Below are positions 1 to 64,000 of a DNA stretch of 64,000 nt, in pieces. The stretch is from a phage. Under the pieces are notes generated by a model. The model ran no database searches, was not told where the DNA came from, and saw only the letters and a program-made list of their open reading frames with translations. The stretch is from the sequence record NC_100372.1; one strand, written 5' to 3'. Made by a program: the position numbers and the translations under genes. How positions within the stretch are numbered: position 1 is the stretch's first letter; each line of letters starts with the position of its first letter.

Positions 1-159
1 GCCAATGAAGGGCCGACACTACCCATAATAAGTAATAAATTTAAAACATGGTACTTAGGATCTAGTATATTCTACATAAGTTAAGTATATGTACTTTAGT
101 ACCATAAGTACTAGATCTTTTATTTTTTATTATTTAGTTATTTTAGTTATATTCTTTAT

Positions 160-243
160 GTGTCCGTATCACGGACAGTTAGTGTCCGTATTACGGGCAA
201 ATGTGTCCGCGTGACGGACAGTAGTGTCCGTATCACGGACAGT
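160..243. repeat. Four tandem ~21 bp repeats, each built on the palindrome GTCCGT-N3-ACGGAC, at about 21-bp spacing (starts 160, 182, 203, 224); copies 1 and 4 identical
   Basis: Read directly: gtgtccgtatcacggacagt at 160 and 224, variants gtccgtattacgggc (184-198) and gtccgcgtgacggac (205-219). AT-rich tract 121-159 immediately upstream. Confidence 0.8.
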
Positions 244-316
244 TACTAACCTCTGTTCCATAGTGAACATAAAACATACAAATCCTTATAGTACAGATGT
301 TTAAGTTTTTACTGGT

Positions 317-667
317 CTAACCAGTTGTTGACATTCGAATAACTTCTTCTGGTGGCAAAACTTTGGAAAATGTGCATCTTTTACCTCTCCCTTGTGTGGA
401 TATTTCAACCACTCCTGCACATTCTAAAGTTTTAACGCACGCTGCTGCTTTTGTTTTCTTTATCCCAACATCTGCTGCAATTTTCCTTGTGCTGGGTGTG
501 AAGCGTAAATTTTCTCCAAGCTTATACCAGTTGTGCAGGTAGCAGTATACGATCTTGTCATATAAGTCAAGAACAACAACCTCCCCAGTTGTGTCATTCA
601 AAACTTTTGACATAGACAGTATTTCAAGGGGGACTTTAAGATATAGCAGCTTATCCCCATCTTTCAT
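317..667 (-). CDS. Small putative winged-helix DNA-binding protein
   Basis: 116-aa ORF; helix-turn-helix-like segment STRKIAADVGIKKTKAAACVKTLE; last gene of the minus-strand operon; true start may be internal. Confidence 0.4.
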   Translation of the reverse strand: MKDGDKLLYLKVPLEILSMSKVLNDTTGEVVVLDLYDKIVYCYLHNWYKLGENLRFTPSTRKIAADVGIKKTKAAACVKTLECAGVVEISTQGRGKRCTFSKVLPPEEVIRMSTTG

Positions 668-714
668 ATCTCCTGATTCTCCTTGTGTGGCAATTTTCTT
701 TAAAATAGCAGGGA

Positions 715-1269
715 TTACTCCCCGCTGTCAATAGCAAGACTCATTGCAATACGGTATGCCTCTTCTAATGGTAAGAGTCTCCCCCACACATCCCAACCGA
801 CATCAAACTGCCTGCCAAACAACTGCTGTGTGGTTCCGTGAGCATGACCGAACAGTTGGACTGATCCGTGAGGCTTTCTGTTCCACTTTGCAAACTGGTA
901 ATGGCTCATACAGATCAAATTCTTGTTGTGGCGAAGCTCGTAATAATCTACAACCTCATGACCGAACTCTTTCATAATTCTGACAGTCGTCCTTGTGTCA
1001 TGGTTACCACGAACAAGAATAATATGTCCGTTCAACATATTTAGAACATCTGGAAGCAATTTGTTGATATTCTTATCATTAGTGCACGCAATATCCCCCA
1101 AGTGAAACACAGTGTCTGCAGGTGACACAACAGAGTTCCACTTGGTGATGATTCCCGCATTCATACTGTCAAGATTGTGATCATACTGAGATCTGTGTTT
1201 TTGACATGAGTCGAACTCCATTACCCGCTGGTGGAGAAAGTGTGTGTCGCTTGTTACAAAGTATTTCAT
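715..1269 (-). CDS. Calcineurin-like metallophosphoesterase
   Basis: Motifs in order DTHF (DxH), GDIACTND (GDxxD), GNHD, GHAH. Start trimmed to the Met of MKYFVTSDTHF because the longest ORF overlaps the upstream gene. Confidence 0.7.
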   Translation of the reverse strand: MKYFVTSDTHFLHQRVMEFDSCQKHRSQYDHNLDSMNAGIITKWNSVVSPADTVFHLGDIACTNDKNINKLLPDVLNMLNGHIILVRGNHDTRTTVRIMKEFGHEVVDYYELRHNKNLICMSHYQFAKWNRKPHGSVQLFGHAHGTTQQLFGRQFDVGWDVWGRLLPLEEAYRIAMSLAIDSGE

Positions 1270-1276
1270 ACATTCC

Positions 1277-1687
1277 TCATTTAAGTTTAATGCAGTTTTT
1301 AAGCTGGCGTTCCATACGATCCACAACCCTGTCTGGAACATCATGAATGCTTTTATTACCATGGCGGTTTTCAACCACGATCACGGTATAACTATATCCA
1401 TGACTGATCGCCATGTCAATATATTCTTGCACATATTTTTCTTTTGTAAACGTATTACTTACCACGATACGGTCGTAGCCCATACGCATCATATCTTCTA
1501 CGTTATCTTTGCACCATTTTGCTGCAAGTGTTACTTTACTTGCATCCCAATTGTAATTGCCGTCATCGTCGTACCAGAACATATCGTTCTCAAAATGTGG
1601 ATACAGACCTTCTAAAGATAGCGCATTTGCCAGTGTTGATTTGCCAGACCCTGGTAGACCACGCACGATATATAGCATTTTAGACAT
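1277..1687 (-). CDS. P-loop kinase, polynucleotide 5'-kinase-like
   Basis: Walker A GLPGSGKST at the N-terminus, plus VVSNTFTKEK and VPDRVVDRM segments resembling the T4 Pnk kinase domain as recalled. Start taken at MSKMLYIVRG with a GGAGAG RBS. Confidence 0.55.
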   Translation of the reverse strand: MSKMLYIVRGLPGSGKSTLANALSLEGLYPHFENDMFWYDDDGNYNWDASKVTLAAKWCKDNVEDMMRMGYDRIVVSNTFTKEKYVQEYIDMAISHGYSYTVIVVENRHGNKSIHDVPDRVVDRMERQLKNCIKLK

Positions 1688-1708
1688 AGTAACTCTCCGT
1701 TTTAATTT

Positions 1709-1777
1709 TAATGATAGTATACCTAACTGTTTTGTTAATTTCAAGTGTTGACACCAAGTTATTTGTGTGGCAGGATA
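1709..1777. promoter_or_regulatory. Divergent promoter region between the minus operon and the plus block
   Basis: Minus strand: TTGAAA, 17-nt spacer, TATACT (plus coordinates 1716-1743). Plus strand: TTGACA at 1748-1753 with a weak -10. Confidence 0.35.
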
Positions 1778-1787
1778 AAGGGACAAA

Positions 1788-2723
1788 ATGACAAATGAGG
1801 AATGTATAATGAAGTATTTTAATGCAGACAACCTAGTTGACAAAGGTCTTGTAACCAGCAGATATTACCCGGATCTTGGGTTAAAGATCTATAAATATGC
1901 CAGAAAAGTATTCTACAACAATTTATGGCATTTGTCTCCTCGTTTGCTGGAGTGCCGAGGCATTGTTGTCGGTAATGAAGGAAATGTTGTGGCATGGCCC
2001 TTCACAAAAGTGTTTAACTTGGGAGAAAATTCCACCAACCTGCCTGACAATAAACTTGTGACGGCGGTAGAGAAAAAGAACGGATTCCTTGGTGTGGTAT
2101 CATCTCATAAAGGTGAACTATTGTTCTCAACAACCGGGTCTCTTGATTCTCCATATTGTAACCTCGCAAAGGAAACAATCCAGGAGCAATGTGGTAATTT
2201 AGATCTTATCAAGAGGGTTATGGGCCATGAAAACATGACATTCATGTTTGAAATTTGTCACCCTTCAGATCCGCATATTGTTCAGGAAGATCATGGCGCA
2301 TATTTGATAGGTTGCAGATATAATGATTCTGGAATAATGCTACCAGAAGCAGCTTTAGATGGGATTGCCAAATACCTTGGTGCAAAACGTCCTCACACTG
2401 TGCGTGAAATTCCGTTCAGCTATGCAAAAGAATTAGCTGCAGAAACAAGAGGTGAAGGGTATATGATTCGTAAGCCTTACTACCCTTATGATCTGCAGCT
2501 GAAGATCAAGTCTCCATACTATTTGGCACGGAAGGCCGTAATGAGGGGTAAAGCTTGGAAGATTTGGGATGATGATATCTTTAAACGTGTTGACGAAGAG
2601 TTTTACGGCATGGTAAACTTCATTCGTAGAAACTACACAGAAGATGTGTGGAATTGCCTCCTGGAGCAGGAACGACGTGAGATACTTGACTGCTATTTCC
2701 ACAACGAGGACTATATGCAATGA
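1788..2723 (+). CDS. ATP-dependent nucleic acid ligase (covalent nucleotidyltransferase), RNA ligase-like
   Basis: Motif I-like EKKNGF (Kx[DN]G), motif IV-like GEGYMIRKP, motif V-like LKIKSPYY; 311 aa; divergent from the kinase/phosphoesterase pair. Confidence 0.5.
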   Translation: MTNEECIMKYFNADNLVDKGLVTSRYYPDLGLKIYKYARKVFYNNLWHLSPRLLECRGIVVGNEGNVVAWPFTKVFNLGENSTNLPDNKLVTAVEKKNGFLGVVSSHKGELLFSTTGSLDSPYCNLAKETIQEQCGNLDLIKRVMGHENMTFMFEICHPSDPHIVQEDHGAYLIGCRYNDSGIMLPEAALDGIAKYLGAKRPHTVREIPFSYAKELAAETRGEGYMIRKPYYPYDLQLKIKSPYYLARKAVMRGKAWKIWDDDIFKRVDEEFYGMVNFIRRNYTEDVWNCLLEQERREILDCYFHNEDYMQ

Positions 2724-3070
2724 AGAAGTTGATTGTGTGGCTGGATGACTTGAGAGATCCGTCAAATTATGGGCTCCCAGATGCTCTTTGGCTAAAGAAT
2801 TCCTCTGAGTTTATGGATTTTATTAACGATAAGGGAAAGCTCTACAGGCGCGTTTCTGAGTGGCACATGGACAACGACCTTGGAGAGGTATTTGAAGGGT
2901 ACGATTGCCTATCTATGCTGGAGGAAAAATTTGTATTTGGTAAGCCTCCTGTAGTTGACAACGTGAAGATTTTCGTGCATACTTCTAACCCATCAGCTGC
3001 TCGTAAATTCATGCTTGCTGCTGACTCGTTTAAAAAGTTTGGAATAGAGATTAAACAAAACATCTACTGA
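2720..3070 (+). CDS. Hypothetical protein
   Basis: 116-aa ORF overlapping the upstream stop (ATGA-type coupling), same strand as neighbours. Confidence 0.4.
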   Translation: MKKLIVWLDDLRDPSNYGLPDALWLKNSSEFMDFINDKGKLYRRVSEWHMDNDLGEVFEGYDCLSMLEEKFVFGKPPVVDNVKIFVHTSNPSAARKFMLAADSFKKFGIEIKQNIY

Positions 3071-3078
3071 GGACACTT

Positions 3079-3840
3079 ATGCGACGACTGATCATTATCT
3101 CCGGTGCTGGTTTGAGCGCTGAATCTGGTATCCCAACTTTCCGATCTGGTGGCACTGCAATGTGGGAGAATTTCAGCATCGATGAGGTGTGTAACATCCA
3201 CACCTTTGCCAAGAACTATTATAAGGTTCATGACTTTTACAATGCACGGCGTGTAGCTCTGGGCAGTGTTGATCCTAACCTTGCACATCTCCGGATCGCT
3301 GAATGGTATTCCCGCTGGTCTGGTCGCGTGATCAACCTGACAACCAATGTAGATGATTTGCTGGAGCGTGCTGGTGTAAAACATGAAGATATTTTACATG
3401 TCCACGGATATTTGCCAGAAATAGTCTACGAGGATGATGAAGGGAGTAACGTCATTAAAGACATTGGATACTCTGAGGTAGATGCAAGCAAGTATACTTG
3501 GGTTAAGCCTAATGTCGTGTTCTTCGGAGAAGTAGCTCCAAAGTATACAGACATGTATGACCTGTTGACTTCTCTGACGAGCAATGATATGGTTATCCTT
3601 GTAGGGTGCTCCAACACAGTTATCAATTTTAACTGGGAGCTATTCCCTGCCTGTAATAAGGGGACCAAACTGCTGATCGTTAACAAATACGACTCACAGC
3701 ATTTAGGGGAGAATGGCATTTCACGTAGTGACATTTACCAGTATGAGGATCGCGGCATCCCAGTTTGGTTTAACGGGGCTGTTGACGCTTTCTCTGATAA
3801 AACATTCATTGACATCGTAGAAAACTTTATGGAACTGTAA
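3079..3840 (+). CDS. Sir2-family NAD-dependent deacylase / ADP-ribosyltransferase-like protein
   Basis: Canonical sirtuin N-terminal motif GAGLSAESGIPTFR; 253 aa. Confidence 0.85.
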   Translation: MRRLIIISGAGLSAESGIPTFRSGGTAMWENFSIDEVCNIHTFAKNYYKVHDFYNARRVALGSVDPNLAHLRIAEWYSRWSGRVINLTTNVDDLLERAGVKHEDILHVHGYLPEIVYEDDEGSNVIKDIGYSEVDASKYTWVKPNVVFFGEVAPKYTDMYDLLTSLTSNDMVILVGCSNTVINFNWELFPACNKGTKLLIVNKYDSQHLGENGISRSDIYQYEDRGIPVWFNGAVDAFSDKTFIDIVENFMEL

Positions 3841-3854
3841 GCGGAGGCCTTTTA

Positions 3855-4568
3855 ATGCTGAATACTAAACTGATTGACAACTTGGAAAAACTGTCTCAGC
3901 CTGAAAACTACCTTTGGTCTGCCAACTGGGTGGAAAATTGGAACCGTGTAGCAGCTAAAGTGAAAAAATCATACACACCATTCGAACTTCAGCTGAGTTT
4001 CATTGAGGAAGAGTTCAATGAAGTTTTGGAAGAGTTGGAGAAAGGTGATGGTGGGGATCATCTCCTAAAAGAGGCCTGCGATCTTCACGTTGTCACAAGT
4101 TATGCCGCTTATCTTGTTAACGATAACCATGAAAAGTGGTCAAACCTGTTTGATAATCCGCGAGGTCTTAAGTTTAAGATCGGTGAATTTTATGATACAC
4201 TGATCGCTGCGAAAAATACCTCTAAGCAAAGAGCGTCTGCTTACCGCTTAGCAGAGTTGTCGACAGCTTTGCTGTTCCAGCTTCGCGGTGATGTGTGCGG
4301 GATGATGCGGAAGGTTCTAAAATCTAATGACAGCAAGTTTGCACGCGTCAACCATCTGCGGTATTCACACGGTGCCAGTGCAGATATGCCTGCTGAACAA
4401 CTTATCGAGTTGGAGATTAAAGATCTTGAGCGACGCTTTGATGGTCGCTATGAAGGTTTTGTTGCTAAAGAAGAATTCTACAACGGAAATAAAGTTATCA
4501 TATTCCTCGACAGTAAAGGTAAGATTATGAAGCCTTCAAGCTTCAAGGATGTAACAGAATATATTTAA
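3855..4568 (+). CDS. Hypothetical protein, possible MazG-like nucleotide pyrophosphohydrolase fold
   Basis: Acidic helical segment IEEEFNEVLEELEKGDGGDHLLKEACDL resembles the MazG/HisE EExxE...D metal-binding pattern; weak. Confidence 0.4.
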   Translation: MLNTKLIDNLEKLSQPENYLWSANWVENWNRVAAKVKKSYTPFELQLSFIEEEFNEVLEELEKGDGGDHLLKEACDLHVVTSYAAYLVNDNHEKWSNLFDNPRGLKFKIGEFYDTLIAAKNTSKQRASAYRLAELSTALLFQLRGDVCGMMRKVLKSNDSKFARVNHLRYSHGASADMPAEQLIELEIKDLERRFDGRYEGFVAKEEFYNGNKVIIFLDSKGKIMKPSSFKDVTEYI

Positions 4569-4574
4569 TAACAT

Positions 4575-4603
4575 AGCCGGGGCGATCCCGGCTTTACTTG
4601 TTT
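4575..4603 (+). terminator. Candidate intrinsic terminator
   Basis: Stem agccggg / cccggct with loop gcgat, followed by ttacttgttt, just after the stop at 4566-4568. Confidence 0.5.
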
Positions 4604-4632
4604 AGGAAAGTATGCAAGTGAGGTAGAAAGTT

Positions 4633-4941
4633 ATGTACAAGCACTCCAGAGATCTTGAAAACGATGCTGTGTTTGGGGATCAGATGAAAGAATTGGTTAA
4701 ACTTATAGGTAGGATAGAGGATAAGTTTGACACTAAGATCTACATCGACAGCAAAGTATTCAACCACAAAATATGGACAAATCTGTGTGTTGGACTGCAT
4801 GGAGATAAAGATGTGGTAAATTTAGTTGTAATTAAGTTCATAGTGTGGCAGAATAAAACTATAAATTATTACGATCCGCACCTGCTTGTTTACCCGATAA
4901 AAGACCTATTAGAGAAGGAGGACTGCAATGCTGTTATTTAA
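4633..4941 (+). CDS. Hypothetical protein
   Basis: 102-aa ORF in the plus-strand block. Confidence 0.35.
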   Translation: MYKHSRDLENDAVFGDQMKELVKLIGRIEDKFDTKIYIDSKVFNHKIWTNLCVGLHGDKDVVNLVVIKFIVWQNKTINYYDPHLLVYPIKDLLEKEDCNAVI

Positions 4942-5197
4942 TCTTGCTAAACCTGTAGAAGCACACCAGTTTGACGGAAGCTCTTCATCAGTATCTGATC
5001 TGCAACGGTGGATTGATACAGGTGTGTTTACACCGTCACCTGTTCGGACCAGAGATATTCTTCGCATGTGTGAGCTTGTCGAGCCGTTTGGTAACCTGGT
5101 CTTGTACCAAGGGGATTGGTTAGTTGACTTTATGGGAGACTGGTTGGTAATGAGCAAAGAAGAGATGTTTAAAATTTTTAAGGAAGAGGCTGAGTAA
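4928..5197 (+). CDS. Hypothetical protein
   Basis: 89-aa ORF, overlaps neighbours by a few nt. Confidence 0.35.
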   Translation: MLLFNLAKPVEAHQFDGSSSSVSDLQRWIDTGVFTPSPVRTRDILRMCELVEPFGNLVLYQGDWLVDFMGDWLVMSKEEMFKIFKEEAE

Positions 5198-6480
5198 TGC
5201 ATCAGATCAAAACAACACTGTACGCACTGAACAAAGATGGCAGCTACCAACAGTGGAAAGTATTCACGGATGGTGATAAGGTTATTGTAGAGTTTGGCAA
5301 GCTTGATGGTAAACTGCAATACAAAGAGACGATCTGCACACCTAAGAACGTGGGTCGTGCCAATGAAACTACAGCTGAGCAACAGGCTGAGCTGGAAGCG
5401 ATCAGTAAGTGGGAAAAACAAGTCCGTCTGGGGTATGTTGAAAATATGGAAGATTGCGAGCAGGGTGTTGACCTTTTACCCATGCTGGTGCATGACTACC
5501 TGAAGCGTGGAAAGGCACTTAAATTACCTTGCTGGATCTTGCGTAAGTTAGATGGCCTTCGTCTACTGGTTGTTTTCCAAAACGGTGAGCCTAAATTTAT
5601 TTCCCGTGGTAATAAGTCCTACCCTATTCAAGGAAAGCTTCTGGAGCAACTTCGTTCTTTCCACTTCACCACCGGGATTAAACAGCTCGACGGAGAGATC
5701 TATATTCATGGTCTGCCTCTGCAGAAAATAGTGTCTCTTGCTAAACGTTGGCGCACACAGGAAGAGATTCAGGCCGAGATCGATAAAGACTACGAGGCAG
5801 ATAAAAAACGCCGTCATGCCGCAATTAAGGCAGGCTTATCAACATACAAAAACTTCAATAAGGTAGATATTCCTGTTGATGTTGAGCCTGTTCGTGATGA
5901 TTTGCGTTACGGAGGGTACTGTAGCTATGACTTAGAGTATCATATTTTCGACATCCCTAGTGACAAGGTATGGTGGGATCCGGAAACAGAATCTGGACGA
6001 TGCAAGGATCTTATGGATGCAGAAGATACCATTACCACTCTGATGCTTGACCATATCAAGGTTGTTGACGCAGAGCTTGCGTACACAGTTGATCATTGCG
6101 AAGAATCTGTTGGTGTATTCATGTCCGAAGGATATGAAGGTACTATCATGCGTAACTTCTGTGGTAAATACGAATACGGTCAGCGAACATCTGAAGCATT
6201 GAAATGGAAAAAGTTCAACGATGCTGAGGTGAAAGTTATTGACGTTGAGAAAGATAAGAATGATGAAGGTGTTCTTATCTGTGTTGACAAGGAAGGTATC
6301 GTTGTTAAAATGAAGATGAAAGGTACGCACGAGGAGCGTAGCTATGACAGGATGCAGGAAATGATCGGCAAGTTTGTCACCTTCAAATATCAAGCAAGGA
6401 CAGAAGACAACAACTACCAATTCCCTGTCGGCATCTGCGTCCGAAATGTTAACCCAGACACTTGGGAGGTTCTGGAATGA
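5197..6480 (+). CDS. ATP-dependent DNA ligase
   Basis: Motif I KLDGLR (KxDGxR) in ILRKLDGLRLLVV; 427 aa. Confidence 0.7.
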   Translation: MHQIKTTLYALNKDGSYQQWKVFTDGDKVIVEFGKLDGKLQYKETICTPKNVGRANETTAEQQAELEAISKWEKQVRLGYVENMEDCEQGVDLLPMLVHDYLKRGKALKLPCWILRKLDGLRLLVVFQNGEPKFISRGNKSYPIQGKLLEQLRSFHFTTGIKQLDGEIYIHGLPLQKIVSLAKRWRTQEEIQAEIDKDYEADKKRRHAAIKAGLSTYKNFNKVDIPVDVEPVRDDLRYGGYCSYDLEYHIFDIPSDKVWWDPETESGRCKDLMDAEDTITTLMLDHIKVVDAELAYTVDHCEESVGVFMSEGYEGTIMRNFCGKYEYGQRTSEALKWKKFNDAEVKVIDVEKDKNDEGVLICVDKEGIVVKMKMKGTHEERSYDRMQEMIGKFVTFKYQARTEDNNYQFPVGICVRNVNPDTWEVLE

Positions 6481-6604
6481 TGTAGGAAGGTTTAGTAGGT
6501 AACGGTAGCCAATTGAATGATGGTTTTTCAATTGGCACCTGCATAACCACATTATGCAGTGTTGTTGATCGGGTTAGTTATGAGTAAATTGGAGAGTATG
6601 AAAA

Positions 6605-7075
6605 ATGAAACTTGATAAAAATGTTCAACGAAAAGCTTTCTTGGATATGATCGCATATTCAGAAGGTACAGATAACGGTAGACAACCTACCAAGGATCGG
6701 GGCTATGATGTCATAGTCGGTGGCAAGCTGTTTAGCGATTACAGCAAGCATCCGGGTGTGTACGTTAAGCTAAATGCTAAACTTACCTCCTCTGCTGCGG
6801 GGCGCTACCAAGTTTTGGAGAAGTTTGCTAAACACTATATGAAACAGTTAGGATTACCAGATTTTGGCCCTGCCAGTCAGGATAAGATCGCACTACAATT
6901 GATCCGTGAGTGCAAGGCGCTCGATGATATTGATGAAGGTCGTATTCATCAGGCCATCCATCTTTGCAGATCCCGATGGGCAAGCCTTCCTGGTGCAGGG
7001 TACGGTCAGCATGAACAGAAGATTGAGAAGTTGATCGAGGTGTTTAAAAAGGCAGGCGGCATTGTCCTAGATTAA
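6605..7075 (+). CDS. Lytic transglycosylase endolysin, phage lambda R-like
   Basis: Strong full-length similarity to lambda R as recalled from memory: QRKAFLDMIAYSEGTDNGRQ, GYDVIVGG, AGRYQ, WASLPGAGYGQHEQK, KAGG. Confidence 0.85.
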   Translation: MKLDKNVQRKAFLDMIAYSEGTDNGRQPTKDRGYDVIVGGKLFSDYSKHPGVYVKLNAKLTSSAAGRYQVLEKFAKHYMKQLGLPDFGPASQDKIALQLIRECKALDDIDEGRIHQAIHLCRSRWASLPGAGYGQHEQKIEKLIEVFKKAGGIVLD

Positions 7076-7138
7076 TCATTGACATGACCACATGGACGTG
7101 GTATTGTTACCTAGTAAAATGTTAAGAAGGGTTTAACC

Positions 7139-7345
7139 ATGAAAGATTTTCTGTTGGCAATTTTGTTCATGGCAGCATGTCTGGCCTGTGGTGTCGTGTT
7201 TGCAGGTGAAACAGCGTATCTTGTCGATGTATATCGGGACAATGGTAAACGTATTTGCCTTTATGAAACAAGCCAAGGTGAGCTCTACGAGCTTGTTAAA
7301 CAAGGCGAGGCTGGATCTTGTCCTCGGACTCACTTCTTCGAATAA
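7139..7345 (+). CDS. Small lipoprotein
   Basis: Hydrophobic N-terminus with lipobox-like LAC/G (MKDFLLAILFMAACLACG); 68 aa; two further Cys (C40, C61) in the mature part. Confidence 0.45.
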   Translation: MKDFLLAILFMAACLACGVVFAGETAYLVDVYRDNGKRICLYETSQGELYELVKQGEAGSCPRTHFFE

Positions 7346-7356
7346 GGTTGGTAGTA

Positions 7357-7574
7357 TGGCTTTAGAAGGCACTGATTATATTCACGATTACCGTGGGAGT
7401 GCAGTGTATGTGGGCGATACTGTTGCAGTATACTACGGTTATGGTTCCCTAGAAACAGCGAAGGTCATACAGATCAAGAATGACCGTGCTAAGCTTGAAG
7501 TTTATTACTCTAATGGTGAAAGATCGATTTCTAAGTGGAAAGATGGTCATTGTATGGTCAAATTGGAGGGCTGA
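7357..7574 (+). CDS. Hypothetical protein
   Basis: Start chosen at MALEGTDY with an upstream AAGG RBS; the longer track ORF 7188-7574 overlaps the lipoprotein gene. Confidence 0.4.
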
Positions 7575-8038
7575 TGGAAGACGGACGTTTAATGAAGTCT
7601 GAACGCAGGCTTATTGTGCAGCTGATCCCAGAAACAGCTTGGTATAATAATCTCCGAAACGCTGTGAAGAAGAGTGAGTGGGATAAGATCCGTAAGAAGT
7701 GCTACAGAGAAGCCAACTATACTTGTGAGGTGTGCGGCGGTAAAGGCAGCAAACATCCGGTGGAGTGTCATGAACTTTACACTTTCGAAGAGGGAGTGAT
7801 CCGGCTTGTCGGACTGATAGCGTTGTGCCCAGATTGTCACACATCGGTGCATCCTGGGTTAGCAAATATCCGTGGAAAGTATGCTCAGGCAGTTAATCAG
7901 TTGGCTAAGGTGAATAAGATCACCAAGGGTATGGCAGAGGCCTATTACCGAGACTGCTTTGCAGAATGGCGGGAGCTTAGCAAAGTTCCTGAATGGAGAA
8001 CTGACTTTTCGTGGATAGAGGGTTACCTTGATGGCTAA
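7574..8038 (+). CDS. Putative HNH-type nuclease
   Basis: Cys/His pattern CEVCGG...ECHELY...LCPDCHTSVH; start at MEDGRLMKS overlapping the upstream stop (tgATGg). Confidence 0.4.
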   Translation: MEDGRLMKSERRLIVQLIPETAWYNNLRNAVKKSEWDKIRKKCYREANYTCEVCGGKGSKHPVECHELYTFEEGVIRLVGLIALCPDCHTSVHPGLANIRGKYAQAVNQLAKVNKITKGMAEAYYRDCFAEWRELSKVPEWRTDFSWIEGYLDG

Positions 8039-8321
8039 GAAACCTGTAAAAGAGAAATTTGATAAGACAGCTTTTGTATTCGATACACCTCTGGACGACA
8101 TTATTAGAGGTATGCAAGCACTGTATCGAAAGGCTGAATCTGAGCAGTTGTCTGAATCAGAACTTTACTGGCTTGGTTGGTGGGAGTTAAACCTGCCTAA
8201 AGCTGAAAGTTCTTGTCTGAGAACTGTTAAAACGTGCGCCCAAGAAAACGCCGCACTTGGAATCTACCACAAAAGGAAAAGATCAACAAAAAGCTCTCCA
8301 AGAAAGACTAAAAAGTCTTGA
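8028..8321 (+). CDS. Hypothetical protein with basic C-terminus
   Basis: 97-aa ORF ending in HKRKRSTKSSPRKTKKS. Confidence 0.35.
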   Translation: MMAKKPVKEKFDKTAFVFDTPLDDIIRGMQALYRKAESEQLSESELYWLGWWELNLPKAESSCLRTVKTCAQENAALGIYHKRKRSTKSSPRKTKKS

Positions 8322-8347
8322 CAAAAGTGCTATTAATCTGATATTAT
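8318..8347 (+). promoter_or_regulatory. Sigma70-like promoter
   Basis: TTGACA at 8318-8323, 17-18 nt spacer, ATATTA/TATTAT at 8341-8347; AGGAG RBS and ATG at 8381 downstream. Confidence 0.6.
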
Positions 8348-8380
8348 CAGTCAGATATTTATAAACTAGGAGAACTAGAC

Positions 8381-8689
8381 ATGCTTAAAATTTTTATTGT
8401 TGAAGATAAAGATATTGTCCAGTTGTATGCAAACGAGAATCATAAAGGTATGATCCTGAAGAAGGCAAGCAACCTTCATGAAAACACCATTCAACCTGGC
8501 GATGTAATTAAGATCTGTGGCTATCTGATACCAGACTCCTTGATGAAAATAACCCACCACTGGGGGTCTAATCCGTTCCTTTTTGAAAAATATTGGGATG
8601 TTGAGTCGCTTATTGCAGAGAGTGATGATGCATTCCATTACAGCATCCAACCATCTTGCAGAGTAACTAACAGGAGGGTCTTTGAGTAG
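8381..8689 (+). CDS. Hypothetical protein
   Basis: 102-aa ORF directly downstream of the promoter and RBS. Confidence 0.45.
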   Translation: MLKIFIVEDKDIVQLYANENHKGMILKKASNLHENTIQPGDVIKICGYLIPDSLMKITHHWGSNPFLFEKYWDVESLIAESDDAFHYSIQPSCRVTNRRVFE

Positions 8690-9821
8690 AGAATATCCGC
8701 TTATTGAGTCCATAGATTGTCTAGCTGATCTTCTTGAACCTGACGCTATAGTTTATTATGACTTCGATCAGGTTGCATACCAAGCTGCAGCAAGCTGTGA
8801 AAAAAGGACAATTGAGGTAACACATAAAGCCTCCGGACGTAAGAAGGTGTTTAAAACACGAACAGAGTTTTGGGGGAGGCAGAAGAACGCAGTTGGCGGC
8901 TGGTTAAAGGCTGAGAACACCAACCGTGAAGCTGCATGTAAAAAAGCTGGCAAGGAGTTTATTCCGTGGACACGAGAAGATTTCGATGTCTTGGATATCC
9001 AAACCCCTGATCCTGTAGAGAACTGCTTGCACACAATTAAGTGTAAAGCTAATGCAGTCCTTAACTATCTCGGTATTCCTGAAGATCGGTGCGTAGGGGT
9101 GCTTGGAGGAACAGGCAATTTCAGACTAGATCTTCCCATGCCGGAACGATATAAAGCCAACCGTAACAATACTCTTCGACCACTGTTGCTTGAAGATGCA
9201 AGACAGTATCTACAAAAGCAATATAACGCTCAAGTGATCAACGGTATTGAAGCTGACGACTGGTTAGCTATCCAGCAATTTGAAGGTTGGAACCACTACC
9301 AGAAAACAGGAAAGTTCAACAAGTTTATTATCTCTATAGATAAGGACCAGCGAACACTTCCTGGGCTTGTATTCGATCCGATGAGGAACGATAAAGGTGA
9401 TTTTGTAAGAGAGACACCTATGCTCATTGATAACGGTATGGGTAACATATTCATGAAACCAAACGGCGATGTTGGTGGGTATGGAATGTTGTTCTTCGGT
9501 TATCAAATGCTGTGTGGTGACTCGGCTGACAATATTAAGCCTTACCAAGGGCTTATTGGTAAAGGAAAGTTTGGAGATGCATCTGCATTCTCCTTACTGT
9601 CTCAGTGCAGCACACCGAAAGAGATGTGGTTAGCAATTATTGATCAGTATAAAAAATGGTTTCCGAAAGGTGCCGTTAAGTATACTGATTTCAATGGTAT
9701 CGACCGTAGGATTTCCGTAGGCCAGTGGATGAGTATAATTTTTGACTGTTTGTATATGAAGCGAACATTCAATGATCAAACAAAACTTGTTAACGTTCTT
9801 AGAAATGTTGGAGCAATTTGA
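8682..9821 (+). CDS. Flap endonuclease / 5'-3' exonuclease (FEN, RNase H-like)
   Basis: FEN signature NGIEADDWLAI and helix-hairpin-helix region CGDSADNIKPYQGLIGKGK; 379 aa. Confidence 0.7.
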   Translation: MSREYPLIESIDCLADLLEPDAIVYYDFDQVAYQAAASCEKRTIEVTHKASGRKKVFKTRTEFWGRQKNAVGGWLKAENTNREAACKKAGKEFIPWTREDFDVLDIQTPDPVENCLHTIKCKANAVLNYLGIPEDRCVGVLGGTGNFRLDLPMPERYKANRNNTLRPLLLEDARQYLQKQYNAQVINGIEADDWLAIQQFEGWNHYQKTGKFNKFIISIDKDQRTLPGLVFDPMRNDKGDFVRETPMLIDNGMGNIFMKPNGDVGGYGMLFFGYQMLCGDSADNIKPYQGLIGKGKFGDASAFSLLSQCSTPKEMWLAIIDQYKKWFPKGAVKYTDFNGIDRRISVGQWMSIIFDCLYMKRTFNDQTKLVNVLRNVGAI

Positions 9822-10144
9822 TGACTAAAAATTCTGTAGATAATGCAATTATGGAAGCTGTTTTTGAGGATGATCATACAACAGGGACCCTTAAAACAAA
9901 AAATACATTTATTGTTGCTACAGGTATGTGGCGGTTGTATGAAGATGACACTATTGCATACATCCTGTATACTGATGATTACGCAGATGATCGTGTATGG
10001 TCTGCTGTTTTAAAAGAAGATTGCGAGCTGATTGAGGGCGAGCGGTTATGCATGTTTACCAGCGTGGAAACAGACGTTAAGCTTTGCTCTCTTGTGCTAT
10101 TCAAAGACAAAGCTTATTCTCCAGATGAAGAGGAAACAGCATGA
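9818..10144 (+). CDS. Hypothetical protein
   Basis: 108-aa acidic ORF, translationally coupled on both sides. Confidence 0.4.
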   Translation: MMTKNSVDNAIMEAVFEDDHTTGTLKTKNTFIVATGMWRLYEDDTIAYILYTDDYADDRVWSAVLKEDCELIEGERLCMFTSVETDVKLCSLVLFKDKAYSPDEEETA

Positions 10145-10770
10145 GAGAAAGACTGCTGTCTATAGACCAGTCTCTTACCCACACAGCCTGTGTTGTATGG
10201 GACGATGGTAAGCCTGTTCATAAGATTGTGTTACGCACACAAAGCTCATCTGCAAAAGAGAAGAAACCAGGGACGGTTTCTTTTGCAACAGCTGCTGAGC
10301 GTATTGACTGGATCTGCAAACAGGTTAGATATTATATCCACACGCACGGAGTCGATACTGTGGTTATGGAAGGGCTTTCCTTTGGATCGCGAGGTGATGC
10401 CACACGTGAGCTGGCTGGGTTGTTTTACGGTCTTGAAGTTATGCTTTGGGATGCTTTAGCAGATTGTGAAAATGACGGCCTGTTTAAGGTTCACACAGTG
10501 ACACCAACAACTGCCAAAAAGTTTGCTCGTAGTCATCTTCCTGAAGAACTTGCTTTTGAGGAGAAGAAAAAGCTTGACAAAAGGACAGGTAAAGAGCATA
10601 CTGTGAAGAAACCTGTTACGATGGATAAAAAGTTGATGGTTAAGGCCTGCGAAGTATCTGAACCCGGGTTCCTGGATGGGATCAACTTGGTACAAGGTAA
10701 GGCCGATCTCGCAGATGCTTATTGGATAGGCAGGGCGCATCTGGAGGGATTATCGCAAAGCGTAAAATAA
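10141..10770 (+). CDS. Putative RNase H-fold nuclease (RuvC/YqgF-like)
   Basis: N-terminal LLSIDQSLTHTACVVW (Asp-containing strand), later VVMEGLSFGS and DLADAYWIGRAH; tentative. Confidence 0.4.
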   Translation: MRERLLSIDQSLTHTACVVWDDGKPVHKIVLRTQSSSAKEKKPGTVSFATAAERIDWICKQVRYYIHTHGVDTVVMEGLSFGSRGDATRELAGLFYGLEVMLWDALADCENDGLFKVHTVTPTTAKKFARSHLPEELAFEEKKKLDKRTGKEHTVKKPVTMDKKLMVKACEVSEPGFLDGINLVQGKADLADAYWIGRAHLEGLSQSVK

Positions 10771-11327
10771 GAAAGAAAGCTGTCAAAGCCCCCGTTCATA
10801 GCGGGTGGCTAAAAGATTCTAAGGACATAGCTAACTTTCGGAAAGAATTGTCAGAAGAGCAGGATGGTCTTGATCCGATCTTGTGCGAACCACTTCGTAA
10901 GCCTTGTTTAGATCATGATCATCTGACTGGTCGTTGCAGGGGTGTTTTGTCCCAATGCACTAATACCTTTGAGGGGTATGTGCTTAAATACTGGATGAAA
11001 TACTGTAACGAGTATACAGATTGCAGTTTATCAGAGGCGTTACGCCGGATGGCTGACTATCTGGAGAAAGACTACAGCGACTTCCCGCTCCACAAAAACT
11101 ACAGAGATGATATGACAAAGTTCTTGAGGAGATGCTCTAAAGCTACGATTATTGCACGTGCAGAATCAGATCTCGGTCTTGTCATTAATTCAGAGTATAC
11201 CAAGCATGAGGCTATTGAGGCCTACATGCAGGAGTTTATAAAGAAAACTGAGGAGAGAGATTTCTATGGGGACGAAAAAGGTATTCAATCCTTGCGATTC
11301 AGTTCTGATCAGGATGAAATACCGTAA
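10722..11327 (+). CDS. Endonuclease VII-like junction-resolving enzyme (T4 gp49-like)
   Basis: CLDHDHLTGRCRGVLSQCTNTFEG and YLEKDYSD match the recalled T4 endo VII segments HLDHDH...GKVRGLLCNLCN...YLKSDY. Confidence 0.7.
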   Translation: MDRQGASGGIIAKRKIRKKAVKAPVHSGWLKDSKDIANFRKELSEEQDGLDPILCEPLRKPCLDHDHLTGRCRGVLSQCTNTFEGYVLKYWMKYCNEYTDCSLSEALRRMADYLEKDYSDFPLHKNYRDDMTKFLRRCSKATIIARAESDLGLVINSEYTKHEAIEAYMQEFIKKTEERDFYGDEKGIQSLRFSSDQDEIP

Positions 11328-11487
11328 CTGGAAAGGTGTTGTTGCAGATCGCTGCGTTACTGAGCCTAATTTATGGTTTGGCTCTACAGAGTATCATAAA
11401 GAAGAGCAGTGGTTGATGCATGCATTTGACGTAGATAAGGGCGAATACCGTGACTTCGCTTTAAAAGACATTCTTCAGTTTTACTAA
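11266..11487 (+). CDS. Hypothetical protein
   Basis: 73-aa ORF; overlaps the end of the endonuclease VII gene in another frame, start uncertain. Confidence 0.3.
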   Translation: MGTKKVFNPCDSVLIRMKYRNWKGVVADRCVTEPNLWFGSTEYHKEEQWLMHAFDVDKGEYRDFALKDILQFY

Positions 11488-11499
11488 GGAATCTTAACG

Positions 11500-12483
11500 A
11501 TGATGACAAAGTTAACTCTTGAGCAAATTTTAACACTAAAGCAACAGGGATACACTAATAGACAAATTGCTCGTGAATTTTTAGGGCGTGAGTCGCGTGA
11601 GAGCTGGATCCGACTACAGCTTAAACGTGCACAAGAGAATATGTCAGAGATTGTAGGAGAGGCAACGGAGCGCTTCCTTGAAGAACACAAAGGCGCTAAA
11701 GTTTGGGTGTATGATACAGAGACATCCCCAACAAACGGCTGGTTCTTTGGGCACTATAAGACCAACATTCAAACCTGCGGTATTGAAATTATGCCTTATA
11801 TGCTAACTTTCGCAGGTAAATGGTTAGACAGCCCTAGTGTGGTCGACTGTGCTCTTCCTGATTACAAAATGTGGGGCGAGGATATCCACAACGATCTTGA
11901 ACTGATTCAAGATTTGTGGTATTATCTGGATAAATGTGATGTTGCAGTAGCGCACAACTCTGGTTTTGACTGTGGATGGGCCAACCAACGATTTGCATTT
12001 CACGGTTTACCACCAACAAGTCCATACAAAGAGGTTGACACCCTCAAGATGATTAAAAAGGCATTCCGTTTGAATGCAAACACGTTAGAGTATGCATGTA
12101 AATACTTCCAACTGGCCCGACAGAAGCTGATTGACCACACATTTGAAATGTGGATCAAGTGTGTTCATGGTGATCTTGAGGCGTTTAAACAGATGCGGGA
12201 GTATAATGTTGGGGACATCTTGTCTCTTGAAGGCCTGTATTTGCTGGCGCGTCCGTTTGCTAAGCAGCACCCTAACATGTCGTTGTACTACCAAGATGAG
12301 GAGTCAAAAGTTCGTTGCCCACGTTGTGGTGGAGAACACCTTCACGAGGAAGAAGCTTTGGCGTATACTCAGCTGAGTGCATTTAAAACATACCGCTGCG
12401 AAGGTTGTGGATCTGTTGTTCGTGATCGTAACAACATCCGTACTAGGGAAGAGATGAAAAACACCCTTATTCAGATAATCTAA
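11500..12483 (+). CDS. DEDD-family 3'-5' exonuclease with N-terminal HTH and C-terminal zinc ribbon
   Basis: Exo motifs VWVYDTETSP (DxE), VAVAHNSGFDCGW, YNVGD; N-terminal QQGYTNRQIAREF; C-terminal CPRCGG...CEGCG. Confidence 0.6.
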   Translation: MMTKLTLEQILTLKQQGYTNRQIAREFLGRESRESWIRLQLKRAQENMSEIVGEATERFLEEHKGAKVWVYDTETSPTNGWFFGHYKTNIQTCGIEIMPYMLTFAGKWLDSPSVVDCALPDYKMWGEDIHNDLELIQDLWYYLDKCDVAVAHNSGFDCGWANQRFAFHGLPPTSPYKEVDTLKMIKKAFRLNANTLEYACKYFQLARQKLIDHTFEMWIKCVHGDLEAFKQMREYNVGDILSLEGLYLLARPFAKQHPNMSLYYQDEESKVRCPRCGGEHLHEEEALAYTQLSAFKTYRCEGCGSVVRDRNNIRTREEMKNTLIQII

Positions 12484-12498
12484 CAAATAGAGGGAGGC

Positions 12499-13335
12499 TT
12501 GCGCCTCCCTTTTCCTTTTGGAGGCACTTTGAGCAAGAAAGAGTCCAACGACAAATATTACACAGACCCCGAGTATGCAGAATATCTTGTTGGTAAAGTA
12601 AAAGGTAAGTATGGGAATTGTGCATACGTTGAGCCTTCTGCTGGAAAGGGTTCTTTTTCAAAACTATTTTCAGAGATACTGTCGTATGATTTGGTACCAG
12701 ATCCTGAATTTGAAGGCCCAACCCCGTGTATTAAGGCAAACTTCTTAGAGGTGTACCCCAAGGCCGATGTATTCATAGGTAATCCTCCATTCGGCAAAAA
12801 TTCGTCTTTAGCTTGCAAGTTCTTTAACCACTGTGCATCATTGCTAGAGCCTGGTGGAGCTATAGCCTTCATCTTGCCACGGACTTTTGAAAAAATATTT
12901 TTTGCAAACAAACTGGACATGTCGATGCACCTTATTTACAGCGAAAGGTGCCCCAAGAACTCGTTTTTACTTAACGGCAAACCTTATGACGTGCCATGTG
13001 TTTTCCAAATTTGGGAGAAAAAGGTGTGCAATAGGGACCCTGTAGAGATCGGGGAGAATAAGTTATTTTCTTTTAGCACACCGGACGATTACGACTTCTG
13101 TATAAGACGTGTTGGGTATAATGCTGGGAAAGTATTGGGAGAGGATGACCCAAAATCTGAAGAATCAACATATTTCATAAAATCTTTAGTTGATGGTGTT
13201 GACAGAGTGTTTGCTGAGTGCTATTCTTCTTTTCAAGAAGAAGCAGGTAAGACTGCTGGAATGAAGAGTATAGGCAAGAAAGAACTACAATACATTTTGG
13301 AGACCAGGTATGATCAAAAGTATAGACTTGACTAA
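12499..13335 (+). CDS. N6-adenine DNA methyltransferase, gamma-class-like, orphan
   Basis: YYTDPEYAEY (YYTP-like), SAM motif VEPSAGKGSF, catalytic motif IV FIGNPPFGK. Confidence 0.7.
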   Translation: MRLPFPFGGTLSKKESNDKYYTDPEYAEYLVGKVKGKYGNCAYVEPSAGKGSFSKLFSEILSYDLVPDPEFEGPTPCIKANFLEVYPKADVFIGNPPFGKNSSLACKFFNHCASLLEPGGAIAFILPRTFEKIFFANKLDMSMHLIYSERCPKNSFLLNGKPYDVPCVFQIWEKKVCNRDPVEIGENKLFSFSTPDDYDFCIRRVGYNAGKVLGEDDPKSEESTYFIKSLVDGVDRVFAECYSSFQEEAGKTAGMKSIGKKELQYILETRYDQKYRLD

Positions 13336-13768
13336 AGAGCTTACTGATGCAAAAGCTTTTGGTGAGACAGCTGTGCAAAGGGGGCAGGCTATGGGGCTGG
13401 CACTACCTTTTGTCTTAAAAGAGCATTTTACAGATTTTCAGCTTATCCGTGGTGAAAAGGGGATGCTTATTCTGGAGCATAAGCTGAGTAAGAAACGTTA
13501 TAAAGTTGTTTTTAATTCTAAAGCTCCAACAAAACTTGGATTCAGAACTTACAATCTCAACCCTTCTTATACTAAGGGTGTTGGAAGAGTGGAACAGCAA
13601 CATCTCAGTGCTAGAGCTTCTTTAGCCCCTTTGATGCTAAATTTCTCAGGTGTTGCTTTGGGATACCTGGATAAGAAAAGAGTTCTTCATGTTCGTTTTA
13701 CAGACTTCGTAACGCTTTTAGCTAACAACGAAGTAGATGAAAAGGGACGTGTAAAAACAAACTTCTAA
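13310..13768 (+). CDS. Hypothetical protein
   Basis: 152-aa ORF. Confidence 0.4.
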   Translation: MIKSIDLTKELTDAKAFGETAVQRGQAMGLALPFVLKEHFTDFQLIRGEKGMLILEHKLSKKRYKVVFNSKAPTKLGFRTYNLNPSYTKGVGRVEQQHLSARASLAPLMLNFSGVALGYLDKKRVLHVRFTDFVTLLANNEVDEKGRVKTNF

Positions 13769-13783
13769 TAACGTGCAGTATGA

Positions 13784-13987
13784 TTGGAGACCGCAATGAC
13801 ACCAGAGTTAACAATTCCAGACAGCTTTTCAGAAAGCTTTATCCCAGAAATGATGAAGAAGATGCAATCACTGCTTGATCAGATTGAGGAGGCTGTTTGG
13901 GAAGACGATGCTGTAGTAGCTAACGAGCTGGTAGATAAGTGTAAAAGTATTATTGATGCAATTGAAGAATACCACGGAGGTTTTTAA
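13784..13987 (+). CDS. Hypothetical small acidic protein
   Basis: 67-aa ORF, coupled to the downstream gene (TAATGG). Confidence 0.35.
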   Translation: METAMTPELTIPDSFSESFIPEMMKKMQSLLDQIEEAVWEDDAVVANELVDKCKSIIDAIEEYHGGF

Positions 13988-14589
13988 TGGATATTATTGT
14001 TCTTAATGCTCCACCAAGTTCTGGAAAAGACCATATCGCAGATCTTTTGTTGGAAGCCATTCCAAACTCGCATCACCGCGAGGTAAAGGAAATGCTATTC
14101 AGTGTGGCAATTAAGGCAGCGGGTATTTCACCACAGTTGTGGAATGCACTCTATGATCGCCGCTACAAAGAAGAACCGTGCCCGTTCTTAATGATAGACG
14201 GCAAGCATGTTTCTCCGCGAGAATGGATGATCCATTGTAGTGAAAATCTGATTAAACCTATCTTTGGTGAAGACGCTTTCGGTAAGGCCGCAGTCGCATC
14301 CTTGAAGAAAGATTTCCCTGAAGGTAAAGGGGTTGTTGTTTACTCCGATGGTGGCTTCAAAGAGGAGCTGGCATGCCTTGGCGAGTACGCATACAGCACA
14401 GGTGGCGATCTTCTACTGTTCCGTATCCACCGTGCAGGATATGATTGGGGAAATGATTCCAGAACTTACCTTAGCCTAGAGAAGAACGGGATAAAAGGTA
14501 TCGAGTTTGATGTTGTTAACCCTGAGGGGTCTCCTTGGGAGTGCGCATCTGAGATTGTGTGCAAGTATATTGATGCTAAAGAGGTCTGA
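13987..14589 (+). CDS. Deoxynucleoside monophosphate kinase-like P-loop protein
   Basis: N-terminal MDIIVLNAPPSSGKD, resembling T4 gp1 dNMP kinase MKLIFLSGVKRSGKD as recalled. Confidence 0.5.
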   Translation: MDIIVLNAPPSSGKDHIADLLLEAIPNSHHREVKEMLFSVAIKAAGISPQLWNALYDRRYKEEPCPFLMIDGKHVSPREWMIHCSENLIKPIFGEDAFGKAAVASLKKDFPEGKGVVVYSDGGFKEELACLGEYAYSTGGDLLLFRIHRAGYDWGNDSRTYLSLEKNGIKGIEFDVVNPEGSPWECASEIVCKYIDAKEV

Positions 14590-14594
14590 GAACA

Positions 14595-15188
14595 ATGCTG
14601 ATCGGAATTGATGTAGATTTAACACTGGTAGACTCAGGAACAGCATGGTGGGAGTGGCTAGAGCGTTTATATGGTCCAGCCAGCAAGACAGTCGCTAAAC
14701 CTTCTAACGGACTGATGTATTACGATCTGTCAAAGTATTGGCCTGATCGCCCCAAAGAAAACATCATAGGGCCTTTTGATTTCTGGAGTGACCCGTTCCT
14801 CTACGACTTTCTTAAGCCTGAAGAGGGGGCTATTGAGGTTATGAAAGATTTGGTGGCTCGTGGTCACAAGCTTGCATTTATCTCTGTATGCAAGAAAGGT
14901 CACCTTGCATCTAAATCAAGGTTCTTAAAGCGTTGGACCAGCGATTTTATGGATCTGGACGATCACACCCAGGGTCACGGCTTCTACGCCACACATTTCA
15001 AAGGTAATGTGGCTGTAGATGTTATAATTGACGACAGACATGAATACCTGAACCAATTCGCTTCACGCCCTGAAGTTATTAAAATCTTAAAAGACACTCC
15101 TTATGAGCAATTCGAGGAGTTGAAGGTCAGTGTTGACTATACCACCAATAGTTGGTATAAAATAGGAAAGTTTTTAGAAGGTATTTGA
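14595..15188 (+). CDS. HAD-superfamily phosphatase, 5'(3')-deoxyribonucleotidase-like
   Basis: HAD motif I IGIDVDLTLVD (DxDxT) at the N-terminus; 197 aa. Confidence 0.5.
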   Translation: MLIGIDVDLTLVDSGTAWWEWLERLYGPASKTVAKPSNGLMYYDLSKYWPDRPKENIIGPFDFWSDPFLYDFLKPEEGAIEVMKDLVARGHKLAFISVCKKGHLASKSRFLKRWTSDFMDLDDHTQGHGFYATHFKGNVAVDVIIDDRHEYLNQFASRPEVIKILKDTPYEQFEELKVSVDYTTNSWYKIGKFLEGI

Positions 15189-15189
15189 A

Positions 15190-15390
15190 ATGGGCAGATG
15201 TTCTAAAGGTGGCGATCCTGTAGTCAGATACGGTGACTGGCTAGAGGTATATGATCTTGGAGGTAAGCTAGTGTATGCCTCCAGGATCACCCAAGACATG
15301 TGCTCTGATATGTTTAACAGATACCTTGCATTTAAGGCCAACATAAACCCAGACGAAATTTCCAAAATTAAAACAAGGAGAGCTAAATAA
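15190..15390 (+). CDS. Hypothetical protein
   Basis: 66-aa ORF with an upstream RBS. Confidence 0.35.
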   Translation: MGRCSKGGDPVVRYGDWLEVYDLGGKLVYASRITQDMCSDMFNRYLAFKANINPDEISKIKTRRAK

Positions 15391-16373
15391 TGCTAAAACT
15401 GTGCACTGCAAAGATTATTGCCGACAGCATTTCCGAGAAAGGTAAGCGTATCACCACTTTTGAGCTAGAGTATCCTCGAATTATTCACTCAGAGCTTATG
15501 ACACATCGAGTGTTCAGCCGAAACGCCATGTCTTCTCGTGCAGTTCCTGTCGGTAAGATGCTACAGCAGATCGTGGAGAATCCGGCAATGCCAGTTCGCT
15601 TCGGTGTAAATAAGCGAGGGATGGAAGATGGTGGGGAACACGATCAAAAGATCCGTGTAGAGTATACCGACATGGAGTTAACTCCTGAAGAGTTTTGGAA
15701 AGAAGCTGCAAAAAACGCCGCGTGGCATGCAGAGAAGTTCGCCCTTGCTGGTTACCATAAGCAAGTATGTAATCGCTTAGTGGAGCCGTTTCAGCGCATG
15801 AAAACAGTTGTAACAAGCACCGAGTGGAATAATTTTTTCCATCTGCGTTGCTGGCACGATGCTGATCCTACGATTCAGATGCTGGCTAATTGTATGTGGG
15901 ATGCTCTTATGAATAGCACTCCTGAAACCCTTAAACCAGGCCAATGGCACACCCCATATGTAGAGCACGTTTATTTGGACGGTGAGTTTAACTATGCCGT
16001 GCGTGACACAGAAGGGAAGCTATGCATTCTCGATACTGGAGAAGCTCTATCTATTAGTGCGAGCTGCTGTGCACAAGTATCTTATCGCAATATTGACAGC
16101 ACGTTTGAAAAAGCAGATAGTGTGGCTAAAAAATTGATTGGTGGGGATCGTATTCATGCAAGCCCTTACGAGCACCAGGCGACACCTATGGATCACGATA
16201 ATGCAATGGAACGTTTAAACTACTACCTGTCTTCATGTGAAATCACACAAGATAGTTGTGTTTGGCAGGAAGGTGTAACCCATCAAGACCGTGATGGTAA
16301 ATTCTGGTCTGCCAACTTTTGTGGGTGGGTTCAGCACAGACAGTTGCTTAATAACCACTTCATGAAAGGGTAA
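15390..16373 (+). CDS. thyX: Flavin-dependent thymidylate synthase ThyX
   Basis: ThyX signature in THRVFSRNAMSSR (xHRxxSxxxxSxR; first Arg replaced by Thr); 327 aa. Confidence 0.7.
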   Translation: MLKLCTAKIIADSISEKGKRITTFELEYPRIIHSELMTHRVFSRNAMSSRAVPVGKMLQQIVENPAMPVRFGVNKRGMEDGGEHDQKIRVEYTDMELTPEEFWKEAAKNAAWHAEKFALAGYHKQVCNRLVEPFQRMKTVVTSTEWNNFFHLRCWHDADPTIQMLANCMWDALMNSTPETLKPGQWHTPYVEHVYLDGEFNYAVRDTEGKLCILDTGEALSISASCCAQVSYRNIDSTFEKADSVAKKLIGGDRIHASPYEHQATPMDHDNAMERLNYYLSSCEITQDSCVWQEGVTHQDRDGKFWSANFCGWVQHRQLLNNHFMKG

Positions 16374-16374
16374 G

Positions 16375-16400
16375 CCTATCACAGCGATAGGTAACTTTTG
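16375..16400 (+). terminator. Hairpin after thyX (weak terminator)
   Basis: cctatc-acagc-gatagg followed by taacttttg. Confidence 0.4.
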
Positions 16401-16402
16401 TG

Positions 16403-16431
16403 TTGACTAATAGCATTAGATAATCTATAAT
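16403..16431 (+). promoter_or_regulatory. Consensus sigma70-like promoter
   Basis: TTGACT 16403-16408, 17-nt spacer, TATAAT 16426-16431. Confidence 0.7.
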
Positions 16432-16471
16432 AGTGGCTCACTTTGTTGGTGAGCCAGAAAGGGAGACAGAT

Positions 16472-16933
16472 ATGAGTGATGTTATGATTCCTAAAAAGAC
16501 ATTTATTTCAGTTACTTTAGATTTCCTATCTACCGTTCCTGGGTTTAACGTTCGCACACGAAACGGTCTTCGAGCTGCACTCTTTGCCGTAGGGTTTGAT
16601 TTAAAAAATATTGATGTTCTTCGTGGAAAAAACGTTAGATGCAAAAATAAACCAACTCATTATCGAAAGGCCGATGTATTTGCTGGTGTCATGCGTGCAG
16701 ACTTTAGATACCCACAAATGTATAATGGTGTAGATATTCTAGATGTAGATAAAGCACCCGGTGAGACAATGCTTGTTCAAGATCTTCCGTATGATATCCC
16801 CGTAGAGGATCGTGTCAATGTAAGAAAGTATACAAAACAATCTGAAAAGGCTGAAGATATTCATATTGTTGATGAACCTTTCAATTTTGAAGATCTGCAT
16901 CGCCTGGAAAAATTATTCGGTATTGAAAGCTAA
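16472..16933 (+). CDS. Hypothetical protein
   Basis: Start at MSDVMIPKK with an AGGGAG RBS; downstream of the consensus promoter. Confidence 0.4.
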   Translation: MSDVMIPKKTFISVTLDFLSTVPGFNVRTRNGLRAALFAVGFDLKNIDVLRGKNVRCKNKPTHYRKADVFAGVMRADFRYPQMYNGVDILDVDKAPGETMLVQDLPYDIPVEDRVNVRKYTKQSEKAEDIHIVDEPFNFEDLHRLEKLFGIES

Positions 16934-16943
16934 GGTGGTGAAG

Positions 16944-17174
16944 ATGAGTCATAACTCCAAGTGGAAGGATCTTGGTTTTGCAAGTCGGGCAGAATATGTT
17001 GGTTGGCTTTGGTTCAATGGCCTGACAAACGATATTAAAATGTATGATGATGTTTATTATGACGAGTATACAGGTAAAATTATAAATATCTCTGTAGAAG
17101 AGGATACCTTTACCCAACAAGATACTGATACCTGCCTTGATAAATACGTTGATGAAGTGGAGGAAGCAAATTGA
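16944..17174 (+). CDS. Hypothetical protein
   Basis: Start at MSHNSKWKD with an AAGGTGG RBS; overlaps the nrdA start. Confidence 0.4.
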   Translation: MSHNSKWKDLGFASRAEYVGWLWFNGLTNDIKMYDDVYYDEYTGKIINISVEEDTFTQQDTDTCLDKYVDEVEEAN

Positions 17175-19486
17175 TCACCAAGGTAATTAAAAGCAACGGA
17201 TGTGAAGTAGCATTCGATCCGGAACGTTTAAATAAGGCAGCTATTTTCGGTGACGACGGTAACGGCAATTGGTCACATATTGCACTTGATGCATACAAAC
17301 GGCTGTATGATGGATGCACAACCAAAGAAGTTAACCAAGCTATTATAGACTCCTGTGTTAGCCGTAAGGACGAAGCACATTCTCGTATGGCTGGTCGTGT
17401 TCTTATCGGTCAGATTTATAAAGAGGCTTTTGGAGGATTCACAAAGATCCCTTCCTTACCATCATTTTACAATACCATGGTTGATAAAGGGTATTGGGAG
17501 GATATGGGCTATAGCTTTACCGAGTTAAACACTTTAGACACTGTTATTGATCACAGTAAAGACCTTGGTTATGGCTATGCAGTCCTTAAACAGTTTCGAG
17601 ACAAATACGGGATCAAGGATACTCTTAAAGACACCCTGTTCGAATCTCCACAGATGATGTTTATGGGGATAGCGATGGCTGTCATGAAAAATATGCCGAA
17701 AGAACGCCGTATTGACGATGTTGTAAAATTATACACTTATCTGTCAGACTTAAAGATCAATGCCCCGACACCGTACTTAAACGGTCTACGCACAGGCAAG
17801 ACAGGGTATGCATCTTGTTGTGTAATAAAAGCTGACGATACAGCAAAATCTATTGGTGTGGCACGTGAAGTTGCATACACAATGACGGTTAACCAAGCAG
17901 GTATTGGCTACTATTTATCATCAAGATCTGCAGGTGATGGTGTTCGTGGTAACACTATTAAACATATGGGCAAGATTCCATATTATCGAGGTATTGATGC
18001 TGGAGTTAAGGAGAACAGACAACAATCACGTGGCGGTTCTGCAACAGTATCATTCCTTGCACTGGACCCGCAGATTGATGAGCTAATCCGTTTGAGAAAC
18101 CCTATGACTGTTGCTTCAAAAAGAATCAACACCATGGACTACTCTATAGGTATTAATAGGTCGTTTATCAACCGTGTGGCTAAGAATTTAGATTGGATGC
18201 TTGTTTCTTATAAGCACGCTCCTCAACTGCATGAGGGTATCTTCACCATGTCTATGGAGGAGTTTGATGCAGAGGTTGATCGTATCGCTAAAGATGACAG
18301 TATTCCTAAAACATGGATCCGAGCTAGAGATCTTGCTGTTGAGCTGATCACTCAGCGTACCGAGGTTGGAAGGCTGTACGTATACTGGACAGATGAGATG
18401 AATAGACATACACCTTTTAAAGATGTAATCTATTCAAGTAACCTGTGTGCAGAAATAGCCCTCCCGACAAAAGGCTATTCAGATATGCGTAATATCTTCA
18501 AGTACGATGTTGATGATGGCGAAGTTGCATTGTGCTTCCTGTCATCTCTTGTAGCCGGAAGGGTTACCCCAGAGGAGTATGAGGATGTTGCATACTACAC
18601 GGTGCTTATGATTGACAATGTTATGGAAATCATGACATATCCGTATGAAAATATGGAGAGCACTGTTAAAAAACGCAGATCCATTGGGGTTGGCCTTACT
18701 AATGTTGCACATTTTATTGCCAGCCACAAGGTTACTTACGGATCTCCTGAAAGTAAACAGCTTGTTCACGATCTTGCAGAACTTCACAGCTACAGCTTGC
18801 ATAAGGCAAGTTTACGATTGGCAAAAGAGCGTGGTGTCTGTGAGTGGATGCATAAAACAAAATACCCGGAGGGTTGGTTACCAATCGACACCTATAACAA
18901 AGAGGTCGATAGTGTGGTGAAAGATCCTTCTCTTAAGCAGGATTGGGAAGGGTTACGTAAAGAAATCATTGAAAATGGTGGGCTACGTAATAGCGTTCTT
19001 GAAGCATATATGCCTAATGAAAGCTCTTCGCTGGCAACAAACACCACTAACGGGGTTTATCCTGTCCGTGAACACATTATCTTTAAAAAGTCACCACAAG
19101 GGCAGGTGCTGTTTATCGTTCCTGAATATGATGAACTGAAAGAGTATTATACCTCGGCTTGGGACGTTGATACTAGCGACATGATTGATATGTATGCTGT
19201 GATTCAAAAATTCACAGGACAGGCAATCAGTGCTGACCTATATATTGATTACACCAAGTTGAAAGATGGTAAAATTTCAATGAAAGAGCAGCTGGGGTAT
19301 CTTATCCGTGCTACTAAATTCGGGATGAAGACATGGTATTACTTAAACTCTCGGGTTGGTGCTGGTGACTCTTTGACAGAGGAGCTTCACGCGAAGAAAC
19401 AGGCTGAAGATGAAACCAGAAAGAACTATCCTTTGATTGCAGATAGTTCAGTTGAAGATCCGTATTGCGAAAGTTGTGCACTGTAA
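17171..19486 (+). CDS. nrdA: Ribonucleotide reductase class Ia large subunit
   Basis: 771 aa, N-terminal ATP-cone (VIKSNGCEVAFDPERLNKA), C-terminal redox Cys pair CESCAL. Confidence 0.9.
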   Translation: MITKVIKSNGCEVAFDPERLNKAAIFGDDGNGNWSHIALDAYKRLYDGCTTKEVNQAIIDSCVSRKDEAHSRMAGRVLIGQIYKEAFGGFTKIPSLPSFYNTMVDKGYWEDMGYSFTELNTLDTVIDHSKDLGYGYAVLKQFRDKYGIKDTLKDTLFESPQMMFMGIAMAVMKNMPKERRIDDVVKLYTYLSDLKINAPTPYLNGLRTGKTGYASCCVIKADDTAKSIGVAREVAYTMTVNQAGIGYYLSSRSAGDGVRGNTIKHMGKIPYYRGIDAGVKENRQQSRGGSATVSFLALDPQIDELIRLRNPMTVASKRINTMDYSIGINRSFINRVAKNLDWMLVSYKHAPQLHEGIFTMSMEEFDAEVDRIAKDDSIPKTWIRARDLAVELITQRTEVGRLYVYWTDEMNRHTPFKDVIYSSNLCAEIALPTKGYSDMRNIFKYDVDDGEVALCFLSSLVAGRVTPEEYEDVAYYTVLMIDNVMEIMTYPYENMESTVKKRRSIGVGLTNVAHFIASHKVTYGSPESKQLVHDLAELHSYSLHKASLRLAKERGVCEWMHKTKYPEGWLPIDTYNKEVDSVVKDPSLKQDWEGLRKEIIENGGLRNSVLEAYMPNESSSLATNTTNGVYPVREHIIFKKSPQGQVLFIVPEYDELKEYYTSAWDVDTSDMIDMYAVIQKFTGQAISADLYIDYTKLKDGKISMKEQLGYLIRATKFGMKTWYYLNSRVGAGDSLTEELHAKKQAEDETRKNYPLIADSSVEDPYCESCAL

Positions 19487-19492
19487 TTTAAA

Positions 19493-19513
19493 AAGGGGCT
19501 TCGGCCCCATTTT
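19493..19513 (+). terminator. Intrinsic terminator between nrdA and nrdB
   Basis: ggggc-ttcg-gcccc followed by atttta; A-run upstream. Confidence 0.55.
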
Positions 19514-19525
19514 AGAGGTAGAATA

Positions 19526-20614
19526 ATGGCTGTATTTAATACTGAGAACACTGCTCATAAAACTGGTGATTATCCGCTGTTTTTAGGACAGCAGATGGGG
19601 ATGTACGACTCTATTAACAAAAAGTACCCACAGCTGTTTGAACTATACAAAAAACAAAAAGAACAAGATTGGGCAGAGGACGAAGTAGATTTGTCACAGT
19701 CTATTTCGGATTTCGTAACATGCTCAAAGTCAACTTACGATGTAATGGTGCAGACACTGATGTGGCAATGGGAGGCAGACAGTGTTGCAGCAAGATCTAT
19801 CATTTGTCTGTTTTCACCATTTATCACTAATAGTGAACTTTTCACCTTGTTGATGAAGCAGTCTGAGATCGAGGTTCTTCATGCACTAACTTACTCAGAG
19901 ATTGTTAGACAATGCCTTCCTAATGCTCGTGAGATTATAGAAGAGATTCAGGAAAACCAGAACGTGCTAAGCAGGTCTGGAGTTATTGTCAAATATATGC
20001 AAGAGCTTGAGGTTATTGGTGCAAAATACCGACTGGATCCTTCCAGTGTTGAAGAAGATGTTGTACGGAAATGTATCCTTAGAGCACTTTTTGCACTTTT
20101 AGCTCTAGAGAGTATTGAGTTTATTGCAAGTTTTGCATGTACGTTCGCAGTAGCTGAGCAAGGTATTTTTGTTCAAGTTGCACAACTCGTTCAAAAAATT
20201 ATGCTTGATGAGATGCTGCATTCGAAAGGTGATTTTGCTATCATCGATATCCTGCTTGATGATCCTACATGGGAGCAAAGCTTTCTTGAGATTAAGGGAG
20301 AGTTAAAAGAGATTCTTGACGAAGTACGGATCAAGGAGTACGGTTGGAGTGACTATATTTTCAGCGAAGGAAGGGCGATTATAGGGCTTAACTCACCATT
20401 ACTTAAAGAATGGGTTGACTATAACTGTTCACCGATTTATGATTACTATAACATCGACAAAGACTTTGTGCCGCCAACAAAAGACCCGTTACCGTTTATG
20501 CAGGTGTGGATGAAACCTTCACTGCAACAGACGGCTAACCAGGAAATGTCTAACACCGACTATCGCGTCAACACAACTGTTAATGACGCTGAAGAAGAAA
20601 TTTGGGAGTTTTAA
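19526..20614 (+). CDS. nrdB: Ribonucleotide reductase class Ia small subunit
   Basis: 362 aa; ferritin-like ExxH segment DEMLHSKG; position after nrdA. Confidence 0.85.
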   Translation: MAVFNTENTAHKTGDYPLFLGQQMGMYDSINKKYPQLFELYKKQKEQDWAEDEVDLSQSISDFVTCSKSTYDVMVQTLMWQWEADSVAARSIICLFSPFITNSELFTLLMKQSEIEVLHALTYSEIVRQCLPNAREIIEEIQENQNVLSRSGVIVKYMQELEVIGAKYRLDPSSVEEDVVRKCILRALFALLALESIEFIASFACTFAVAEQGIFVQVAQLVQKIMLDEMLHSKGDFAIIDILLDDPTWEQSFLEIKGELKEILDEVRIKEYGWSDYIFSEGRAIIGLNSPLLKEWVDYNCSPIYDYYNIDKDFVPPTKDPLPFMQVWMKPSLQQTANQEMSNTDYRVNTTVNDAEEEIWEF

Positions 20615-20617
20615 TAT

Positions 20618-20896
20618 ATGAGCTGTGAAAAATCTTTTTTCATTATCATCTACGGTAAGGATAACTGCCCACATTGTGTAAGAGCAAAAGAATTTGCAGC
20701 AAGCAAAGGTATACCTTTCGTATACAAGACGCTCGGTGAAGGATACACAAAAGAAGAGCTTATTGAGAAGTGTAGTCCATTTGTTCCCAGAACGTTGCCT
20801 CAGATCTTCTTGGAAAGCAACCTTGATAGTGTCCACATAGGTGGTGCTGACGATTTCATCTCTTTTGTTAAGAATGGTTTTGGAGAGAAAAAGTGA
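20618..20896 (+). CDS. Glutaredoxin-like redoxin (RNR hydrogen donor)
   Basis: Active-site CPHC in YGKDNCPHCVRAKEF; 92 aa. Confidence 0.75.
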   Translation: MSCEKSFFIIIYGKDNCPHCVRAKEFAASKGIPFVYKTLGEGYTKEELIEKCSPFVPRTLPQIFLESNLDSVHIGGADDFISFVKNGFGEKK

Positions 20897-23016
20897 AAGT
20901 TGTAAAACGGGACGGTAGAGAAGAGGTCTATAACGGAGTTAAGGTAATCAAGGCGGCAGAGTCCGCCTTACTTGAGTCTGGGCATACTGAAGAAGAAGCT
21001 TACCGGATCGCTTGTGCGATTAATGAAGTTGTTGCCAACAATCTACCAACCGACCAGTGCACGATCTCTGTAAAAAATATCCATATCCTTGTTGAAGATG
21101 CTCTTATGGATATGGGTTTAAAATGTGCAGCCAGAGAATATATCCAGTATAGACAGACAAGAGATAATAACAGAGAGGCAGGTGGAAAACTGCTTGCAGA
21201 TATTAGTGGCTTCTTGGATCGAACTTGTGATGAATTTACAAAAGAAAACGCAAATAAGCCCACTAATCATGTACATACTCATCGTGACCTGCTTGCAGGT
21301 ATCCTTAGCAAACACCTTGCATCAACACAGATACTGCCAGATCGTGTCTCCGAAGAGCACAACAAGGGATTCATCCATGTGCATGATCTTGACTATCTGA
21401 TCAGTCCGTTAACAAACTGCTGTTTGGTGAATTATCCGGATATGCTGGAAAACGGATTCAACATTGGCAACGCCCATGTCAGTAAGCCGAAGTCAATAGG
21501 GGTTGCAACAACAATCCTCAGCCAAATCTCTAGTGCAGTAGCTAGTGCTCAATATGGTGGTCAGACCATGAGCCATATTGATCATTATCTGGCGCAGTAT
21601 GCTGAAGCAACCTATGAGAAGAATCTTAAATTTTGTCAGGAACATTGGTTGCCGGATGCTGAGACTGTTGCAATGCAAATGACGGATAAAGACGTGTTTG
21701 ATAGTATGCAAACTTTGCTATACCAAATCAATACGTTAACTTCTGTCAACGGGCAAACCCCATTCATCACATTAAGTTTAGGACTGGATACCTCAATCTT
21801 TGGTAGAATGATTACCAAAAACTACCTGAAAGTCCACAAAATGGGTCTTGGTGAAGAACGTATCACACCTGTGTTCCCTAAGGTGCTGTTCTTCCTGGAG
21901 GAGGGTATCAACATGAACCCCGGGGATCCTAACTATGATTTGAAACGATTAGCTCTGGAATGCTCTGCAGAGCGGATTTATCCTGACTTCGTATCTGTAC
22001 CACTAAATAGAAAAGTGACAGGTTCAACAGAAGGTAATGTCACAAGCATGGGTTGCCGGAGTTTTCTTAGCAAATACAATGACTTGGAAACAGGAGAGGA
22101 GAAATACCTTGGCAGATTTAACTTAGGTGTTGTTAGCCTTAACCTACCAATGATTGCGGCAAAAGCTAAAACGGAAGGTGTTGATTTCTTTGCAGTTCTT
22201 GACGAGTACTTGGATCTGGCATACGAGGCTCATCTTGTAAGGGTTAACCGTCTAAAAGGAACAAAGGCAGGGCAGAACCCCATCATGTGGTGTGAAGGAG
22301 CTCTTGCTCGCCTGGATCCTGAAGAGAGTATTGATAAACTCTTCTATGACGGGTATGCTTCCATAAGTATTGGATATATTGGTGTGTATGAAACCTGCCA
22401 GATTTTAGGCAGAGAGGGAGACAAGTCCTTAGCTCTTGGGATCCTTCAGCACATGAAAGACGCTTGTGATCGGTACAAAAAAGAAAGTGGTCTGGCATTC
22501 AGCTTGTACGGCACTCCTTCAGAGAGCTTGTGCTATAAGGCTGCAACATGTCTAGATCGTGAATATCCTGAAGTGTTGAAGCACGAGCACGAATACCTTA
22601 CCAACAGTTTCCACCAGCCCGTGTGGATCAATAGCTCACCTTTTGACAAGTGGAAGTATGAGGAAGGTTTTGCTATGATCTCTTCTGGCGGTAACATTGG
22701 ATACATAGAAACACCTAACCTGAAAAACAACCTGGATGCTTTGGAATCCCTTGTCGATTTCGGGTATAAACACATTATGTATTTTGGTATTAACCAACCT
22801 GTGGATAAATGTCTTAAGTGCGGATTCTCTGGTGAGTTCAGTGCAACAGCTAAAGGCTTTGTATGCCCAGAGTGCGGAAACCATGAAGAGGGAACGATCA
22901 GTGTGATTAGACGTGTATCTGGGTATCTGTCCAGTCCAAACTCCCGACCTTACAACAAAGGTAAGCAAGCGGAAGTTATAGAACGGGTTAAGCACTACGG
23001 CAGCTGTGGTTGCTGA
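20893..23016 (+). CDS. nrdD: Anaerobic ribonucleoside-triphosphate reductase (class III)
   Basis: 707 aa; N-terminal ATP-cone; C-terminal zinc site CLKCGF...CPECG; glycyl-radical motif RRVSGYL. Confidence 0.9.
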   Translation: MKVVKRDGREEVYNGVKVIKAAESALLESGHTEEEAYRIACAINEVVANNLPTDQCTISVKNIHILVEDALMDMGLKCAAREYIQYRQTRDNNREAGGKLLADISGFLDRTCDEFTKENANKPTNHVHTHRDLLAGILSKHLASTQILPDRVSEEHNKGFIHVHDLDYLISPLTNCCLVNYPDMLENGFNIGNAHVSKPKSIGVATTILSQISSAVASAQYGGQTMSHIDHYLAQYAEATYEKNLKFCQEHWLPDAETVAMQMTDKDVFDSMQTLLYQINTLTSVNGQTPFITLSLGLDTSIFGRMITKNYLKVHKMGLGEERITPVFPKVLFFLEEGINMNPGDPNYDLKRLALECSAERIYPDFVSVPLNRKVTGSTEGNVTSMGCRSFLSKYNDLETGEEKYLGRFNLGVVSLNLPMIAAKAKTEGVDFFAVLDEYLDLAYEAHLVRVNRLKGTKAGQNPIMWCEGALARLDPEESIDKLFYDGYASISIGYIGVYETCQILGREGDKSLALGILQHMKDACDRYKKESGLAFSLYGTPSESLCYKAATCLDREYPEVLKHEHEYLTNSFHQPVWINSSPFDKWKYEEGFAMISSGGNIGYIETPNLKNNLDALESLVDFGYKHIMYFGINQPVDKCLKCGFSGEFSATAKGFVCPECGNHEEGTISVIRRVSGYLSSPNSRPYNKGKQAEVIERVKHYGSCGC

Positions 23017-23079
23017 TACTTGACAAAAGCCACAAGGATGTGGCATATTGTTGTTACACAGTAAACTAGGAGGTGCAGT

Positions 23080-23196
23080 ATGTCGTCAGGTATTTATAAA
23101 ATTTGCAAGTGTGGTTGTCATTGCAATCTTCGTTGGTGCAAGGCACTGGATGATTTTATTTGGCATTGTCCTAAATGTGATGCGGAGTACTTATGA
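23080..23196 (+). CDS. Cys-rich 38-aa micro-protein (MSSGIYKICKCGCHCNLRWCKALDDFIWHCPKCDAEYL), putative zinc ribbon
   Basis: AGGAGG RBS 7 nt upstream; stop overlaps the nrdG start (ttATGA); not in the ORF track because it is under 60 aa. Confidence 0.35.
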   Translation: MSSGIYKICKCGCHCNLRWCKALDDFIWHCPKCDAEYL

Positions 23197-23666
23197 ATAT
23201 TGTCGGATACACAGAAATATCCTACACCGAAGGGCCAGGTCTCAGGACGGCCTTGTGGGTATCTGGGTGCCCACACGCTTGTCCTGGTTGCTTTAATCAA
23301 GCATTTTGGTCCAAAGATAAGGGAAGAGAATTCACCGAAGAAGATTTGCAGAGAATTTTGTCAGATTTGGACAATGAATCTATATGCGGTATTTCTTTGC
23401 TTGGTGGAGAGCCTTTGGCTACGTATAATGAGCCCGGTATTATTAAACTTATGAGGAGAATTAAGGAAAAGTTTGGTGACAAGAAAACTATTCTTGTGTA
23501 TACTGGGTTCACATTTGAGCATATCTCTAGTGATGTTCTTGAGCTGGCTGATATCATCATTGATGGCAAGTATGTAAAAGATTTACCAACAAAGAAACCA
23601 TTCCGAGGCAGCGATAACCAAAGAATGTTTAAAAAGGTAGCAGGCGGTTGGGTTCAGGTTGACTAA
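23193..23666 (+). CDS. nrdG: Anaerobic RNR activating enzyme (radical SAM)
   Basis: Cluster motif CPHACPGC (CxxxCxxC) near the N-terminus; 157 aa. Confidence 0.85.
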   Translation: MNIVGYTEISYTEGPGLRTALWVSGCPHACPGCFNQAFWSKDKGREFTEEDLQRILSDLDNESICGISLLGGEPLATYNEPGIIKLMRRIKEKFGDKKTILVYTGFTFEHISSDVLELADIIIDGKYVKDLPTKKPFRGSDNQRMFKKVAGGWVQVD

Positions 23667-23669
23667 TCG

Positions 23670-23699
23670 TTGACAAAGCTTTGGTAAGTTGGTTATAAT
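23670..23699 (+). promoter_or_regulatory. Sigma70-like promoter
   Basis: TTGACA 23670-23675, 18-nt spacer, TATAAT 23694-23699. Confidence 0.6.
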
Positions 23700-23728
23700 T
23701 ATCGTAATGAAAGCAGAGGAGGTGCCAA

Positions 23729-23842
23729 ATGGCTAAAAAAGCCTTGAAGAAGGCGTACAAGAAAGAGATTGCGCTTGAGCTTAAGAAAAAACACAAGCGT
23801 GAAAAGAAATATCATGAAGATGAAGAGGGGGTGCAGCAGTGA
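23729..23842 (+). CDS. Lysine-rich 37-aa peptide (MAKKALKKAYKKEIALELKKKHKREKKYHEDEEGVQQ)
   Basis: GAGGAGG RBS upstream; overlaps the GTG start of the next ORF; below the ORF-track threshold. Confidence 0.3.
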   Translation: MAKKALKKAYKKEIALELKKKHKREKKYHEDEEGVQQ

Positions 23843-24189
23843 CACAAGAGCGTATTGATTTAGCCAGTAAGTTTGTAGATCTCATTTTGCCACGGTTGGT
23901 TACTCAACATGCAGACGCTATTTCTACCAATCTTGATGGCTTACGCCTAATGCTGAACCGAACAGATGACCCACGTATTCGGGCCGATTTAGAGGCCTCT
24001 GCCAACAAACTGGAAAAGTTCTTGCAAGTAGACACGCAAGAAGCCTTGCACAAGATTATGGTGGAAGGTTTCTCTAAAGAATTCACCGTTAAAGAGCTTA
24101 AGGAGCTGATCCGCCAAGAAGAGATGAATATCCGAGTTCAGGCTGTTGCAAGCAGCATGGAAGCGGCTATTGAAAAACTGTTGCAGTAA
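23839..24189 (+). CDS. Hypothetical coiled-coil protein
   Basis: 116-aa ORF (track start is a non-ATG codon), helical/charged composition. Confidence 0.4.
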   Translation: MTQERIDLASKFVDLILPRLVTQHADAISTNLDGLRLMLNRTDDPRIRADLEASANKLEKFLQVDTQEALHKIMVEGFSKEFTVKELKELIRQEEMNIRVQAVASSMEAAIEKLLQ

Positions 24190-24227
24190 AAGTCCTTGAC
24201 ACATCTCAATCTGAAAGGAGTCCCAAC

Positions 24228-25016
24228 ATGGGTCGAGCTAAAGAAACAAAACGCATGCGTGATGAAGCCAGAGAGGCTCGCAAATCTGATCGCCTGCGTA
24301 AGGCTGCTGAGAAATTTGCTGACGAACGAGAGCACACAGCTCCAGCTCTCCGACCAATGAACAAAAAGCAGCAAAAGTATCTTGATTATCTAGGATCGCG
24401 TAAGATTATTATTGTAAACGGTGTGTTTGGATCCGGTAAGACATTCATGGCATCCGCATATGCAGGTGATCTTTTGCGTAAGAACGAGATTGATAAGATC
24501 ATTGTTGCACGCCCTTACGTTCAGACAGGAAAGACTTCAGGGTTTAAACCTGGAAACGCAATGCAGAAACTGTGGCCCTATCTCCGAAGCATGATGGACA
24601 CGATTTGTCGTCGTGTTGGCAAAGGTGCTTTTGCCGCAATGCTGGGAGATGGTCAGAACAGTCGTATCGAGATCTGTGAAGTTGAAAGCATTCGTGGTCG
24701 TAGTTTCGATGAGCGATGCTTTGTCCTAATTGACGAGGCACAGCAAACTAACCCTGAAGAGATGTTGTCAATTATCACAAGGATCTCTGATCAGGCCACA
24801 CTTGTAATCATGGGTGATAATAGCCAACGTGACATCCCTGGTAAGTCTGGGCTTGCATGGGTAACGGATTTCTTTACTCGTCATCCAGATCCTGAGGTTG
24901 GGATGATTAGCTTTGATAGCCCAGATGATGTTGTTCGTTCTGGATTGGGCCGTCAGATTGCACTCAATCTTATTAAGGATCGTGCAAATCATATTTGGAC
25001 ACCTGTTTCCGAGTAA
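24228..25016 (+). CDS. phoH: PhoH-like ATPase
   Basis: Walker A NGVFGSGKTF; 262 aa. Confidence 0.8.
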   Translation: MGRAKETKRMRDEAREARKSDRLRKAAEKFADEREHTAPALRPMNKKQQKYLDYLGSRKIIIVNGVFGSGKTFMASAYAGDLLRKNEIDKIIVARPYVQTGKTSGFKPGNAMQKLWPYLRSMMDTICRRVGKGAFAAMLGDGQNSRIEICEVESIRGRSFDERCFVLIDEAQQTNPEEMLSIITRISDQATLVIMGDNSQRDIPGKSGLAWVTDFFTRHPDPEVGMISFDSPDDVVRSGLGRQIALNLIKDRANHIWTPVSE

Positions 25017-25021
25017 TACAA

Positions 25022-25042
25022 AAGGGTGGTTATTCCACCCTT
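25022..25042 (+). terminator. Hairpin after phoH
   Basis: aagggtgg-ttatt-ccaccctt; weak U tract. Confidence 0.4.
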
Positions 25043-25060
25043 AAATATCTAAAACAATTA

Positions 25061-25089
25061 TTGACAAACAGATAAGTTTTAGGTATTAT
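25061..25089 (+). promoter_or_regulatory. Sigma70-like promoter
   Basis: TTGACA 25061-25066, 17-nt spacer, TATTAT 25084-25089. Confidence 0.6.
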
Positions 25090-25114
25090 CGAACAAAACA
25101 AGGAGAATGACAGT

Positions 25115-25426
25115 ATGGCTACAATACAAGAGAGACTGAATAAGATATACTGCCTATTTGTCTATAACGGTGAGACAATTTTGGCAAACAAAGGATACAA
25201 GAATGTGTGGATTAAGGACAGCGGTGGTAACATAATCAACTTGGCGCTACTACGTGAGCGAAGACACCGATTCTTCACTGAGTCCCGTGTTATTGAAAGC
25301 AACACATTTTACAGAACAGGGGATAAAGTAATTGTTGACAATGACACGTGGTATGTGGTAGACTGGCAATCGTTGACCTGTGATGCTTCTGACAATTGTA
25401 AGTATTCCATGGTAATTGCTAAATAA
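25115..25426 (+). CDS. Hypothetical protein
   Basis: 103-aa ORF with an AAGGAG RBS. Confidence 0.4.
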   Translation: MATIQERLNKIYCLFVYNGETILANKGYKNVWIKDSGGNIINLALLRERRHRFFTESRVIESNTFYRTGDKVIVDNDTWYVVDWQSLTCDASDNCKYSMVIAK

Positions 25427-25487
25427 AGGCAAATGAGAATCAGGTTTAAATAGATCGCTTTTAACTTTCCAACATTAAGGACCTCAC

Positions 25488-26537
25488 ATGAATTTAACAC
25501 CTCGCAGCACCATGGTACACGGCATGAAAGAAAAACAGAACGGCTTCGAACCGATGAGTAATAAAATGTTTGGTATGCCTGGTGGTATTATGGAAACATA
25601 CAGCTACCCAACGCCAGTTGTTGACCACGTGCTTTATATTGACGATCTTGATGATTTGCAGGATCATATGTCCCGTTTGCAAACAATTCGTATGGCACGG
25701 CCGGAAGAAAGTATCCGTGTAATTGTTAACAGCCCTGGTGGTTGCGTCCACATTGCTATGGCGTATTTGCAGGCATTCCGCGAGTCTCAGGCAAGCGTTG
25801 TTGTACACGCTGAAGGGATGTGCTGCTCAGCAGGAACAATCTTATGGCTGGGTTGCAAAGAACGAACTGTGGCTCCGGACACAGAGTTTATGTTCCACTA
25901 CTATCAAGGTGGCACCTATGGCAACGGTGTGAACATGAATACTCAGGTCAACTACTGGAAGAAACGTTTTGAACGCCTGATCGAAAAATACTACGGTGGG
26001 GTTCTGACAGAAGATGAGATCGCATCCATCACGGCTGGTGGAGAAGTGTGGTTGGATGGAGAAGAGCTGGCAGCTCGAACTGGTGCTATCATTCTGGACG
26101 ATGAAAACATTCAGCGCATTCAGAATGGGCAGAAACCGAAAAAGCTTTTGGCAAAAAGTGATGAAGAAGGTGTGCTAGGCGAAGCAGGCCTGCCAGAGAT
26201 TCACCAATGCACATCTCTGGACGAGCTGGTCCATGCTGTTGAGTCTGCAAAAGTAAATGGTATGAAAGGTGATGTTCACACTGTGTTCCTGAATCTGCAG
26301 ATGGAGAGTGGTGAGACCGTTAAGATTGCACTGGGTGAGATTACCTCGGAAGATCTGCAGCGATTCTCTGTGGTAGAGCTTCAGGACATTTTGTCCCAAT
26401 TGAAAACCACCCTGAACGGAGGTGAAGAAGTTCAGGTTAAAGATAAGACCCGCAAGCGTCTGGTGGACAATATTATTAAAACAGCAAAAGAGCTCAATGA
26501 AAAAATCCTGGGCGCAGGAATTGTCGAAGAAGCTTAA
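25488..26537 (+). CDS. ClpP-family serine protease-like protein with long C-terminal extension
   Basis: ClpP-like core with the Ser in EGMCCSAGTILWLG; 349 aa versus roughly 200 for ClpP; start may be internal. Confidence 0.6.
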   Translation: MNLTPRSTMVHGMKEKQNGFEPMSNKMFGMPGGIMETYSYPTPVVDHVLYIDDLDDLQDHMSRLQTIRMARPEESIRVIVNSPGGCVHIAMAYLQAFRESQASVVVHAEGMCCSAGTILWLGCKERTVAPDTEFMFHYYQGGTYGNGVNMNTQVNYWKKRFERLIEKYYGGVLTEDEIASITAGGEVWLDGEELAARTGAIILDDENIQRIQNGQKPKKLLAKSDEEGVLGEAGLPEIHQCTSLDELVHAVESAKVNGMKGDVHTVFLNLQMESGETVKIALGEITSEDLQRFSVVELQDILSQLKTTLNGGEEVQVKDKTRKRLVDNIIKTAKELNEKILGAGIVEEA

Positions 26538-26548
26538 ACATTAATCTT

Positions 26549-26574
26549 AAAGCCCTCTTCGGAGGGCTTTTATG
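26549..26574 (+). terminator. Intrinsic terminator
   Basis: aaagccctc-ttcg-gagggcttt followed by tat. Confidence 0.7.
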
Positions 26575-26588
26575 ATCTGGAGATTTGC

Positions 26589-27122
26589 ATGACTTGTGCT
26601 AGAAAACCTGACGAACAACGTAACGCCTATGATGAATATGTGACACCAGAGTGGTGTGCAGAAGGGTTGTATGACCTCATTCCGTTCCCAGAAGATTGGA
26701 CCTATTTGGAGCCTTGCAGGAATAGCGCCTCAGGTGTGTTCTACTCCCGTATGCCGTTAGGATCTGCATGGGGAGAAATCCAAGAAGGTGTTGACTATCT
26801 GAATACGGAATACAACCATGTTGACTGTATTATCACCAACCCGCCGTACAGCCTGGCTCGTGAGTTTGTGGACAAGGCGTTGAAAGATGCCGACGTAGTT
26901 ATTATGCTTTTGCGTCTTAATTTTCTGGAAAGCAAGGCCAGATTTGAATGGTGGCTTGATAATGCCCCTACCACTGTGATCACAATATCTAAGCGTCCAT
27001 CATTCCAATCGAATGGCAGAACTGACGGGCAAGCATATGCATATTTTGTGTGGGACAAGAAGAACCGTTTAGACCTACCACCATTTATGTGGTTGGCACC
27101 TCCGGAGGCAGACTTGAAATGA
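26589..27122 (+). CDS. Small phage Dam-like N6-adenine DNA methyltransferase, orphan
   Basis: Catalytic motif CIITNPPYSL; 177 aa. Confidence 0.65.
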   Translation: MTCARKPDEQRNAYDEYVTPEWCAEGLYDLIPFPEDWTYLEPCRNSASGVFYSRMPLGSAWGEIQEGVDYLNTEYNHVDCIITNPPYSLAREFVDKALKDADVVIMLLRLNFLESKARFEWWLDNAPTTVITISKRPSFQSNGRTDGQAYAYFVWDKKNRLDLPPFMWLAPPEADLK

Positions 27123-27403
27123 AAATGAGTGCTAAGGACAAGTTGCACCAGTTAGCGCTAAAACGTCCTGTAACTCTCCCTGACGAGCTTAACTCCATTT
27201 ATGATGCGATTGTAGGGGAGATACAAAATAAGGCGTTAGCAGGCTTTCTGGGATGCGGATTTTCGATAAATCTTCCATCACACCTCTCAGACTACTTCCC
27301 ACACATCGTTGGGGATTTGAGGGCAGGAGGTCTGCAGGTGGATGTTGTTGGCATCTCCCCGGAGAAAAATAACACAGTTGCCTACTTGACAGTGACCTGG
27401 TAG
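27119..27403 (+). CDS. Hypothetical protein
   Basis: Start at MKMSAKDK overlapping the methyltransferase stop (aATGa). Confidence 0.4.
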   Translation: MKMSAKDKLHQLALKRPVTLPDELNSIYDAIVGEIQNKALAGFLGCGFSINLPSHLSDYFPHIVGDLRAGGLQVDVVGISPEKNNTVAYLTVTW

Positions 27404-27412
27404 TAGTGTATT

Positions 27413-27679
27413 TTGTTTTCAACAAGAGGGGGGTCATCTATGTATAAGTCATTTTCAATTTACTCAAGACAGGCAAAACACTACACAGAGATTCTGATCA
27501 CTCAGAAAAAATCTGTGGAAGGTGAGTGGGAATATCATCATAAAATGTTGCGTCCAGACTGGGTTTTTGATAGGCTTATTGCTATGATCCCTCTTGGAGA
27601 AGTATACCCTCTGACAGGTCATAGGGATGCTTGGGATTTAATTGACTATATAGATTCATTTAAGGAGCCTAGATTATGA
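27413..27679 (+). CDS. Hypothetical protein
   Basis: 88-aa ORF. Confidence 0.35.
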   Translation: MFSTRGGSSMYKSFSIYSRQAKHYTEILITQKKSVEGEWEYHHKMLRPDWVFDRLIAMIPLGEVYPLTGHRDAWDLIDYIDSFKEPRL

Positions 27680-28074
27680 AGATTGAGATTACTGAAGAAG
27701 GTAAGAAAGTCTCTGGTAACTATGCAACAGTTATCCGTGATGTAATGTTCGAAGTCACTAAGATTGGCACATCCAAGGTTGGTCAAACGGTGAGTGTGCA
27801 AGGTAATATCACCGCAGGAGAGAAGATATTCATCGTGATAAAAGGCCAGGATCCTGTAGAAGGGACAGTTGGACGTGGTGGATACTTGTGTATCTCTGAA
27901 GAGCCTCGCATGCTAGTTGCTGATAACTCCACAGGTAAAAAGCGAGTATGTAACACGGACGAGGTGATGATTATCTATCCAGTCAACCCGGATGATCCGG
28001 CAACATGGATTGTGGGAAATGAAATCTTCTCTTTAGAAGAGCTATCCTTCCCAGCTCCGCGATCTGTTCAGTAA
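27676..28074 (+). CDS. Hypothetical protein (MKIEIT... N-terminus)
   Basis: 132-aa ORF; N-terminal MKIEITEEGKK pattern recurs in other genes of this block. Confidence 0.4.
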   Translation: MKIEITEEGKKVSGNYATVIRDVMFEVTKIGTSKVGQTVSVQGNITAGEKIFIVIKGQDPVEGTVGRGGYLCISEEPRMLVADNSTGKKRVCNTDEVMIIYPVNPDDPATWIVGNEIFSLEELSFPAPRSVQ

Positions 28075-28113
28075 TAATTTATCTTGCCAGGGACGGCAAA
28101 AGCAGGAGGTAGC

Positions 28114-28347
28114 ATGAAAGTTAAATTTCTTACAGATTTAGGGTACCCTTCCTTGGTTGACTGCGTTGGTAAAATTGTGGAAGCAAAACGGCTATCTGCA
28201 AACGATAATGTTGTCATGGTTAAGGGAAAAGATTTACTAGCTGCAGGTGCAGAGTCTGGCAGGATCTCTCCTGACTATACGTATTACCTGTCTTTAAGTA
28301 ATCTACCAGAACGAGGCGGCAAAGGCCTTGAAGTTGTGGAGGAGTGA
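28114..28347 (+). CDS. Small acidic protein, paralog family A
   Basis: MKVKFLTDLG...KGKDLLAAGAE...LEVVEE; paralogous to 31772, 31986, 33496 and 34933. Confidence 0.45.
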   Translation: MKVKFLTDLGYPSLVDCVGKIVEAKRLSANDNVVMVKGKDLLAAGAESGRISPDYTYYLSLSNLPERGGKGLEVVEE

Positions 28348-28889
28348 CAGGTATGCTTCTGATTAACTGGGAAGACCTCTATGGGGACAAAGACCCTGTT
28401 GCGTTTGTTGATCGTAGGTGGAGGTACACTGAAGAACAACTGGCTGCAAAAAATTTAACTGCAAAACGCAGAAAGATCATCCAGTGCAAGTACAAATACG
28501 CACAGTTTGCTGCAAAAGTGTCTCCACAAATCGAGAGTTTTGTACTTAAATTGTATGACGAGTACCTCAAATTCAAATTGGATTTTGTACAGGTATACCG
28601 TGCACAGGTACGTCCAGATACCAACATCTGTAGATGGAAGGTTGTTTGTGATGGTAAAGATTTGCCGCTCAGTTTGACAATTGAGTGGCGTTGGGGGTAT
28701 CATGAGTGCGGTTTGTATGATATTTGGGATGTCATTGTAGATCCTGCTAAGTACCTGAACACAGAGGAGCTGGAATATATCAATAAGGTTATTCTAGATA
28801 TGTTTTTCAGCTACACCCATGAAAACTCTGAGAAAGAACGGGATAATTTTCTTGACACCCTCGGCAACCACCTGCAGTGTACAATTTAA
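28344..28889 (+). CDS. Hypothetical protein
   Basis: 181-aa ORF. Confidence 0.4.
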   Translation: MTGMLLINWEDLYGDKDPVAFVDRRWRYTEEQLAAKNLTAKRRKIIQCKYKYAQFAAKVSPQIESFVLKLYDEYLKFKLDFVQVYRAQVRPDTNICRWKVVCDGKDLPLSLTIEWRWGYHECGLYDIWDVIVDPAKYLNTEELEYINKVILDMFFSYTHENSEKERDNFLDTLGNHLQCTI

Positions 28890-28907
28890 CCTACAAAGGA
28901 GGAGCCA

Positions 28908-29144
28908 ATGAGTATAGATGCTGTGCTGATAGGTTACCTGGTAGTAGCTGTTATAACAGCAGTAATCTTGGCAGGTATATGCATCGTGTCTACACGAAGG
29001 GTGAAGTTTGATGATTTTATCACCATCATCACTGCTGCGCCCTTTTGGCCTGTTGTTATCTTCATCGTAATAATGTGCCTAGTTGATTACCACAAGAATA
29101 TCCGTAAGGAGAAAAAGGAGAGTAGGGATGGATACCGCACCTAA
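28908..29144 (+). CDS. Small membrane protein (two predicted TM helices)
   Basis: VLIGYLVVAVITAVILAGICIV and IITAAPFWPVVIFIVIMCLV; GGAG RBS. Confidence 0.4.
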   Translation: MSIDAVLIGYLVVAVITAVILAGICIVSTRRVKFDDFITIITAAPFWPVVIFIVIMCLVDYHKNIRKEKKESRDGYRT

Positions 29145-29280
29145 AACTGTTTATACTGTTCTTAAAGAGATTGCGTTCTACGCAGATCTTAGCCGGGCAC
29201 CTTTATGGGAAAAGAATATGTATTTAAAATGGTGCGTGAAATTAGGGGGGCCTTCTAATGTTTCAAGCCATGTTTATTGA
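29128..29280 (+). CDS. Hypothetical small protein
   Basis: Start at MDTAPKTVY within the longer track ORF 29083-29280. Confidence 0.3.
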   Translation: MDTAPKTVYTVLKEIAFYADLSRAPLWEKNMYLKWCVKLGGPSNVSSHVY

Positions 29281-29546
29281 AATGCTCTCTGGGGTATTAC
29301 TGCTGGTAGCCATTTTGGGTGGCGCGGCACTGATGTATAATTATCTTGAAAAAGGGGACAGTAATGACAAAAAAATAAATCCTTAGAACAGGCTGAAAAC
29401 CTTCTCCACGAGCTGGTAAAGGAGTGGAAAGTTGAATACTCAGATTTTAATGCAAGAGAGGGGGAAGATTATTGGCCTACAGAGCGCTCAGAGGGAGAGT
29501 GGTATCAAGATTTCATAGAATGGCTATATCAGACGTGCGATGAGGG

Positions 29547-30008
29547 GTGACGATGTTTGTTAAATATGTAAAAACGTGCCTCAACAACCTTGGTAGAGAG
29601 CATTGGTACACACTGCTTGAAAAAGGAGAAATTTTAACAAAATCTGGAAAGATAACTTTGATACCTTTGGACGATAAAGACCCGTCACTACTTGTCATAG
29701 ATGATTACGTTACAGGTGTGTCGTACGAGGTATCTGTGGAGAGGTTAATACGCAGATCTGGAGGTCCTTATGACCGAAGAGAGTATGTTTTCGATTCCGT
29801 TACAGAGAAGGAAGATCCGTCCCTAATGTTTAGAATGGTAATCAGGGATATGAAATCATCTATAAATAGGATCGTAAAGGACATTAAGGAGCCTTTTAGG
29901 GTAAAAGTTAATAAGTTTTTTGATTCTAAGATCAACATACTCACCGTTGTGCTAGGCGTAATTCAACTTCTGTTAATTTTGCACTATTTTGAACTGTTGT
30001 TTAAGTAA
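29547..30008 (+). CDS. Hypothetical protein with C-terminal TM helix
   Basis: 153-aa ORF; C-terminal ILTVVLGVIQLLLILHYF. Confidence 0.4.
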   Translation: MTMFVKYVKTCLNNLGREHWYTLLEKGEILTKSGKITLIPLDDKDPSLLVIDDYVTGVSYEVSVERLIRRSGGPYDRREYVFDSVTEKEDPSLMFRMVIRDMKSSINRIVKDIKEPFRVKVNKFFDSKINILTVVLGVIQLLLILHYFELLFK

Positions 30009-30068
30009 TGTGCATTATGGCACAAAGGATGTGCCATAATTAAATAAACTAAGAAAGAGGTAGAGAGA

Positions 30069-30416
30069 ATGTCAAAGATTAAATCGATATTAATGTGGGT
30101 GGCTGTTGTAGCTTTTGTAGGATACTGGACTTGGGAAACTGAATTAAAAGATATTGGGTATACCAGCCTTGAGAGCAAGGCGTGCATTGGCATAACCGAT
30201 GCATTCAGGCAGAATGCTATGGATCACGAATGTGTCGATGCAGATATAGATGAGAAACTGTCTAAGGACAAAGATTTTTACCATGGTCATGCCTTGCTTG
30301 ATAGTGGTGACACTGTGGAATTCTGGTCGTGGTTCCGTGAAGATGGGACAATAAAGACAGCAGTAAAGATTTCCAACAAAGAGTTGATGCTGTTGCAGCA
30401 GAAGGAGGTGCAATGA
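30069..30416 (+). CDS. Hypothetical protein with N-terminal TM/signal anchor
   Basis: N-terminal ILMWVAVVAFVGYWTW; 115 aa. Confidence 0.4.
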   Translation: MSKIKSILMWVAVVAFVGYWTWETELKDIGYTSLESKACIGITDAFRQNAMDHECVDADIDEKLSKDKDFYHGHALLDSGDTVEFWSWFREDGTIKTAVKISNKELMLLQQKEVQ

Positions 30417-30700
30417 TCTGGATATCCTACGCTGATGGCACCATGCTGTATACTGCAGGTACTAGATATGAAGTTAAGGAGGACGATAAAAAATTTATCG
30501 TAAAAACATTTGACAAGGACGACAACCTTTTGCTAGAATTGACTTACAAGGTTGGGGATGTATCTAGCATCCAATTAGATTGCGGTCATAAAGATAACCC
30601 GCTCAAGAAACCTGGGGTAGGTAAAGCTTCAGAAGAACGCCTGTCTCGTATTGCAGAAAGCGTTTCTGCACAAAAATCTAAAAAGGGGACTAGAAAATGA
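30413..30700 (+). CDS. Hypothetical protein
   Basis: 95-aa ORF, coupled. Confidence 0.4.
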   Translation: MIWISYADGTMLYTAGTRYEVKEDDKKFIVKTFDKDDNLLLELTYKVGDVSSIQLDCGHKDNPLKKPGVGKASEERLSRIAESVSAQKSKKGTRK

Positions 30701-30891
30701 AAAACTTACATTTTAACACTTATTACTACAACACTTTGAATGATTTGTATTATATTGTTCGAAGTAAAAATCCTGAAACAGTCCTATTCTGCCGCGAACC
30801 TTTCAAAGGAGAGGAAGTGGAGTCTGAGATGAATGTTAGCCAGATTACCTCTTTGTTGCTCTCAGGTGCAATGGAAGAAGCAATATTCTAA
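30697..30891 (+). CDS. Hypothetical protein
   Basis: 64-aa ORF, coupled. Confidence 0.35.
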   Translation: MKNLHFNTYYYNTLNDLYYIVRSKNPETVLFCREPFKGEEVESEMNVSQITSLLLSGAMEEAIF

Positions 30892-30909
30892 ACCAGGCGG
30901 GAGGGTTTT

Positions 30910-31095
30910 ATGAAGCACTATTGTCTGTCTGGTAGGATGGGGGTGGATTGTGATTGGGTTTTCTTAAAACTTGTCAGCGTTCGAGAGTCCATCCCAGAGG
31001 AAGAGCAAGAAAGTGAGCTGATGTCATGGATCAACTATTACGGCAACACTTTCCGGCATGTCAAAATGGAAGAGCTGCCAAACGAGGCTGATTGA
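30910..31095 (+). CDS. Hypothetical protein
   Basis: 61-aa ORF. Confidence 0.35.
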   Translation: MKHYCLSGRMGVDCDWVFLKLVSVRESIPEEEQESELMSWINYYGNTFRHVKMEELPNEAD

Positions 31096-31190
31096 TTATG
31101 GTCGCATCAATATTAACGTTTATGGGTGGCGTGGCATTCGGATTCATTCTTTGTCTGTTTATAGTTATCATGGCTATGCGAGGCTGAATT

Positions 31191-31475
31191 ATGAAACTGT
31201 TCGAGTGGTTTAAAAAGTTTAAATACCAGGCTGTTGCTGTATCGAAATGGACCGTCCGCTGGGTGGACGATGATGGAACACAAATTCCCGGTGATCAGGA
31301 TACCGGATACTGGGTTATGATGGAGAACGGATTTGGGAAAAGGAAGTTTAAATGTGTTGGTGCTCCTACTCTTTTAAATGTTAGAAGTGTGCCAGGGTAC
31401 AGCACTATGGTTGTTTGGGAGCTATCCGGTGTTCCTCCTGCTAATGTGCAATATCTGCCAAACCCAGAAAAATAA
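31191..31475 (+). CDS. Hypothetical protein
   Basis: 94-aa ORF. Confidence 0.4.
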   Translation: MKLFEWFKKFKYQAVAVSKWTVRWVDDDGTQIPGDQDTGYWVMMENGFGKRKFKCVGAPTLLNVRSVPGYSTMVVWELSGVPPANVQYLPNPEK

Positions 31476-31487
31476 AAGGAGAAGATA

Positions 31488-31772
31488 ATGAGCAATGGTG
31501 TTAGCAATAGTGCTGCAGAGTTTAAAGTGATCTGTAAAGGAACTTATTGGATAGTGAAACAGAAAGTGTACCTATTCGGTTTCATACCGTTTTGGCAGAG
31601 ATTTTGCTGGGGAGCTAACGAGCTTAAGAGATACGCAACCAAGGCTATGGCACTTATTGGTATAGCTGAATACATTGCTGCCAGGGACAGAGAGGGTAAA
31701 ACTTGTTACTACACTGCTGACGAGATTCGTAACAGTGTTTACGTTCCACAACCGCCCGATGGAGACCGCTGA
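31488..31772 (+). CDS. Hypothetical protein
   Basis: 94-aa ORF with an AGGAG RBS. Confidence 0.4.
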   Translation: MSNGVSNSAAEFKVICKGTYWIVKQKVYLFGFIPFWQRFCWGANELKRYATKAMALIGIAEYIAARDREGKTCYYTADEIRNSVYVPQPPDGDR

Positions 31773-31996
31773 TGAAAGTTAAAGTTTTAGATTCAAGCTT
31801 CTATATTGGTCAGGAGCCCTTAGTGGGGAAAGTGTTTACCGCTATCCCTAACGAAGATTATCCTGACCTTCTAAAAATAAAAGGTGCAGATCTTATTGCC
31901 GCTGGTGCATCCCAGGAATGCTTTGACAGTCAGTGGACCTACAACTTTGCCCTAGGAGAGGATGTGGAGATAGTGGAGGACGATCATGAAGGTTAA
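31772..31996 (+). CDS. Small acidic protein, paralog family A
   Basis: MKVKVLDSSFYIGQEPLVGKV...IKGADLIAAGAS...EIVEDDHEG. Confidence 0.45.
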   Translation: MKVKVLDSSFYIGQEPLVGKVFTAIPNEDYPDLLKIKGADLIAAGASQECFDSQWTYNFALGEDVEIVEDDHEG

Positions 31997-32240
31997 AATT
32001 CTTGACTCTAACGTCTACTTGGGACAATCCTTCCTGAAAGGAAAGGTAGTACCTGCTGTATACTTCGAAGGGTTGCCGTGGGACGATCCTGTGCGGCAAA
32101 ATCACAGCCATGTAGGCCACAATGTGGTGTTCATCTTGGGATCAGACCTGATCGCGGCTGGTGCCCCGGAATATTATTTCGGAGAGGACTCGTATTATGC
32201 CTTTGGGGCAGGGTCAGATGCAGATATTTTAGAGCTGTGA
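31986..32240 (+). CDS. Small acidic protein, paralog family A
   Basis: MKVKILDSNVYLGQSFLKGKV...GSDLIAAGAP...ADILEL; adjacent tandem copy. Confidence 0.45.
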   Translation: MKVKILDSNVYLGQSFLKGKVVPAVYFEGLPWDDPVRQNHSHVGHNVVFILGSDLIAAGAPEYYFGEDSYYAFGAGSDADILEL

Positions 32241-32252
32241 TGGGGAACTGTT

Positions 32253-32651
32253 GTGAAAAATAAACTGTTCAAAGTTACAATGAAAATTCGCGGAGCTTGG
32301 AGCGTAAAGCAAGGGCGTATCCCCGAATTTGAGAAAGACTTCTACGTAGTCTCCACCTCGGAGGAGGCTGCATGCTGGCAGGCTGGCTATGCCTATGCAA
32401 GAACCTGGTACGAAGGATACCAGACTGGAGGCTATGACGGAGAAATTGTCAGTAAGGGTGTGGAAGAAATTAATGTGTTGACAAGTGAAAAAGTTTTTGT
32501 TATAGTGCATCCAGATTCCAGAGTGAAGCATTACTGGAATGCCAGAACAAAAACCTGGACACCGTTTGCAGATTCTGCTACACCACTTTTAAACCAGAAA
32601 GCTCTTGACTCTGCCCCAAGCTATGGGGTTGTTGAAGAAAAGATAAGCTGA
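32253..32651 (+). CDS. Hypothetical protein, paralog family B
   Basis: Paralogous to 34458-34853 (VHPDSRVKHYWNARTKTWTP versus MRHPHSNIAYYWDVLNNEWTP). Confidence 0.45.
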   Translation: MKNKLFKVTMKIRGAWSVKQGRIPEFEKDFYVVSTSEEAACWQAGYAYARTWYEGYQTGGYDGEIVSKGVEEINVLTSEKVFVIVHPDSRVKHYWNARTKTWTPFADSATPLLNQKALDSAPSYGVVEEKIS

Positions 32652-32668
32652 AATAGTGGGGTGCTTAC

Positions 32669-32959
32669 ATGATGGATTTAGTTTTGGACGCTGATAACAC
32701 CGGATCGTTTAAAAAAGATGGTGTAATAAGCATGGACCAATCCTGCGATGTCAAGATTGACTCAAAATGGACCTACAAGTTTGACGGTGAGATCTTCGCA
32801 AATGATGAGAAGGTCGTGGATGCTGTAGCCATTTTAAACGCTTTAGGGTATGACCCTGTGAACTCATTGATCAAGGATCCTGTTGAGTTTGCAGAGTATG
32901 TTCGTAAAATGGCAGATCTTGCAGTAGATATTTTAAAAACTATCGACAACAAGTTGTAA
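32669..32959 (+). CDS. Hypothetical protein
   Basis: 96-aa ORF. Confidence 0.4.
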   Translation: MMDLVLDADNTGSFKKDGVISMDQSCDVKIDSKWTYKFDGEIFANDEKVVDAVAILNALGYDPVNSLIKDPVEFAEYVRKMADLAVDILKTIDNKL

Positions 32960-33040
32960 AAACTGTTGACACAACGCTTCAGATTTAGTATCATTGTTTT
33001 CAAAGAGGGGTTGGTCCCTCTTCTTTAAAAGGAACACATT

Positions 33041-33358
33041 ATGCAAATTGAAATCACTGGCAACGTAGAGATCACTGAAGGTATGGTGTCTTTCATTTCC
33101 AACAAAATGTCCAAGCTGGAGCGTTTGCACCCCTCTGCCAACTATGCACGTGTGAGTGTAAAAGTTGAAAATGATCACCAGGAAGTTATGGCTTTCATTT
33201 TTGACACTTCTGGAAAAGAAGTTATCGCCAAAGCTAAAGGTAGTGATGCTTACGAGGCAACTGACCGTATGGTAGATGTTGCAGCACGCCAGTTGGCTAA
33301 GTGTGGTGGAAAGAAAGGTAAGGGAAAAGGCAAAGTAAAGATTGACTTTTTAGATTAA
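33041..33358 (+). CDS. hpf: Ribosome hibernation promoting factor / RaiA-family homolog
   Basis: MQIEITGNVEITEG...KLE...VSVKVE...AKGSDAYEATDRMVDVAARQLAK aligns with recalled E. coli HPF (MQLNITGNNVEITEA...KLEQ...KVE...AEGQDMYAAIDGLIDKLARQLTK); Lys/Gly-rich C-terminal tail. Confidence 0.7.
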   Translation: MQIEITGNVEITEGMVSFISNKMSKLERLHPSANYARVSVKVENDHQEVMAFIFDTSGKEVIAKAKGSDAYEATDRMVDVAARQLAKCGGKKGKGKGKVKIDFLD

Positions 33359-33495
33359 GGTGCTACAATGGGCACGATTAAGAAATTAATCCCAAATGTA
33401 GAGATTGCATGCTTTGAAATTATGTTTGCAATCGCAGTTGTAGTTAATGTGTTAGGTTACGGCTATTAATATCAAATAATTGAGGAGACCTCTAA

Positions 33496-33765
33496 ATGAA
33501 AATTAAATTATTCCAAACTGAGCTGGCAGACAAAAACTGTGGACTGGTTGAAGGCATGATCGTTGAAGCACAACCAGTTGACTACATGAAGGTGGTTCGT
33601 GATGCCCTGGGTGAAGGTTTTGATCTGATGGAGCCAGCTCTGCGAGAAGATGTCATCGAAATGGCTAAAAAGCACACACCGGAAGGTTTGGTAGTGTTTG
33701 TTGCTCCAGGTAATGGAGAGGAGTTGATTGTAACTCCGGATGTGTATGAGGTTGTAGAAGAGTAA
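33496..33765 (+). CDS. Small acidic protein, paralog family A
   Basis: MKIKLFQTEL...YEVVEE. Confidence 0.45.
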   Translation: MKIKLFQTELADKNCGLVEGMIVEAQPVDYMKVVRDALGEGFDLMEPALREDVIEMAKKHTPEGLVVFVAPGNGEELIVTPDVYEVVEE

Positions 33766-33857
33766 TCCTGCTTGGGTTGGAATACTTTCCTCGACAAGAA
33801 AGGTTTATAATTATTTGTGGGAAAGGAATCCCCATCTCTTACCAGAGGTGATACTAT

Positions 33858-34121
33858 ATGATTGTTTATTTTAAAACTTCAGGTGGATACCCTGATTCTC
33901 AAAGCTTGATTGGAAAAACGTGCACAGCATACTCACCTCTTGATGAGGAGGTAAGTGGTATCCTACGAGATATGTATCGGATTGATCCACAAGAAGCTTT
34001 TGATCAAAACCTTGTATTTGTCAAGGGATCAGACATAAAGTCTTTGGGGGCATTCCCTGAAGCAGATGATGATGCTGTTTATTCGTTTATGACACCTTTT
34101 GAAGCTATGGTTGTGGGGTAA
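33858..34121 (+). CDS. Hypothetical small acidic protein
   Basis: 87-aa ORF. Confidence 0.4.
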   Translation: MIVYFKTSGGYPDSQSLIGKTCTAYSPLDEEVSGILRDMYRIDPQEAFDQNLVFVKGSDIKSLGAFPEADDDAVYSFMTPFEAMVVG

Positions 34122-34125
34122 GAAT

Positions 34126-34458
34126 ATGAAAGTACGCTTTATTGGTGAAACAATTCCTGTGCATCTCCGGTCTCCTGAAGACTCTGCAGATCTTGCATCT
34201 CAAAAGGCGAGAGGGTATGATAAGAAAGTGATCTCAAGCAATGTAGAGCTTGAGGCCACCAGTCTGCCTGACCCAGCTGCATTCTTCAATCATTATGGCT
34301 ACTATTTTAGCAATCTGATGAATATTGGTGAGCTTGTGTTTATTAGTGGTGGAGAGATAGTTAGCAAGCTTGGTGGAGATCCGGATATCTTTCATGAAAC
34401 CTGTCCTTTTGCATTTGTGGTGGGTTCAGATGTGGAAGTTATTGAGGAGGTTCGGTAA
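34126..34458 (+). CDS. Hypothetical small acidic protein
   Basis: Start at MKVRFIGETIP; C-terminus EVIEEVR resembles family A. Confidence 0.4.
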   Translation: MKVRFIGETIPVHLRSPEDSADLASQKARGYDKKVISSNVELEATSLPDPAAFFNHYGYYFSNLMNIGELVFISGGEIVSKLGGDPDIFHETCPFAFVVGSDVEVIEEVR

Positions 34459-34853
34459 TGGTAAGTCTATACCGTGTTGAGTATAGCTCGGATACTGTAT
34501 ACAACGTAAGAAGCAAAGATCGCAGTGATAGAGTGCAAGAAATGTATGTTCTTGCAGATAGTCCGTTATCTGCAGCGTTCAAGGCAGGAGCTCTTGCATC
34601 TCGTTGGAAATTTGAGGGTGGATCTTTCTATGAAGAAACCCTCGAAGATTCTGTTGTTATTTCTTCTGTAGAGGTTTCAACCGACTACGAAGGGAAAAAG
34701 TTCGTAATGCGGCACCCACACAGCAACATTGCGTACTACTGGGATGTTCTGAACAATGAGTGGACCCCTGATCTTCAGAAGGCCACTGTTCTAACCCCAT
34801 TCCTGGCAGATAAGTTCCCACCAGAAGGTAATTTATCTGCACTGTTTCAGTAA
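34458..34853 (+). CDS. Hypothetical protein, paralog family B
   Basis: Paralogous to 32253-32651. Confidence 0.45.
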   Translation: MVSLYRVEYSSDTVYNVRSKDRSDRVQEMYVLADSPLSAAFKAGALASRWKFEGGSFYEETLEDSVVISSVEVSTDYEGKKFVMRHPHSNIAYYWDVLNNEWTPDLQKATVLTPFLADKFPPEGNLSALFQ

Positions 34854-34862
34854 TTTTATGCC

Positions 34863-34900
34863 ACACAGGTGTTGACAACACCAACCCTGTGTGCAATAAT
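34863..34900 (+). promoter_or_regulatory. Promoter with embedded inverted repeat (operator-like)
   Basis: TTGACA 34872-34877, 17-nt spacer, AATAAT 34895-34900; inverted repeat cacacagg (34863-34870) / cctgtgtg (34886-34893) brackets the -35. Confidence 0.45.
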
Positions 34901-34932
34901 ACCTTCATCTTAACAAGATAGGAGACCGACTG

Positions 34933-35190
34933 ATGAAGATTAAATTGAAAAACCTTGAAACGGCAGAGATTCAGGAAGGTGTTGATTTCCGTTCTAAAGA
35001 TGGAGACATCCTAGAGGCGAATGTCCCGACATATAAGTTGATTAAAGGTTTTGGCAACGTTCCGGAGGAGGATATTACAGACATTCTTATGATGTTGATC
35101 CTTGACGGGACTGTGTTTGTAGGTGAAGGTGAGAACGCTATTGCAATCCCGAGCCATTTTTATGAAGTAGTTGACGAAGAGGTGCTGTAA
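34933..35190 (+). CDS. Small acidic protein, paralog family A
   Basis: MKIKLKNLET...YEVVDEEVL. Confidence 0.45.
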   Translation: MKIKLKNLETAEIQEGVDFRSKDGDILEANVPTYKLIKGFGNVPEEDITDILMMLILDGTVFVGEGENAIAIPSHFYEVVDEEVL

Positions 35191-35541
35191 ATGAAAGTAG
35201 AGATCACAGGTTTTGATATGAATGCGGTTCCGGAAGATATTTTAGCTAAACTCCCGGAAGGTTTTAGTAACGGTGTTGTGGTGGATGCTGTCCCTCCTAC
35301 CAAAGACATTCTGCTGCAGTATGGTGTAGCAGAGGAGGATGTCGATAAAGTTCTTACAATGATGGCAATCGACCGTGTTGTCGTTGTTAAAGGTCTTGAA
35401 GGTTTTGATGACGATCCTCTGATTATTCGTGGTGATGACTATCGCATCATCGACAACGAAGGCCAAGAGTTCTACGAACCTTCTGCTGAAGATGTTCTTA
35501 ACTTACTACTGGAAGCAGGCACCGAAGAGGAGGAAGAATAA
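35191..35541 (+). CDS. Hypothetical small acidic protein
   Basis: MKVEITGFDM...; 116 aa. Confidence 0.4.
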   Translation: MKVEITGFDMNAVPEDILAKLPEGFSNGVVVDAVPPTKDILLQYGVAEEDVDKVLTMMAIDRVVVVKGLEGFDDDPLIIRGDDYRIIDNEGQEFYEPSAEDVLNLLLEAGTEEEEE

Positions 35542-35870
35542 TGAAAATTGATCCGTTACTGAAGGCTCGTGCAGAAAAAGCATACACTATCAAGCTGACC
35601 TCTCTGGTCCCTACTTGTCATCCGGATGTAGGTTGGCCTGAAGGCCTGGTAGAGGGGACTGTAACAGCTGCATACCTTCCTAACATCAAATACCTCATGG
35701 AGATCTTGGAGATGGATGAGGAAACTGCAGAACAGTTCCAGTTAGACATGAAACAAAGTGGGACTCTGGTTATTCACGGGTGGTATAATACTAAAGATGC
35801 AGAAGATCCTCTGGTAACTTCTAATCTGGCATATGAAATCTTAGGACCTTTGAACTTGGGGGAAGATTAA
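35541..35870 (+). CDS. Hypothetical protein
   Basis: 109-aa ORF, coupled. Confidence 0.4.
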   Translation: MKIDPLLKARAEKAYTIKLTSLVPTCHPDVGWPEGLVEGTVTAAYLPNIKYLMEILEMDEETAEQFQLDMKQSGTLVIHGWYNTKDAEDPLVTSNLAYEILGPLNLGED

Positions 35871-36157
35871 TGAAAGATTTGGTCAAGATCAAGATTAAAG
35901 ATACCAATGGAGAACTCAGCCATTTTGGAATTAACGATGGTGACGAGCTGGTCGCCCACCTGCCTACCAAGGAAGTTGTAAGCAAGGCTGTTGCCGGAGA
36001 AGAAGATGCAATGCAGGCTGCTGGTGTGGATGAAAACTATGTAGCCATGTGCATGTGCCGAGATCAGGTTGTTCTGTATAAAGCGTATCGACCAAATGGA
36101 GCACCTGAGTGGCTTGTTTTCCGACCCGAAGGGTATGAAATTTTAGAGACACTATGA
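35870..36157 (+). CDS. Hypothetical small acidic protein
   Basis: 95-aa ORF, coupled. Confidence 0.4.
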   Translation: MKDLVKIKIKDTNGELSHFGINDGDELVAHLPTKEVVSKAVAGEEDAMQAAGVDENYVAMCMCRDQVVLYKAYRPNGAPEWLVFRPEGYEILETL

Positions 36158-36246
36158 TAAATCTTGCCAAGGTTGCAATGGCACTGCTAATTATTTGCTG
36201 GATAGTGACCTTGGCACTATGTCTTGTATTTCATTAAGGGGGCTGT

Positions 36247-36510
36247 ATGAACATCTTGGTGTGGGTTGTGGCAGTGGCGTTTGTTGCGTGCCTCTCTTGT
36301 TGGGTTGCTGTGAGGATTTCTATAGCCACTCTTCGGAAATTAGGGTTCTCAGAGTGGGATATTAATATCCTTTCTTTTCGCAATGAGACAATCTCAGCCG
36401 CCCTGCTGTGCAAGAGGTTTAAGTGGGAACCTTGTGAGGTCATGAACTATCTAAGAACAGGGGATATTCCTGAGAGATTTAAAAAAGTTCTTGACGGCAA
36501 AGACAAATGA
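36247..36510 (+). CDS. Hypothetical protein with N-terminal TM helix
   Basis: MNILVWVVAVAFVACLSCWVAV; 87 aa. Confidence 0.35.
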   Translation: MNILVWVVAVAFVACLSCWVAVRISIATLRKLGFSEWDINILSFRNETISAALLCKRFKWEPCEVMNYLRTGDIPERFKKVLDGKDK

Positions 36511-36665
36511 TAGTATAGTGACTAACAAGAGGTGAGGAATGACTGATTTTACTGAAGCTTTAATGATGGCCTTATCTGTTTTAGCGCTATCGGTGTGTTT
36601 TGGAGCGTTATTCACATCTCTGGTTAGAGTTTTACATACCATATTATCACCCAAGGAGCACAGTA

Positions 36666-36916
36666 ATGACGAAGATTGACTTAAATGCTGGCGACCATTT
36701 GTTGTCAAATGCATCGGGGATTATCTTGGATTCACAATCGGCAACACTTACGAGGCGGTAGTGGCGAAGGTTTATCATGATAAAGTCCTCAGCCTTGTGT
36801 TTGACTGTGATGATGACGGAGATGACCGTTACGTCTGTGAGGTGCTGGCACGTGACGATAGTGAAGACCAGAAATTCCTGGTTATTGAACTGAACGGTAT
36901 TTTTGTAGAACGTTAA
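36666..36916 (+). pseudogene. Possible frameshifted or non-ATG-initiated member of the small acidic protein family
   Basis: ATG at 36666 opens a 31-codon frame (MTKIDLNAGD...); a family-like sequence (...VYHDKVLSLVFDCDDDGDDRYVCEVLARDDSEDQKFLVIELNGIFVER) continues in a different frame to the stop at 36914-36916 with no in-frame ATG. Confidence 0.25.
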
Positions 36917-36944
36917 TTTAAAACAATATAAGGAGACTCTTACT

Positions 36945-37250
36945 ATGGCTAAATCTAAAGTTGAACTGTTCACCTCTCTGCCTTCTGACACTGCAGAGCG
37001 TGATCGCCTCCGTAAAACAATTGAAGAGCTGGTGGAACTTCAGCTTCAGATTAAAGATCTGAAAGACGCTATCAAGGATATTATTCTTGTCGAGAAACAG
37101 GATCATCTGTATTCTCCTAAGTTTATCAAGTCATTGGTGGCTACCGAATTCGATATCCGCTACGAAGCTGAAAAACGTCGAGCTAAAATCGAAGAAGAGG
37201 TTGAGCACATGTCTGAAGCAGACATTCTGTTCAAACGCTCTGCAGAATAA
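36945..37250 (+). CDS. Hypothetical protein
   Basis: 101-aa ORF with an AAGGAG RBS. Confidence 0.45.
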   Translation: MAKSKVELFTSLPSDTAERDRLRKTIEELVELQLQIKDLKDAIKDIILVEKQDHLYSPKFIKSLVATEFDIRYEAEKRRAKIEEEVEHMSEADILFKRSAE

Positions 37251-37267
37251 CAACGAGGAGGGGTCTT

Positions 37268-37289
37268 GGCCCCTATTTTTACTATCTAT
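37268..37289 (+). terminator. Intrinsic terminator
   Basis: aggggt-cttg-gcccct followed by attttta. Confidence 0.7.
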
Positions 37290-37303
37290 GGAGAAGATCA
37301 GAA

Positions 37304-37630
37304 ATGCTAATGCCGATTACTGTAAAAGAGCTAAATGAACGTGATGCAGGGGGCCTGTGGCCTGCACGGAAAATACGCTGCGTTTATATGAAAGAGAATC
37401 TTGAGCACCTTGATCAGCAGATTGCGGTTGGTGATATTTTCGAAGTTCTCTATTCTAATCGTCGCAACTGGGAAACCATTCAACCTTCCGGTTTTGTTCT
37501 TGCCAGACTTGATACTGGAGAAGTGATTATCCCCGGGCTGGATATTGTCTTCGAAATTATCCAGGAGTGGGATCCTGATAAGATTAAATATGAAGAGTTA
37601 TTCGGTGAAGGTATTATCAAGCCTGTGTGA
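37304..37630 (+). CDS. Hypothetical protein
   Basis: 108-aa ORF. Confidence 0.4.
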   Translation: MLMPITVKELNERDAGGLWPARKIRCVYMKENLEHLDQQIAVGDIFEVLYSNRRNWETIQPSGFVLARLDTGEVIIPGLDIVFEIIQEWDPDKIKYEELFGEGIIKPV

Positions 37631-37638
37631 GGTGGATT

Positions 37639-37938
37639 ATGTCTACAACGACAGCTAAATACTCCTATATGCCAGCAACCTCAGCAGAAATAGACTTCAG
37701 TTTCGATGTGTTTCCATTGTTTGAGATAGTCCTGGCATACCCAACAATTCTATCTACTCCTGAATCACTTGTACCTGTTAAGTTGCAGAACGCTATGCAT
37801 TCCATGCACTACAACAATAAATGTAGGCACAGATGGTGTCAAGACGAGGAAAAAGATCTGGAGAGTTTGAAAGATTTTGACAGTCACCTTTTGACACCTT
37901 TTAGTTACTCAAACCTAGACAAACCCTCATGGGTATAG
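37639..37938 (+). CDS. Hypothetical protein
   Basis: Start at MSTTTAKYS with a GAGGTGG RBS. Confidence 0.4.
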   Translation: MSTTTAKYSYMPATSAEIDFSFDVFPLFEIVLAYPTILSTPESLVPVKLQNAMHSMHYNNKCRHRWCQDEEKDLESLKDFDSHLLTPFSYSNLDKPSWV

Positions 37939-37962
37939 CAAAATATCAAATTTAAGGCACCT

Positions 37963-37990
37963 AGGACGCTCTGTGGCGTCCTTTTCTTTA
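37963..37990 (+). terminator. Intrinsic terminator
   Basis: aggacgc-tctgtg-gcgtcct followed by tttcttta. Confidence 0.7.
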
Positions 37991-38151
37991 TCTGGTGCAC
38001 GATTCCATACCTTAGACAATTAATCTCCTTACAGAGCGTTTAAAGGCATCCTACAAACAACTCTCTATTTCGAGCGTAGCGAGAACGCACGCCCGTTTTG
38101 ACCCAAATCACCATACGCTCGGATTTTAACCAAACCCTCGCGGTGTTTCTG

Positions 38152-38180
38152 TTGACACATTACCGCTCCTGTGATAATAT
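38152..38180 (+). promoter_or_regulatory. Sigma70-like promoter
   Basis: TTGACA 38152-38157; -10 candidates GATAAT 38173-38178 or TAATAT 38175-38180. Confidence 0.45.
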
Positions 38181-38200
38181 CCACACATCGTTTGAAGAAT

Positions 38201-38293
38201 ATGGGATACACAATGAAAACATTGTCAGAGGTTTTAGTGGTGATCCTGATGATCATTGCGTCCATAGCGGCTGTTGCCGGAATATGCTTATAG
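38201..38293 (+). CDS. Hydrophobic 30-aa micro-protein (MGYTMKTLSEVLVVILMIIASIAAVAGICL)
   Basis: Single predicted TM helix; downstream of the 38152 promoter; below the ORF-track threshold; speculative. Confidence 0.3.
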   Translation: MGYTMKTLSEVLVVILMIIASIAAVAGICL

Positions 38294-38368
38294 CATCGAC
38301 ACGTTCCAGCCATATGTCGATAAAGTCTTATTTTTTAAACATGTTGCCGGAATACTCACGGGTGGAAC

Positions 38369-38554
38369 ATGACCAACACACATGCATCTACAGAAACATC
38401 TGAAGGAGTGACAGAGGAAAACTTCAATTCTGAGGATTCTCTATCTCCGTCCCAGGTGGACCCTGAGGCTGATGACCTAACGTGGGAGGATATCATAGCC
38501 ATCTGGTTCTCTATTATGCCTGAGCACGAAGAGTTCAGAGGTGGGAGACTATGA
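38369..38554 (+). CDS. Hypothetical small acidic protein
   Basis: 61-aa ORF. Confidence 0.35.
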   Translation: MTNTHASTETSEGVTEENFNSEDSLSPSQVDPEADDLTWEDIIAIWFSIMPEHEEFRGGRL

Positions 38555-38674
38555 AGCACCGAGCCCACATAAGTTTATCATGCTAAAGCATGGCCTGAAG
38601 GGGCAAACGTGCATAATTCCATCGTATTGGAACGTATAAACCCCGTTCACACTCTCATTTCCAGAGGAGATTTC

Positions 38675-38890
38675 ATGAAAATAGAAATATTTGGTGGGGC
38701 TGACAACACTCGTGGCCTGATTTACCTTGAATTCGATGAATCTTACCTGCCAGAGGTGTTAAATATAGATGCTGTTGCGGAAGCCCTTGATGTAGACCCT
38801 AAAGATCTCTACTCCCGTGCTGAGATTGATGGTTGGGAAGAGACTCTGAACATTGATTTCAGTGAAGTAGTAGATGAACCTTTGGACTGA
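38675..38890 (+). CDS. Hypothetical small acidic protein (MKIEIFGG... N-terminus)
   Basis: Start at MKIEIFGGADNTRGL with a GAGGAG RBS; last gene of the plus-strand block. Confidence 0.45.
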   Translation: MKIEIFGGADNTRGLIYLEFDESYLPEVLNIDAVAEALDVDPKDLYSRAEIDGWEETLNIDFSEVVDEPLD

Positions 38891-40355
38891 CACACAAGTC
38901 TGCTTTGCAGGTTTAGCTGCTCAGCTAAGGTTCTGGAGTCACCTATAACATCTTCCAACTAAATTTCCTACCAACACAGTTACTTACCCACCACACATGA
39001 CTGTTTGCTTGTTTAGTGAGCAGTCATCCCTTGACATTCTTGCCTATCTTGATAAAATTAAGTTCTTCTCTTTTCTTTTACCGAGTAATTCGGGTTTTCT
39101 GTTCTCTTCGGTTTGAAGGGGTATGGAGATACACCTGAGTGAACAGGGTGAACAACCGAACCTTTAGCTATGGCATTAGCATGGCGAAGCGGACGGGTGA
39201 CGAAAGAGGGGCCGGAGGACACCAGTCACTGCCATATAGTATATGGGTGATAACCTGAAGAGTCTGAATAAGTGTTTAAGTACCAGTCAGAGGAAAAGGT
39301 GAATGGTAGCCGAAGGGGGAGGGGGGTTTCTTATATCTTTAATTTGTATACTTTATATACACTTGTAAACCAATTCAATTAGGATCTGTTTACCACACAA
39401 AGTGGATGGAGACAAATATCACCTATTAAACTTGAATTATTTATAGAAAATACCACAACACCGCTTAAGTCTTTGATTTTACACACAAATCTTACAAATA
39501 TCCTACCTCCATATTTAACATACTTGTAACATATTCCATATCCTACCTGCCTGATCAATTTACTCCCACCACATTCCCACATTTTCCCTGTCTGTACTAC
39601 CCCACCCCCGCCGGGAGTCCCGTCATATCTGGCTTTCCAGCAAATATCACACCCACAAATATCATCACCTGAAGAGGGTTTCATCCCATAATACCTGCCT
39701 TACCTGAAGAGCGCTTCATACACCACCTAAATTTTTTAATTGACCCCTCCCCGCCGCCGGAGAGGTTGGCTTTTCCCACACAGGCCTGAAGAGTCAGCCA
39801 GAAATATCTGAACAGGTCCAGTTATGCCCCGATTTTGTGCTTGTCCTACAGGAGTGCTGCCCTGTCAGGAGCCGGTAGCGACTGGAGTGCTGCCAGGCGG
39901 ACGGAATGGGAATACTTCTCATTTTTATAATAATTCTCAAATATCGAGGCAGTGAGGCAAATTAATAGGCCAGGCCGTTCACACAGTGGCACAACATTTG
40001 CAATCTATCTTGTGGGAGTGAATGAGAATACCTATCATTGTGAGAATGGTTATCATTACGGGCAATTTAACATAATACCTATTATGCGCACCACTGGCGA
40101 TACATACAGGGATTGATAACATGGGTTACTGTTTACGCACATAACAATTATATTTATTACTATTTGTGTGGGATATAGTTAGCAACCAATAGATTAGATA
40201 TTGACCTGCAGACTTCTGACCGTCCAGACGTCTAAACGCCCACACAACAAGGATTATACATACATTCCTGAATGTAAACAGGGCCGCAAAAAATGCTACC
40301 ATACCAGTTTGTAAATTTTTCATGCAGCACTTGACAAAGAGGAGAAAAACTTGTC

Positions 40356-40417
40356 TGACACAATGTGACAAAATTGCCACTTTTGACACTTTTACCTTTG
40401 ACACAATATGACACAAT
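40356..40417. repeat. Cluster of five TGACA(C/A)(A/T)(A/T)T repeats
   Basis: tgacacaat 40356, tgacaaaat 40366, tgacacttt 40384, tgacacaat 40399 and 40409; inside the ORF-free region. Confidence 0.6.
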
Positions 40418-40443
40418 AACGGCTGTTACTATTCCATATCTCA

Positions 40444-40503
40444 CTGTTTACGTATAGACTGTTTACGCCTGAATAGTTTACGCCCAAACTGTTTACACAG
40501 AGA
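40444..40503. repeat. Four tandem 15-bp repeats with core TGTTTACRC
   Basis: ctgtttacg 40444, ctgtttacg 40459, tagtttacg 40474, ctgtttaca 40489 (exact 15-bp period); extra copies at 40129, 40900 and 40943. Confidence 0.8.
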
Positions 40504-40510
40504 TGATAAG

Positions 40511-40750
40511 CCATGACATTCGTTTGCATGAAAACAATTAACAAGTTAATAATATATGACATAATATAAAAGCAGGGCAACTATTAGAAGATCTATAGTT
40601 GCCTTGCTTGTTATGTCATGATTAACTAAATACAAGGCAACTATGATCTGAATAATAGATTGCAGAAAAACTATCACGGGGGTGATTGTTACTGCTTTTA
40701 TATTATGTCGCGACTCCGTCGCGCCATGCCATTCGTTTGCATAGTTGCCT
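40511..40750. repeat. Nested dyad-symmetric element
   Basis: Perfect 18-bp inverted repeat gacataatataaaagcag (40558-40575) / ctgcttttatattatgtc (40692-40709); inner palindrome ggcaactat-N10-atagttgcc (40576-40603); GGCAACTAT again at 40636 and inverted at 40741; flanking direct repeat cattcgtttgcat (40517 and 40731); palindrome cgcgac-tcc-gtcgcg (40709-40723). Confidence 0.8.
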
Positions 40751-41357
40751 TATTGTTACAGGTAAAACAATTACATTATTAATTATTTCTTATCTTTCTC
40801 TTAGTCATCTAATGATTCCAGTCAGTATAGTAATGTACAGTAAACATTAGACGACTAAAGATTTCTCTGTGTATAATAACTTATCGTGACAATTTCGAAC
40901 TGTTTACGAAAAATGTTGACACCTGAGCTGATTTATGTTATGCAGTTTACACGAATAATTATTTTATGCAGGTATTGACTATTCCGTTATTCTGTGGTTG
41001 GAATAAATACTTTGCAGACTATAGAATGGCGTGCGTACGTGAATTCTGAGATCTGGCGGCTATAGTTATACTCGATTTTTCGCGTAGAACACGCTTTCGA
41101 TGCTGTGTAAGTGTATGACTTATAAAGATTTTTAGTTGTTGACAAGATATTGGAGATGTGCATCAGGTTAAAATTTGTGCAATAGCGGCATTACGTGCAC
41201 TTTTGGGAGAGAAAACGGGTAAAAATGGCCCTGCTACCACACAATGAAAGATTATGCAATGGTTATTTTCCATGTATATTTGTACAGTATGTGGGATTGA
41301 TGGCTAGTCAATTATTCCACTTGCCAGGTAGGGCCGTTTATGGTAGGAGAAGAGCAG

Positions 41358-41386
41358 ACAAAAAGAAAGGGGCCTTTAAGCCCCTT
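41358..41386 (-). terminator. Intrinsic terminator for the minus-strand block
   Basis: Plus-strand aaggggc-ctttaa-gcccctt; on the minus strand it is followed by tctttttgtc; sits just past the stop of 41405-41824. Confidence 0.65.
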
Positions 41387-41404
41387 GATAATTCAGTTAA
41401 GAAA

Positions 41405-41824
41405 TTATAATGATTCGTATATTTCAAAAATCCGATTTGCCAGGTCGTTACGGTAGCGGAATTTTTCATCGCGCTTGATCATTAAATCCTTATAGCCGTA
41501 CTCTTTAAGCACTTCATTAACTTTATAGCGGCATACCTGCATATTATCTTGAGCGTCACCAATAAACTTGTTGCTGTGGTGCATTGCTTTAATTTCTTCT
41601 TCCAGGACCAGGGCAACTACCCGGACCGGATCAAGCTGGTAGGCGGTAACATCTATGCGGCATTGTAGACGGCTTTTAACGTCTGCCACCGGATATACTG
41701 CAACCTCTTCCCCGTCAACATTGACAATAATTAGTTTACCATCGATTTCGAATCCTTTCGCCGCCGGACCGTGACAAAAAGCGTTATCAAAGCTATATGC
41801 CGGATTATCAGATTTAATGTTCAT
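41405..41824 (-). CDS. Hypothetical protein
   Basis: 139-aa ORF, last gene of the minus block. Confidence 0.45.
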   Translation of the reverse strand: MNIKSDNPAYSFDNAFCHGPAAKGFEIDGKLIIVNVDGEEVAVYPVADVKSRLQCRIDVTAYQLDPVRVVALVLEEEIKAMHHSNKFIGDAQDNMQVCRYKVNEVLKEYGYKDLMIKRDEKFRYRNDLANRIFEIYESL

Positions 41825-41968
41825 GGTGTTTTTACCTCTTAGTTAATTTTCTTACAACTTCCCTTCAAAAAAGAATATAGCAAAACTGCCGATCCCTGTC
41901 AACAAGGGATAGCATAATTTTTATGTGATCAAGGGGCTTTATCGCCCCTGACCATGCAACCTGTTGTA

Positions 41969-42232
41969 TTATTTGTTGCTCATCCAGTTTTCCCAAGCTG
42001 CCTGATAATCTGCCTCACTACGGCGGATCTCTTCTTGTTCTTCAAGCCGGATCTCTTCTTCCAGGTACCCCAAGATATCGGCTTTTTTGGTCTGGCGTAA
42101 CATCCAATCGTCTTTTTTGCGAGTAAAGATCTTGTACGCTTTCTCGCAAACTTCTTTTTTGCTACCTTTTTGGACTTCAAGAATTCTGTAAGCCATGTAC
42201 TGAACTAGTTTGAGCTGGTCAAGACGTTTCAT
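41969..42232 (-). CDS. Hypothetical protein
   Basis: 87-aa ORF. Confidence 0.4.
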   Translation of the reverse strand: MKRLDQLKLVQYMAYRILEVQKGSKKEVCEKAYKIFTRKKDDWMLRQTKKADILGYLEEEIRLEEQEEIRRSEADYQAAWENWMSNK

Positions 42233-42288
42233 GATGTTTTCCTCTTTATGTGGTTCGTTTCGATTAGTTGATAATATAGCATGAATTG

Positions 42289-42507
42289 CTATTTACTCAC
42301 AACAATATCGAAAACAAATTTTTCTTTGTTGTCAAAACTCACGTATCCGATTCGACCACGCAATCCCCGAGTAGTGCCGTATTCGTAACCATCAAGGCCT
42401 TTAACCTTCCAATCCGTACCCATTAAAACCGCATTATATTTCTGACCAACTACAAAAGCGCTACCAGTTGATTCAATGCAAACAACTTTAATTTTACGGG
42501 TTGCCAT
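42289..42507 (-). CDS. Hypothetical protein
   Basis: 72-aa ORF. Confidence 0.4.
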   Translation of the reverse strand: MATRKIKVVCIESTGSAFVVGQKYNAVLMGTDWKVKGLDGYEYGTTRGLRGRIGYVSFDNKEKFVFDIVVSK

Positions 42508-42569
42508 TTTCTTTCTCTCTTTTTGTGCGGTTCTGATTAGTGGGCCTTTTGGCCCGTGTCATTATCTTA

Positions 42570-42842
42570 TTACTTACGGCGGCAGAATTCAAGCGTTTTT
42601 AATTGATAATCTTCCTCAGCCTGAAGTACAACCGCCTCGATCATTTCGTTGGCATTGTTGAAGCCATACCCTTTAGCGAACTCGTCCGCACCACCTTCGT
42701 GATCATGTTCTGCGTTCATCGCTTCCACGAAATGGAATTCAAGATTATTGAGATAAGGGCTTGATGTTCCGTCCTCTTTTTCGATGAGATCCCAAATAGT
42801 ATTAAAACGTGATTCGACTTCTTGGTTAATCCAGCTTAACAT
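42570..42842 (-). CDS. Hypothetical acidic protein
   Basis: 90-aa ORF. Confidence 0.4.
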   Translation of the reverse strand: MLSWINQEVESRFNTIWDLIEKEDGTSSPYLNNLEFHFVEAMNAEHDHEGGADEFAKGYGFNNANEMIEAVVLQAEEDYQLKTLEFCRRK

Positions 42843-43054
42843 GGCGTTTTCCTCTCTTCTGGTTGTTGTGTGGGCACTTTTGCCCCTTCAAGATAAATGT
42901 TACCCCACCGCCTGGCAGGTGTCAACGGTTTTTATAGTTTTTTATATGACAGGCACCCCCGGTGATTGTCTCCCCCCGTCGCCAGGTGCCTGCCGTGAAA
43001 CAAGTATAACAAAAAACAGGACCATTACAAGCCCTGTTTTATGGTTTATAAAGA

Positions 43055-43246
43055 TTATATTTTTTCGCCTATATAGTCCGGTCGGTTTTTCTCTGTCATA
43101 CGCTTAAGCAATTCTTGCATGTTGCTTATGGCTTGCAGTGTATCCTCTTCAAGGGATGAATCGAGATAATCAGGATCATTCTTCACCTTGCAATGGTTAT
43201 GGTAACGTAGTACTGCCAGTACTTTTTTAACTTCTTCTGCTGTCAT
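43055..43246 (-). CDS. Hypothetical protein
   Basis: 63-aa ORF. Confidence 0.35.
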   Translation of the reverse strand: MTAEEVKKVLAVLRYHNHCKVKNDPDYLDSSLEEDTLQAISNMQELLKRMTEKNRPDYIGEKI

Positions 43247-43391
43247 TATTCCACCTAAAACAATGAGTTAATATATAACATTAGATCGCTGACTACCAGG
43301 ACAACACTGATCAGCACATACCTAACCATAAGGGGAAAGATCGCCAACATTGCCACCACGATCCCCATGGTAATAATTATCTTTCTCATGG

Positions 43392-43676
43392 TTAACGGTT
43401 CACGTAAGTTTTCCCGTTTACGGTTATCGGCAGATCCTCCAGGTCTGGATCTTCTTTAAGGTCGCGAGCAAGTTCACCGCACCGGACGCCCTCGAATCCG
43501 TAGTACTCTGTAGTGCCGTCCTTAAAAGTTTTTGCGGCAAGGCATAGGCGATAAGTAACCCCGATTTGATTGACGGCATGGATATCAGTTAGATCTACCT
43601 CTTTTGCCAACTCTTTAGCCATTACAGGCGCATTAAGTCCAACAACCAGGGCAACCACTGCGATCATCTTTTTCAT
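43392..43676 (-). CDS. Small secreted/periplasmic protein
   Basis: Signal-peptide-like N-terminus MKKMIAVVALVVGLNAPVMA followed by KE; two Cys in the mature part; 94 aa. Confidence 0.45.
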   Translation of the reverse strand: MKKMIAVVALVVGLNAPVMAKELAKEVDLTDIHAVNQIGVTYRLCLAAKTFKDGTTEYYGFEGVRCGELARDLKEDPDLEDLPITVNGKTYVNR

Positions 43677-43767
43677 TGTGTCTATCCTCTTTCTGCTACG
43701 TTTAAGGCGGCAGTAACCGCCTGTTTATGCTTTGTTGGTTAATTTTCGGGTATCTGTATAAATTAAA

Positions 43768-43983
43768 CTATGCTGTACGCTCAACTATAACAACGGCTTG
43801 AGGGATCTCACCTTCAACCACTATCAAGGCTTTTTTCTGCGTGATAGATATCTTTACCCGCTTCAGCGTGGCGGTAAAATCTTTCATTTCGTCACGTGGT
43901 GTTTTAGTGCAATACCAGATCTCAGGCTTGCCGATCTGCAAGTTGCGTAAAAATTCTGTTTTGCCTGTTTTGTTGGTGATCAT
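43768..43983 (-). CDS. Hypothetical protein
   Basis: 71-aa ORF. Confidence 0.35.
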   Translation of the reverse strand: MITNKTGKTEFLRNLQIGKPEIWYCTKTPRDEMKDFTATLKRVKISITQKKALIVVEGEIPQAVVIVERTA

Positions 43984-44039
43984 TTGCCCCTCTTTATTTT
44001 TTCATAATTTCAGGAGGGGCCTTTTCGGCCCCGCCAGGC

Positions 44040-44324
44040 TTATTTATTGATGGCGTGCAACGGGAAAGGTACGCCAGGTTGATAGATAACTTTTACAACC
44101 TCATCAGGGCAAAAGAAGTTGCAAAATTCACCGCAATAGGCTTCGTCTTCTTTTAGCTCTTCATCAACATACTCAAAAAAGTAGTCGATGCTTGGATAAT
44201 CCTGGCCGGGATTATAGTCGACCATTGTCAGGACTAGCTCAAGATCGTTGCGTAGGATATGCATACCAGCTTTTAAGTATTTGGCTTCCATTTCTACTAC
44301 ATCGCCAACGGTAACAATAGCCAT
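44040..44324 (-). CDS. Hypothetical protein
   Basis: 94-aa ORF. Confidence 0.4.
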   Translation of the reverse strand: MAIVTVGDVVEMEAKYLKAGMHILRNDLELVLTMVDYNPGQDYPSIDYFFEYVDEELKEDEAYCGEFCNFFCPDEVVKVIYQPGVPFPLHAINK

Positions 44325-44532
44325 GGTTTTAACTCCTATCTATCCGGTTAATGATTGGAGGCCTCACCGCCCCCCCCGACACCCTTTATTATCCATATTG
44401 TAGGACTTGATGCAAGTACTTCTTTAAAAAATTTTTAAGCGCCTTGGGGCCGCTGTAACGCCAAAATAATAAAGGCCATGCGGGTTGCATAGCCTTTAGA
44501 TGATTATATCGCTGTAGGCCCTGCTGGGGGCC

Positions 44533-44883
44533 TTATTTTGCATTATTTCCTATATTGCCGCTACGGTACCAGCGTTTACGGTGAAAATGGTAATAATCGC
44601 CATCGGCATTGAACATCAGATGGTTTTCAATAACCAGCTTACGAAGGTGGGCCGGATCTTGTTCCATTCTTGCCAGACTCTGGCGGCTGTTACGTAAGCG
44701 GATAAATTCCATATTCAGGCCGTTGATTGCAGCATGGATGTCAAAGTAACCACCTTTGAGACGTTCACGCATGGCGTTAATCTCAACACAATATACAGAT
44801 TTCTCACAAATCAAGGTATTAGCCAGGGCGCGGACCTGGGCAAGGGGGTTAAGCTCATTAAGGTAATATAGTTTTACTTTCAT
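44533..44883 (-). CDS. Hypothetical protein
   Basis: 116-aa ORF. Confidence 0.4.
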   Translation of the reverse strand: MKVKLYYLNELNPLAQVRALANTLICEKSVYCVEINAMRERLKGGYFDIHAAINGLNMEFIRLRNSRQSLARMEQDPAHLRKLVIENHLMFNADGDYYHFHRKRWYRSGNIGNNAK

Positions 44884-44900
44884 AAAATAACCTGCTGAAA

Positions 44901-45221
44901 CTAGTTTGAGAAAACATCGTTCACAATAGCGATCACAATGCCGTTCACCTTGTCACGGTCAACAATGCACAAATCGCCATAGATCATGTGGTAGTCTGGA
45001 TGATCTTTCACGGAATAATCAATGAGTGTTTTCTTATCGTCCAGCTTACTAACTTCCATTCTCATAACGATATGAGAATCATCAAAGGCATTATTCCGAA
45101 AAGTCATAACCTGACCGCCAGGGCACCCGGTGATCTCTACTTCCACGCCGTCTACGATCTGACCATCAAAGAAATAAAGATTATTAGCCTGGATAAACAT
45201 GATCATTACTCCTTTTTGCAC
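44901..45221 (-). CDS. Hypothetical protein
   Basis: 106-aa ORF; preceded on the minus strand by the 45-bp repeat element. Confidence 0.4.
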   Translation of the reverse strand: MQKGVMIMFIQANNLYFFDGQIVDGVEVEITGCPGGQVMTFRNNAFDDSHIVMRMEVSKLDDKKTLIDYSVKDHPDYHMIYGDLCIVDRDKVNGIVIAIVNDVFSN

Positions 45222-45244
45222 TGATTATTTTAACAGGGTTTAAA

Positions 45245-45289
45245 TTTACTTTATTGATGGCCCTGGAGTCAAGGCCATCTAAAAATAAA
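45245..45289. repeat. 45-bp direct repeat copy 1 with internal palindrome
   Basis: tttactttattgatggccctggagtcaaggccatctaaaaataaa; identical to 48988-49032; palindrome gatggcc-N10-ggccatc; the minus strand reads TTGACT inside the loop. Confidence 0.85.
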
Positions 45290-45291
45290 TT

Positions 45292-45492
45292 TTACAGGCC
45301 TACAATCTCTTTAATTCGTTTTACTGCTGCCTCAGCGCCTTGAGGGTAAAAATTATGGTAACCAATCACGCGGGTAATACTGATCGCCACTTGATGATCT
45401 TCATAATCGCCTTTGAAGATTTCTTGACCGTCAATCAGCACGGCAATTTTTTCTTCTTTTTTGAAGTTAATAACGCGGATATTGTTGCTCAT
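45292..45492 (-). CDS. Hypothetical protein
   Basis: Start at MSNNIRVINFKK within the longer track ORF 45292-45579. Confidence 0.4.
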   Translation of the reverse strand: MSNNIRVINFKKEEKIAVLIDGQEIFKGDYEDHQVAISITRVIGYHNFYPQGAEAAVKRIKEIVGL

Positions 45493-45971
45493 TTTGTTTC
45501 TCCTTTCTGGTCTTTGTGTTGGTGGGGATTGCTCCCCGTTGATTGTTATTATCCATATTTCCGGACCGGATTGCAACACCCTAGAAGAAAAATTTTTGAA
45601 AAAGTTAAGCCCCCAGGGATTGGGGGCCGTTATCAGTTACTTACAGCGATAAAGTACATCCCTACGCCTAACAATATTTCAAGGGCGATGATCTCAAGCC
45701 ATACCGTAACACGGCGCACCTTATCGGTGCGGGGCTTATCCTTGGGTGTCATCGTCTCCCCCTTTCCTCCTGTTAGCAGTGACGTGGTTTGCAATGGCCC
45801 CCAGGAGTATTATCACCACGCACATTACAAGAAAAATTATCTCTGTCGTTGTTCGATCCATTGTTATAAAATTCCTTAAGATCAGGCCTGAAAATAAAGC
45901 TTTCGTTATTGAATCCATCCCGCCAGGCGGCTGGCTTCAAATCTTCACTAAATGGATTAATTAACGTGGTA

Positions 45972-46343
45972 TTATTTAAACGGCTGGCCCACATATTTTC
46001 TATTCCTCTCAAATAAGCGATCCGCCTCAGTTAAACAAATCTCATGGGCGTGATCTCTGGTTTTAGCTTCATCGAAAACCTGTTGTGCAAGGCTGCAACG
46101 TAGGGAGACTGGAAGATCACTATAATAGGCGTTGACAAACGTTTGAGCGTCGTACAGGTCTGAAAATACTTTACCCTTTCTATTATTCCCCTTGTCAACA
46201 ATTGCAAGGATAACCAATACAATAGTTGCAACCACTCCCAGGAAGATAGATATAATAAACCATAAAAAGGCGGATCTACCCATCTTGCCAGCGATCCAGG
46301 CGTTAAACAAGGCAACTAATATAGCCAAAATAATAAATTCCAT
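45972..46343 (-). CDS. Membrane protein (two predicted TM helices)
   Basis: MEFIILAILVALFNAWIAG and FLWFIISIFLGVVATIVLVILAIV; start trimmed to MEFIIL. Confidence 0.4.
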   Translation of the reverse strand: MEFIILAILVALFNAWIAGKMGRSAFLWFIISIFLGVVATIVLVILAIVDKGNNRKGKVFSDLYDAQTFVNAYYSDLPVSLRCSLAQQVFDEAKTRDHAHEICLTEADRLFERNRKYVGQPFK

Positions 46344-46410
46344 TCTATGTACCTCTTTTACAGTTCTGATTAACAATAAGGCGGCAAATATGCCGCCGCC
46401 TGTTACCTGA

Positions 46411-46827
46411 TTAAAAATTATCGCCGTAAATCTTTCCGCTTTCTACCCATACCACCACGCGGGGCATACTATCCCACACATCTTGTTTTAGATTGAGCGA
46501 GTGCAGTTCTTCGGTGGTGCTCATACCGGGCACGGGCTGATTGTATACTGCAAAACGACCGCCTGCATAATCATAGGCCAGGGTTAAATCACACTGGATC
46601 ATCTTTTTGATCATGGCATTAAGCATAGCGTTAGCCGCGTACTGATCTCGTTTTAATGGCAACTCTTTAATCAGTTTGCGATAGTTTTCGATATGGTCGC
46701 ACACTGTTTCACGCGGAAGATCTTTCATATCTTCACGGAATGTAACCAGGTTAAACATAACGGTGTCAATAGCTTTAGTAGTGTTTTTCATGATGTTTTC
46801 CTCTTTGTTTTGTGGGAGGCAAGTCAT
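46411..46827 (-). CDS. Hypothetical protein
   Basis: 138-aa ORF. Confidence 0.4.
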   Translation of the reverse strand: MTCLPQNKEENIMKNTTKAIDTVMFNLVTFREDMKDLPRETVCDHIENYRKLIKELPLKRDQYAANAMLNAMIKKMIQCDLTLAYDYAGGRFAVYNQPVPGMSTTEELHSLNLKQDVWDSMPRVVVWVESGKIYGDNF

Positions 46828-46882
46828 CTCGCCCCCTTGAGTTTTAAATATAGCAGGTTTTTAGATTATTGCAACACTTTAT

Positions 46883-47506
46883 TTATGAAAAACTCATCTC
46901 ACCATATTCATCCACATCAAACCGCCAATCATTGGCTTCAATAAGGCCGATCAGGTTTTCGGTAGTAAACTGTTCAAGATAGGCCTCCTCCAGGTCTACA
47001 TAAACCTTGCGGGATAGCTCCCGTACCGTCTCGGTGATCAGCTCTTCCAGGTCTTCCACTTTGTTTTCTTGTTTGGCGGTCAGATCTAGCCAGGTGGTAT
47101 CAATGTATCCGCTTACAGTGTTTTCATGGCTGTAATGGCTGTACTTGTCGCGTTCAACACTGGCTGATAACTCGCCATCGTGCATTGTGCCGAACAAGTG
47201 ACGAATTGATCGGAACTTGGTCAGGGCCTTTACTTTACGCAAGAATTTTTCTAAATCCACGTTTTCAGCACTGATTGACGCGCCGTCACCCTGGCACCAA
47301 AAGCCGGACCAATGTACTTCGGTATCTTCAAGGCCGTACTCTGGAAAAACTTGTTCTTTATAATATTCAATTACACTTTCTGCGAAAAAATCCTCTCCGC
47401 TGTGTTCTTCTCTTTCGCGGACCATTTCAATAGCTTTTTCTTTTTGTTCGTCGGTCAGCACGTCGAAAGATAAATTGCAACCTGTGGTAATGTTAACGGT
47501 GGTCAT
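46883..47506 (-). CDS. Hypothetical acidic protein
   Basis: 207-aa ORF with an AGGAGA RBS. Confidence 0.45.
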   Translation of the reverse strand: MTTVNITTGCNLSFDVLTDEQKEKAIEMVREREEHSGEDFFAESVIEYYKEQVFPEYGLEDTEVHWSGFWCQGDGASISAENVDLEKFLRKVKALTKFRSIRHLFGTMHDGELSASVERDKYSHYSHENTVSGYIDTTWLDLTAKQENKVEDLEELITETVRELSRKVYVDLEEAYLEQFTTENLIGLIEANDWRFDVDEYGEMSFS

Positions 47507-47534
47507 GATATTTTCTCCTGTTTTCTTTATTAGT

Positions 47535-47591
47535 GGCGGGAAGTTTTCCCGCCTGTGTGTTTAATTATACTTATTGAGATTTACTTGTCAA
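47535..47591 (-). promoter_or_regulatory. Promoter-plus-leader-hairpin module (minus strand)
   Basis: Minus strand reads TTGACA (plus 47586-47591), 15-nt spacer, TATAAT (plus 47565-47570), then hairpin GGCGGGAA/TTCCCGCC (47535-47553), then RBS and the ATG at 47506. Confidence 0.45.
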
Positions 47592-47841
47592 CACTATTTT
47601 TTAAATTATTGTGGCGTAAAATGTTCAAGATCTCTTCAACGTCATCAACACGGCGGTAATTTTTAAACGCTACCAATTGCCCCATGATTTTAATCACTGG
47701 GCGGCCTTGCCAGTGCCCCTGGAGAAAGCGCGCCTTGACTTTATCGGTGGAGCTATCACGCCACCAAATGGCCTTGTTGTTGCAGTAGTAAAAATTATTC
47801 AGGACAACATCAACCTTATCAAAATTTTTTAATTTACGCAT
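47581..47841 (-). CDS. Hypothetical protein
   Basis: 86-aa ORF. Confidence 0.4.
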   Translation of the reverse strand: MRKLKNFDKVDVVLNNFYYCNNKAIWWRDSSTDKVKARFLQGHWQGRPVIKIMGQLVAFKNYRRVDDVEEILNILRHNNLKNSVDK

Positions 47842-48082
47842 GGCGTTTACTCCTTTCTCTCTTTGATGTGGTTAGTATAGCTAACCTGTTTAAGATGTCA
47901 AGCTTTAAATAAAATCACTGTCAATAATATTTTTAACGCCATAAAACGGCCCTGGGCGATGTTTTCAGGTTAAGAAAGGCGATTGCATAGGTGGGGGCCT
48001 TTTCGGCGCTTACAGGGCCAACCAGGGGCGCTATTCGTAGGATAGAAATAAAAAGCCCCGCACAATGGCGGGGCGTTGGTTG

Positions 48083-48304
48083 TTATTTGTCTTTATGGCG
48101 GTATCGTTCTGCCTGTCGTTCACGTTCCAAAAGTAGGCCAGGCAATTTACGATCATAATGATTTCGCCAGATCTTTCCAAATCTTTTTGGCTTATTTAGT
48201 TTATTGTTACGCTGGCGGCGTTCCGGCAGCTCTTCGGAATCATGAGATCGCTTTACAATCTTCTCAAAATTAATCTTCATATATTCCCCCCTTGCTAACT
48301 TCAA
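48083..48304 (-). CDS. Hypothetical basic protein
   Basis: 73-aa Arg/Lys-rich ORF. Confidence 0.35.
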   Translation of the reverse strand: MKLARGEYMKINFEKIVKRSHDSEELPERRQRNNKLNKPKRFGKIWRNHYDRKLPGLLLERERQAERYRHKDK

Positions 48305-48641
48305 TATTTGCCTGAATAGCCCGGATACGGCGCTTTATAACTTCCTGGTCTGTGTGATCGTATCCCCAAAAGTCTACAATTTTTGCGCCCCCCGCCTCCA
48401 GGCGGTATAGTGTTTCCTGCATCTTGTAAGCCGGGACCGGTCGCGGTGTTACTTGGTCACCTTCTTTATTTTTATACTTTATAATATAATCTTCGTTATC
48501 GTTGAATGCCCAAAATGGATATTTTGCAAGGGCGTTGCTTTCTTTTTCGTTCTTAGATTGGATCTTGTTTACAATTAAAGCCGTAGCAATAGCGCCGATA
48601 ATAAAACTTGCACCGCTGATCATGTTACTTTCTCCTTTCAT
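48270..48641 (-). CDS. Hypothetical protein with N-terminal TM helix
   Basis: MISGASFIIGAIATALIVNKI; 123 aa. Confidence 0.4.
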   Translation of the reverse strand: MKGESNMISGASFIIGAIATALIVNKIQSKNEKESNALAKYPFWAFNDNEDYIIKYKNKEGDQVTPRPVPAYKMQETLYRLEAGGAKIVDFWGYDHTDQEVIKRRIRAIQANIEVSKGGIYED

Positions 48642-48698
48642 GGTGTTAATAAATTATCTTTATAGATGGCCCTGCAGCCAGGACCACCGAAAAAATAA

Positions 48699-48944
48699 CT
48701 ATTTCACAATGCCCACAAAACAGATCCCGCCTTCCCCGACGTAGGCAATATCGGTCACTTTGTAGTCGGTTAAGATCTGTTTATTCAGATCATTAATAAA
48801 ATCGGTCATTGCGTTGGTGTAGTTGTCTTCCATGTCTAGGGAATAATCCCAGGTGTAAACCTTTTTACGTCCGAAGCCTTTAACAACAACACGGGCACCT
48901 TTGGTGTTGGTTGGTGCATAGTATTTAGTGATTAGTGCTGCCAT
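48699..48944 (-). CDS. Hypothetical protein
   Basis: 81-aa ORF; preceded on the minus strand by copy 2 of the 45-bp repeat. Confidence 0.4.
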   Translation of the reverse strand: MAALITKYYAPTNTKGARVVVKGFGRKKVYTWDYSLDMEDNYTNAMTDFINDLNKQILTDYKVTDIAYVGEGGICFVGIVK

Positions 48945-48987
48945 GGTTTTAACTCCTCTGTATTAGTTCAGTGTTAACAGTGTAAAG

Positions 48988-49032
48988 TTTACTTTATTGA
49001 TGGCCCTGGAGTCAAGGCCATCTAAAAATAAA
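48988..49032. repeat. 45-bp direct repeat copy 2 with internal palindrome
   Basis: Identical to 45245-45289; flanks also similar (taaa(t/g)tttact). Confidence 0.85.
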
Positions 49033-49033
49033 C

Positions 49034-49438
49034 TTAGTAAGTTTTCAGTACTTTACCGTCCAACCTGTCAAGCTGGATCTCGATAGCTGCAGAAAACCTA
49101 TTGTACACCACGTCGCCCATGGAATCCAACCAGTCTATGACGTTATACACCTGCTCTTTGTTCTTGCAGGTCCGGATCCGTTTCATGATGTAAGCCGGAT
49201 CAATATTGGTACTTTCGTTGGTGTTCCCCTGTACCTGATTTGCCGTATTAGTTACATCTTTAATGGCCTTTACCACCACCTGGAAGGGCTTTAAGGTGCC
49301 TTTTGCGTTCATCTCACGCGCTTTTGCGGCGCGGTTGTTATATGTTACACAACGGCGGCAAATGTTCACCAAATGCATGTCAATAATTTTTTCATCGTTT
49401 GCCAGTTCGTTCATGATGCGGCGTACGTTCTTATTCAT
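49034..49438 (-). CDS. Hypothetical protein
   Basis: 134-aa ORF. Confidence 0.4.
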   Translation of the reverse strand: MNKNVRRIMNELANDEKIIDMHLVNICRRCVTYNNRAAKAREMNAKGTLKPFQVVVKAIKDVTNTANQVQGNTNESTNIDPAYIMKRIRTCKNKEQVYNVIDWLDSMGDVVYNRFSAAIEIQLDRLDGKVLKTY

Positions 49439-49457
49439 GATCTTTTTCCTTTGTGTT

Positions 49458-49514
49458 GGCGGGAAACATTCCCGCCTTTTGTGACTAGTTTACTTGAATT
49501 TTGCAGCGTGTCAA
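49458..49514 (-). promoter_or_regulatory. Promoter-plus-leader-hairpin module (minus strand), second copy
   Basis: Hairpin GGCGGGA-aacat-TCCCGCC (49458-49476); minus strand TTGACA at plus 49509-49514; same architecture as 47535-47591. Confidence 0.4.
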
Positions 49515-49520
49515 CAATTT

Positions 49521-49919
49521 TTATTCGTGGGCGCATGTTACAATGTGCTTTTTATAGCCCAGGTGGTTAGCAAGTGCCGACAAAAACTCTTCTTCATAGA
49601 TCCAGCCGTTGGCAGTGATCCCCATAGCATTTAATGCGCTCTCAAGTGCTGCATTAGCTTTATCGTAACCGTGACCGCTCGCCTTCCCGCCAGTATAACC
49701 GTACTTATTGTTCTTGTTGTCGTGAATCCAAAAAACGCAGTATTGAGTGTTCCCGCTGGCGGCGGCATAATACCGGATCTCAGCTACTTCGTGCAAATTA
49801 TTGTCATCGTCCAGGCCCACCAGATTATAAGCCTTGTAAAATCCACGATCACGGCGGCAGTTCTTGACATCAGAAAAAGAAAAGTCCGCATTATCAAAAT
49901 TAAAGGTAGTGGTTTTCAT
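49521..49919 (-). CDS. Hypothetical protein
   Basis: 132-aa ORF. Confidence 0.4.
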   Translation of the reverse strand: MKTTTFNFDNADFSFSDVKNCRRDRGFYKAYNLVGLDDDNNLHEVAEIRYYAAASGNTQYCVFWIHDNKNNKYGYTGGKASGHGYDKANAALESALNAMGITANGWIYEEEFLSALANHLGYKKHIVTCAHE

Positions 49920-49983
49920 GATTTTATCCTCTTAGTGTCTTTTGTGCTTTTAGTGTATTTGGTGTCGGACTGTATGTCAATAC

Positions 49984-50181
49984 TTATTTTTTATTAAACC
50001 AGTGGTTGATCTGGCCTTTTGTCAGGGCGCAACGATTAAGCTGTTGCCGGGTATAGCTCTGACCGCGACGGAATTTATAAAGGCCTTGCCCGTTGTTGAT
50101 GGTTACGTCCACCTGGCAAATCATTTGATCGGTGACGGCCTGGCGAGTGTTGCGACGTACTTTAATTCCGTAGGCGTTCAT
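49984..50181 (-). CDS. Hypothetical protein
   Basis: 65-aa ORF. Confidence 0.35.
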   Translation of the reverse strand: MNAYGIKVRRNTRQAVTDQMICQVDVTINNGQGLYKFRRGQSYTRQQLNRCALTKGQINHWFNKK

Positions 50182-50264
50182 GATTTTTATCCTCTCTGTT
50201 AATTAGTGTGGTGTTGTTCACCTTGCGAGGATAAGAATAACAGAACTATCCGAGCTGTCAACCA

Positions 50265-50438
50265 TTAGTTAGAATTATTTTTTGGGCAGAATTCTCCAGC
50301 CGCCGCCCCTGCCAGGTTAACCATCATTTTTTCGTACTCTTCTTTATGTTCCAACGCTCCCGCCATAGCCTTTTCAACCAGGGCGATAGCCTCAGCGTCA
50401 TTAATCGCTACATTTCCAGGGATCCTATTACCTTTCAT
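50265..50438 (-). CDS. Hypothetical 57-aa protein (MKGNRIPGNVAINDAEAIALVEKAMAGALEHKEEYEKMMVNLAGAAAGEFCPKNNSN)
   Basis: AGGAGG RBS 7 nt upstream of the ATG (minus strand); first gene downstream of the 50.4-51.5 kb ORF-free region; below the ORF-track threshold. Confidence 0.4.
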   Translation of the reverse strand: MKGNRIPGNVAINDAEAIALVEKAMAGALEHKEEYEKMMVNLAGAAAGEFCPKNNSN

Positions 50439-50652
50439 TTTTGTACCTCCTCTTCAATTGTTACCTGCCCTGTAGCATAGGCCTACCAGGTTTGCAAGCT
50501 TTCACTCTCTCCTACCTGGTCAGTCAGGTCCTGCCAGGCTGGCCCCGCCAGGTTGCAGCGGTTGGTGTATTATGTTAGAAAAAATTTTTGAAGAAGTGTT
50601 GACAGCGGCCCCGCCAGGTGGCACAATATACCTATCGAAAGGACGGCAGGCA

Positions 50653-50845
50653 CCGGTGACGGGGGAGACAACCACCGGGGATGGGCGCTGCATAAAATGA
50701 GAACGGTTATCATTATCATTTAAAAATTTATGCAAAAAATCCTTGCTTTCTTTGTCCTGTGTGATACTATAATAACAAGCCGGGGCAACAGGGGCCGGGA
50801 GACAATCACCGGGGGTGCCCGTTATTCTGCAAACGAGAATGATTA
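50653..50845. repeat. Two copies of a roughly 60-bp composite element: GGGAGACAAYCACCGGGGRTG, about 15 nt, GAGAAYGRTTATCATT, then an A/T-rich tail
   Basis: Copy 1 at 50653-50710 (gggagacaaccaccggggatgg ... gagaacggttatcatt), copy 2 at 50787-50845 (gggagacaatcaccgggggtgc ... gagaatgattatcatt). Confidence 0.75.
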
Positions 50846-50980
50846 TCATTCAAAATTCTAAATGAGAACTTTTCGCATTTCATAAATTTAGTTAGCATGC
50901 TAATTACCTACCGTGACAATTCTATATAAAATAATACCTCCTTAAATATTTCCATATACAAATTTTAAAAATCCATTTCC

Positions 50981-51150
50981 GAAAACGAAAAATCGATTTC
51001 GTCCCCAAAAATTTCAGGTCGAGCTCCGGAACGATTTCCAGAAAATCTGATTCAGAAAACGAAAAACAGATCGAGTACTAAGAAATTTATCGAGAAAAAT
51101 TTTCAGAAAATTCAATCTTTGAAACGAAAAACAGATCGAGTACTGAGAGA
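50981..51150. repeat. Imperfect tandem direct repeats, about 66-74 bp period, core GAAAACGAAAAA(C/T)(A/C)GAT(C/T)
   Basis: gaaaacgaaaaatcgatttcg 50981, gaaaacgaaaaacagatcgagtact 51055, gaaacgaaaaacagatcgagtact 51121; ATCCATTT(T/C) also recurs at 50971, 51324, 51341 and 51396. Confidence 0.75.
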
Positions 51151-51386
51151 GATGTATCAAAACCTGCTGAGAATAATGGGTTTATTGTTATAAAGGGTCA
51201 AAGGTAAGCTGGGAAAGTTCCGGTAGAAGGGTGAGAGTATGTGCGGAAAATCTGGAATAGTAACTTAAAGTACGGTGCGAACGATAGAATGAGCAGCACA
51301 TCTTATCGCGCCTGTCTTGAAAAATCCATTTTAGTTTTCGATCCATTTTCTGATTTTCTAAGAATTTTAAAATATCCGGCTAGGTA

Positions 51387-51417
51387 AAATATCAAAAGGA
51401 GGAAATCCATTTTAGAA
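51387..51417 (-). terminator. Candidate terminator for minus-strand transcription entering the ORF-free region
   Basis: aaggagga-N15-tcctcctt; on the minus strand followed by ttgatatttta; large loop lowers confidence. Confidence 0.4.
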
Positions 51418-51455
51418 ATCCTCCTTATACTTGATGTGCCAGGGATTTTCAAGTA

Positions 51456-51785
51456 TCAACTGTCTTTGTTTTTAGGCTTGTGCATACGTAGAGGTATGGT
51501 CTTTATAACATTCCATCTGCCCAACCCCTCCCAGTTCCAATTGTGAGCGTGATACCCAGTTATGCATGCACTGCTGGCGTGATCATAAGCATAAGAGAAC
51601 GCTATGCGAACCAGGTGGGGCCAGTCCCTCCACGGCTGTGGACCGTAAGCCTTTCTCCAACACCGACACAAACTAATTGTCTCAAGAATAGGTAGAATAA
51701 CAAATCCATATACCGCCACCAAAATGGTAAGAGCAATGATTGTCAGGAATACATACCCTGCAGTTGAAATAATGATCTCTGTCAT
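51456..51785 (-). CDS. Membrane protein
   Basis: Hydrophobic N-terminal half (IISTAGYVFLTIIALTILVAVYGFVILPIL); 109 aa. Confidence 0.4.
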   Translation of the reverse strand: MTEIIISTAGYVFLTIIALTILVAVYGFVILPILETISLCRCWRKAYGPQPWRDWPHLVRIAFSYAYDHASSACITGYHAHNWNWEGLGRWNVIKTIPLRMHKPKNKDS

Positions 51786-51985
51786 TTGTCATCCCCTTTC
51801 TTACGGATATAGATGTGAGAGCCTGCTTGTACATAAATTTCCCGACCATCTTCTGCAAAGATGTGGAATACACGGTCGCCTTCGTATTCAATACGGGATA
51901 TCTTCATAACGGTCTTCCCACCCGGAATGCGGATCTCATCACCCACAGCAATGTTCCATGCAGATTTAAGCTTAAACATCTGCAC
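51782..51985 (-). CDS. Hypothetical protein
   Basis: 67-aa ORF, coupled. Confidence 0.4.
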   Translation of the reverse strand: MQMFKLKSAWNIAVGDEIRIPGGKTVMKISRIEYEGDRVFHIFAEDGREIYVQAGSHIYIRKKGDDK

Positions 51986-52217
51986 CCCCCTTTGGGAGCT
52001 CTAACTCTGGCATAGCCATATACGCCACGACAGGGTTGTAATCAAAGTAGAAATGACCGTTAATTATCCCAGTTTTGTGGGCATAGTCACCAGATCCTGC
52101 AAGAACAATCTCGCAAACTCCGAAATCCACCTCGCCATTCTCATCTGCCATGGCTACAATATACTTTCCTAGAGGCATGTTTTTAACGCCGTCTACAAAT
52201 GTCCACCCTTTGTTCAT
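51972..52217 (-). CDS. Hypothetical protein
   Basis: 81-aa ORF. Confidence 0.4.
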   Translation of the reverse strand: MNKGWTFVDGVKNMPLGKYIVAMADENGEVDFGVCEIVLAGSGDYAHKTGIINGHFYFDYNPVVAYMAMPELELPKGGADV

Positions 52218-52237
52218 ACTTTATCTCCTGCACTTTC

Positions 52238-52570
52238 TTAAGGTAACCAGTAAACAATTTCGCCTTTCAGTTCCATGTCGTTACCGACATAGATTTTCCA
52301 GCCATCCATTTTAGCCACTGCAGGAGTGAAGCCCGTAGAACCACTAACCTCTTTCCAAGTCCCGTAGTCAGGTTGCCAGATATAGAATCCACCTCCCTTG
52401 TCCCATGCTCCATATACCACATCGAGCAGGTTGCCCATTGCAACAATAGTAGGCCGTGGGAATAATACATCTACAGATGCGCCACAATTTCGGGTAGATT
52501 TTAAATTACAATCCCAAAAGATGTCTGCCAGTGTGGCGGCGATAGCTTTACGTCTTTCTAATGTTACCAT
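52238..52570 (-). CDS. Hypothetical protein
   Basis: 110-aa ORF. Confidence 0.4.
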   Translation of the reverse strand: MVTLERRKAIAATLADIFWDCNLKSTRNCGASVDVLFPRPTIVAMGNLLDVVYGAWDKGGGFYIWQPDYGTWKEVSGSTGFTPAVAKMDGWKIYVGNDMELKGEIVYWLP

Positions 52571-52580
52571 GGCACGATAC

Positions 52581-52772
52581 TCACTTGTTGTTAAGAAGTT
52601 CTAAAACTTTCTGTTTTACTTTATCAAGGTCTGTTGATTCAAAAATTGTGCGATATCCCCAACTTTGCCCATAGGAATAACTGCAATCCCCGTAACACCA
52701 TTGCTCAACTTGATAGTATTCAAGGAATGGGTGCTGTCTGACTATGATACCGTCTCGATTAAAAATTACCAT
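52581..52772 (-). CDS. Hypothetical protein
   Basis: 63-aa ORF. Confidence 0.35.
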   Translation of the reverse strand: MVIFNRDGIIVRQHPFLEYYQVEQWCYGDCSYSYGQSWGYRTIFESTDLDKVKQKVLELLNNK

Positions 52773-52835
52773 AATTTATCCCTCTCTGCTAGTCTATGTT
52801 TGTATTATATACTGCAGTTTTCAGATGTCAACCTT

Positions 52836-53030
52836 TTACAGGTTACTCCAGTATAATCGGCATTTACACTTCGGGCAATGAGGTTCTTTTATGTAATAAC
52901 CATCAGTCTTTGGAACACTTTTTGGTGCAGTTTTAAGATTGTACCGAGTAAAGCACCGGAAGCAGGTTACCTCTCCTACCTGTTGATCGTTTATCCACTC
53001 ACCAGAGTAAAGCTCTTTCTTGTTTCTCAT
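52836..53030 (-). CDS. Small zinc-ribbon protein
   Basis: CFRC...CPKCKC pattern; start at MRNKKELY with a GGGGAGAG RBS. Confidence 0.4.
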   Translation of the reverse strand: MRNKKELYSGEWINDQQVGEVTCFRCFTRYNLKTAPKSVPKTDGYYIKEPHCPKCKCRLYWSNL

Positions 53031-53281
53031 AATTCTCTCCCCAATCCTCTGCAATCTTATACCAGAATCTCCAGCCAGAAAGCACACGGGAACACTTTGA
53101 GGATTGAATCTTTACTAGGCTCGGAAGTTCTTTTTCCGTAGGGCAGGTAGAAATACCCTCCTGCAGATTCAAACATGGCTCCTTCTGTTGTATCTATCAC
53201 AGCTAGAATTAAGATTTTAGTCTCCATAGTGCTCCCCTGTCTTAATCGTTGTGGTGACTATACCACCTTAAAATATAGCTG

Positions 53282-53821
53282 TCAACACTCTTTGTACTCC
53301 ACCACGATAATATCTATATCAAAAGTGGCAAGGTTAATAATGTCCTCTACATGTTCCCACTTCAAACCGCCTATGCCGCACCCGATCTTAGGGATGTAGA
53401 ATGGTAAAATCGACCCCTCAAATACTTCATTGACTCGCTCAAAGCCTTTCAGTATTGAGAAATATTCAGCATTAGGCCCTGGGTAGAACTGAGTATACAG
53501 ATTTATTCCGTAGACAATACCTCTCGGAGATAAGTGCTCCCAGCGGGAGAACGCGCCCAGTTTACTTAGGCAACCGTGCATAGTCATTTTATCAGCTTCC
53601 AATGCTTGAGGGAACTCACGGGCAATCTGTTTTGCTACACCCTTACCCATTGTGTGGAAGCAGTTACAACCGTGGATCAGGTGACCATCACCGCTCTTAA
53701 AAAGGGAGATTAAATCTCCCTCTACAGTATCAATAATCACGATATTCCAGCTCCTCTTCCACAATTTCAAAAAACTCAGTCCAGCACTGTGGCATATTGG
53801 AGTTACCGAAGTGGCTTTCAT
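53282..53821 (-). CDS. Putative macro-domain (ADP-ribose binding/processing) protein
   Basis: VIIDTVEGDLISL, IHGCNCFHTMGKGVAKQIAREF and PKIGCGIGGL resemble the macro-domain GDIT...NAAN...GGGV...G-rich loop pattern; start uncertain (overlaps the upstream ORF). Confidence 0.45.
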   Translation of the reverse strand: MKATSVTPICHSAGLSFLKLWKRSWNIVIIDTVEGDLISLFKSGDGHLIHGCNCFHTMGKGVAKQIAREFPQALEADKMTMHGCLSKLGAFSRWEHLSPRGIVYGINLYTQFYPGPNAEYFSILKGFERVNEVFEGSILPFYIPKIGCGIGGLKWEHVEDIINLATFDIDIIVVEYKEC

Positions 53822-54155
53822 AGTAAAGGTTTTTACCGCTCGGAAGATAGAAATCTGTTACCTCATAAAATCCACAATCGTCGCACTCTCCCTCTTCAAA
53901 CTTGGCCTTAACCTTAATGCCGAGGAAGGTGAAAAGTTTATGGATATCTTCGGTCTCGAACTCCCAATTAATGTTGTTTTCCGCATCGGTGTAAAACTGG
54001 ATCAGTAGGCCATCATCCATTTTTCCAAAATATTCTGTGAAGTAGCTTCCTTCCCAGAAGTCTTTGTGACAAATAATATCCATGCGCTTGCCCATAATAA
54101 AGGTGTGGGCGTTTCGTGCATCGTCACGAATCAGTTTTGGCATTTCATAAATCAT
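53730..54155 (-). CDS. Hypothetical protein
   Basis: 141-aa ORF. Confidence 0.4.
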   Translation of the reverse strand: MIYEMPKLIRDDARNAHTFIMGKRMDIICHKDFWEGSYFTEYFGKMDDGLLIQFYTDAENNINWEFETEDIHKLFTFLGIKVKAKFEEGECDDCGFYEVTDFYLPSGKNLYYESHFGNSNMPQCWTEFFEIVEEELEYRDY

Positions 54156-54220
54156 CGTAGTTCTCCAGGATCAATAGGTGGTGCTACAGGAAGATCATAA
54201 AACATGGCGATCACATTCTC

Positions 54221-54418
54221 TTACGCAGGAATTGCTTCAAACAGGCCGTTATCGATACCATCCTTCAAGTAAAGATTATACTCTATGTCAGTATCTGTGT
54301 AAAGGGCAGCATCTAGCATTCTATCTGTGAGTCCATCCATTGGGTGGAGAAACCACCACCCACGCCAGTCAAAGTAACAACCTGGTGCATCTTCTCTCAC
54401 ACGGATTCGATAAATCAT
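54221..54418 (-). CDS. Hypothetical protein
   Basis: 65-aa ORF. Confidence 0.35.
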   Translation of the reverse strand: MIYRIRVREDAPGCYFDWRGWWFLHPMDGLTDRMLDAALYTDTDIEYNLYLKDGIDNGLFEAIPA

Positions 54419-54514
54419 GGGCAGTGGCCTCCTGTTAGTTACACATCCCAGTTTTCTTCGTTCATCACATCCTCCAGCTCAACAAGGTTATAATTGCACA
54501 CCTTACAACCCGTG

Positions 54515-54931
54515 TCAACAGAAAACTTCAACAAATTCTTCCACAGTTTTAATGTCATGGGAAAAAGGTTTGCGGCTATAACGGGCAATAGCACTGTCAA
54601 CCACCGCCCGGTACTCCAAATCTTCAGAATATTTCATGAAGCATTGCAACGTCTCTGGACAGATAGCCAGATAGCTCCACCACCCCTCTTCAGATTGGTA
54701 GTCAAATCCCATACTCTCTAGCCACGAAGCGTATACACCTGCACCTTCCAGCCAGTGAGTATTTTCATCAAGAAACTTGTTCACAGTCATGTGAGCTTCT
54801 AAGCATTTATCCAGCTCTTTTCCGTTAACCAGCCACGCACTGACAGTGGCGCATCCAAGATCCACAGATTGAGCTGATAGATTGTATTGGTCATAGTTCT
54901 CAGGTTTAACAATGATATCTTCTAATGTCAT
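54515..54931 (-). CDS. Hypothetical protein
   Basis: 138-aa ORF. Confidence 0.4.
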   Translation of the reverse strand: MTLEDIIVKPENYDQYNLSAQSVDLGCATVSAWLVNGKELDKCLEAHMTVNKFLDENTHWLEGAGVYASWLESMGFDYQSEEGWWSYLAICPETLQCFMKYSEDLEYRAVVDSAIARYSRKPFSHDIKTVEEFVEVFC

Positions 54932-54993
54932 TTTTCAGTCCTCTATATACAAAAATGCCCCACCCTTTCGGGTAGGGCTATGTTAACTAGATG

Positions 54994-56220
54994 TTAAAAA
55001 GGTATGTCATCATCAAAGGCGTACTGTGCCGGATTCTGATCCATCGGGTCGTCTTCCGCATCATCTACAGGAGGAGCGTCTACAGTGTTTTGCTGTGGGG
55101 CGGCTTCCTGTTTGGCAGCTTGAGGCTCTTGATGGTCAGTGGCTCCAGCACCGTTCTTGATCCAATCATACAACGGTTCAGCAAGATTAGTCAAGACATC
55201 TTTTGCCTCTGCAGTAATTGCTACTGCAAAATCATCAACTTTCGTTTTCTTGTCAATACGGCGACAAGCGTTCAATACCGCATTACCAACACTGGCACCT
55301 ACTTCATCTTCAGTTCGGTTAGTGGCTTGAGCGTACTCTTTCTTAAGCTCGATGGTGACCACGTGCAGTGTTTTAGCCACATCTAAAGGGCTGTCAATCT
55401 TAAACCCGCGATCCAGGATGATCTGCAATGCATTGATACTGTGCCCTGTCTCTACACCGATGGGGTCGTAAGAGGATTTACGCTTACCACCAGAACCTTG
55501 TGTACCGTTCTCTGCTTTAGGCGGGTAGGCCTTGAAGCCGCTGATAATATTCCCGGTGTCTTTGTCAACAATAGCTGCAACACGACCACCTACCACCAGG
55601 TCTTTAAGCTGCTCATCAGAGACAACCATAGCACCTTCACCAATCTTGTGATCATTGACAGTAACCACGTTGCCAACAATCTGAGTCACATCGCCATAGA
55701 TGCGTAAAACGTCCTGATTGGCATTCTGCTGAGGTTTCTGCTTCTGGCCTTGTGATTGTGCACCTTGTTGCTGTTTTTGCTGCTGAGTCGCTGCTGGAGC
55801 CTCTCCTGCACCCAGCTTGACCATCTTAGCCAGGGAGCCTTTGTAATAGGTCTTACCGTTATGCTCGTTTGCCTTCAAAGGGATATTTACGATCCATCCT
55901 GGCGTTACAGTTTCCCACTTGTCATCAATTTTAACAGAGACAGAGTCTTGATGACCCGGTTTAAGCAGCTTATCACCCATACTGATCCAAACTTCTTCAC
56001 CACCTTGAAGCAGGTTATCAGAGGAATCCAGTTCAGAAATCAGTAAAGAGATGGTGTGGCTGGATTCAATTTTCTTACCTTGCCACACAGTGGTTTTAAT
56101 ACCTGTTGTAGGATCAGCACCTTTGATAGGCTTGATGCTGACACGTTTAATCATGCCGTGAGCCAGTAAAACAGTTTCACGCGGATTCATCGGGTTAGCG
56201 AATTGTTGAATAACGCTCAT
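54994..56220 (-). CDS. SSB-like protein with bacterial SSB C-terminal tip
   Basis: C-terminus ...DDPMDQNPAQYAFDDDIPF matches the E. coli SSB tail (...MDFDDDIPF); Gln/Gly-rich linker; 408 aa; the N-terminal region is not obviously a canonical SSB OB fold. Confidence 0.55.
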   Translation of the reverse strand: MSVIQQFANPMNPRETVLLAHGMIKRVSIKPIKGADPTTGIKTTVWQGKKIESSHTISLLISELDSSDNLLQGGEEVWISMGDKLLKPGHQDSVSVKIDDKWETVTPGWIVNIPLKANEHNGKTYYKGSLAKMVKLGAGEAPAATQQQKQQQGAQSQGQKQKPQQNANQDVLRIYGDVTQIVGNVVTVNDHKIGEGAMVVSDEQLKDLVVGGRVAAIVDKDTGNIISGFKAYPPKAENGTQGSGGKRKSSYDPIGVETGHSINALQIILDRGFKIDSPLDVAKTLHVVTIELKKEYAQATNRTEDEVGASVGNAVLNACRRIDKKTKVDDFAVAITAEAKDVLTNLAEPLYDWIKNGAGATDHQEPQAAKQEAAPQQNTVDAPPVDDAEDDPMDQNPAQYAFDDDIPF

Positions 56221-56585
56221 TATTTATCTCCTTGTTCTTCGTTAGTGTTTGCCGTGTGTGCAAACCCTGCTTGAATTAATTTGTCCTGAACTTGAGCCAA
56301 CAGGCCCATTGCAAAACTTGTGGTCCCAGAGAGGGCCATCAGCATATCTCGTTGTTGAGCTACCCAACCTAAGGCATAGTCCAAACGACGATATTTTTCT
56401 TCTTCACGCAGAGCCTGGAATAATTGTTCAGCCTCTGGCTGTTGTGTAAGCTCCTGAAGTCTTCCCATGAAAGAAGAAAGCACTAGCAGAAGAGACACTT
56501 GATCTTTACTTAACCCTAAGAAAAATTCTTGAGGTTGTTCTTGCTCGTTCATCGCAACCGACGCTTGATCGTTCATTTGTTCCAT
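56220..56585 (-). CDS. Hypothetical protein
   Basis: Start trimmed to MEQMNDQAS with a GGAGA RBS; stop overlaps the SSB-like start. Confidence 0.4.
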   Translation of the reverse strand: MEQMNDQASVAMNEQEQPQEFFLGLSKDQVSLLLVLSSFMGRLQELTQQPEAEQLFQALREEEKYRRLDYALGWVAQQRDMLMALSGTTSFAMGLLAQVQDKLIQAGFAHTANTNEEQGDK

Positions 56586-56668
56586 TATGGAATCTCCGAT
56601 TTTATTTGAACAACATAGAAGGAGACACCATTTTAGCATCTCCTTCTGCAAATTACAACAGGTATTTG

Positions 56669-56914
56669 TTAGCCAATTACTTCGAAAGTACCCCAACTCC
56701 CGTTCAGCAGGCAGGTGATCGGATCACCATCATCGTCAATTATTTCAAAGTTTTCAACATCCAGAATATGGTCATCGAACACAATGCTCTTATCGCCACC
56801 ACCAGAAATAACAGCGTATTCCTTACCTTGTGTTAGGTTCTGGCAACCTTTGCCGCCGAAACCAACTTCAACACAACGTACTTTCTGTCCTGCGCGAGCA
56901 ACTACTCCAGCCAT
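56669..56914 (-). CDS. Hypothetical protein
   Basis: 81-aa ORF. Confidence 0.4.
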   Translation of the reverse strand: MAGVVARAGQKVRCVEVGFGGKGCQNLTQGKEYAVISGGGDKSIVFDDHILDVENFEIIDDDGDPITCLLNGSWGTFEVIG

Positions 56915-56931
56915 CTTAAGGTCTCCTGATA

Positions 56932-57252
56932 TTAATCGTCAAGTTCAAAATAGATTTTAACAGCTTCATCAAAGATTGGAATCCCGATGTTGTTGATAAG
57001 CTGCCAAACTACCATATCTTTTCCTGGATCTGGGAGAATGTCAACCTTTCTCCATGCGCTGTATATCCAGTTCGGACCGCCTTCTGCACTAACTGGTAGA
57101 TTTTCACCAGCTTCTTGTAAATACTTATACAGCAAAAGGTATTCTGGGTACTCTAGAACACTGTCCTCTGTAGTATATAGCAGTTCACGGTATACTTTCA
57201 AGAATCCTGTTGGGTTGATGTTTTCAGTCTTCATTTGCTGCTTCTCCTGCAT
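56932..57252 (-). CDS. Hypothetical protein
   Basis: 106-aa ORF. Confidence 0.4.
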   Translation of the reverse strand: MQEKQQMKTENINPTGFLKVYRELLYTTEDSVLEYPEYLLLYKYLQEAGENLPVSAEGGPNWIYSAWRKVDILPDPGKDMVVWQLINNIGIPIFDEAVKIYFELDD

Positions 57253-57628
57253 TCATCAGATCTGCCATAGCGTCACCAACGAAGAGGACAACCACGTCGT
57301 TGACAGCGTCAGCATCATCTTTATTGATGTTGCTGAATTTGGGGCACACTGCAATGACCATATAGACCCCGTTGCCCAACTGAACAGTGCGTGTAGTGCA
57401 CATTAGTGTGGTGCTTGTGCCTTCTTTAAAGGCAAATCCTTGCAGACGTTCTTCCAGAGAGTCACCTGTGGATTTCAACAAGGCAAGATCGCCCAATGCG
57501 TAGGTAGTGTCCTCATAGGTCAGTCCAGAGGTCAATGTTGCCTTTCCATCAGAAACTATAATAACCCCATCGGCACCGTCAAGCTCAGAGGCTTCAAAGA
57601 TATTAATATCCCAAATGTTTTTCATCAC
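57224..57628 (-). CDS. Hypothetical protein
   Basis: 134-aa ORF. Confidence 0.4.
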   Translation of the reverse strand: MMKNIWDINIFEASELDGADGVIIVSDGKATLTSGLTYEDTTYALGDLALLKSTGDSLEERLQGFAFKEGTSTTLMCTTRTVQLGNGVYMVIAVCPKFSNINKDDADAVNDVVVLFVGDAMADLMNAGEAANED

Positions 57629-57945
57629 GCTTCCTCGTCATCTAATGAGTTGAAGATTTCACCGAAGTATTCTAAGACTTCCAGCTCACGGGTGGTGCAG
57701 AAAACACAGTCCCCGTTGTCATCTTCGATAACGGCCTCTTTACCAAGAACATCCACTTCAAATTCGTCGTTTAACAGAACGGAACCTGTGTAAACTTTAT
57801 CTGCCGTGCAGTCCCGAAAAGCAGAGTCCTTCTCCAAGTAGTCTGGCTTAACCTTGGCTTTAATTCGTTGATATTGTTTGGTCATTGCTGTGGTCCCCTT
57901 TCGTTTTGATAGGGCCATTATATTAGGCCCTATCGCTATTGTCAA
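57625..57945 (-). CDS. Hypothetical protein, paralog family C
   Basis: AFRDCTADKVYTGS...DDNGDCVFCTTRELEV; paralogous to 57949-58203. Confidence 0.4.
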   Translation of the reverse strand: MTIAIGPNIMALSKRKGTTAMTKQYQRIKAKVKPDYLEKDSAFRDCTADKVYTGSVLLNDEFEVDVLGKEAVIEDDNGDCVFCTTRELEVLEYFGEIFNSLDDEEA

Positions 57946-57948
57946 GTA

Positions 57949-58203
57949 TTAATGCTCAGGTTTTACAAAAACTACTTCGTTAACAGTGCACCAGACAGAA
58001 TCTCCTTCATCATCTTTAAAGGTAAGACACTGGGCTGAGTTTTCCAACTCATCGAGCTCTTCTTGTGATAAATAGGTCCCTTCTTCCAGAAGAGCTTTTA
58101 CCAGAGGGTTCTCACAAAACTCTGCTTCATAAACTGTACCGATTGTGCAATCTTTAAAAGCTCGGTCATTTGCAACGCACTCTGGCTTCAAAGTGATTTT
58201 CAT
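57949..58203 (-). CDS. Hypothetical protein, paralog family C
   Basis: AFKDCTIGTVYEAE...DDEGDSVWCTVNEVVFV. Confidence 0.4.
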   Translation of the reverse strand: MKITLKPECVANDRAFKDCTIGTVYEAEFCENPLVKALLEEGTYLSQEELDELENSAQCLTFKDDEGDSVWCTVNEVVFVKPEH

Positions 58204-58279
58204 TTTAGCAGTCTCCTCAATTATTTAAAAATCAACTCTCTGTTTGTGTGGAGCATCTTATATCCAATCTTACTTCTTG

Positions 58280-58678
58280 TCAATGACTATTTTCAATCAT
58301 CCACACAGGGTCGAGGTAAATTTGTTGGCGTTTTGCCCAATGACAAACTTCATTGTACATCTGAATCTCTTTGTCTGTCAATTCACGAATAGGCTCATCT
58401 ATACCCTCATTTTTGTGGTAATCCCAGTCGGCATCGATTTCCCACAACCATGACTTACGATCTTCACGCTTACGCACACAAAAGTCCCCAGGACGGCCTG
58501 CCAGTGCATTTAAGAACTCGTTCTCCGCTCGCTCCTGAAGAATACTAAGGAGCAAAACGTTGGAGCATGACCGTAAAATATGCTTCAGCTCACAATCATC
58601 AATCTCAACTTCAATACGTTGCTTGACTGTGTGGGTACCTTTTACTAACATTCTACCTCCTCTATACAAACTCTGCAA
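58280..58678 (-). CDS. Hypothetical protein
   Basis: 132-aa ORF. Confidence 0.4.
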   Translation of the reverse strand: MQSLYRGGRMLVKGTHTVKQRIEVEIDDCELKHILRSCSNVLLLSILQERAENEFLNALAGRPGDFCVRKREDRKSWLWEIDADWDYHKNEGIDEPIRELTDKEIQMYNEVCHWAKRQQIYLDPVWMIENSH

Positions 58679-58856
58679 GGGTTGTGTTGTTCACCGCACC
58701 ACAGTAGATGGAATATCCCAACCCATTATGGTGCAGAAACCACGGCACACCTTGGTCATCCTTCACGTATACATCTCCATTTTCCGTGAAGGGCCAATAC
58801 TCTTCCCCAAGGGTAAAATACCTACTCATACCTTCAGCCAGATACTTTACTTTCAT
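58662..58856 (-). CDS. Hypothetical protein, paralog family D
   Basis: FTLGEEYWPF...DDQGVPWFLHHNGLGYSIY. Confidence 0.4.
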   Translation of the reverse strand: MKVKYLAEGMSRYFTLGEEYWPFTENGDVYVKDDQGVPWFLHHNGLGYSIYCGAVNNTTLAEFV

Positions 58857-59080
58857 AGATCCTCTTCAACAACTACAAACTTGGCAAGTAGGGTGGTCCC
58901 ATAGATATGATACTCACCATTTGCCAGATGGGAGATATACCAGGAGATACCGTCCTCGTCTTCGATCATATTGTTCCTGCGATCCTTATCGTAATAAACC
59001 TTGTAGACCTTACCTTCTTCAAAGAATGACAGGTCTGTCATCTTTTCTTCTACAAATGTAGCTTTAACCAAAGTTGTCAT
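58853..59080 (-). CDS. Hypothetical protein, paralog family D
   Basis: FFEEGKVYKVYY...EDEDGISWYISHLANGEYHIY. Confidence 0.4.
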   Translation of the reverse strand: MTTLVKATFVEEKMTDLSFFEEGKVYKVYYDKDRRNNMIEDEDGISWYISHLANGEYHIYGTTLLAKFVVVEEDL

Positions 59081-59451
59081 TGATCTGTCTCCTTCTTGTT
59101 GAGCCGGAACACTGCAATAATAGCATTTCCAAGATGCAGTGTCAAATCATTCCCCAGATACCATAACATTCCACGGTCATCTTTGATGAAAGGATAACAA
59201 TCCGGTGCTTTCCAGACATTATACACTTTGCCGACCTGAAAGAAATCAGGCCCTGTTGGAATTTTAGTACCGGGCCACACTTGAGACACCTGAACGCACT
59301 CTACCTGCATAATGACAGGGATAGTCATAGAAGTAAATGTTTTTGTTGGTTCTACTACCATAAAAGTCTCCTCTCTGTCTAACAACACTTCCGTGTGTTG
59401 ATAGTTTACATTAGTGACAATCGCCCCAGTTACGACCGCACAAGTATTCAC
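59077..59451 (-). CDS. Hypothetical protein, paralog family D with N-terminal extension
   Basis: FFQVGKVYNVW...DDRGMLWYLGNDLTLHLGN; the longest ORF overlaps the polymerase 3' end by 41 nt, so the true start may be internal (for example MVVEPTKTF). Confidence 0.35.
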   Translation of the reverse strand: MNTCAVVTGAIVTNVNYQHTEVLLDREETFMVVEPTKTFTSMTIPVIMQVECVQVSQVWPGTKIPTGPDFFQVGKVYNVWKAPDCYPFIKDDRGMLWYLGNDLTLHLGNAIIAVFRLNKKETDQ

Positions 59452-62188
59452 CTGTGATCTGGAACGGAACGCCCATCATTTTAGAAGCCTGCCAGAAGCA
59501 ATGCACCACCATTTCGCCCACAGGGCTCCAGATAAGTTCAAGCTTTCCGTCATCGTTCAAGATAGGATCGTATACCGTATTTCCGTCCTTGTCAACCACT
59601 TCGTTTCCGTCCTCATTTTTGCGTGCCTTTTTGTACTTATGACCGTCGAACACATGAAGTTTAGCCTCTTGTTGGGCTTTAAATGTTTCCAGCTCTTCAA
59701 TTGTGTCGAAGGTGTATACAGTTTTATACTTAGGGGTGTCAGGCACTTGAAGCTGATATTCGTCATGGTAATAAATAATACGACGAACACCTTCATCATA
59801 CCATCCACGCTTCACCATTTGGTGGTGCATGAGGATTCCGACCAAGTCGCACAACGATGCACCGCCATTTTGCTGATATGCATTAAGCAAAGAGTGTTTA
59901 GAGCGGGTCCAAATGGCATGCCCGTCAAAAGAGTAGATAAATTTCTTACCTGTTGCTTCCCAGAATTTCTCCAGATCCTCTTTGCGCCCCTTAAGACCTG
60001 GGTTGGCATCCCAGAGAGCATCAATTACTCTCTGCCCCAGTTCTGGAGAGATATCCAGCATATCTGCAACTTTATCTTTTTGTGCCCCATACATAACCCC
60101 ATACGTGATAGGTTTACCATCGTTACGAGACACCTCTCTACCTGCTACTTTTGTATATGCCTCAGCATTGTTTTGGTGCGCGTCCCCGTTACTTACAACA
60201 TCATAATACAGACCGTTGTCAAACTCAAAGGCACCCCAGGCCCCGATGAGCTGCTCTAAGTTGGACCCGTCAATACCGATCTCAAAGTATCCAGGAGGAA
60301 CACCCCACAGACTACGCATCTCTTTACCCATAACCACTTTAGGAGATGGTTTAGGCATGTTTGCACAAATACTATGTTTCTGTCTGGAAGTGTTTGTTAA
60401 TCCAGAACTTTTAGCAGGAAGCTTGTGGTCAATCTTCAAACGTGGATGATTAAGAAGACCAGTATCTACCTTATCTTCCTTGATTGGATCAAGGACCGAT
60501 CTGCGGTTTCGCAATGATAACCACAAAACGATATCTTTAGCCATCTCTCCGTTCAATTTTTCAAGATTCGGGCACAGGTGTCCAAACGTATCTTTCAGTT
60601 GCGGAGAAGTAATAAGCGCTCTGGCTTTTCTACGTATCTTCCCAAACACTTCCTTTTTAATCCTTTCTGAGTTAGGGAAGCTTCGGAACTTGTGCACGGT
60701 TGTCTGGAACTTAGCATCGGTTTTGTTCCAGAAGTTGATAATCAGGTCACAATACTCTGACTCTAAAAGCTCGTCCATATATGCATATACTCGTGCATCA
60801 ACATCTGCATCAGGTAGAGCTTTCTTCTTGCTGTCTTTAGTTACATCCTTAGTTCTCCACATTGTCGGAAGCCAACCAGCACTGATCAGGTATCGCTTAA
60901 TGTCGTCCTGGTTGCTGATTTTCATAGGTATCTTGCAGTCCGGCATTCGCTTCTGCTGTAGATCACTTATTGCCTGATCCATTAGCTCTTTAGGTAAAGG
61001 TTGTGGTGTGGAGGTGCCCTTAATATAGCCTCTCAAGAAATCAGCCATCTTATCGGGGTCTTTGCAGCCCATCTCTTCACACCATTTTATCCCCATCTTG
61101 CTGACATCTCCTGTGGAGGTAAATGCTCGCTTAGGCGGGGCTTTGAACTCTAAAGCGCTCATGTCCACAGGATAGCCAAGCTTATCTTTTAACCATTTCC
61201 AACCATTATTGGAGATTGTCCCATCTTGGTTAAACGGCTTTTCAGGGAACTTGGGCCGCTGAGACATTGACAACTCTTTTAAAGGAAGTTGAGGTTCAAC
61301 ACGATCAGCGATCTCTTTCATCCACGCATCGCAACGGTCCCGTAAAGCAATAGCCCCATCTATGTCGAAATACACCCCCTGTCGAGCCTGCAGCTCCATC
61401 AGAAAGTGCTGTAACATGCCTCGGCGTAATGCGTTCTTCCAGGTGATTTTCTTGAAGCCTTTCGGCTTCTCTTTGGCAGGATCGTACATAAAGTTCTGCA
61501 TGTCAGATTTGCCGTAGAATACACCTTTTGATTCCGCTACCAACTCCTTCCAGAGCAACTCCTGGATGATAACGTCCTCGAACACACGATCCACATACTT
61601 CCACAGAGGAAGCTCACGCCAGTCATCGATTTGAACTTTCTGGTTACCAAGGGCATAGCCCCATGCCATAAGGCCATGAGGTCCAACAGGTTGCATTTTC
61701 TTGGTAACTGGATTAAATACTGCGTCCGGACAACCTTTTGGCAAAGGGCGGTCAGGCCACAAGATTCGACTCATTGCTAACGTATCGAACAGATTAACCT
61801 GGTGGTCGTTGATAGTCCCCATGCATTTAGGATCACGGAACATATCAAAATGAATACCGGATAATCTCTCCATCAGCATAAAGTCGTAGCTGTAGCAGTT
61901 ATGACAGTTCAAAGCTGTAGGTGACCAGTCTGAGTTGCCTGTAAGCCAGCCTTCCAACTCTGAAAAATCTGCTATGCGAGCCTCAAAATCTGTATAAAGG
62001 GTCTTCTTTGCCAGAATGAAGTTCTTAGCTTTCTCCACATCCTCTTCAGAGTAGTGTGTGCGGTCATTTAGAGGAAGGAACAGCATAAAACGGTTCTTAT
62101 TCAGCTCTTTAAACAAACCGCAGTGATAATAAAGATCTGGGTCTTCCAGCAGGCCAGAGGCCTCAAAATCGAACGACCACATGCTCAT
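59411..62188 (-). CDS. Family A DNA polymerase with 3'-5' exonuclease domain
   Basis: Exo I FDFEASGL, Exo II HNCYSYDFMLM, motif B-like KPITYGVMYGAQ, motif C IIYYHDEYQL; 925 aa. Confidence 0.9.
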   Translation of the reverse strand: MSMWSFDFEASGLLEDPDLYYHCGLFKELNKNRFMLFLPLNDRTHYSEEDVEKAKNFILAKKTLYTDFEARIADFSELEGWLTGNSDWSPTALNCHNCYSYDFMLMERLSGIHFDMFRDPKCMGTINDHQVNLFDTLAMSRILWPDRPLPKGCPDAVFNPVTKKMQPVGPHGLMAWGYALGNQKVQIDDWRELPLWKYVDRVFEDVIIQELLWKELVAESKGVFYGKSDMQNFMYDPAKEKPKGFKKITWKNALRRGMLQHFLMELQARQGVYFDIDGAIALRDRCDAWMKEIADRVEPQLPLKELSMSQRPKFPEKPFNQDGTISNNGWKWLKDKLGYPVDMSALEFKAPPKRAFTSTGDVSKMGIKWCEEMGCKDPDKMADFLRGYIKGTSTPQPLPKELMDQAISDLQQKRMPDCKIPMKISNQDDIKRYLISAGWLPTMWRTKDVTKDSKKKALPDADVDARVYAYMDELLESEYCDLIINFWNKTDAKFQTTVHKFRSFPNSERIKKEVFGKIRRKARALITSPQLKDTFGHLCPNLEKLNGEMAKDIVLWLSLRNRRSVLDPIKEDKVDTGLLNHPRLKIDHKLPAKSSGLTNTSRQKHSICANMPKPSPKVVMGKEMRSLWGVPPGYFEIGIDGSNLEQLIGAWGAFEFDNGLYYDVVSNGDAHQNNAEAYTKVAGREVSRNDGKPITYGVMYGAQKDKVADMLDISPELGQRVIDALWDANPGLKGRKEDLEKFWEATGKKFIYSFDGHAIWTRSKHSLLNAYQQNGGASLCDLVGILMHHQMVKRGWYDEGVRRIIYYHDEYQLQVPDTPKYKTVYTFDTIEELETFKAQQEAKLHVFDGHKYKKARKNEDGNEVVDKDGNTVYDPILNDDGKLELIWSPVGEMVVHCFWQASKMMGVPFQITGEYLCGRNWGDCH

Positions 62189-62246
62189 ATACAGTTCTCC
62201 TTAAAGGGGAGGCGGTTGTACTACCCCTCCCACTCTTGGTTAAACA

Positions 62247-64000
62247 TTAAAAAGGTGTTTCGTCGTCTTCAAAACCAGGAACGTGGTTAGAGGACGGATC
62301 ATCATACTGAAGATCTTCCTGTGTGTCAACAGGGTTAACAGCAGGGGTTATAACCTTATCAGCCACAACCTTGCCCACAGGTGTTTCTACAACTGCATGC
62401 TCCTGATCCTCAAACATAGCCTGAGGTCTCCAAACAACCTCCCCACCTTCCCCATCTGTAAACATCTGCATTTCTTTGTCCCAGTACCAGTTGCTGGCAT
62501 CATGGAACTTGCCTGTGTGGGGATCCATAACTAGAGTGTCTGCAATACCTAAGGTTTTTGCTGGGCGGTTTTTAAGACCTACCAGTCGGACACGTCCACG
62601 GGAACGATCCACCATCTCCTCTGCCTCTACCCCGACAACCACCCAGCTAAGTTGCTCCAATCCGGCACTACCGCGAAGGTTCTCTTTTCGTACAGGGTAC
62701 CAGAAAGGTAACGGATTTCCATCCTTATCCTTCGGAGGTACAATCTCTGTGCGCTTCAGGTGAGCAATCACCAAGATAAACACATTAAACTGCTTACAGA
62801 ACGCGGCTAGTTGAGTCATAGCCATGTCAAGTTCTTTGCGCTCATCCTTAACATTAAGCCCTGAAATCACCATAGACAAGTGATCCAGCACAATGTAACG
62901 GCAGTGATACAGGCACACCATTTGTTTAAGCTTAGTGATCAGCTCATCTACAGGAATGGAGCCGAAATGCTTGAACACTTTGATTTTTCCGGCCTTGGCC
63001 CAAGATTGATGAATCTCAGCGTGCTCCTGATCGGTCAGGAACTGACTGGGGTCTTCAACAAACTCTTTAACATCAAACCCCAGCTGGTTAGCGTACAGAG
63101 AGTTGATTGCTTCCTCAGGATCCTCTTCAAGGTGAATCAGGCACAGGCGATCATCCTCTTCATAATCATCAGCTTTAGGGCATGTTGGATCCATCAAGTA
63201 TCTTGCAATGCAATGTTCCAGCTTCTTGGCTACAGTTGTTTTACCACCGCCAGACGGGCCTGTCAGCATCATCAAGGTGCCTTTGTGGAGTCCTTTCAGC
63301 ATCTTCTGCAGTTTAGGGAACTCTGCACTAATATCCACGCCATTGGAAGTCTTCTTACGAAGAGATTCAATGGAGAAGTCTTCTAAATCAGATACAGCAT
63401 CAGGCACATATTTGACTGGGTGACGGAACATGTTGACAATATCTTCCAGCTTTTTAGCCTTCAGCATGTCACGAATATCTTTTACACCATCAGGGTCGTT
63501 TACCTCACCTGGGTATTCCACGTGGTAAACGTTGTCAGCCATCAAAAATGCTGCGATATTATGCGTAGCTTCAACACCTTTGATAACGTGTTTTTGCTTC
63601 TCTACCTCGTTAGCTGCATCGTTGTCCATTGCAAGGACTACTGTTCCGTAGCTACGGATAAATTTCTCATTGTTCGCAAAAGTGTCTACGGCGTTTGCAC
63701 ACCCGCAGTTAATTCCGACAAAAGGCAGGCATGGTTTTCCTGCCAGATCACCGCCGTTGATAACTGCATCAATCCCATCCTGGACTTCTTTAGCCCACTG
63801 CTTCACCTTCGCCGGGGCTTTAGCATTGGTGAGAATTCCTTTTACTTGTACCTGATATGCAGCCTGCCACGCTGCAATAACATCTCCTTCCCCCTCACAA
63901 ACGTTAATCTGCTTGCGGTTGTTGGAGGATGCACACAGCTTTTGACCAAACATCTGGGAGTTGGCCTTTACTATGCCGACAACCGAGAAATGGCCCCTTT
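62247..64000 (-). CDS. Primase-helicase (TOPRIM plus DnaB/RecA-like helicase), probably 5'-partial at the window edge
   Basis: TOPRIM-like VCEGEGD and VVLAMDNDAAN; Walker A MLTGPSGGGKTTVAKK. First in-frame ATG at 63953, but the frame stays open (no stop) up to position 64000, so the N-terminus may lie outside the window. Confidence 0.75.
   Translation of the reverse strand, partial: RGHFSVVGIVKANSQMFGQKLCASSNNRKQINVCEGEGDVIAAWQAAYQVQVKGILTNAKAPAKVKQWAKEVQDGIDAVINGGDLAGKPCLPFVGINCGCANAVDTFANNEKFIRSYGTVVLAMDNDAANEVEKQKHVIKGVEATHNIAAFLMADNVYHVEYPGEVNDPDGVKDIRDMLKAKKLEDIVNMFRHPVKYVPDAVSDLEDFSIESLRKKTSNGVDISAEFPKLQKMLKGLHKGTLMMLTGPSGGGKTTVAKKLEHCIARYLMDPTCPKADDYEEDDRLCLIHLEEDPEEAINSLYANQLGFDVKEFVEDPSQFLTDQEHAEIHQSWAKAGKIKVFKHFGSIPVDELITKLKQMVCLYHCRYIVLDHLSMVISGLNVKDERKELDMAMTQLAAFCKQFNVFILVIAHLKRTEIVPPKDKDGNPLPFWYPVRKENLRGSAGLEQLSWVVVGVEAEEMVDRSRGRVRLVGLKNRPAKTLGIADTLVMDPHTGKFHDASNWYWDKEMQMFTDGEGGEVVWRPQAMFEDQEHAVVETPVGKVVADKVITPAVNPVDTQEDLQYDDPSSNHVPGFEDDETPF

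Follow-up and report, generated by a model that had tools for sequence, protein, structure and literature searches.

The left end of the window, that is, of the whole 64,000-nucleotide stretch of phage DNA that was analysed (NC_100372.1), carries a candidate origin of about 200 bp together with a gene for a candidate origin-binding protein. The locus is probably the replication origin, or one of the origins, of an rV5-like phage, built on an iteron-plus-unwinding-element plan, and a probability of about 0.58 is given to this reading. In its anatomy, four palindromic repeats abut a very A+T-rich tract and lie beside the gene of a small winged-helix protein. The repeat motif occurs nowhere else in the genome, the A+T-rich tract is the least stable DNA of that genome, the arrangement is conserved throughout the genus and the protein is homologous to a proven iteron-binding domain. 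From these features we infer that the protein binds the repeats, that the tract melts and that replication starts there. The earlier note on this DNA had left the choice between an operator, a replication site and a packaging site undecided. The uniqueness of the motif, the instability of the adjacent DNA and the RepA-type fold of the protein now clearly favour replication.

Bases 1-3000 of the window match 119 phage records with 90-99% identity, all of them from rV5-like myoviruses (Vequintavirus). Escherichia phage S127 BCL3 comes first, with 99.1% identity over a match that begins at its position 36,634. Whole-genome tests were run on this complete genome of 135,530 bp, which is 99% identical to the window. 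Up to about position 1,780 of the window, all genes are on the minus strand. The intergenic region that contains the repeats amounts to about 660 bp in the relatives and its right-hand 316 bp fall in the window, in line with the earlier remark that the element is cut by the window edge. Along the direction of transcription, the winged-helix gene (317-667, minus strand) is followed by a spacer (244-316) composed of about 50 nt conserved among relatives (269-316) and about 25 hypervariable nt (244-268), by the array (160-243), by the 40-bp A+T-rich tract (118-159) and by a 70-bp block of interleaved inverted repeats (48-117). The first 47 bases of the window (1-47, minus strand) comprise an A+T-rich linker (25-47) and the right-hand end (1-24) of a conserved non-coding GC-rich block of about 330 nt, most of which lies left of the window. 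Then come the gene of a 192-aa protein (gp073), small genes, tRNAs, spanin-like genes and the large terminase gene (terL).

The array consists of four units, GTGTCCGTATCACGGACAG, GTGTCCGTATTACGGGCAA, GTGTCCGCGTGACGGACAG and GTGTCCGTATCACGGACAG, starting at 160, 182, 203 and 224 on the plus strand. The spacing is 22, 21 and 21 bp, i.e. two helical turns. Each unit is a perfect or near-perfect palindrome with a 17-bp core dyad, TGTCCG-N5-CGGACA (161-177, 183-199, 204-220 and 225-241). Iteron origins are expected to carry at least three tandem direct repeats of about 17-22 bp in helical register, and four are found here. The presence of inverted sub-repeats inside each direct repeat, here the two halves of the dyad, is moreover what is expected of the RepA_N type. 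When the window was searched for GTCCGT-N3-ACGGAC with up to two mismatches, 7 matches were obtained for 1.08 expected, a number reached in 0 of 100 shuffles, and the four matches with 0-1 mismatch are those of the array. In S127 BCL3, the search for TGTCCG-N5-CGGACA with up to two mismatches retrieves only the four array sites, at 36,794-36,877. In rV5, positions 100-250 of the window correspond to about 65.1-65.3 kb. Thus, the four palindromic repeats first noticed at 160-243, with their two-turn spacing, are non-random by comparison with shuffled sequence.

Comparison with related genomes, which had been suggested as a check, was carried out on the region taken from 14 GenBank relatives and 8 metagenomic contigs, including a lineage with a protein 84-89% identical. 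The array is present in all relatives examined. In 20 or more relatives, it has 2, 3, 4 or 6 units, and their spacing never departs from 21-22 bp. In the half-sites, the outer seven bases (CTGYCCG and CGGACAC) hardly change at all, and the 5 nt at the centre differ from unit to unit and from phage to phage (TGATA, TCACG, TAATA, CCACG, TGAGA, CAATA, CTACG). Fixed half-sites, free centres and two-turn phasing together form the pattern of a dimeric protein bound to double-stranded DNA, not that of an RNA hairpin. Some GenBank records annotate a bare 'repeat_region' at this place, and the array also accounts for assembly breaks at the repeat. Two ORFs, 89-214 on the plus strand and 169-270 on the minus strand, overlap the array, and one GenBank record annotates a 47-aa CDS there. 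A coding function is rejected because the number of copies ranges from 2 to 6, because one spacing of 22 bp shifts the frame and because the flank is hypervariable.

Searches for copies of the array outside this group of phages gave the following results. An exact-pattern scan of IMG/VR with TGTCCGT-N3-ACGGACA returned about 100 loci, nearly all of them single chance palindromes, and no rV5-like array. The idea of a satellite or host copy of the origin was abandoned, as window positions 40-260 have no match in 5,426 complete E. coli genomes. The sole 'plasmid' match to the winged-helix protein turned out to be an entire rV5-like phage genome.

An A+T-rich unwinding element directly beside the repeats is a further expectation for an iteron origin, and positions 118-157, which are 92.5% A+T, provide a candidate for it. 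In S127 BCL3, this tract ranks first for A+T content whatever the window size between 30 and 150 bp, and it has the lowest nearest-neighbour duplex stability of the genome in windows of 40, 60 and 100 bp. The A+T-rich tract had been recorded before, and first rank in the whole genome for both A+T content and instability makes the feature stronger than was then described. The tract and the inverted-repeat block are close to 100% identical across the genus, and for the block this conservation extends to the divergent Aya lineage. On the other side of the array, the adjoining 25 nt or so are scrambled among relatives.

In the inverted-repeat block (48-117), two pairs can be recognized. In one of them, gatctagta at 59-67 faces tactagatc at 109-117, with 9 of 9 positions paired. 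In the other one, atggtact at 48-55 faces agtaccat at 98-105. The inverted repeats mentioned in the earlier note therefore exist, with two corrections: agtaccat had been placed 5 bp off, at 103-110, and the pairs, which had been called flanking, interleave in the order b, a, b', a' (a being the 9-bp pair and b the other one) and are not nested. A GATC is found in each arm of the 9-bp pair, at 59 and 114, and the block holds four AGTAC/GGTAC motifs. A possible role for it would be that of an accessory-factor site or of an extrudable structure beside the unwinding element. No DnaA box is found within 1.5 kb of the locus.

The winged-helix protein has 116 amino acids. Its ORF runs from 667 to 317 on the minus strand, so that the array is located 74 nt downstream of the stop codon and not upstream. 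The sequence and the predicted fold agree with the winged-helix assignment made at first sight, when the orientation of the gene had been missed. An initiator gene beside the repeats is usual in iteron origins, and here the neighbouring gene encodes a homologue of a RepA N-terminal domain. In Pfam, the protein matches DUF6945 (PF22182) with 28.7 bits for a cut-off of 28.0, and HTH_36 below threshold (21.9 for 25); RepA_N (PF06970) and Phage_rep_O give no match at E<=1. PHROG 12838, named 'replication initiation protein', matches at 2.6e-78 and the RefSeq label of the protein is the same as this family name, whereas GenBank records label the gene 'putative transcriptional regulator'. The family is a rare one, with 14 matches at E<=0.001 when 1.84 billion representative proteins were searched with a profile. 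By sequence, the closest PDB entry is 4RO3, with E=3e-6 for a narrow profile and 4.6e-15 for a profile of the 23-member family. This entry corresponds to the N-terminal domain of RepA from the Vibrio cholerae phage satellite PLE (Barth et al. 2020, PMC7145576; PMC8263062).

An AlphaFold model with a pLDDT of 82.7 was obtained from the 23-sequence family alignment; five close sequences had given an unusable pLDDT of 49. Foldseek comparison of this model with the PDB ranks 4ro3 first, followed by 4pql, 5kbj and 4pt7, which are N-terminal domains of staphylococcal RepA_N initiators, one of them bound to iteron DNA. Generic regulators of the CodY, Crp and MarR types come after the initiator domains. 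The N-terminal winged helix with a RepA_N/DnaD-N fold, typical of RepA_N and PLE RepA-type initiators, is thus recovered. According to the model, it is the entire 116-aa protein, and not merely a helix-turn-helix within it, that is a RepA-type origin-binding domain. The label 'iteron-like' given to the repeats in the earlier note holds, since the neighbouring protein is homologous to the iteron-binding N-terminal domain of a characterised initiator. Binding of the protein to the array is very probable. On the other hand, the protein ends with its winged-helix domain, and the C-terminal domain by which RepA_N initiators recruit the replisome is absent from it. The downstream protein gp073 (192 aa) was considered as the missing C-terminal domain and discarded, as it has no match in Pfam, PDB or NCBIfam and no BLAST similarity to the family.

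Using distant family members as tblastn queries, homologues were found in Pseudomonas phage phiPMW, in Erwinia phages of the genus Henunavirus and in Aeromonas phages. The phiPMW homologue is about 30% identical to a family member. Its gene is preceded by three GGACA-AAA-TGTCC dyads, in which the same pentamer half-site is found in an everted arrangement; everted half-sites, GGACA-N4/5-TGTCC, are also formed where two units of the rV5-type array meet. Within the first 50 kb of phiPMW, GGACA-AAA-TGTCC is confined to these three dyads, which lie about 350 bp from the local GC-skew minimum. Nearby, at about 40 kb, the phiPMW paper had set a putative origin on the basis of GC skew. The phiPMW array belongs to a divergent promoter region and is closely followed by an annotated phage-specific promoter. 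In Aeromonas-type contigs, TGTCC half-sites and long A+T repeats are observed upstream of the homologue gene; in Erwinia phages, the upstream region is A+T-rich, with no clear TGTCC array. Several of the longer distant homologues end in acidic tips, ...DEIPF, ...DAPF or ...NPPF, and such ...IPF/...APF tips presumably resemble the C-terminal tip of SSB that recruits replication proteins. P0012, another match of the family search, combines GIY-YIG and DUF6945.

Upstream of the winged-helix gene, a sigma70-type promoter with an extended -10 element, TTGACA-18-TG-n-TATTTT, is found on the minus strand at 731-702. It is annotated in rV5 as 'Sigma70-type promoter; P76'. Its presence implies that the gene would be expressed early by the host RNA polymerase, as judged from the promoter sequence. 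A second sigma70-like site, TGAACA-17-TATAGT, is located at 264-292 on the plus strand, 20 bp from the last repeat, and points antisense into the winged-helix gene. In the Aya lineage, it reads TGGACA-17-TATAAT. On the transcribed strand of the 660-bp intergenic region, a scan that leaves out phage-specific promoters detected no sigma70-like promoter. Zero terminator-like sites were found by the scan for intrinsic terminators in positions 5000-7000 of L001 (where 6731-6702 correspond to window positions 731-702). Directly after the last array unit comes AUAAAGAAUAUAAC, and there is no U-run. Rfam searches of the intergenic region (E<=1) and of the whole window (gathering threshold) gave no match other than a spurious sub-threshold one to rli43. 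No tRNA or tmRNA was found in a scan of the intergenic region. The GC-rich block was considered as a structured RNA and set aside: z-scores are weak (-2.0 and -2.5), compensatory changes concern 2 of 103 predicted pairs and the aligned sequences are too alike to decide.

Considering these properties, a mechanism may be proposed for the origin. The 116-aa protein would be made early from the sigma70-type promoter and would act as a RepA-type winged-helix domain; the characterised relatives of this fold are dimers. One dimer would bind each TGTCCG-N5-CGGACA dyad. The centres of the half-sites are 11 bp apart, which would bring them into consecutive major grooves on a single face of the helix, and the dyads recur every 21-22 bp, so that the four dimers would occupy this same face. 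They may then build a bent nucleoprotein array, the stress of which would open the abutting 40-bp tract. Finally, the phage's own helicase-primase and polymerase would load at the opened tract.

Nucleotide skew gives weak support to an origin at this place. In S127 BCL3, the cumulative GC skew reaches its global minimum at 37.5 kb, and about 1 kb at most separates it from the array. However, the direction of transcription switches at 38.3-38.4 kb. The minimum is not independent evidence, because it coincides with this switch about 1.5 kb away and because, according to the rV5 genome paper, which sought the origin by GC and AT skew, every change of skew goes together with a switch of transcription. 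Moreover, several origins, or recombination-dependent replication, may be in use in large lytic phages.

The missing recruiting function could be supplied otherwise. In such a 'headless' RepA-type initiation, the interleaved repeats, the GC-rich block and the antisense promoter at 264-292 would stand in for the C-terminal domain, and an origin transcript or an R-loop would prime synthesis or regulate initiation. This elaboration is rather doubtful. If it were true, the locus would represent a hybrid between an iteron-type and a transcription-primed (T4 oriF/ColE1-like) origin, with a new structured RNA part.

Among the explanations that compete with an origin, the one that survives best is an operator or roadblock array, in which the winged-helix protein would be a transcription regulator acting on four phased sites past its own early gene. 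A bare DNA-binding domain, with no C-terminal recruiter of helicase or primase, could equally be a pure regulator. The array would then either block early read-through into the downstream unit (gp073, tRNAs, terminase and late genes) or control a promoter, whether in the A+T-rich block or at the antisense site 264-292. The winged helix is also the commonest repressor fold, the 116-aa protein has no effector domain and the GenBank records call it a regulator. Furthermore, a conserved sigma70-like site lies close to the last repeat, and an operator would be just as natural in the divergent promoter region that holds the phiPMW array. Iteron-binding initiators often double as repressors. However, no sigma70-like promoter was found on the transcribed strand of the intergenic region, and a regulator with a single target in 135 kb, located downstream of its own gene, would be unusual. 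In addition, an operator leaves unexplained why the genome's least stable DNA is beside the array, and the closest relatives of the protein, by sequence and by full-length fold, are initiator domains and not repressors. A purely regulatory array is thus considered unlikely.

Packaging deserves a similar examination. The repeats could be a pac site, where the terminase starts headful packaging, with the winged-helix protein as the small terminase subunit or as a helper. Vequintaviruses are circularly permuted headful packagers in which no small terminase is recognisable: the two genes just upstream of terL match spanin families, and gp073, considered for this function too, had to be rejected for want of any Pfam, PDB or NCBIfam match. 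Small terminases are small helix-turn-helix proteins, and pac sites can be repeat arrays. Moreover, the winged-helix gene is the first of the transcription unit leading to terL, both in rV5-like phages and in phiPMW. On the opposite side, terL is about 4.3 kb from the array, past tRNA genes and six other genes. The early sigma70 promoter and the early nucleic-acid-metabolism genes that surround the winged-helix gene are at odds with a packaging function, and so is a fold that matches N-terminal domains of initiators rather than terminase small subunits. An unwinding element would have no obvious role in pac recognition, and this explanation appears quite improbable. Finally, it is barely conceivable that the array acts as RNA, each unit folding on the minus strand into a hairpin of 6-7 bp with a 3-nt loop that would terminate or attenuate transcription, mark a processing site or stabilise the winged-helix mRNA at its 3' end: the units are indeed palindromes within the 3' UTR of the winged-helix gene and one unit of the Aya lineage has changed its innermost pair on both sides, from T..G to C..G, yet the U-run and terminator-like sites are lacking, variation is central with the outer 6-7 nt fixed, strict phasing at 21-22 bp is proper to double-stranded DNA and not to RNA, and the imperfect units favour neither strand, since the strand that carries the G.U wobble differs from one unit to another.

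The origin reading can now be set against what was already available. The replication-initiation label (RefSeq, PHROG) and the bare 'repeat_region' annotation are already known; an initiator without a C-terminal domain is unusual. No paper describing the repeats, the unwinding element or an origin for Vequintavirus was found in the literature. The rV5 genome paper could not place the origin, and the word 'repeat' does not occur in its text. The locus would thus provide a candidate origin for a genus that is widespread and that is used in phage therapy and biocontrol. Of the Pfam RepA_N proteins, 723 of 742 belong to Firmicutes or their phages, and PLE RepA was presented as the first one characterised in a Gram-negative bacterium (PMC7145576). 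If the origin reading is true, this origin-binding module would be in wider use, in virulent Escherichia phages, with homologues in phages of Pseudomonas, Erwinia and Aeromonas, and a RepA-type module would be able to work, or to be regulated, without its C-terminal domain. A defined origin would also be of help for phage engineering, for example through origin plasmids amplified on infection.

Several known systems may be compared with the proposed origin. The first one is Odn of phage ICP1, an origin-directed nuclease in which a RepA-type DNA-binding domain is fused to a nuclease that attacks a foreign origin (PMC8263062). The rV5 protein shares with Odn the same RepA-type sequence-specific module, and the GIY-YIG plus DUF6945 composition of Odn is also that of P0012. 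Unlike Odn, the rV5 protein lacks a nuclease domain, and its candidate sites belong to the genome that encodes it.

A second comparison is with the origin of phage lambda. Lambda ori contains four dyad-symmetric iterons of about 18-19 bp, then an A+T-rich tract of about 40 bp, then a palindrome. The winged-helix N-terminal domain of the O protein binds each iteron as a dimer and its C-terminal domain recruits P-DnaB. The O gene itself contains the origin, and lambda relies on the replisome of its host. As far as this general architecture is concerned, the likeness is clear: four dyads, an A+T-rich tract of about 40 bp, palindromes and a winged-helix protein. The two systems differ in that the 116-aa protein gives no Phage_rep_O match at E<=1 and in that rV5-like phages encode their own replisome.

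Closer in fold are the RepA_N initiators of Firmicutes, such as the Rep proteins of pSK41 and pTZ2162, whose structures (4pt7, 4pql, 4pta, 5kbj) provide Foldseek hits 3-6. In pSK41 Rep, residues 1-120 form the DNA-binding domain, four Rep boxes come immediately after it, inside a dispensable linker, and the C-terminal domain binds the DnaG primase (PMC5703833). A functional hybrid initiator with a phage-derived HTH_36 N-terminal domain has also been reported (PMC5703833). The same succession is seen here, with a winged-helix domain of about 120 residues, then four repeats with inverted sub-repeats, except that the domain is a 116-aa gene of its own and that the repeats begin 74 nt further on. 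Whereas the pSK41 origin is inside one long rep ORF, the ORF of the rV5-like phage ends ahead of the repeats and a C-terminal domain could not be detected. RepA_N plasmids are, besides, hosted by Gram-positive bacteria, unlike a coliphage, and Pfam RepA_N does not match the phage protein.

The closest characterised relative remains PLE. In this satellite, RepA and a non-coding origin region suffice for replication during infection by the helper phage; RepA is required for replication from the PLE origin and shifts the semi-palindromic 'repeat 3' iterons in EMSA (PMC7145576; PMC8263062). Its N-terminal domain has the RepA_N fold and was crystallised as a dimer, and RepA_N iterons are direct repeats, each with inverted sub-repeats (PMC7145576; PMC8263062). 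There are differences between the two systems. PLE RepA has a C-terminal domain, whereas the rV5 protein corresponds to the N-terminal domain alone, with which it shares only about 27% identity. PLE has three iterons of about 30 bp instead of four 17-bp dyads with a period of 21-22 bp, and it is a satellite dependent on a helper phage, unlike a virulent myovirus with its own replisome. Nevertheless, in both cases, short tandem semi-palindromic repeats are found in non-coding DNA beside the gene, in a phage-associated and Gram-negative setting.

Three metagenomic contigs (L119, L125 and L126) and GenBank MG065672.1 end inside the array or at its edge. The array repeat breaks short-read assemblies; therefore, contig ends at the array should not be read as genome termini. 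Across this region, 18 UNVERIFIED records of 'Campylobacter phage' (MG0656xx) are 95-97% identical to rV5-like coliphages, and for this reason the assignment of Campylobacter as their host looks doubtful on sequence grounds. The PLSDB entry CP057073.1 (137,565 bp), catalogued as a 'plasmid' and obtained from a cattle-faeces isolate of E. coli, encodes at 102,789-103,136 the same winged-helix protein with 96.6% identity. This entry is as large as an rV5-like genome and is probably a phage genome assembled together with that of its host, reflecting either a carrier state or contamination.

To the left of the array, a very conserved GC-rich non-coding block of about 330 nucleotides (55-65% G+C, minus strand) occupies window 1-24 and extends beyond the window, at 5660-6030 of L001, the locus whose positions 6731-6702 equal window 731-702. 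The block separates the origin-like region from the gene that follows. Within it are several strong, conserved hairpins and, in some phages, an 18-nt indel; it may be either a structured RNA or a 5′ leader. It has no match in Rfam, the z-scores for RNA folding reach only -2.0 and -2.5, and compensatory changes are found at 2 of the 103 predicted pairs. Further left, a tRNA-like gene of 99 nt (L001 3211-3309) is reported by ARAGORN as 'tRNA-???' with a four-base anticodon call, atcc; the annotation of phage Gotham gives it as tRNA-Lys. Also on that side of the window, the pair of genes immediately upstream of the large terminase in the close relative S127 BCL3 (32,496-33,178) matches Rz-like spanin PHROGs, and this neighbourhood contains no recognisable small terminase subunit. 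At window about 38,500-41,000 (S127 BCL3 75.1-77.7 kb), some 2.5 kb carry short ORFs only, without any annotated gene. This stretch includes the cumulative GC-skew maximum, at which transcription converges, and the spots that rank second in the genome for A+T richness; it may correspond to the box marked 'non-coding' on the rV5 map.

Several longer homologues of the winged-helix protein (P0010, P0016, P0017, P0018 and the product of L129 2477-2968 from Aeromonas phage 4L372XY) end with acidic C-terminal tips (…CDEAPF, …SDGENF, …EENPPF, …DPDAPF, …DQDEIPF), which resemble the tip at the C-terminus of SSB. A tail of this kind is absent from the rV5-type protein. In the metagenomic homologue P0012 (228 aa), a GIY-YIG nuclease domain is joined to a DUF6945 RepA-type domain, a pairing that is also that of Odn, the origin-directed nuclease of ICP1.

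Finally, the array abuts on its right a patch of about 25 nt (window 244-268) that is scrambled among phages elsewhere 95-99% identical, and the blocks on either side of it are nearly invariant. At a distance of 20 bp from the last repeat there is a sigma70-like promoter site, TGAACA-17-TATAGT (window 264-292, plus strand), directed into the winged-helix gene in antisense orientation; its version in the divergent Aya lineage, TGGACA-17-TATAAT, is nearer to the consensus. By analogy with Rep of the staphylococcal plasmid pSK41, a RepA_N initiator under antisense RNA control, this site may be of relevance.

Follow-up and report, generated by a model that had tools for sequence, protein, structure and literature searches.

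The six genes at 715-4568 of the window (the whole 64-kb stretch of phage DNA that was analysed) probably form an RNA healing-and-sealing system for breaks whose ends carry a 2',3'-cyclic phosphate and a 5'-OH (Table 1). Genes for a phosphoesterase and a kinase lie on the minus strand, and those for a ligase, a cREC protein, a Sir2 protein and a MazG-like protein on the plus strand. The source is an rV5-like Vequintavirus, a phage of E. coli; compared with rV5-type genomes, the window shows 97% identity or more. A preliminary description had recognized the phosphoesterase, kinase and ligase as three separate genes; all three open reading frames are present as it placed them, but the cassette does not end at 2723, since cREC, Sir2 and MazG-like genes follow the ligase. 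Nor is it new, as that description held: the neighbourhood was described in 2022 (PMC9503650) and GenBank records already name the genes, so what we describe correctly rediscovers a prediction already in print and is not a new system. In the literature we found neither biochemical nor genetic data on the cassette proteins.

Table 1. Features of the cassette and its control regions, with the basis of each assignment
Feature	Position	Strand	Basis
Binuclear metallophosphoesterase, aq_1665/AQ1575 subfamily, 184 aa	715-1269	-	PF12850/PF00149, phrog_547
15-nt AAATGAGGAATGTAT, ribosome-binding region of phosphoesterase gene	1268-1282	-	exact inverted repeat
Minimal P-loop polynucleotide 5'-OH kinase (predicted), 136 aa	1277-1687	-	PF13671, profile, fold
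Divergent control region, kinase/ligase	1688-1808		consensus matches only
Rnl1/Trl1-clade ATP-dependent RNA ligase, predicted sealing enzyme	1788-2723	+	PF09511, phrog_562, residues, fold
cREC (cyclic-phosphate-processing receiver-like), 116 aa	2720-3070	+	PF20274 cREC_REC 4.5e-14, phrog_1479
Sirtuin (Sir2) family, 253 aa, without zinc-binding cysteines	3079-3840	+	PF02146 1e-26, phrog_2162
MazG-like nucleotide pyrophosphohydrolase, 237 aa	3855-4568	+	phrog_671 5e-22
G+C-rich hairpin and T-run, likely terminator of ligase-cREC-Sir2-MazG unit	4575-4593		terminator-like, both strands

Metal-independent RNases such as PrrC/RloC-type anticodon nucleases, HEPN toxins and colicins leave a 2',3'-cyclic phosphate and a 5'-OH, and RNA cut by host or competitor enzymes of this kind would be the substrate. 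The metallophosphoesterase would open the cyclic phosphate and take it off, leaving a 3'-OH, the step that the Mn-dependent phosphatase module performs in bacterial Pnkp, while the kinase would convert the 5'-OH into a 5'-phosphate. The ligase would then adenylate this phosphate via Lys96 and rejoin the break, most probably in the anticodon loop of a tRNA. The sequences show the family and fold of each protein, the catalytic residues, the linkage and the fusions; the enzymatic activities, the RNA substrate and a role in counter-defence against anticodon nucleases we infer. Immunity by tRNA cleavage is now recognised as widespread (PrrC, RloC, PARIS, retron-Eco7, Cas13, Cas12a3), and to our knowledge T4 Pnk with Rnl1 is the sole experimentally established phage repair answer to it. 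The cassette would be a second, far more widespread predicted design, in which a separate metallophosphoesterase is the predicted 3'-end healing enzyme. It is carried by easily grown E. coli phages, including the BASEL members RudolfGeigy and MaxBurger, so that these predictions, including that of a sirtuin acting as a phosphotransferase, are cheap to test.

The ligase reading frame encodes 311 aa from the ATG at 1788 and 304 aa from an in-frame ATG at 1809; the latter is probably the start, because a Shine-Dalgarno GAGGA (1797-1801) lies 7 nt upstream of it and homologues begin there with MKFN. The protein matches PF09511 RNA_lig_T4_1 with 55.3 bits (gathering score 28.3) and phrog_562 with E=7e-66. 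Motif I (K96-K-N-G99), motif III (E155), motif IV (E223-G224) and motif V (K239-I-K241) can all be located, and K96/G99, E155, E223/G224 and K239/K241 are invariant both among 10 sequences including a T4-type Rnl1 and among 65 homologues. The Kx(N)G, EG and KxK motifs of the preliminary description are thus present, but its 'EGxxxK' really reads EGYMIRK. Ten of the 11 key positions of T4 Rnl1 are identical: R57, K74, F76, K96 and G99 correspond to T4 R54, K75, F77, K99 and G102, and E155, E223, G224, K239 and K241 to T4 E159, E227, G228, K240 and K242. The exception is T4 K119, replaced by Thr116 inside an invariant STTG, and we count this against our main reading. R54, K75, F77 and K119 of T4 Rnl1, which lie outside the shared motifs, were reportedly found by Wang, Ho and Shuman in 2003 to be essential and Rnl1-specific.

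By profile and fold search the protein is an RNA ligase of the Rnl1/Trl1 clade, the RNA-type identity that had been proposed for it. A profile from which T4 sequences were left out finds T4 Rnl1 (E=1e-15) and fungal Trl1 (4e-3), and none of its matches is a DNA ligase. In Foldseek searches with the AF2 model (pLDDT 93) Trl1-LIG and T4 Rnl1 come out on top (E ~1e-11), the first DNA ligase is that of ASFV (E ~3e-5) and the others score 1e-3 or worse. The profile matches and this ranking rule out a DNA-ligase paralogue. The ligase is not, for all that, a T4 RnlA equivalog: it scores 39 bits against TIGR02308 (NCBIfam), whose cutoff is 242. Alignments with T4 Rnl1 end near residue 247 and do not reach the tRNA-specificity domain of the T4 enzyme, and the remaining C-terminal region of ~65 aa, modelled by AF2 as four short helices, is far shorter than its T4 counterpart. 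Since that domain cannot be aligned, tRNA specificity is not established for the cassette ligase, which also counts against the main reading.

The kinase consists of the kinase domain alone, without a fused phosphatase, and matches PF13671 AAA_33 with 41.1 bits (cutoff 27). Its P-loop residues G10, G13, G15, K16 and S17 are conserved, together with D35, in alignments of 10 and of 59 sequences; D35 we take to be the catalytic Asp (T4 D35, Cth D38), whose part is to activate the 5'-OH. Arg108 occupies the position of T4 R122 and is likewise conserved. At the position of T4 R38, which is variable in the family, the protein has Trp38, and at that of T4 R126 it has Lys112; both substitutions are counted against the main reading, R38 and R126 being reportedly the acceptor-binding and lid arginines of T4 Pnk (Wang, Lima and Shuman are said to have described them in 2002). 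By sequence profile and predicted fold the kinase is nearest to the kinases of T4 Pnk and bacterial Pnkp (CthPnk, Pnkp1), which bears out its description as Pnk-type. A dNMP or other small-molecule kinase was considered and rejected, as the closest solved relatives in both comparisons are polynucleotide kinases. Relatives with E <=1e-10 fill more than 2000 clusters at 50% identity.

The phosphoesterase scores above the gathering scores of PF12850/PF00149 and matches phrog_547 at 5e-51. Across 7 phage genera its motifs D8xH10, G58D59, G88N89H90, H123, G141H142 and H144 show no variation, and with all six metal-ligand motifs complete it belongs, on its sequence, to the calcineurin-like binuclear superfamily. 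Earlier it had been likened to the phosphoesterase of bacterial Pnkp, and this does not hold at the level of subfamily. Of the structures in the PDB its profile comes closest to Aquifex aq_1665 (1XM7, E=6e-19), followed only by weak matches to GpdQ and Rv0805, and neither lambda-phosphatase nor the CthPnkp phosphatase is matched up to E=10; the profile evidence thus assigns the protein to the uncharacterised aq_1665 subfamily and not to the lambda-phosphatase/CthPnkp type. We propose a 2',3'-cyclic phosphodiesterase / 3'-phosphatase (3'-end healing) activity for it, on grounds of linkage and module swapping. The family is commoner than the ligase, with ~1400 phage records against 815, so it may have other roles, a further point against the main reading.

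The arrangement of the genes agrees with two divergent units. Only 7 nt separate the kinase stop (1277-1279) from the phosphoesterase start (1267-1269), and a GAGGA overlaps the kinase stop, which fits the co-transcription suggested earlier for this pair as well as translational coupling. The ligase gene is indeed divergent from the pair, with a 100-nt spacer between it and the kinase gene. Consensus matches in this spacer comprise promoter-like sites on the minus strand (1744>1716 and 1738>1711) and a TTGACA on the plus strand (1748-1753). The word AAATGAGGAATGTAT before the phosphoesterase gene has an identical plus-strand copy at 1793-1807, upstream of the ligase ATG at 1809, and no third copy turns up in the 64 kb, even with two mismatches tolerated; the proteins encoded behind them both begin with MKYF. 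The plus-strand run led by the ligase continues through cREC, the zinc-less sirtuin and the MazG-like gene and is closed by a hairpin of 8 pairs (6 of them G-C) located 7 nt past the MazG-like stop codon. All genes between 317 and 6480 could be assigned (HTH, phosphoesterase, kinase, ligase, cREC, Sir2, MazG-like, two small ORFs and DNA ligase), and no Hen1 methyltransferase is among them. The 64-kb window contains no tRNA genes, which we count against the main reading; among 34 sampled loci, only 12 have tRNAs no farther than 8 kb from the ligase, a figure that has no baseline.

The three-gene neighbourhood is not a product of chance, because the 2.6-kb stretch is kept at 90% identity or more in 117 phage records and the linkage is retained in distant phages despite rearrangement. 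Among 52 uncultivated viral loci from IMG/VR that carry the cassette's ligase subfamily, 47 have the kinase no more than 3 kb from the ligase, 47 have the phosphoesterase at such a distance and 43 have both, in several gene orders. The three genes also lie within 3 kb of each other, in differing orders, in rV5, Mydo, phAPEC8-like, Pakpunavirus, Otagovirus, Vibrio Thalassavirus and Acinetobacter Saclayvirus phages; 815 phage records contain a homologue of the ligase and 662 one of the kinase. It is therefore very improbable that the three genes are unrelated early or nucleotide-metabolism neighbours whose ligase serves mainly in tail-fibre attachment, as the 'gp63' label would have it. Many GenBank records do name the ligase 'RNA ligase and tail fiber attachment catalyst', and unrelated metabolism genes are also present in the region. 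Against this, the label was carried over from T4 by name only, the catalytic residues of the ligase are all invariant, as they would not have to be if its role were purely structural, and the linkage outlasts repeated rearrangement across at least 7 phage genera and 43/52 metagenomic loci. Members of the same subfamilies are, moreover, joined in gene fusions.

P0062 and P0147 are fusions between these ligase and kinase subfamilies (ligase-kinase and kinase-ligase), and in Staphylococcus phage PT94 one protein comprises kinase, Metallophos and Rnl1-type ligase domains. The Metallophos domain of PT94 does not match the subfamily profile of the window phosphoesterase. Relatives of the kinase are fused to HD domains in P0023, P0053, P0082 and P0119 (these are 42-46% identical to the window kinase) and to HAD_PNKP in P0136. 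In unrelated freshwater phage contigs a phosphoesterase of the same subfamily directly follows the kinase, and the ligase 2.4 kb downstream of the pair is of the unrelated PF09414 type. The kinase-phosphoesterase pair thus appears, from these sequences, to travel with interchangeable types of ligase. The swapping of modules seen in the HAD_PNKP and HD fusions, in PT94 and in the freshwater phages supports the earlier suggestion that the phosphoesterase takes the place of the HAD phosphatase of T4 Pnk.

A separate gene for an ATP-dependent DNA ligase (5197-6480) lies 2.5 kb downstream of the cassette RNA ligase, and such genes are often near the cassette in relatives (in 19/52 loci no more than 3 kb from the RNA ligase), which is a point against the RNA-repair reading. 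The kinase and phosphoesterase could instead clean 5'-OH/3'-phosphate DNA ends, arising for example from host nuclease attack, for this DNA ligase to join, with the RNA ligase acting separately. T4 Pnk acts on DNA ends too, the phosphoesterase weakly matches PdeM, a ligase-associated DNA-damage phosphoesterase (2.4e-4, far below the cutoff), and an excerpt of PMC7826289 describes the Pseudomonas putida MPE as a DNA endonuclease from a DNA-repair operon. We nevertheless hold DNA-end processing to be quite unlikely, as the kinase-phosphoesterase pair is kept without a nearby DNA ligase in Vibrio, Acinetobacter and freshwater phages, and the kinase fusions found are all to RNA ligases or RNA-end-healing phosphoesterases and in no case to a DNA ligase.

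Among the accessory genes, cREC begins within the ligase stop (ATGA) and its Rec-like residues D9, D10, D51, D53, T88/S89 and K96 do not vary among three genera; it was found beside the ligase only in enterobacterial phage lineages (9/52 loci, 356 phage records). The sirtuin aligns with SIRT5 and CobB, its catalytic His being H109, while the segment of the zinc module is shortened to ~30 aa from the usual ~55 and contains no Cys, and the protein falls below the cutoff of all NCBIfam deacetylase models. The MazG-like protein has no match in Pfam or NCBIfam, and in Mydo-like and phAPEC8-like phages its homologues follow the ligase 2-6 kb downstream. Under the RNA-repair reading these three lineage-specific genes probably serve to process cyclic-phosphate or NAD-derived by-products.

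The same genes figure centrally in an alternative put forward by Iyer et al. 2022 (PMC9503650), an NAD+-driven pathway of the eukaryotic Trl1/Tpt1 type. There, cREC or the phosphoesterase would turn the cyclic phosphate into a 2'-phosphate/3'-OH end, the kinase would phosphorylate the 5' end, and the ligase would seal the break with the 2'-phosphate left at the junction. The zinc-less sirtuin would then move this phosphate onto NAD+, like Tpt1/KptA, and the resulting ADP-ribose cyclic-phosphate by-product would be cleared by cREC, Macro and MazG-like proteins. Several observations speak for such a pathway besides its having been proposed in print: the Sir2, cREC and MazG genes are co-oriented with the ligase and share one terminator, the sirtuin lacks the deacylase zinc module, and the fold of the ligase is equally near fungal Trl1 ligase domains and T4 Rnl1. 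A Macro-domain gene is present in the window as well (53282-53740), and in Pseudomonas phages the cassette is flanked by Poa1p-like Macro genes and NAD-salvage genes.

We consider this pathway unlikely all the same, since Sir2 and cREC accompany the ligase within 3 kb in only 10/52 and 9/52 loci, against 47/52 for the kinase and for the phosphoesterase, so that the core must be able to do without an NAD-dependent step. The phosphate is taken off outright by a binuclear metallophosphoesterase of the Pnkp kind, which would make a 2'-phosphotransferase needless, and we know of no sirtuin shown to act on an RNA 2'-phosphate. It is with similar doubt that we take up the more specific assignment, likewise proposed in print, of the sirtuin as an NAD+-dependent RNA 2'-phosphotransferase replacing Tpt1/KptA, with cREC as a metal-independent cyclic phosphodiesterase. 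Were it true, a coliphage would possess a fungal-type pathway through a 2'-phosphate junction, either in addition to the direct phosphoesterase route or in its place, and clearance of the ADP-ribose by-products would fall to the Macro and MazG-like proteins.

Comparison with known systems places the cassette at the locus that Iyer, Burroughs, Anantharaman and Aravind named 'type 2' of the sirtuin-linked phage RNA-repair neighbourhoods, with Escherichia phage V5 and Proteus phage Mydo as prototypes and with a sirtuin, T4-like tRNA ligase, cREC, nucleotide kinase, MazG and calcineurin-like phosphoesterase as parts (PMC9503650, section 3.7.3). All six parts stand here in one block; the gene order is the same in rV5-type records, and components are held in common with Mydo. 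The published analysis was anchored on the sirtuin and regarded the phosphoesterase as 'occasional', whereas anchoring on the ligase gives the opposite picture, with kinase and phosphoesterase as near-constant partners and sirtuin and cREC as lineage-specific extras.

T4 Pnk and Rnl1 mend tRNA-Lys that PrrC has cut (Amitsur et al. 1987, cited through PMC12409363); the cassette shares with them its logic and two enzyme families, a Rnl1-clade ligase and a T4 Pnk-like kinase, and in T4-type phages, too, the Pnk and Rnl1 genes are neighbours. Unlike T4 Pnk, the kinase has no fused HAD 3'-phosphatase and a separate metallophosphoesterase gene is present instead, and the ligase is 20-27% identical to T4 Rnl1, lacking both K119 and the long C-terminal domain. 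Bacterial Pnkp systems (Clostridium thermocellum Pnkp/Hen1, Capnocytophaga Pnkp1-Rnl-Hen1) combine the same three activities that are predicted here, namely a P-loop 5'-kinase, which the cassette kinase matches in CthPnk and Pnkp1, a binuclear metallophosphoesterase and an adenylyltransferase ligase. In the cassette, by contrast, each of the three has a gene of its own and both strands are used, the ligase is of Rnl1 type, the phosphoesterase belongs to the aq_1665 subfamily and a Hen1 gene is absent; a Pnkp-like single polypeptide does exist in a phage, in PT94. To fungal and plant Trl1 with Tpt1 the likeness lies in the fold of the ligase domain, as near to Trl1-LIG as to T4 Rnl1, and in the presence of a kinase, a candidate for cyclic-phosphate processing and an adjacent NAD-using enzyme, the sirtuin. 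The cassette differs in having neither a 2H cyclic phosphodiesterase nor a Tpt1/KptA homologue, and its components are separate proteins. Finally, the HD-fused relatives of the cassette kinase have the same architecture as the HD-Pnk end-healing enzymes of the Runella slithyformis type, reportedly described by Munir and Shuman in 2017 and mentioned in PMC6097658, whereas the window kinase stands alone and is partnered by a metallophosphoesterase and not by an HD domain.

The three genes that the preliminary description read as an RNA-repair-like cassette are present where it placed them, and each product scores over the curated Pfam threshold of its own family. The finding is real and its reading largely correct, but it is neither complete in extent nor new. 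While the trio itself stands, the plus-strand run was overlooked beyond the ligase, where it continues through genes for a cREC protein, a sirtuin and a MazG-like hydrolase to a terminator; and an RNA-repair neighbourhood of phage V5 had already been predicted (Iyer, Burroughs, Anantharaman & Aravind 2022, PMC9503650). The cREC domain was defined in a 2021 jumbo-phage paper by the same authors.

Features of the cassette region and of related loci (window coordinates, except L-numbers, which are relatives' loci in their own coordinates)
Feature	Position	Strand	Remarks
Phosphoesterase	715-1269	-	Pfam Metallophos/Metallophos_2, over curated threshold
Kinase	1277-1687	-	Pfam AAA_33, over curated threshold
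RNA ligase	1788-2723	+	Pfam RNA_lig_T4_1, over curated threshold
Probable ligase start	1809	+	second in-frame ATG
15-nt repeat, copy 1	1268-1282	-	ribosome-binding region of phosphoesterase
15-nt repeat, copy 2	1793-1807	+	ribosome-binding region of ligase (ATG 1809)
cREC	2720-3070	+	PF20274
Sirtuin	3079-3840	+	NAD-binding motif, catalytic His109
MazG-like hydrolase	3855-4568	+	
Strong hairpin terminator	4575-4593		after MazG-like gene
ATP-dependent DNA ligase	5197-6480		separate from RNA ligase
Macro-domain protein	53282-53740	-	PF01661, 1.3e-7
NAD+ salvage genes, PAK_P4	L004 7322-10833		
NAD+ salvage genes, REC	L007 7766-12156		
NAD+ salvage genes, Mydo	L002 527-3074		
NAD+ salvage genes, Bennett	L005 9322-12328		
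Second Metallophos, Bennett gp170	L005 5184-5933		249 aa
Second annotated RNA ligase, D22	L006 11107-12210		
tRNA cluster, rV5-type relatives	L001 2559-3280; L011 11-832		Met, Tyr, Arg and others

Searches of the PDB with the ligase or the kinase as a single sequence gave nothing useful; profiles built from seven phage homologues were used for both. The ligase profile, which contained no T4 sequence, retrieved T4 Rnl1 structures (E=1e-15) and the ligase domains of fungal Trl1 (E=4e-3) and not a single DNA ligase. Once its members were aligned with T4-type Rnl1 and the numbering checked, the window ligase proved identical to the T4 enzyme at R54, K75, F77, K99, G102, E159, E227, G228, K240 and K242, with threonine at the position of K119. 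An AlphaFold model (pLDDT 93) placed Trl1-LIG and T4 Rnl1 at the top of a fold search (E about 1e-11), followed by archaeal Rnl3, the Naegleria RNA ligase and T4 Rnl2; the first DNA ligase, that of ASFV, came at E about 3e-5 and others at 1e-3 or worse. The protein belongs to the Rnl1/Trl1 clade of RNA ligases, and the DNA ligase of the phage is encoded separately. Orthology to T4 Rnl1 can be ruled out (39 bits against a TIGR02308 cutoff of 242). The C-terminal part, about 65 residues of short helices, does not align to the T4 tRNA-specificity domain.

The assignment of the kinase to the Pnk type is likewise borne out. Its family profile matches T4 Pnk (4e-6, full length), Capnocytophaga Pnkp1 (2e-5) and the kinase domain of CthPnkp (0.02), so it is a kinase of the polynucleotide-kinase kind. 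The P-loop is conserved, as is the Asp equivalent to T4 D35; Trp stands at the position of R38 and Lys at that of R126. The family is very large, with 2181 cluster representatives at E 1e-10 or better. Among the 150 closest relatives, two collected homologues (P0062 and P0147) are fused to an Rnl1-type ligase of the same subfamily as that of the window, four are fused to an HD phosphohydrolase and one to HAD_PNKP, the phosphatase of T4 Pnk. A 754-aa protein of Staphylococcus phage PT94 combines AAA_33, Metallophos and RNA_lig_T4_1 in that order, its Metallophos belonging to a subfamily other than that of the window phosphoesterase, with which no kinase fusion was found among 389 collected proteins. 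A 2025 paper on a Pakpunavirus (Adele) noted that the kinase has no 3'-phosphatase domain and that kinase and ligases could restore cut tRNA.

In the phosphoesterase, none of the six metal-ligand motifs that mark binuclear metallophosphoesterases varies across seven genera. Among solved structures, only that of the uncharacterised Aquifex protein aq_1665 is clearly related (6e-19), and neither lambda phosphatase nor the CthPnkp phosphatase was detected in the profile search of the PDB; the proposed Pnkp analogy therefore holds at the level of superfamily and logic and fails at that of subfamily. Identity with PdeM was rejected (20.6 bits, where the cutoff is 150). It is the genomic context from which we infer an activity on RNA ends.

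That context is widely conserved. The trio lies within 3 kb, in varying gene orders, in seven annotated phages of different genera (rV5-like, Mydo, the phAPEC8-like alia, Pseudomonas PAK_P4 and REC, Vibrio Bennett and Acinetobacter D22). Searching IMG/VR with the ligase profile brought up 52 loci at 30-88% identity; counted as loci of a sample that was not dereplicated, rather than as independent lineages, 47 have the kinase within 3 kb of the ligase, 47 the phosphoesterase and 43 both, with cREC in 9 and a sirtuin in 10. The constant partners of the ligase are thus the phosphoesterase and the kinase, not the sirtuin. In freshwater metagenome phage contigs found via the kinase (L063-L066), the kinase is directly followed by a phosphoesterase that belongs to the same subfamily as that of the window (E=1e-39 to the subfamily profile), and 2.4 kb downstream lies a ligase of the unrelated PF09414/PHA02142 (Rnl2-type) family. 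Since the same pair occurs with this other ligase, kinase and phosphoesterase appear to behave as a portable end-healing module that would serve various sealing enzymes. Streptomyces phages instead pair an Rnl1-type ligase with a T4-style kinase-HAD Pnk. Altogether the kinase occurs joined to phosphoesterases of three kinds (HAD, HD and metallophosphoesterase) and to ligases of two kinds. A role in the repair of DNA ends is less likely, as the kinase-phosphoesterase pair persists without a DNA ligase nearby and every fusion points to RNA enzymes.

NUDIX, DUF192 and SET-domain genes also lie near the pair in the freshwater contigs. Bennett has, besides its aq_1665-type phosphoesterase, a second and different Metallophos gene directly upstream of the ligase, and in D22 another gene carrying an RNA ligase annotation lies 4 kb downstream, so some lineages carry duplicated or alternative healing or sealing parts.

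The evidence from protein families and folds, catalytic residues, gene linkage and gene fusions is best accommodated by a T4-like healing-and-sealing pathway with its parts split into separate genes, to which we would ascribe, by inference, the corresponding activities, an RNA substrate and an anti-defence role. The phosphoesterase would provide a 3'-OH and the kinase a 5'-phosphate, and the ligase would then seal the break. The pathway would probably act on tRNAs or other RNAs after their cleavage by RNases of the kind that leaves cyclic phosphate. No tRNA gene was found by a tRNA scan of the window; 12 of 34 loci have tRNAs at most 8 kb from the ligase, a figure that carries no weight, there being no baseline rate. 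The tRNA cluster of rV5-type relatives lies about 3-5 kb past the left end of the window, on the strand of kinase and phosphoesterase.

The main rival is an NAD-dependent variant resembling the Trl1/Tpt1 pathway, which would make use of the sirtuin, cREC and MazG-like genes as well as the Macro gene. The start of cREC overlaps the ligase stop, and its receiver-like acidic residues are kept. In the sirtuin, the zinc-module segment falls about 25 residues short of the usual length and lacks cysteines where there are normally four for zinc, and the score is below every NCBIfam deacetylase equivalog cutoff, which suggests a substrate other than acyl-lysine. The Macro protein, encoded 50 kb from the cassette, is 35% identical to a Poa1p-like Macro protein flanking the cassette in Pseudomonas phage PAK_P4 and could process ADP-ribose phosphate by-products. 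In several unrelated phages the cassette is flanked by NAD+ salvage genes (nicotinamide phosphoribosyltransferase and ribose-phosphate pyrophosphokinase-like), next to which the Pseudomonas phages also have the Poa1p-like Macro gene; the window has no NadV or Prs homologue. However, the NAD-dependent variant cannot be the core mechanism, because its genes are missing in most lineages that keep the trio.

Between the stop of the kinase and the start of the phosphoesterase lie 7 bases, and the kinase stop codon is overlapped by a GAGGA. Kinase and ligase genes diverge around a 100-nt spacer with promoter-like hexamers on both strands, which are consensus matches only. The true ligase start is probably the second in-frame ATG, which is preceded by a Shine-Dalgarno sequence and at which the homologues start. 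The phosphoesterase and ligase genes share an exact 15-nt sequence, AAATGAGGAATGTAT, as their ribosome-binding region; it has only these two copies within 64 kb, also when two mismatches are tolerated, and both proteins begin with MKYF. Recombination may have left this sequence behind, or it may serve as a common translational control site. GC skew is negative up to about 2 kb, positive until about 38 kb and then negative, the first switch falling where the coding strand changes between the divergent kinase and ligase genes.

The 500-3100 stretch recurs in 117 phage records (identity at least 90%, coverage at least 80%), nearly all of them rV5-type E. coli myophages (Vequintavirus, about 137 kb). 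Their GenBank names for the trio are phosphoesterase, ATPase or '3'-phosphatase, 5'-polynucleotide kinase', and RNA ligase, and at least one record calls the gene after the ligase 'cyclic-phosphate processing receiver domain-containing protein'. A literature search found no experimental studies of the cassette proteins in rV5-like or Pakpunavirus phages. It should be noted that about 18-23 'Campylobacter phage' records (MG0656xx, e.g. MG065658, MG065666 and MG065676), with Campylobacter jejuni given as host, have cassette proteins 96-100% identical to those of this E. coli rV5-type cassette; mislabelling or coliphage carry-over seems the likely explanation.

What the first reader, a model, noticed from the sequence alone, without database searches (positions are those of the whole stretch)
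3079..3840. Sir2-family protein in a phage early region
The sirtuin motif GAGLSAESGIPTFR is unambiguous. Sir2 domains are best known in bacterial anti-phage systems as NAD-depleting effectors; a phage-encoded copy could deacylate host proteins, ADP-ribosylate targets or interfere with NAD-based immunity. A putative macro-domain protein elsewhere in the window (53282-53821) hints at an ADP-ribose/NAD theme, and the neighbouring gene 3855-4568 shows a weak MazG-like signature.
Basis: partly seen in the sequence, partly recalled or inferred. Interest (0 to 1): 0.5.

Follow-up and report, generated by a model that had tools for sequence, protein, structure and literature searches.

The report
Phage sirtuin in RNA-repair operon
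The gene is a real, intact sirtuin of an rV5-like E. coli phage, but it is already annotated in about a thousand phage genomes, and its position inside an RNA-repair gene cluster, with the idea that it removes RNA 2'-phosphates using NAD+, was published in 2022 and remains untested.

Summary
Confirmed. ORF 3079-3840 (+), 253 aa, is a Sir2-family protein (Pfam SIR2 E=1e-26). Its model superposes on E. coli CobB, and the catalytic His109, Asn90 and Asp92 are intact. It is under purifying selection (dN/dS about 0.1).

The window is an rV5/FV3-like myophage. The gene is annotated "Sir2-like" in most relatives and has homologues in 1012 of 50,697 phage records, including T5 gene T5.102.

The gene is third in a four-gene unit: T4-type RNA ligase, cREC domain, Sir2, then a MazG/dimeric-dUTPase-like pyrophosphatase, ended by a hairpin. 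A polynucleotide-kinase-like gene and a metallophosphoesterase gene are transcribed divergently upstream.

Iyer et al. 2022 (PMC9503650) describe this same neighbourhood, name phage V5, and predict a KptA/Tpt1-like removal of RNA 2'-phosphate.

What I add:
- The clade looks phage-restricted.
- It has lost the four zinc cysteines.
- It carries Thr in place of the TQNxD glutamine.
- It keeps the SIRT5-type YxxR anion pocket.

It matches no defence Sir2 model. The macro ORF (minus strand, 50 kb away) is DarG-like and probably unrelated. The function is untested, and lysine deacylation remains a strong rival. Already known; modest interest.

The parts
3079..3840 (+). Sir2-family (class III-like, zinc-less) sirtuin, 253 aa. 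Key residues: GAGLSAESGIPTFR 9-22; Y54/R57 (YxxR); T88-T89-N90-V91-D92; H109-G110; K143-PNVVFFGE-151; G176-C-S-N179.
2720..3070 (+). cREC_REC (cyclic-phosphate processing receiver) domain protein, 116 aa. Its start overlaps the ligase stop (ATGA).
   Evidence: Pfam PF20274 E=4.5e-14, 53 bits against a cutoff of 27; PHROG 1479; annotated the same way in phage HMD-6.
1788..2723 (+). T4 Rnl1-type ATP-dependent RNA ligase, 311 aa; first gene of the unit.
   Evidence: Pfam RNA_lig_T4_1 E=1.1e-14; PHROG 562 E=7e-66; annotation in relatives.
3855..4568 (+). All-alpha NTP pyrophosphohydrolase (MazG / dimeric dUTPase-like), 237 aa, with a C-terminal beta-hairpin extension; last gene of the unit.
4575..4593 (.). 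G+C-rich hairpin scored as terminator-like on both strands; ends the ligase-cREC-Sir2-pyrophosphatase unit.
1277..1687 (-). P-loop polynucleotide-kinase-like protein (AAA_33), divergently transcribed.
   Evidence: Pfam AAA_33 E=2.8e-10; PHROG 2071 and PHROG 505 'polynucleotide kinase'; annotated "3'-phosphatase 5'-polynucleotide kinase" in HMD-6.
715..1269 (-). Calcineurin-like metallophosphoesterase, downstream of the kinase on the minus strand.
   Evidence: Pfam Metallophos E=1.9e-5, above cutoff; PHROG 547 E=8e-50; end coordinate taken from the HMD-6 annotation.
5197..6480 (+). ATP-dependent DNA ligase. It stays next to the sirtuin in Mydo-like and ~147-153 kb phages. Its membership of the functional module is uncertain.
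   Evidence: Pfam DNA_ligase_A_M and DNA_ligase_OB_2; linkage table.

Best explanation
The gene encodes an active, NAD+-consuming sirtuin of a phage-restricted, zinc-less offshoot of class III (CobB/SIRT5-type) sirtuins. It is co-transcribed with a T4-type RNA ligase, a cREC phosphoesterase-like domain and a MazG/dUTPase-like pyrophosphatase, and it lies beside a polynucleotide-kinase-like gene and a metallophosphoesterase gene. Together these form a heal-and-seal module for RNAs, typically tRNAs, cut by host metal-independent nucleases that leave 2',3'-cyclic phosphate and 5'-OH ends.

The most likely reaction is the one proposed by Iyer et al. 2022, a functional analogue of Tpt1/KptA. An RNA 2'-phosphate, left when a cyclic phosphate is opened, attacks C1'' of NAD+ and releases nicotinamide. 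[quoted passage not shown] This parallels normal sirtuin chemistry: acyl oxygen attacks C1'', then the His-assisted 2''-OH attacks the acyl carbon. The same His/Asn/Asp set would therefore serve. The invariant Tyr54/Arg57 anion pocket could hold the phosphate. The phosphoesterases and the pyrophosphatase would either prepare the RNA end or break down the ADP-ribose by-product.

Shown here: sirtuin identity, intact catalytic residues, operon structure, conserved linkage, phage restriction and purifying selection. Inferred: the substrate and every chemical step.
For: Identity and intactness.

Operon: start/stop overlap with cREC, 8-nt and 14-nt intergenic gaps, Shine-Dalgarno motifs, and a hairpin at 4575-4593.

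Linkage in 58 phage loci. 14 have Rnl1, kinase, metallophosphoesterase, pyrophosphatase or DNA ligase within about 4 kb, with shuffled gene order, in rV5-like, Mydo/Ro1-like and 147-153 kb groups whose sirtuins are only 45-57% identical. About 31 T5-like loci have a HAD_SAK_2 'Swiss-army-knife RNA repair' phosphatase (PF18143, E=4e-20) 0.8-1.3 kb downstream. The same neighbourhood and prediction are published with phage V5 named (PMC9503650 section 3.7.3).

Clade-specific changes near the reaction centre: Gln to Thr in TQNxD, and loss of the Cys4 zinc site. YxxR is invariant and aligns with SIRT5 Y102/R105.

NAMPT with or without PRPP synthetase lies next to homologues in L056, L057 and L059, consistent with real NAD+ turnover that releases nicotinamide. 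The Tpt1 two-step mechanism is taken from the PMC11417386 abstract.
Against: No experiment exists for any member of this clade. All evidence for an RNA substrate is guilt by association, and phage early genes cluster by timing as well as by function.

The residues of the acyl-lysine site (F21, FGE loop, His109, YxxR) are all retained, so sequence does not exclude an ordinary deacylase.

The kinase, metallophosphoesterase and Rnl1 could on their own heal and seal 2',3'>P / 5'-OH breaks without ever making a 2'-phosphate, as T4 does (my own knowledge).

T5-like phages, the largest group of carriers, seem to lack an Rnl1-type ligase: Salmonella phages give 289 sirtuin hits but 14 ligase hits. Many Rnl1-bearing phages (Pseudomonas, Streptomyces) lack the sirtuin, so coupling to ligation is facultative.

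The 'MazG' neighbour is structurally closest to dimeric dUTPases and may be plain nucleotide metabolism. E. coli K-12 has its own KptA (my own knowledge).
Confidence: 0.4

Rival explanations
1. It is an ordinary NAD+-dependent protein lysine deacylase (desuccinylase, demalonylase or deacetylase, like CobB/SIRT5) acting on host or phage proteins. Examples would be activating acetyl-CoA synthetase or other acyl-lysine-inhibited enzymes, as Skliros et al. 2016 proposed for vibriophage Sir2/CobB. The neighbouring genes would be co-expressed early functions only.
For: The closest sequences and structures are CobB and SIRT5. The catalytic His/Asn/Asp, the FGE loop and the succinyl-binding YxxR motif are all conserved. 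NAMPT adjacency in some phages fits nicotinamide recycling for any sirtuin reaction. The hypothesis is published in PMC5107563. Canonical His-bearing sirtuins that have been assayed generally show some deacylase activity (my own knowledge).
Against: Three different conserved neighbourhoods all contain RNA-end-processing domains. All NCBIfam CobB models score far below their cutoffs, for example 121 against 243 bits. The clade has lost the zinc cysteines and the conserved Gln next to the nicotinamide ribose. The clade is essentially absent from cellular genomes, and hosts already have CobB.
Confidence: 0.3
2. It ADP-ribosylates nucleic-acid ends (5'- or 3'-phosphate capping, as KptA/TRPT1 can do) or acts on NAD-capped RNA. 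The aim would be to mark or protect RNA ends rather than remove a 2'-phosphate.
For: It shares the RNA-repair context above. Tpt1/KptA enzymes also ADP-ribosylate 5'-phosphorylated ends (abstracts of PMC12678800 and PMC10415124). An anion-binding YxxR pocket is present.
Against: No adjacent eraser (macro or NADAR) in this window; the macro ORF is 50 kb away. No precedent for a sirtuin modifying RNA. Purely inferential.
Confidence: 0.12
3. It is a counter-defence or metabolic NAD+ enzyme: a NADase, or an enzyme that makes or destroys ADP-ribose-derived small molecules. This is the first reader's idea of interference with NAD-based immunity such as Thoeris or DSR.
For: It is an NAD+-binding enzyme in a phage. 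cREC and Nudix/MazG partners have also been proposed to process cyclic ADP-ribose derivatives (PMC7824862). NAMPT and NADAR are neighbours in some relatives.
Against: No similarity to any defence Sir2 model. A phage gains nothing obvious from depleting NAD+. A sirtuin consumes NAD+ and is not known to degrade signalling nucleotides. There is no regulatory or sensor domain.
Confidence: 0.1

Closest known systems
Sirtuin-centred phage RNA-repair neighbourhood, type 2 ('Escherichia phage V5 / Proteus phage Mydo') of Iyer, Burroughs, Anantharaman and Aravind 2022 (PMC9503650, section 3.7.3)
   Same: Same phage group (the window is 94-99.5% identical in DNA to rV5/FV3-like phages). Same gene set: T4-like RNA ligase, cREC, nucleotide kinase, MazG-superfamily pyrophosphatase, calcineurin-like phosphoesterase and sirtuin.
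   Different: Nothing substantive; this is that system. Details added here: Gln to Thr in TQNxD, invariant YxxR, phage restriction, operon boundaries, dN/dS, and the facultative link to Rnl1.
E. coli CobB and human SIRT5 (class III sirtuins)
   Same: Rossmann plus small-domain fold (TM 0.75-0.84). GAGxSxxSGIPxFR, N and D of the TQNxD motif, the HG catalytic His, the FGE loop, and the YxxR motif that binds the succinyl carboxylate.
   Different: About 24-27% identity. No zinc-binding cysteines, although the ribbon is kept. Thr replaces the conserved Gln. The VxP substrate loop reads V-I-N-F. A C-terminal extension is present. CobB family models score below their curated cutoffs. The context is RNA repair rather than metabolic regulation.
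Tpt1/KptA RNA 2'-phosphotransferase
   Same: [quoted passage not shown]
   Different: Unrelated fold (ART versus sirtuin Rossmann). At most a functional analogue, and the activity is unproven.
Phage T5 gene T5.102 and vibriophage KVP40/phiSt2 Sir2/CobB
   Same: Homologues: 58% identity to T5.102 and about 45% to the KVP40-type protein. Zinc-site loss was already noted for the vibriophage proteins (PMC5107563).
   Different: The neighbours differ. T5 has HAD_SAK_2 and two DUF7415 genes and no Rnl1. In other relatives (loci L056, L057, L059) the sirtuin lies beside NAD-salvage genes (NAMPT).
Defence-associated Sir2 NADases (ThsA, DSR1/2, Sir2-HerA, SPARSA)
   Same: Sir2 superfamily and NAD+ binding.
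   Different: No PADLOC model hit. Pfam SIR2_2 scores only E=0.047, below cutoff. Single domain, no sensor or partner, and phage-encoded.

Membership tests
Sir2/sirtuin superfamily (Pfam PF02146) | Significant profile match over the whole catalytic core | tested here: met
   E=1.1e-26, 94.3 bits against a cutoff of 24, profile positions 1-178 of 180.
Sir2/sirtuin superfamily (Pfam PF02146) | NAD-binding GAGxS...GIPxFR motif, Asn and Asp of the (T)QNxD motif, and the catalytic His of HG | tested here: met
   G9-A10-G11, S16, G17, F21, R22, N90, D92 and H109 are invariant. H and N are 150/150 and D is 145/150 in the representative alignment.
Sir2/sirtuin superfamily (Pfam PF02146) | Cys4 zinc-binding module between HG and FGE | tested here: not met
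   0 Cys in residues 111-142 here. 113 of 120 close homologues have 0-1 Cys, although segment length (31-39 aa) and the modelled beta-ribbon are kept. This is a variant feature and does not argue against the fold.
Sir2/sirtuin superfamily (Pfam PF02146) | Gln of the TQNxD motif | tested here: not met
   T89 is invariant in the clade. The 45-member NJ clade has Thr 39, Ala 3, Ser 3; outside it Gln predominates.
Class III sirtuins (CobB/SIRT5) | Closest relatives by sequence and structure are class III, and the YxxR motif is present | tested here: met
   Top PDB hits are SIRT5, CobB and Sir2Af1. Y54/R57 align with SIRT5 Y102/R105 and are invariant. SIRT5 numbering is from my own knowledge.
Class III sirtuins (CobB/SIRT5) | Reaches the NCBIfam CobB/deacylase curated cutoff | tested here: not met
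   Best 120.9 bits against a cutoff of 243 (NF001753); CobB equivalog 102 against 320.
Class III sirtuins (CobB/SIRT5) | NAD+-dependent lysine deacylase activity | not testable with these tools
   Needs an enzyme assay.
Phage sirtuin RNA-repair neighbourhood type 2 (PMC9503650) | [quoted passage not shown] | tested here: met
   All five partners lie within 2.4 kb. The same set is seen in 14 loci of three phage groups.
Tpt1/KptA RNA 2'-phosphotransferase | ADP-ribosyltransferase (ART) fold of the KptA family | tested here: not met
   The fold is sirtuin/Rossmann. It can only be a functional analogue.
Tpt1/KptA RNA 2'-phosphotransferase | [quoted passage not shown] | not testable with these tools
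   Needs biochemistry or yeast tpt1-delta complementation.
Defence-associated Sir2 NADases (ThsA, DSR, Sir2-HerA, SPARSA) | Match to defence Sir2 models and fusion or adjacency to a sensor or partner (SLOG, HerA, pAgo, TIR) | tested here: not met
   No PADLOC hit at E<=0.01. Single-domain protein of 253 aa. The neighbours are RNA-repair genes.
SirTM (macro-linked ADP-ribosylating sirtuins) | Operonic macro-domain partner and replacement of the catalytic His (the latter from my own knowledge) | tested here: not met
   The only macro ORF is at 53282-53821 on the minus strand, about 50 kb away. His109 is present.

The most novel reading that the evidence does not exclude
The phage sirtuin clade is a convergent, non-ART RNA 2'-phosphotransferase. 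It would be the first sirtuin whose physiological substrate is a nucleic-acid phosphate. The SIRT5-type YxxR anion pocket would be re-used to hold the RNA phosphate, and the Gln-to-Thr change would make room for it at the nicotinamide ribose. [quoted passage not shown] The core idea is already a published prediction (PMC9503650). Only the residue-level reading is added here.
Probability: 0.3. Interest if true: 0.7.

Novelty: already known. Interest (0 to 1): 0.3.

Why it matters
If the Tpt1-like prediction is right, sirtuin chemistry would extend from acyl-lysine to RNA phosphate. It would also reveal an NAD+-dependent branch of phage tRNA repair that counters host anticodon nucleases, carried by very common coliphages (T5-like, rV5-like, phi92-like). 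That would bear on how these phages escape RNA-targeting defences and on their NAD+ budget during infection. As a genome-scan finding, however, it re-discovers a gene annotated since T5 and KVP40 were sequenced, and a hypothesis published in 2022. Its value is as a clear, cheap experimental target rather than a discovery.

Tried and rejected
- PDB sequence searches with the RNA ligase and the MazG-like protein found nothing useful, so I could not tell whether the ligase is T4 Rnl1-like (no 2'-PO4 needed) or Trl1-like (2'-PO4 needed).
It was rerun with a shallower alignment, and only one of five models was confident.
- Burroughs and Aravind 2016 is not held. No paper on SIRT5 Q140L was found, so the role of the TQN glutamine rests on my own memory.
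- tblastn probes for NAMPT, PRPP synthetase, HAD_SAK and NADAR found nothing in the window. ARAGORN found no tRNA genes in the window, although relatives carry tRNA-Met/Tyr/Arg 4-5 kb upstream of the module, beyond the window's 5' end.
- Rejected: a defence-type Sir2; a SirTM-macro pair (macro distant, His present); a decayed or inactive gene (dN/dS about 0.1, invariant catalytic residues); a recent transfer from the host (GC 44% against 43% for the window; the clade signature occurs once among representative genomes of 185,579 species, on a phage-like MAG contig).
- The absence of the conserved Pro in the VxP loop was considered as evidence against peptide binding. I dropped it because Plasmodium Sir2A in the same output also lacks it, and it is an active deacylase (my own knowledge).

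Full report
**Observation**

The window carries an ATG-initiated ORF at 3079-3840 on the + strand. It encodes 253 aa and has a GAGGA Shine-Dalgarno motif 6 nt upstream. The quoted motif GAGLSAESGIPTFR is residues 9-22.

- The protein matches Pfam SIR2 (PF02146) at E=1.1e-26 over the whole profile and PHROG 2162 'Sir2' at E=8.7e-109.
- Against solved structures the best sequence relatives are human SIRT5, E. coli CobB and Archaeoglobus Sir2Af1, E about 5e-21.
- An AlphaFold2 model built on 29 homologues has mean pLDDT 89. Its best Foldseek match is CobB (E=2e-18, TM 0.75-0.84).
- The gene is under purifying selection: dN/dS is 0.12 and 0.07 against two relatives.

**Where the window comes from**

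The 1.9 kb around the gene is 94-99.5% identical to more than 100 rV5/FV3-like E. coli myophages (Vequintavirinae). In most of these the gene is already labelled 'Sir2-like' or 'NAD-dependent deacetylase'. One record encodes a 100% identical protein called 'sirtuin-5-like'.

A protein search of 50,697 phage records finds relatives in 1012 of them, including T5, Eps7, SP15, phi92, KVP40 and the jumbo phage CBB. The T5 gene is T5.102, at 58% identity.

**Catalytic residues**

In an alignment of 29 phage homologues the following are invariant:
- G9-A10-G11, S16, G17, F21, R22 (NAD binding)
- N90 and D92
- K143-P144, F148-F149, E151
- G176, S178, N179

In a 150-sequence alignment of family representatives, His109 and Asn90 are conserved 150/150. 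The refutation test 'loss of catalytic residues' therefore fails, and the enzyme looks active.

**Clade signatures**

Three features mark the clade.
1. There are no zinc-binding cysteines between HG and FGE. 113 of 120 close homologues have 0-1 Cys. The segment length and the modelled beta-ribbon are nevertheless retained.
2. The glutamine of the canonical TQNxD motif is Thr (T88-T89-N90-V91-D92). In the representative set TQN goes with four Cys and TTN goes with none.
3. F53-Y54-x-x-R57-R58 is invariant. In the HMMER alignment it lines up with SIRT5 F101-Y102-x-x-R105. In SIRT5 those residues bind the succinyl carboxylate (numbering and role from my own knowledge).

A crude NJ tree gives a 45-member clade that contains the window protein. 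All members are zinc-less, with Thr/Ala/Ser at the Gln position.

A motif-based scan of one genome per 185,579 bacterial and archaeal species found this signature once. That hit is on a MAG contig that reads like a T4-like phage, carrying NADAR, NAMPT, the sirtuin, endonuclease VII and NrdD/G. The clade therefore looks phage-restricted, with the caveat that the scan uses exact peptide patterns. Zinc-site loss in vibriophage Sir2/CobB was already reported (PMC5107563).

| Coordinates | Strand | Gene | Evidence |
|---|---|---|---|
| 1788-2723 | + | T4 Rnl1-type RNA ligase | Pfam E=1e-14; PHROG 562 E=7e-66 |
| 2720-3070 | + | cREC_REC domain; start overlaps the ligase stop | PF20274 E=4.5e-14 |
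| 3079-3840 | + | Sirtuin, 8 nt after cREC | see above |
| 3855-4568 | + | All-alpha NTP pyrophosphohydrolase, 14 nt after the sirtuin | see below |
| 4575-4593 | both | G+C-rich hairpin, terminator-like | |
| 1277-1687 | - | P-loop polynucleotide-kinase-like gene, divergent | AAA_33; PHROG 505 |
| 715-1269 | - | Calcineurin-like metallophosphoesterase | Pfam, PHROG 547 |
| 5197-6480 | + | ATP-dependent DNA ligase | Pfam |

These assignments rest.

The pyrophosphatase call rests on several lines:
- PHROG 671, E=5e-22.
- Invariant EExxE...D and SNDxK motifs across three phage groups.

Pfam alone is sub-threshold (E=0.084), and the model is only moderately confident (pLDDT 74).

**Is the linkage conserved?**

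I examined 58 phage loci, 56 of them from IMG/VR.
- 14 loci carry the ligase, kinase, phosphoesterase, pyrophosphatase or DNA-ligase set within about 4 kb of the sirtuin. Gene order is rearranged, and the loci come from three groups (rV5-like, Mydo/Ro1-like, 147-153 kb phages) whose sirtuins are only 45-57% identical to this one.
- About 31 T5-like loci instead have a HAD_SAK_2 domain ('HAD domain in Swiss Army Knife RNA repair proteins', E=4e-20) 0.8-1.3 kb downstream, plus two DUF7415 genes.
- Two loci, and the MAG contig, have NAMPT, with PRPP synthetase or NADAR in some, beside the sirtuin.
- Nine loci have neighbours of unknown function.

The association with RNA-end-processing domains is real and recurs in independent arrangements.

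It is not obligatory for ligation. The Rnl1-type ligase has a very different host spread from the sirtuin: Pseudomonas 178, Streptomyces 127 and Salmonella 14, against 289 Salmonella phages for the sirtuin. T5-like carriers therefore seem to lack a ligase of this type.

**What is already published**

[quoted passage not shown] The third is the SP15 (T5-like) HAD association. They propose that the sirtuin acts like KptA and removes 2'-phosphates derived from 2',3'-cyclic phosphate ends.

Skliros et al. 2016 (PMC5107563) proposed instead a deacetylase that activates acetyl-CoA synthetase, coupled to NAMPT recycling.

Five literature searches found no biochemical or genetic test of any phage sirtuin of this clade.

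**Mechanism**

I commit, at about 0.4, to the Tpt1-analogue reading. The rest of the module heals and seals nuclease-cut RNA. The sirtuin uses NAD+ to take off a 2'-phosphate. [quoted passage not shown]

The chemistry is a close parallel of the sirtuin reaction. An oxygen nucleophile attacks C1'' with loss of nicotinamide, then the ribose 2''-OH attacks the acyl carbon or the phosphorus. The Tpt1 mechanism is from the PMC11417386 abstract; the sirtuin mechanism is from my own knowledge. Retention of His109 is therefore expected under both models and does not discriminate between them.

The invariant YxxR pocket fits an anionic substrate, either a phosphate or an acidic acyl group. The Gln-to-Thr change lies next to the nicotinamide ribose (my own knowledge). 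These are inferences and were not tested.

The main rival, at about 0.3, is a plain lysine deacylase, because every residue of the acyl-lysine site is retained and the closest relatives are CobB and SIRT5. Lesser rivals are RNA-end ADP-ribosylation (0.12) and an NAD/ADPr small-molecule or counter-defence role (0.1).

The protein matches no PADLOC defence model and has no sensor domain, so the Thoeris/DSR analogy is weak.

The macro ORF is real (Pfam Macro E=2e-7, above cutoff). It lies on the minus strand about 50 kb away and is DarG-like (NCBIfam 2.6e-11, PADLOC 2e-13). Vequintavirinae are known to carry a NADAR anti-DarTG1 factor (PMC11825919). The macro ORF could be an analogous anti-DarT2 factor, unrelated to the sirtuin operon.

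**Verdict**

This is a correct identification of an intact phage sirtuin. The gene, its zinc-less character, its RNA-repair neighbourhood and the leading functional hypothesis are all already in the literature or in public annotation. Novelty: already known. Interest is modest (0.3). It rests on the fact that the function is still experimentally open and easy to test.

Noticed in passing
window 53282-53821 (minus strand): Stand-alone macro-domain ORF, 179 aa, most similar to the DarG antitoxin macrodomain (NCBIfam 2.6e-11, PADLOC DarG 2e-13, Pfam Macro 2e-7). It may be an orphan anti-DarT2 counter-defence gene, by analogy with the NADAR AdfN factors reported in Vequintavirinae (PMC11825919).
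   Followed up: partly
window 4633-4941 and 4928-5197 (+): Two small ORFs of unknown function (PHROG 7684 and 14585) lie between the pyrophosphatase and the DNA ligase. Both stay within 4 kb of the sirtuin in Mydo-like and 147-153 kb phage loci despite gene-order shuffling.
   Followed up: partly
L058 (phage T5, NC_005859) 7089-7595; record 57588-58094: T5.105 is annotated 'Sir2 (NAD-dependent deacetylase)' in RefSeq but is a HAD_SAK_2 phosphatase domain (PF18143, E=4e-20). The real sirtuin is T5.102. Two DUF7415 genes (T5.106, T5.107) follow in the same unit.
   Followed up: yes
L056 6057-7493; L057 3031-4836 and 5460-6335; L059 4664-5158 and 6086-7528: In some T4-like or large-phage contigs the sirtuin homologue sits beside nicotinamide phosphoribosyltransferase, with PRPP synthetase in L057. 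L059 also has an ORF that I read as NADAR from its sequence motif only. This links the sirtuin to NAD salvage rather than to RNA ligase.
   Followed up: partly
L032 4712-7457, L043 4461-7736, L047 7274-7999: In phi92-like and other loci the sirtuin is preceded by a DUF7275/DUF7277 protein and by an unannotated ORF of about 220-240 aa starting with an 'FDGSG'-type motif reminiscent of SAM-dependent methyltransferases. That ORF has no Pfam hit.
   Followed up: partly
[not shown]
   Followed up: partly
public records matched: Probable database errors. 18-25 records named 'Campylobacter phage' are near-identical to E. coli rV5-like phages. The sirtuin homologue of Klebsiella phage vB_Kpn_3 is named 'tail assembly protein' (P0068).
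   Followed up: no
window 6480-6605 versus L001 9935-10651: Phage HMD-6 has an HNH endonuclease gene between the DNA ligase and the lysozyme. The window goes straight from the ligase (ends 6480) to the lysozyme-like ORF (6605-7075), so that homing-endonuclease insertion is absent here.
   Followed up: no
L001 359-1080 (phage HMD-6), upstream of the window's 5' end: Relatives carry tRNA-Met, tRNA-Tyr and tRNA-Arg genes about 3-4 kb upstream of the RNA-repair module. The window itself has no tRNA genes.
   Followed up: no
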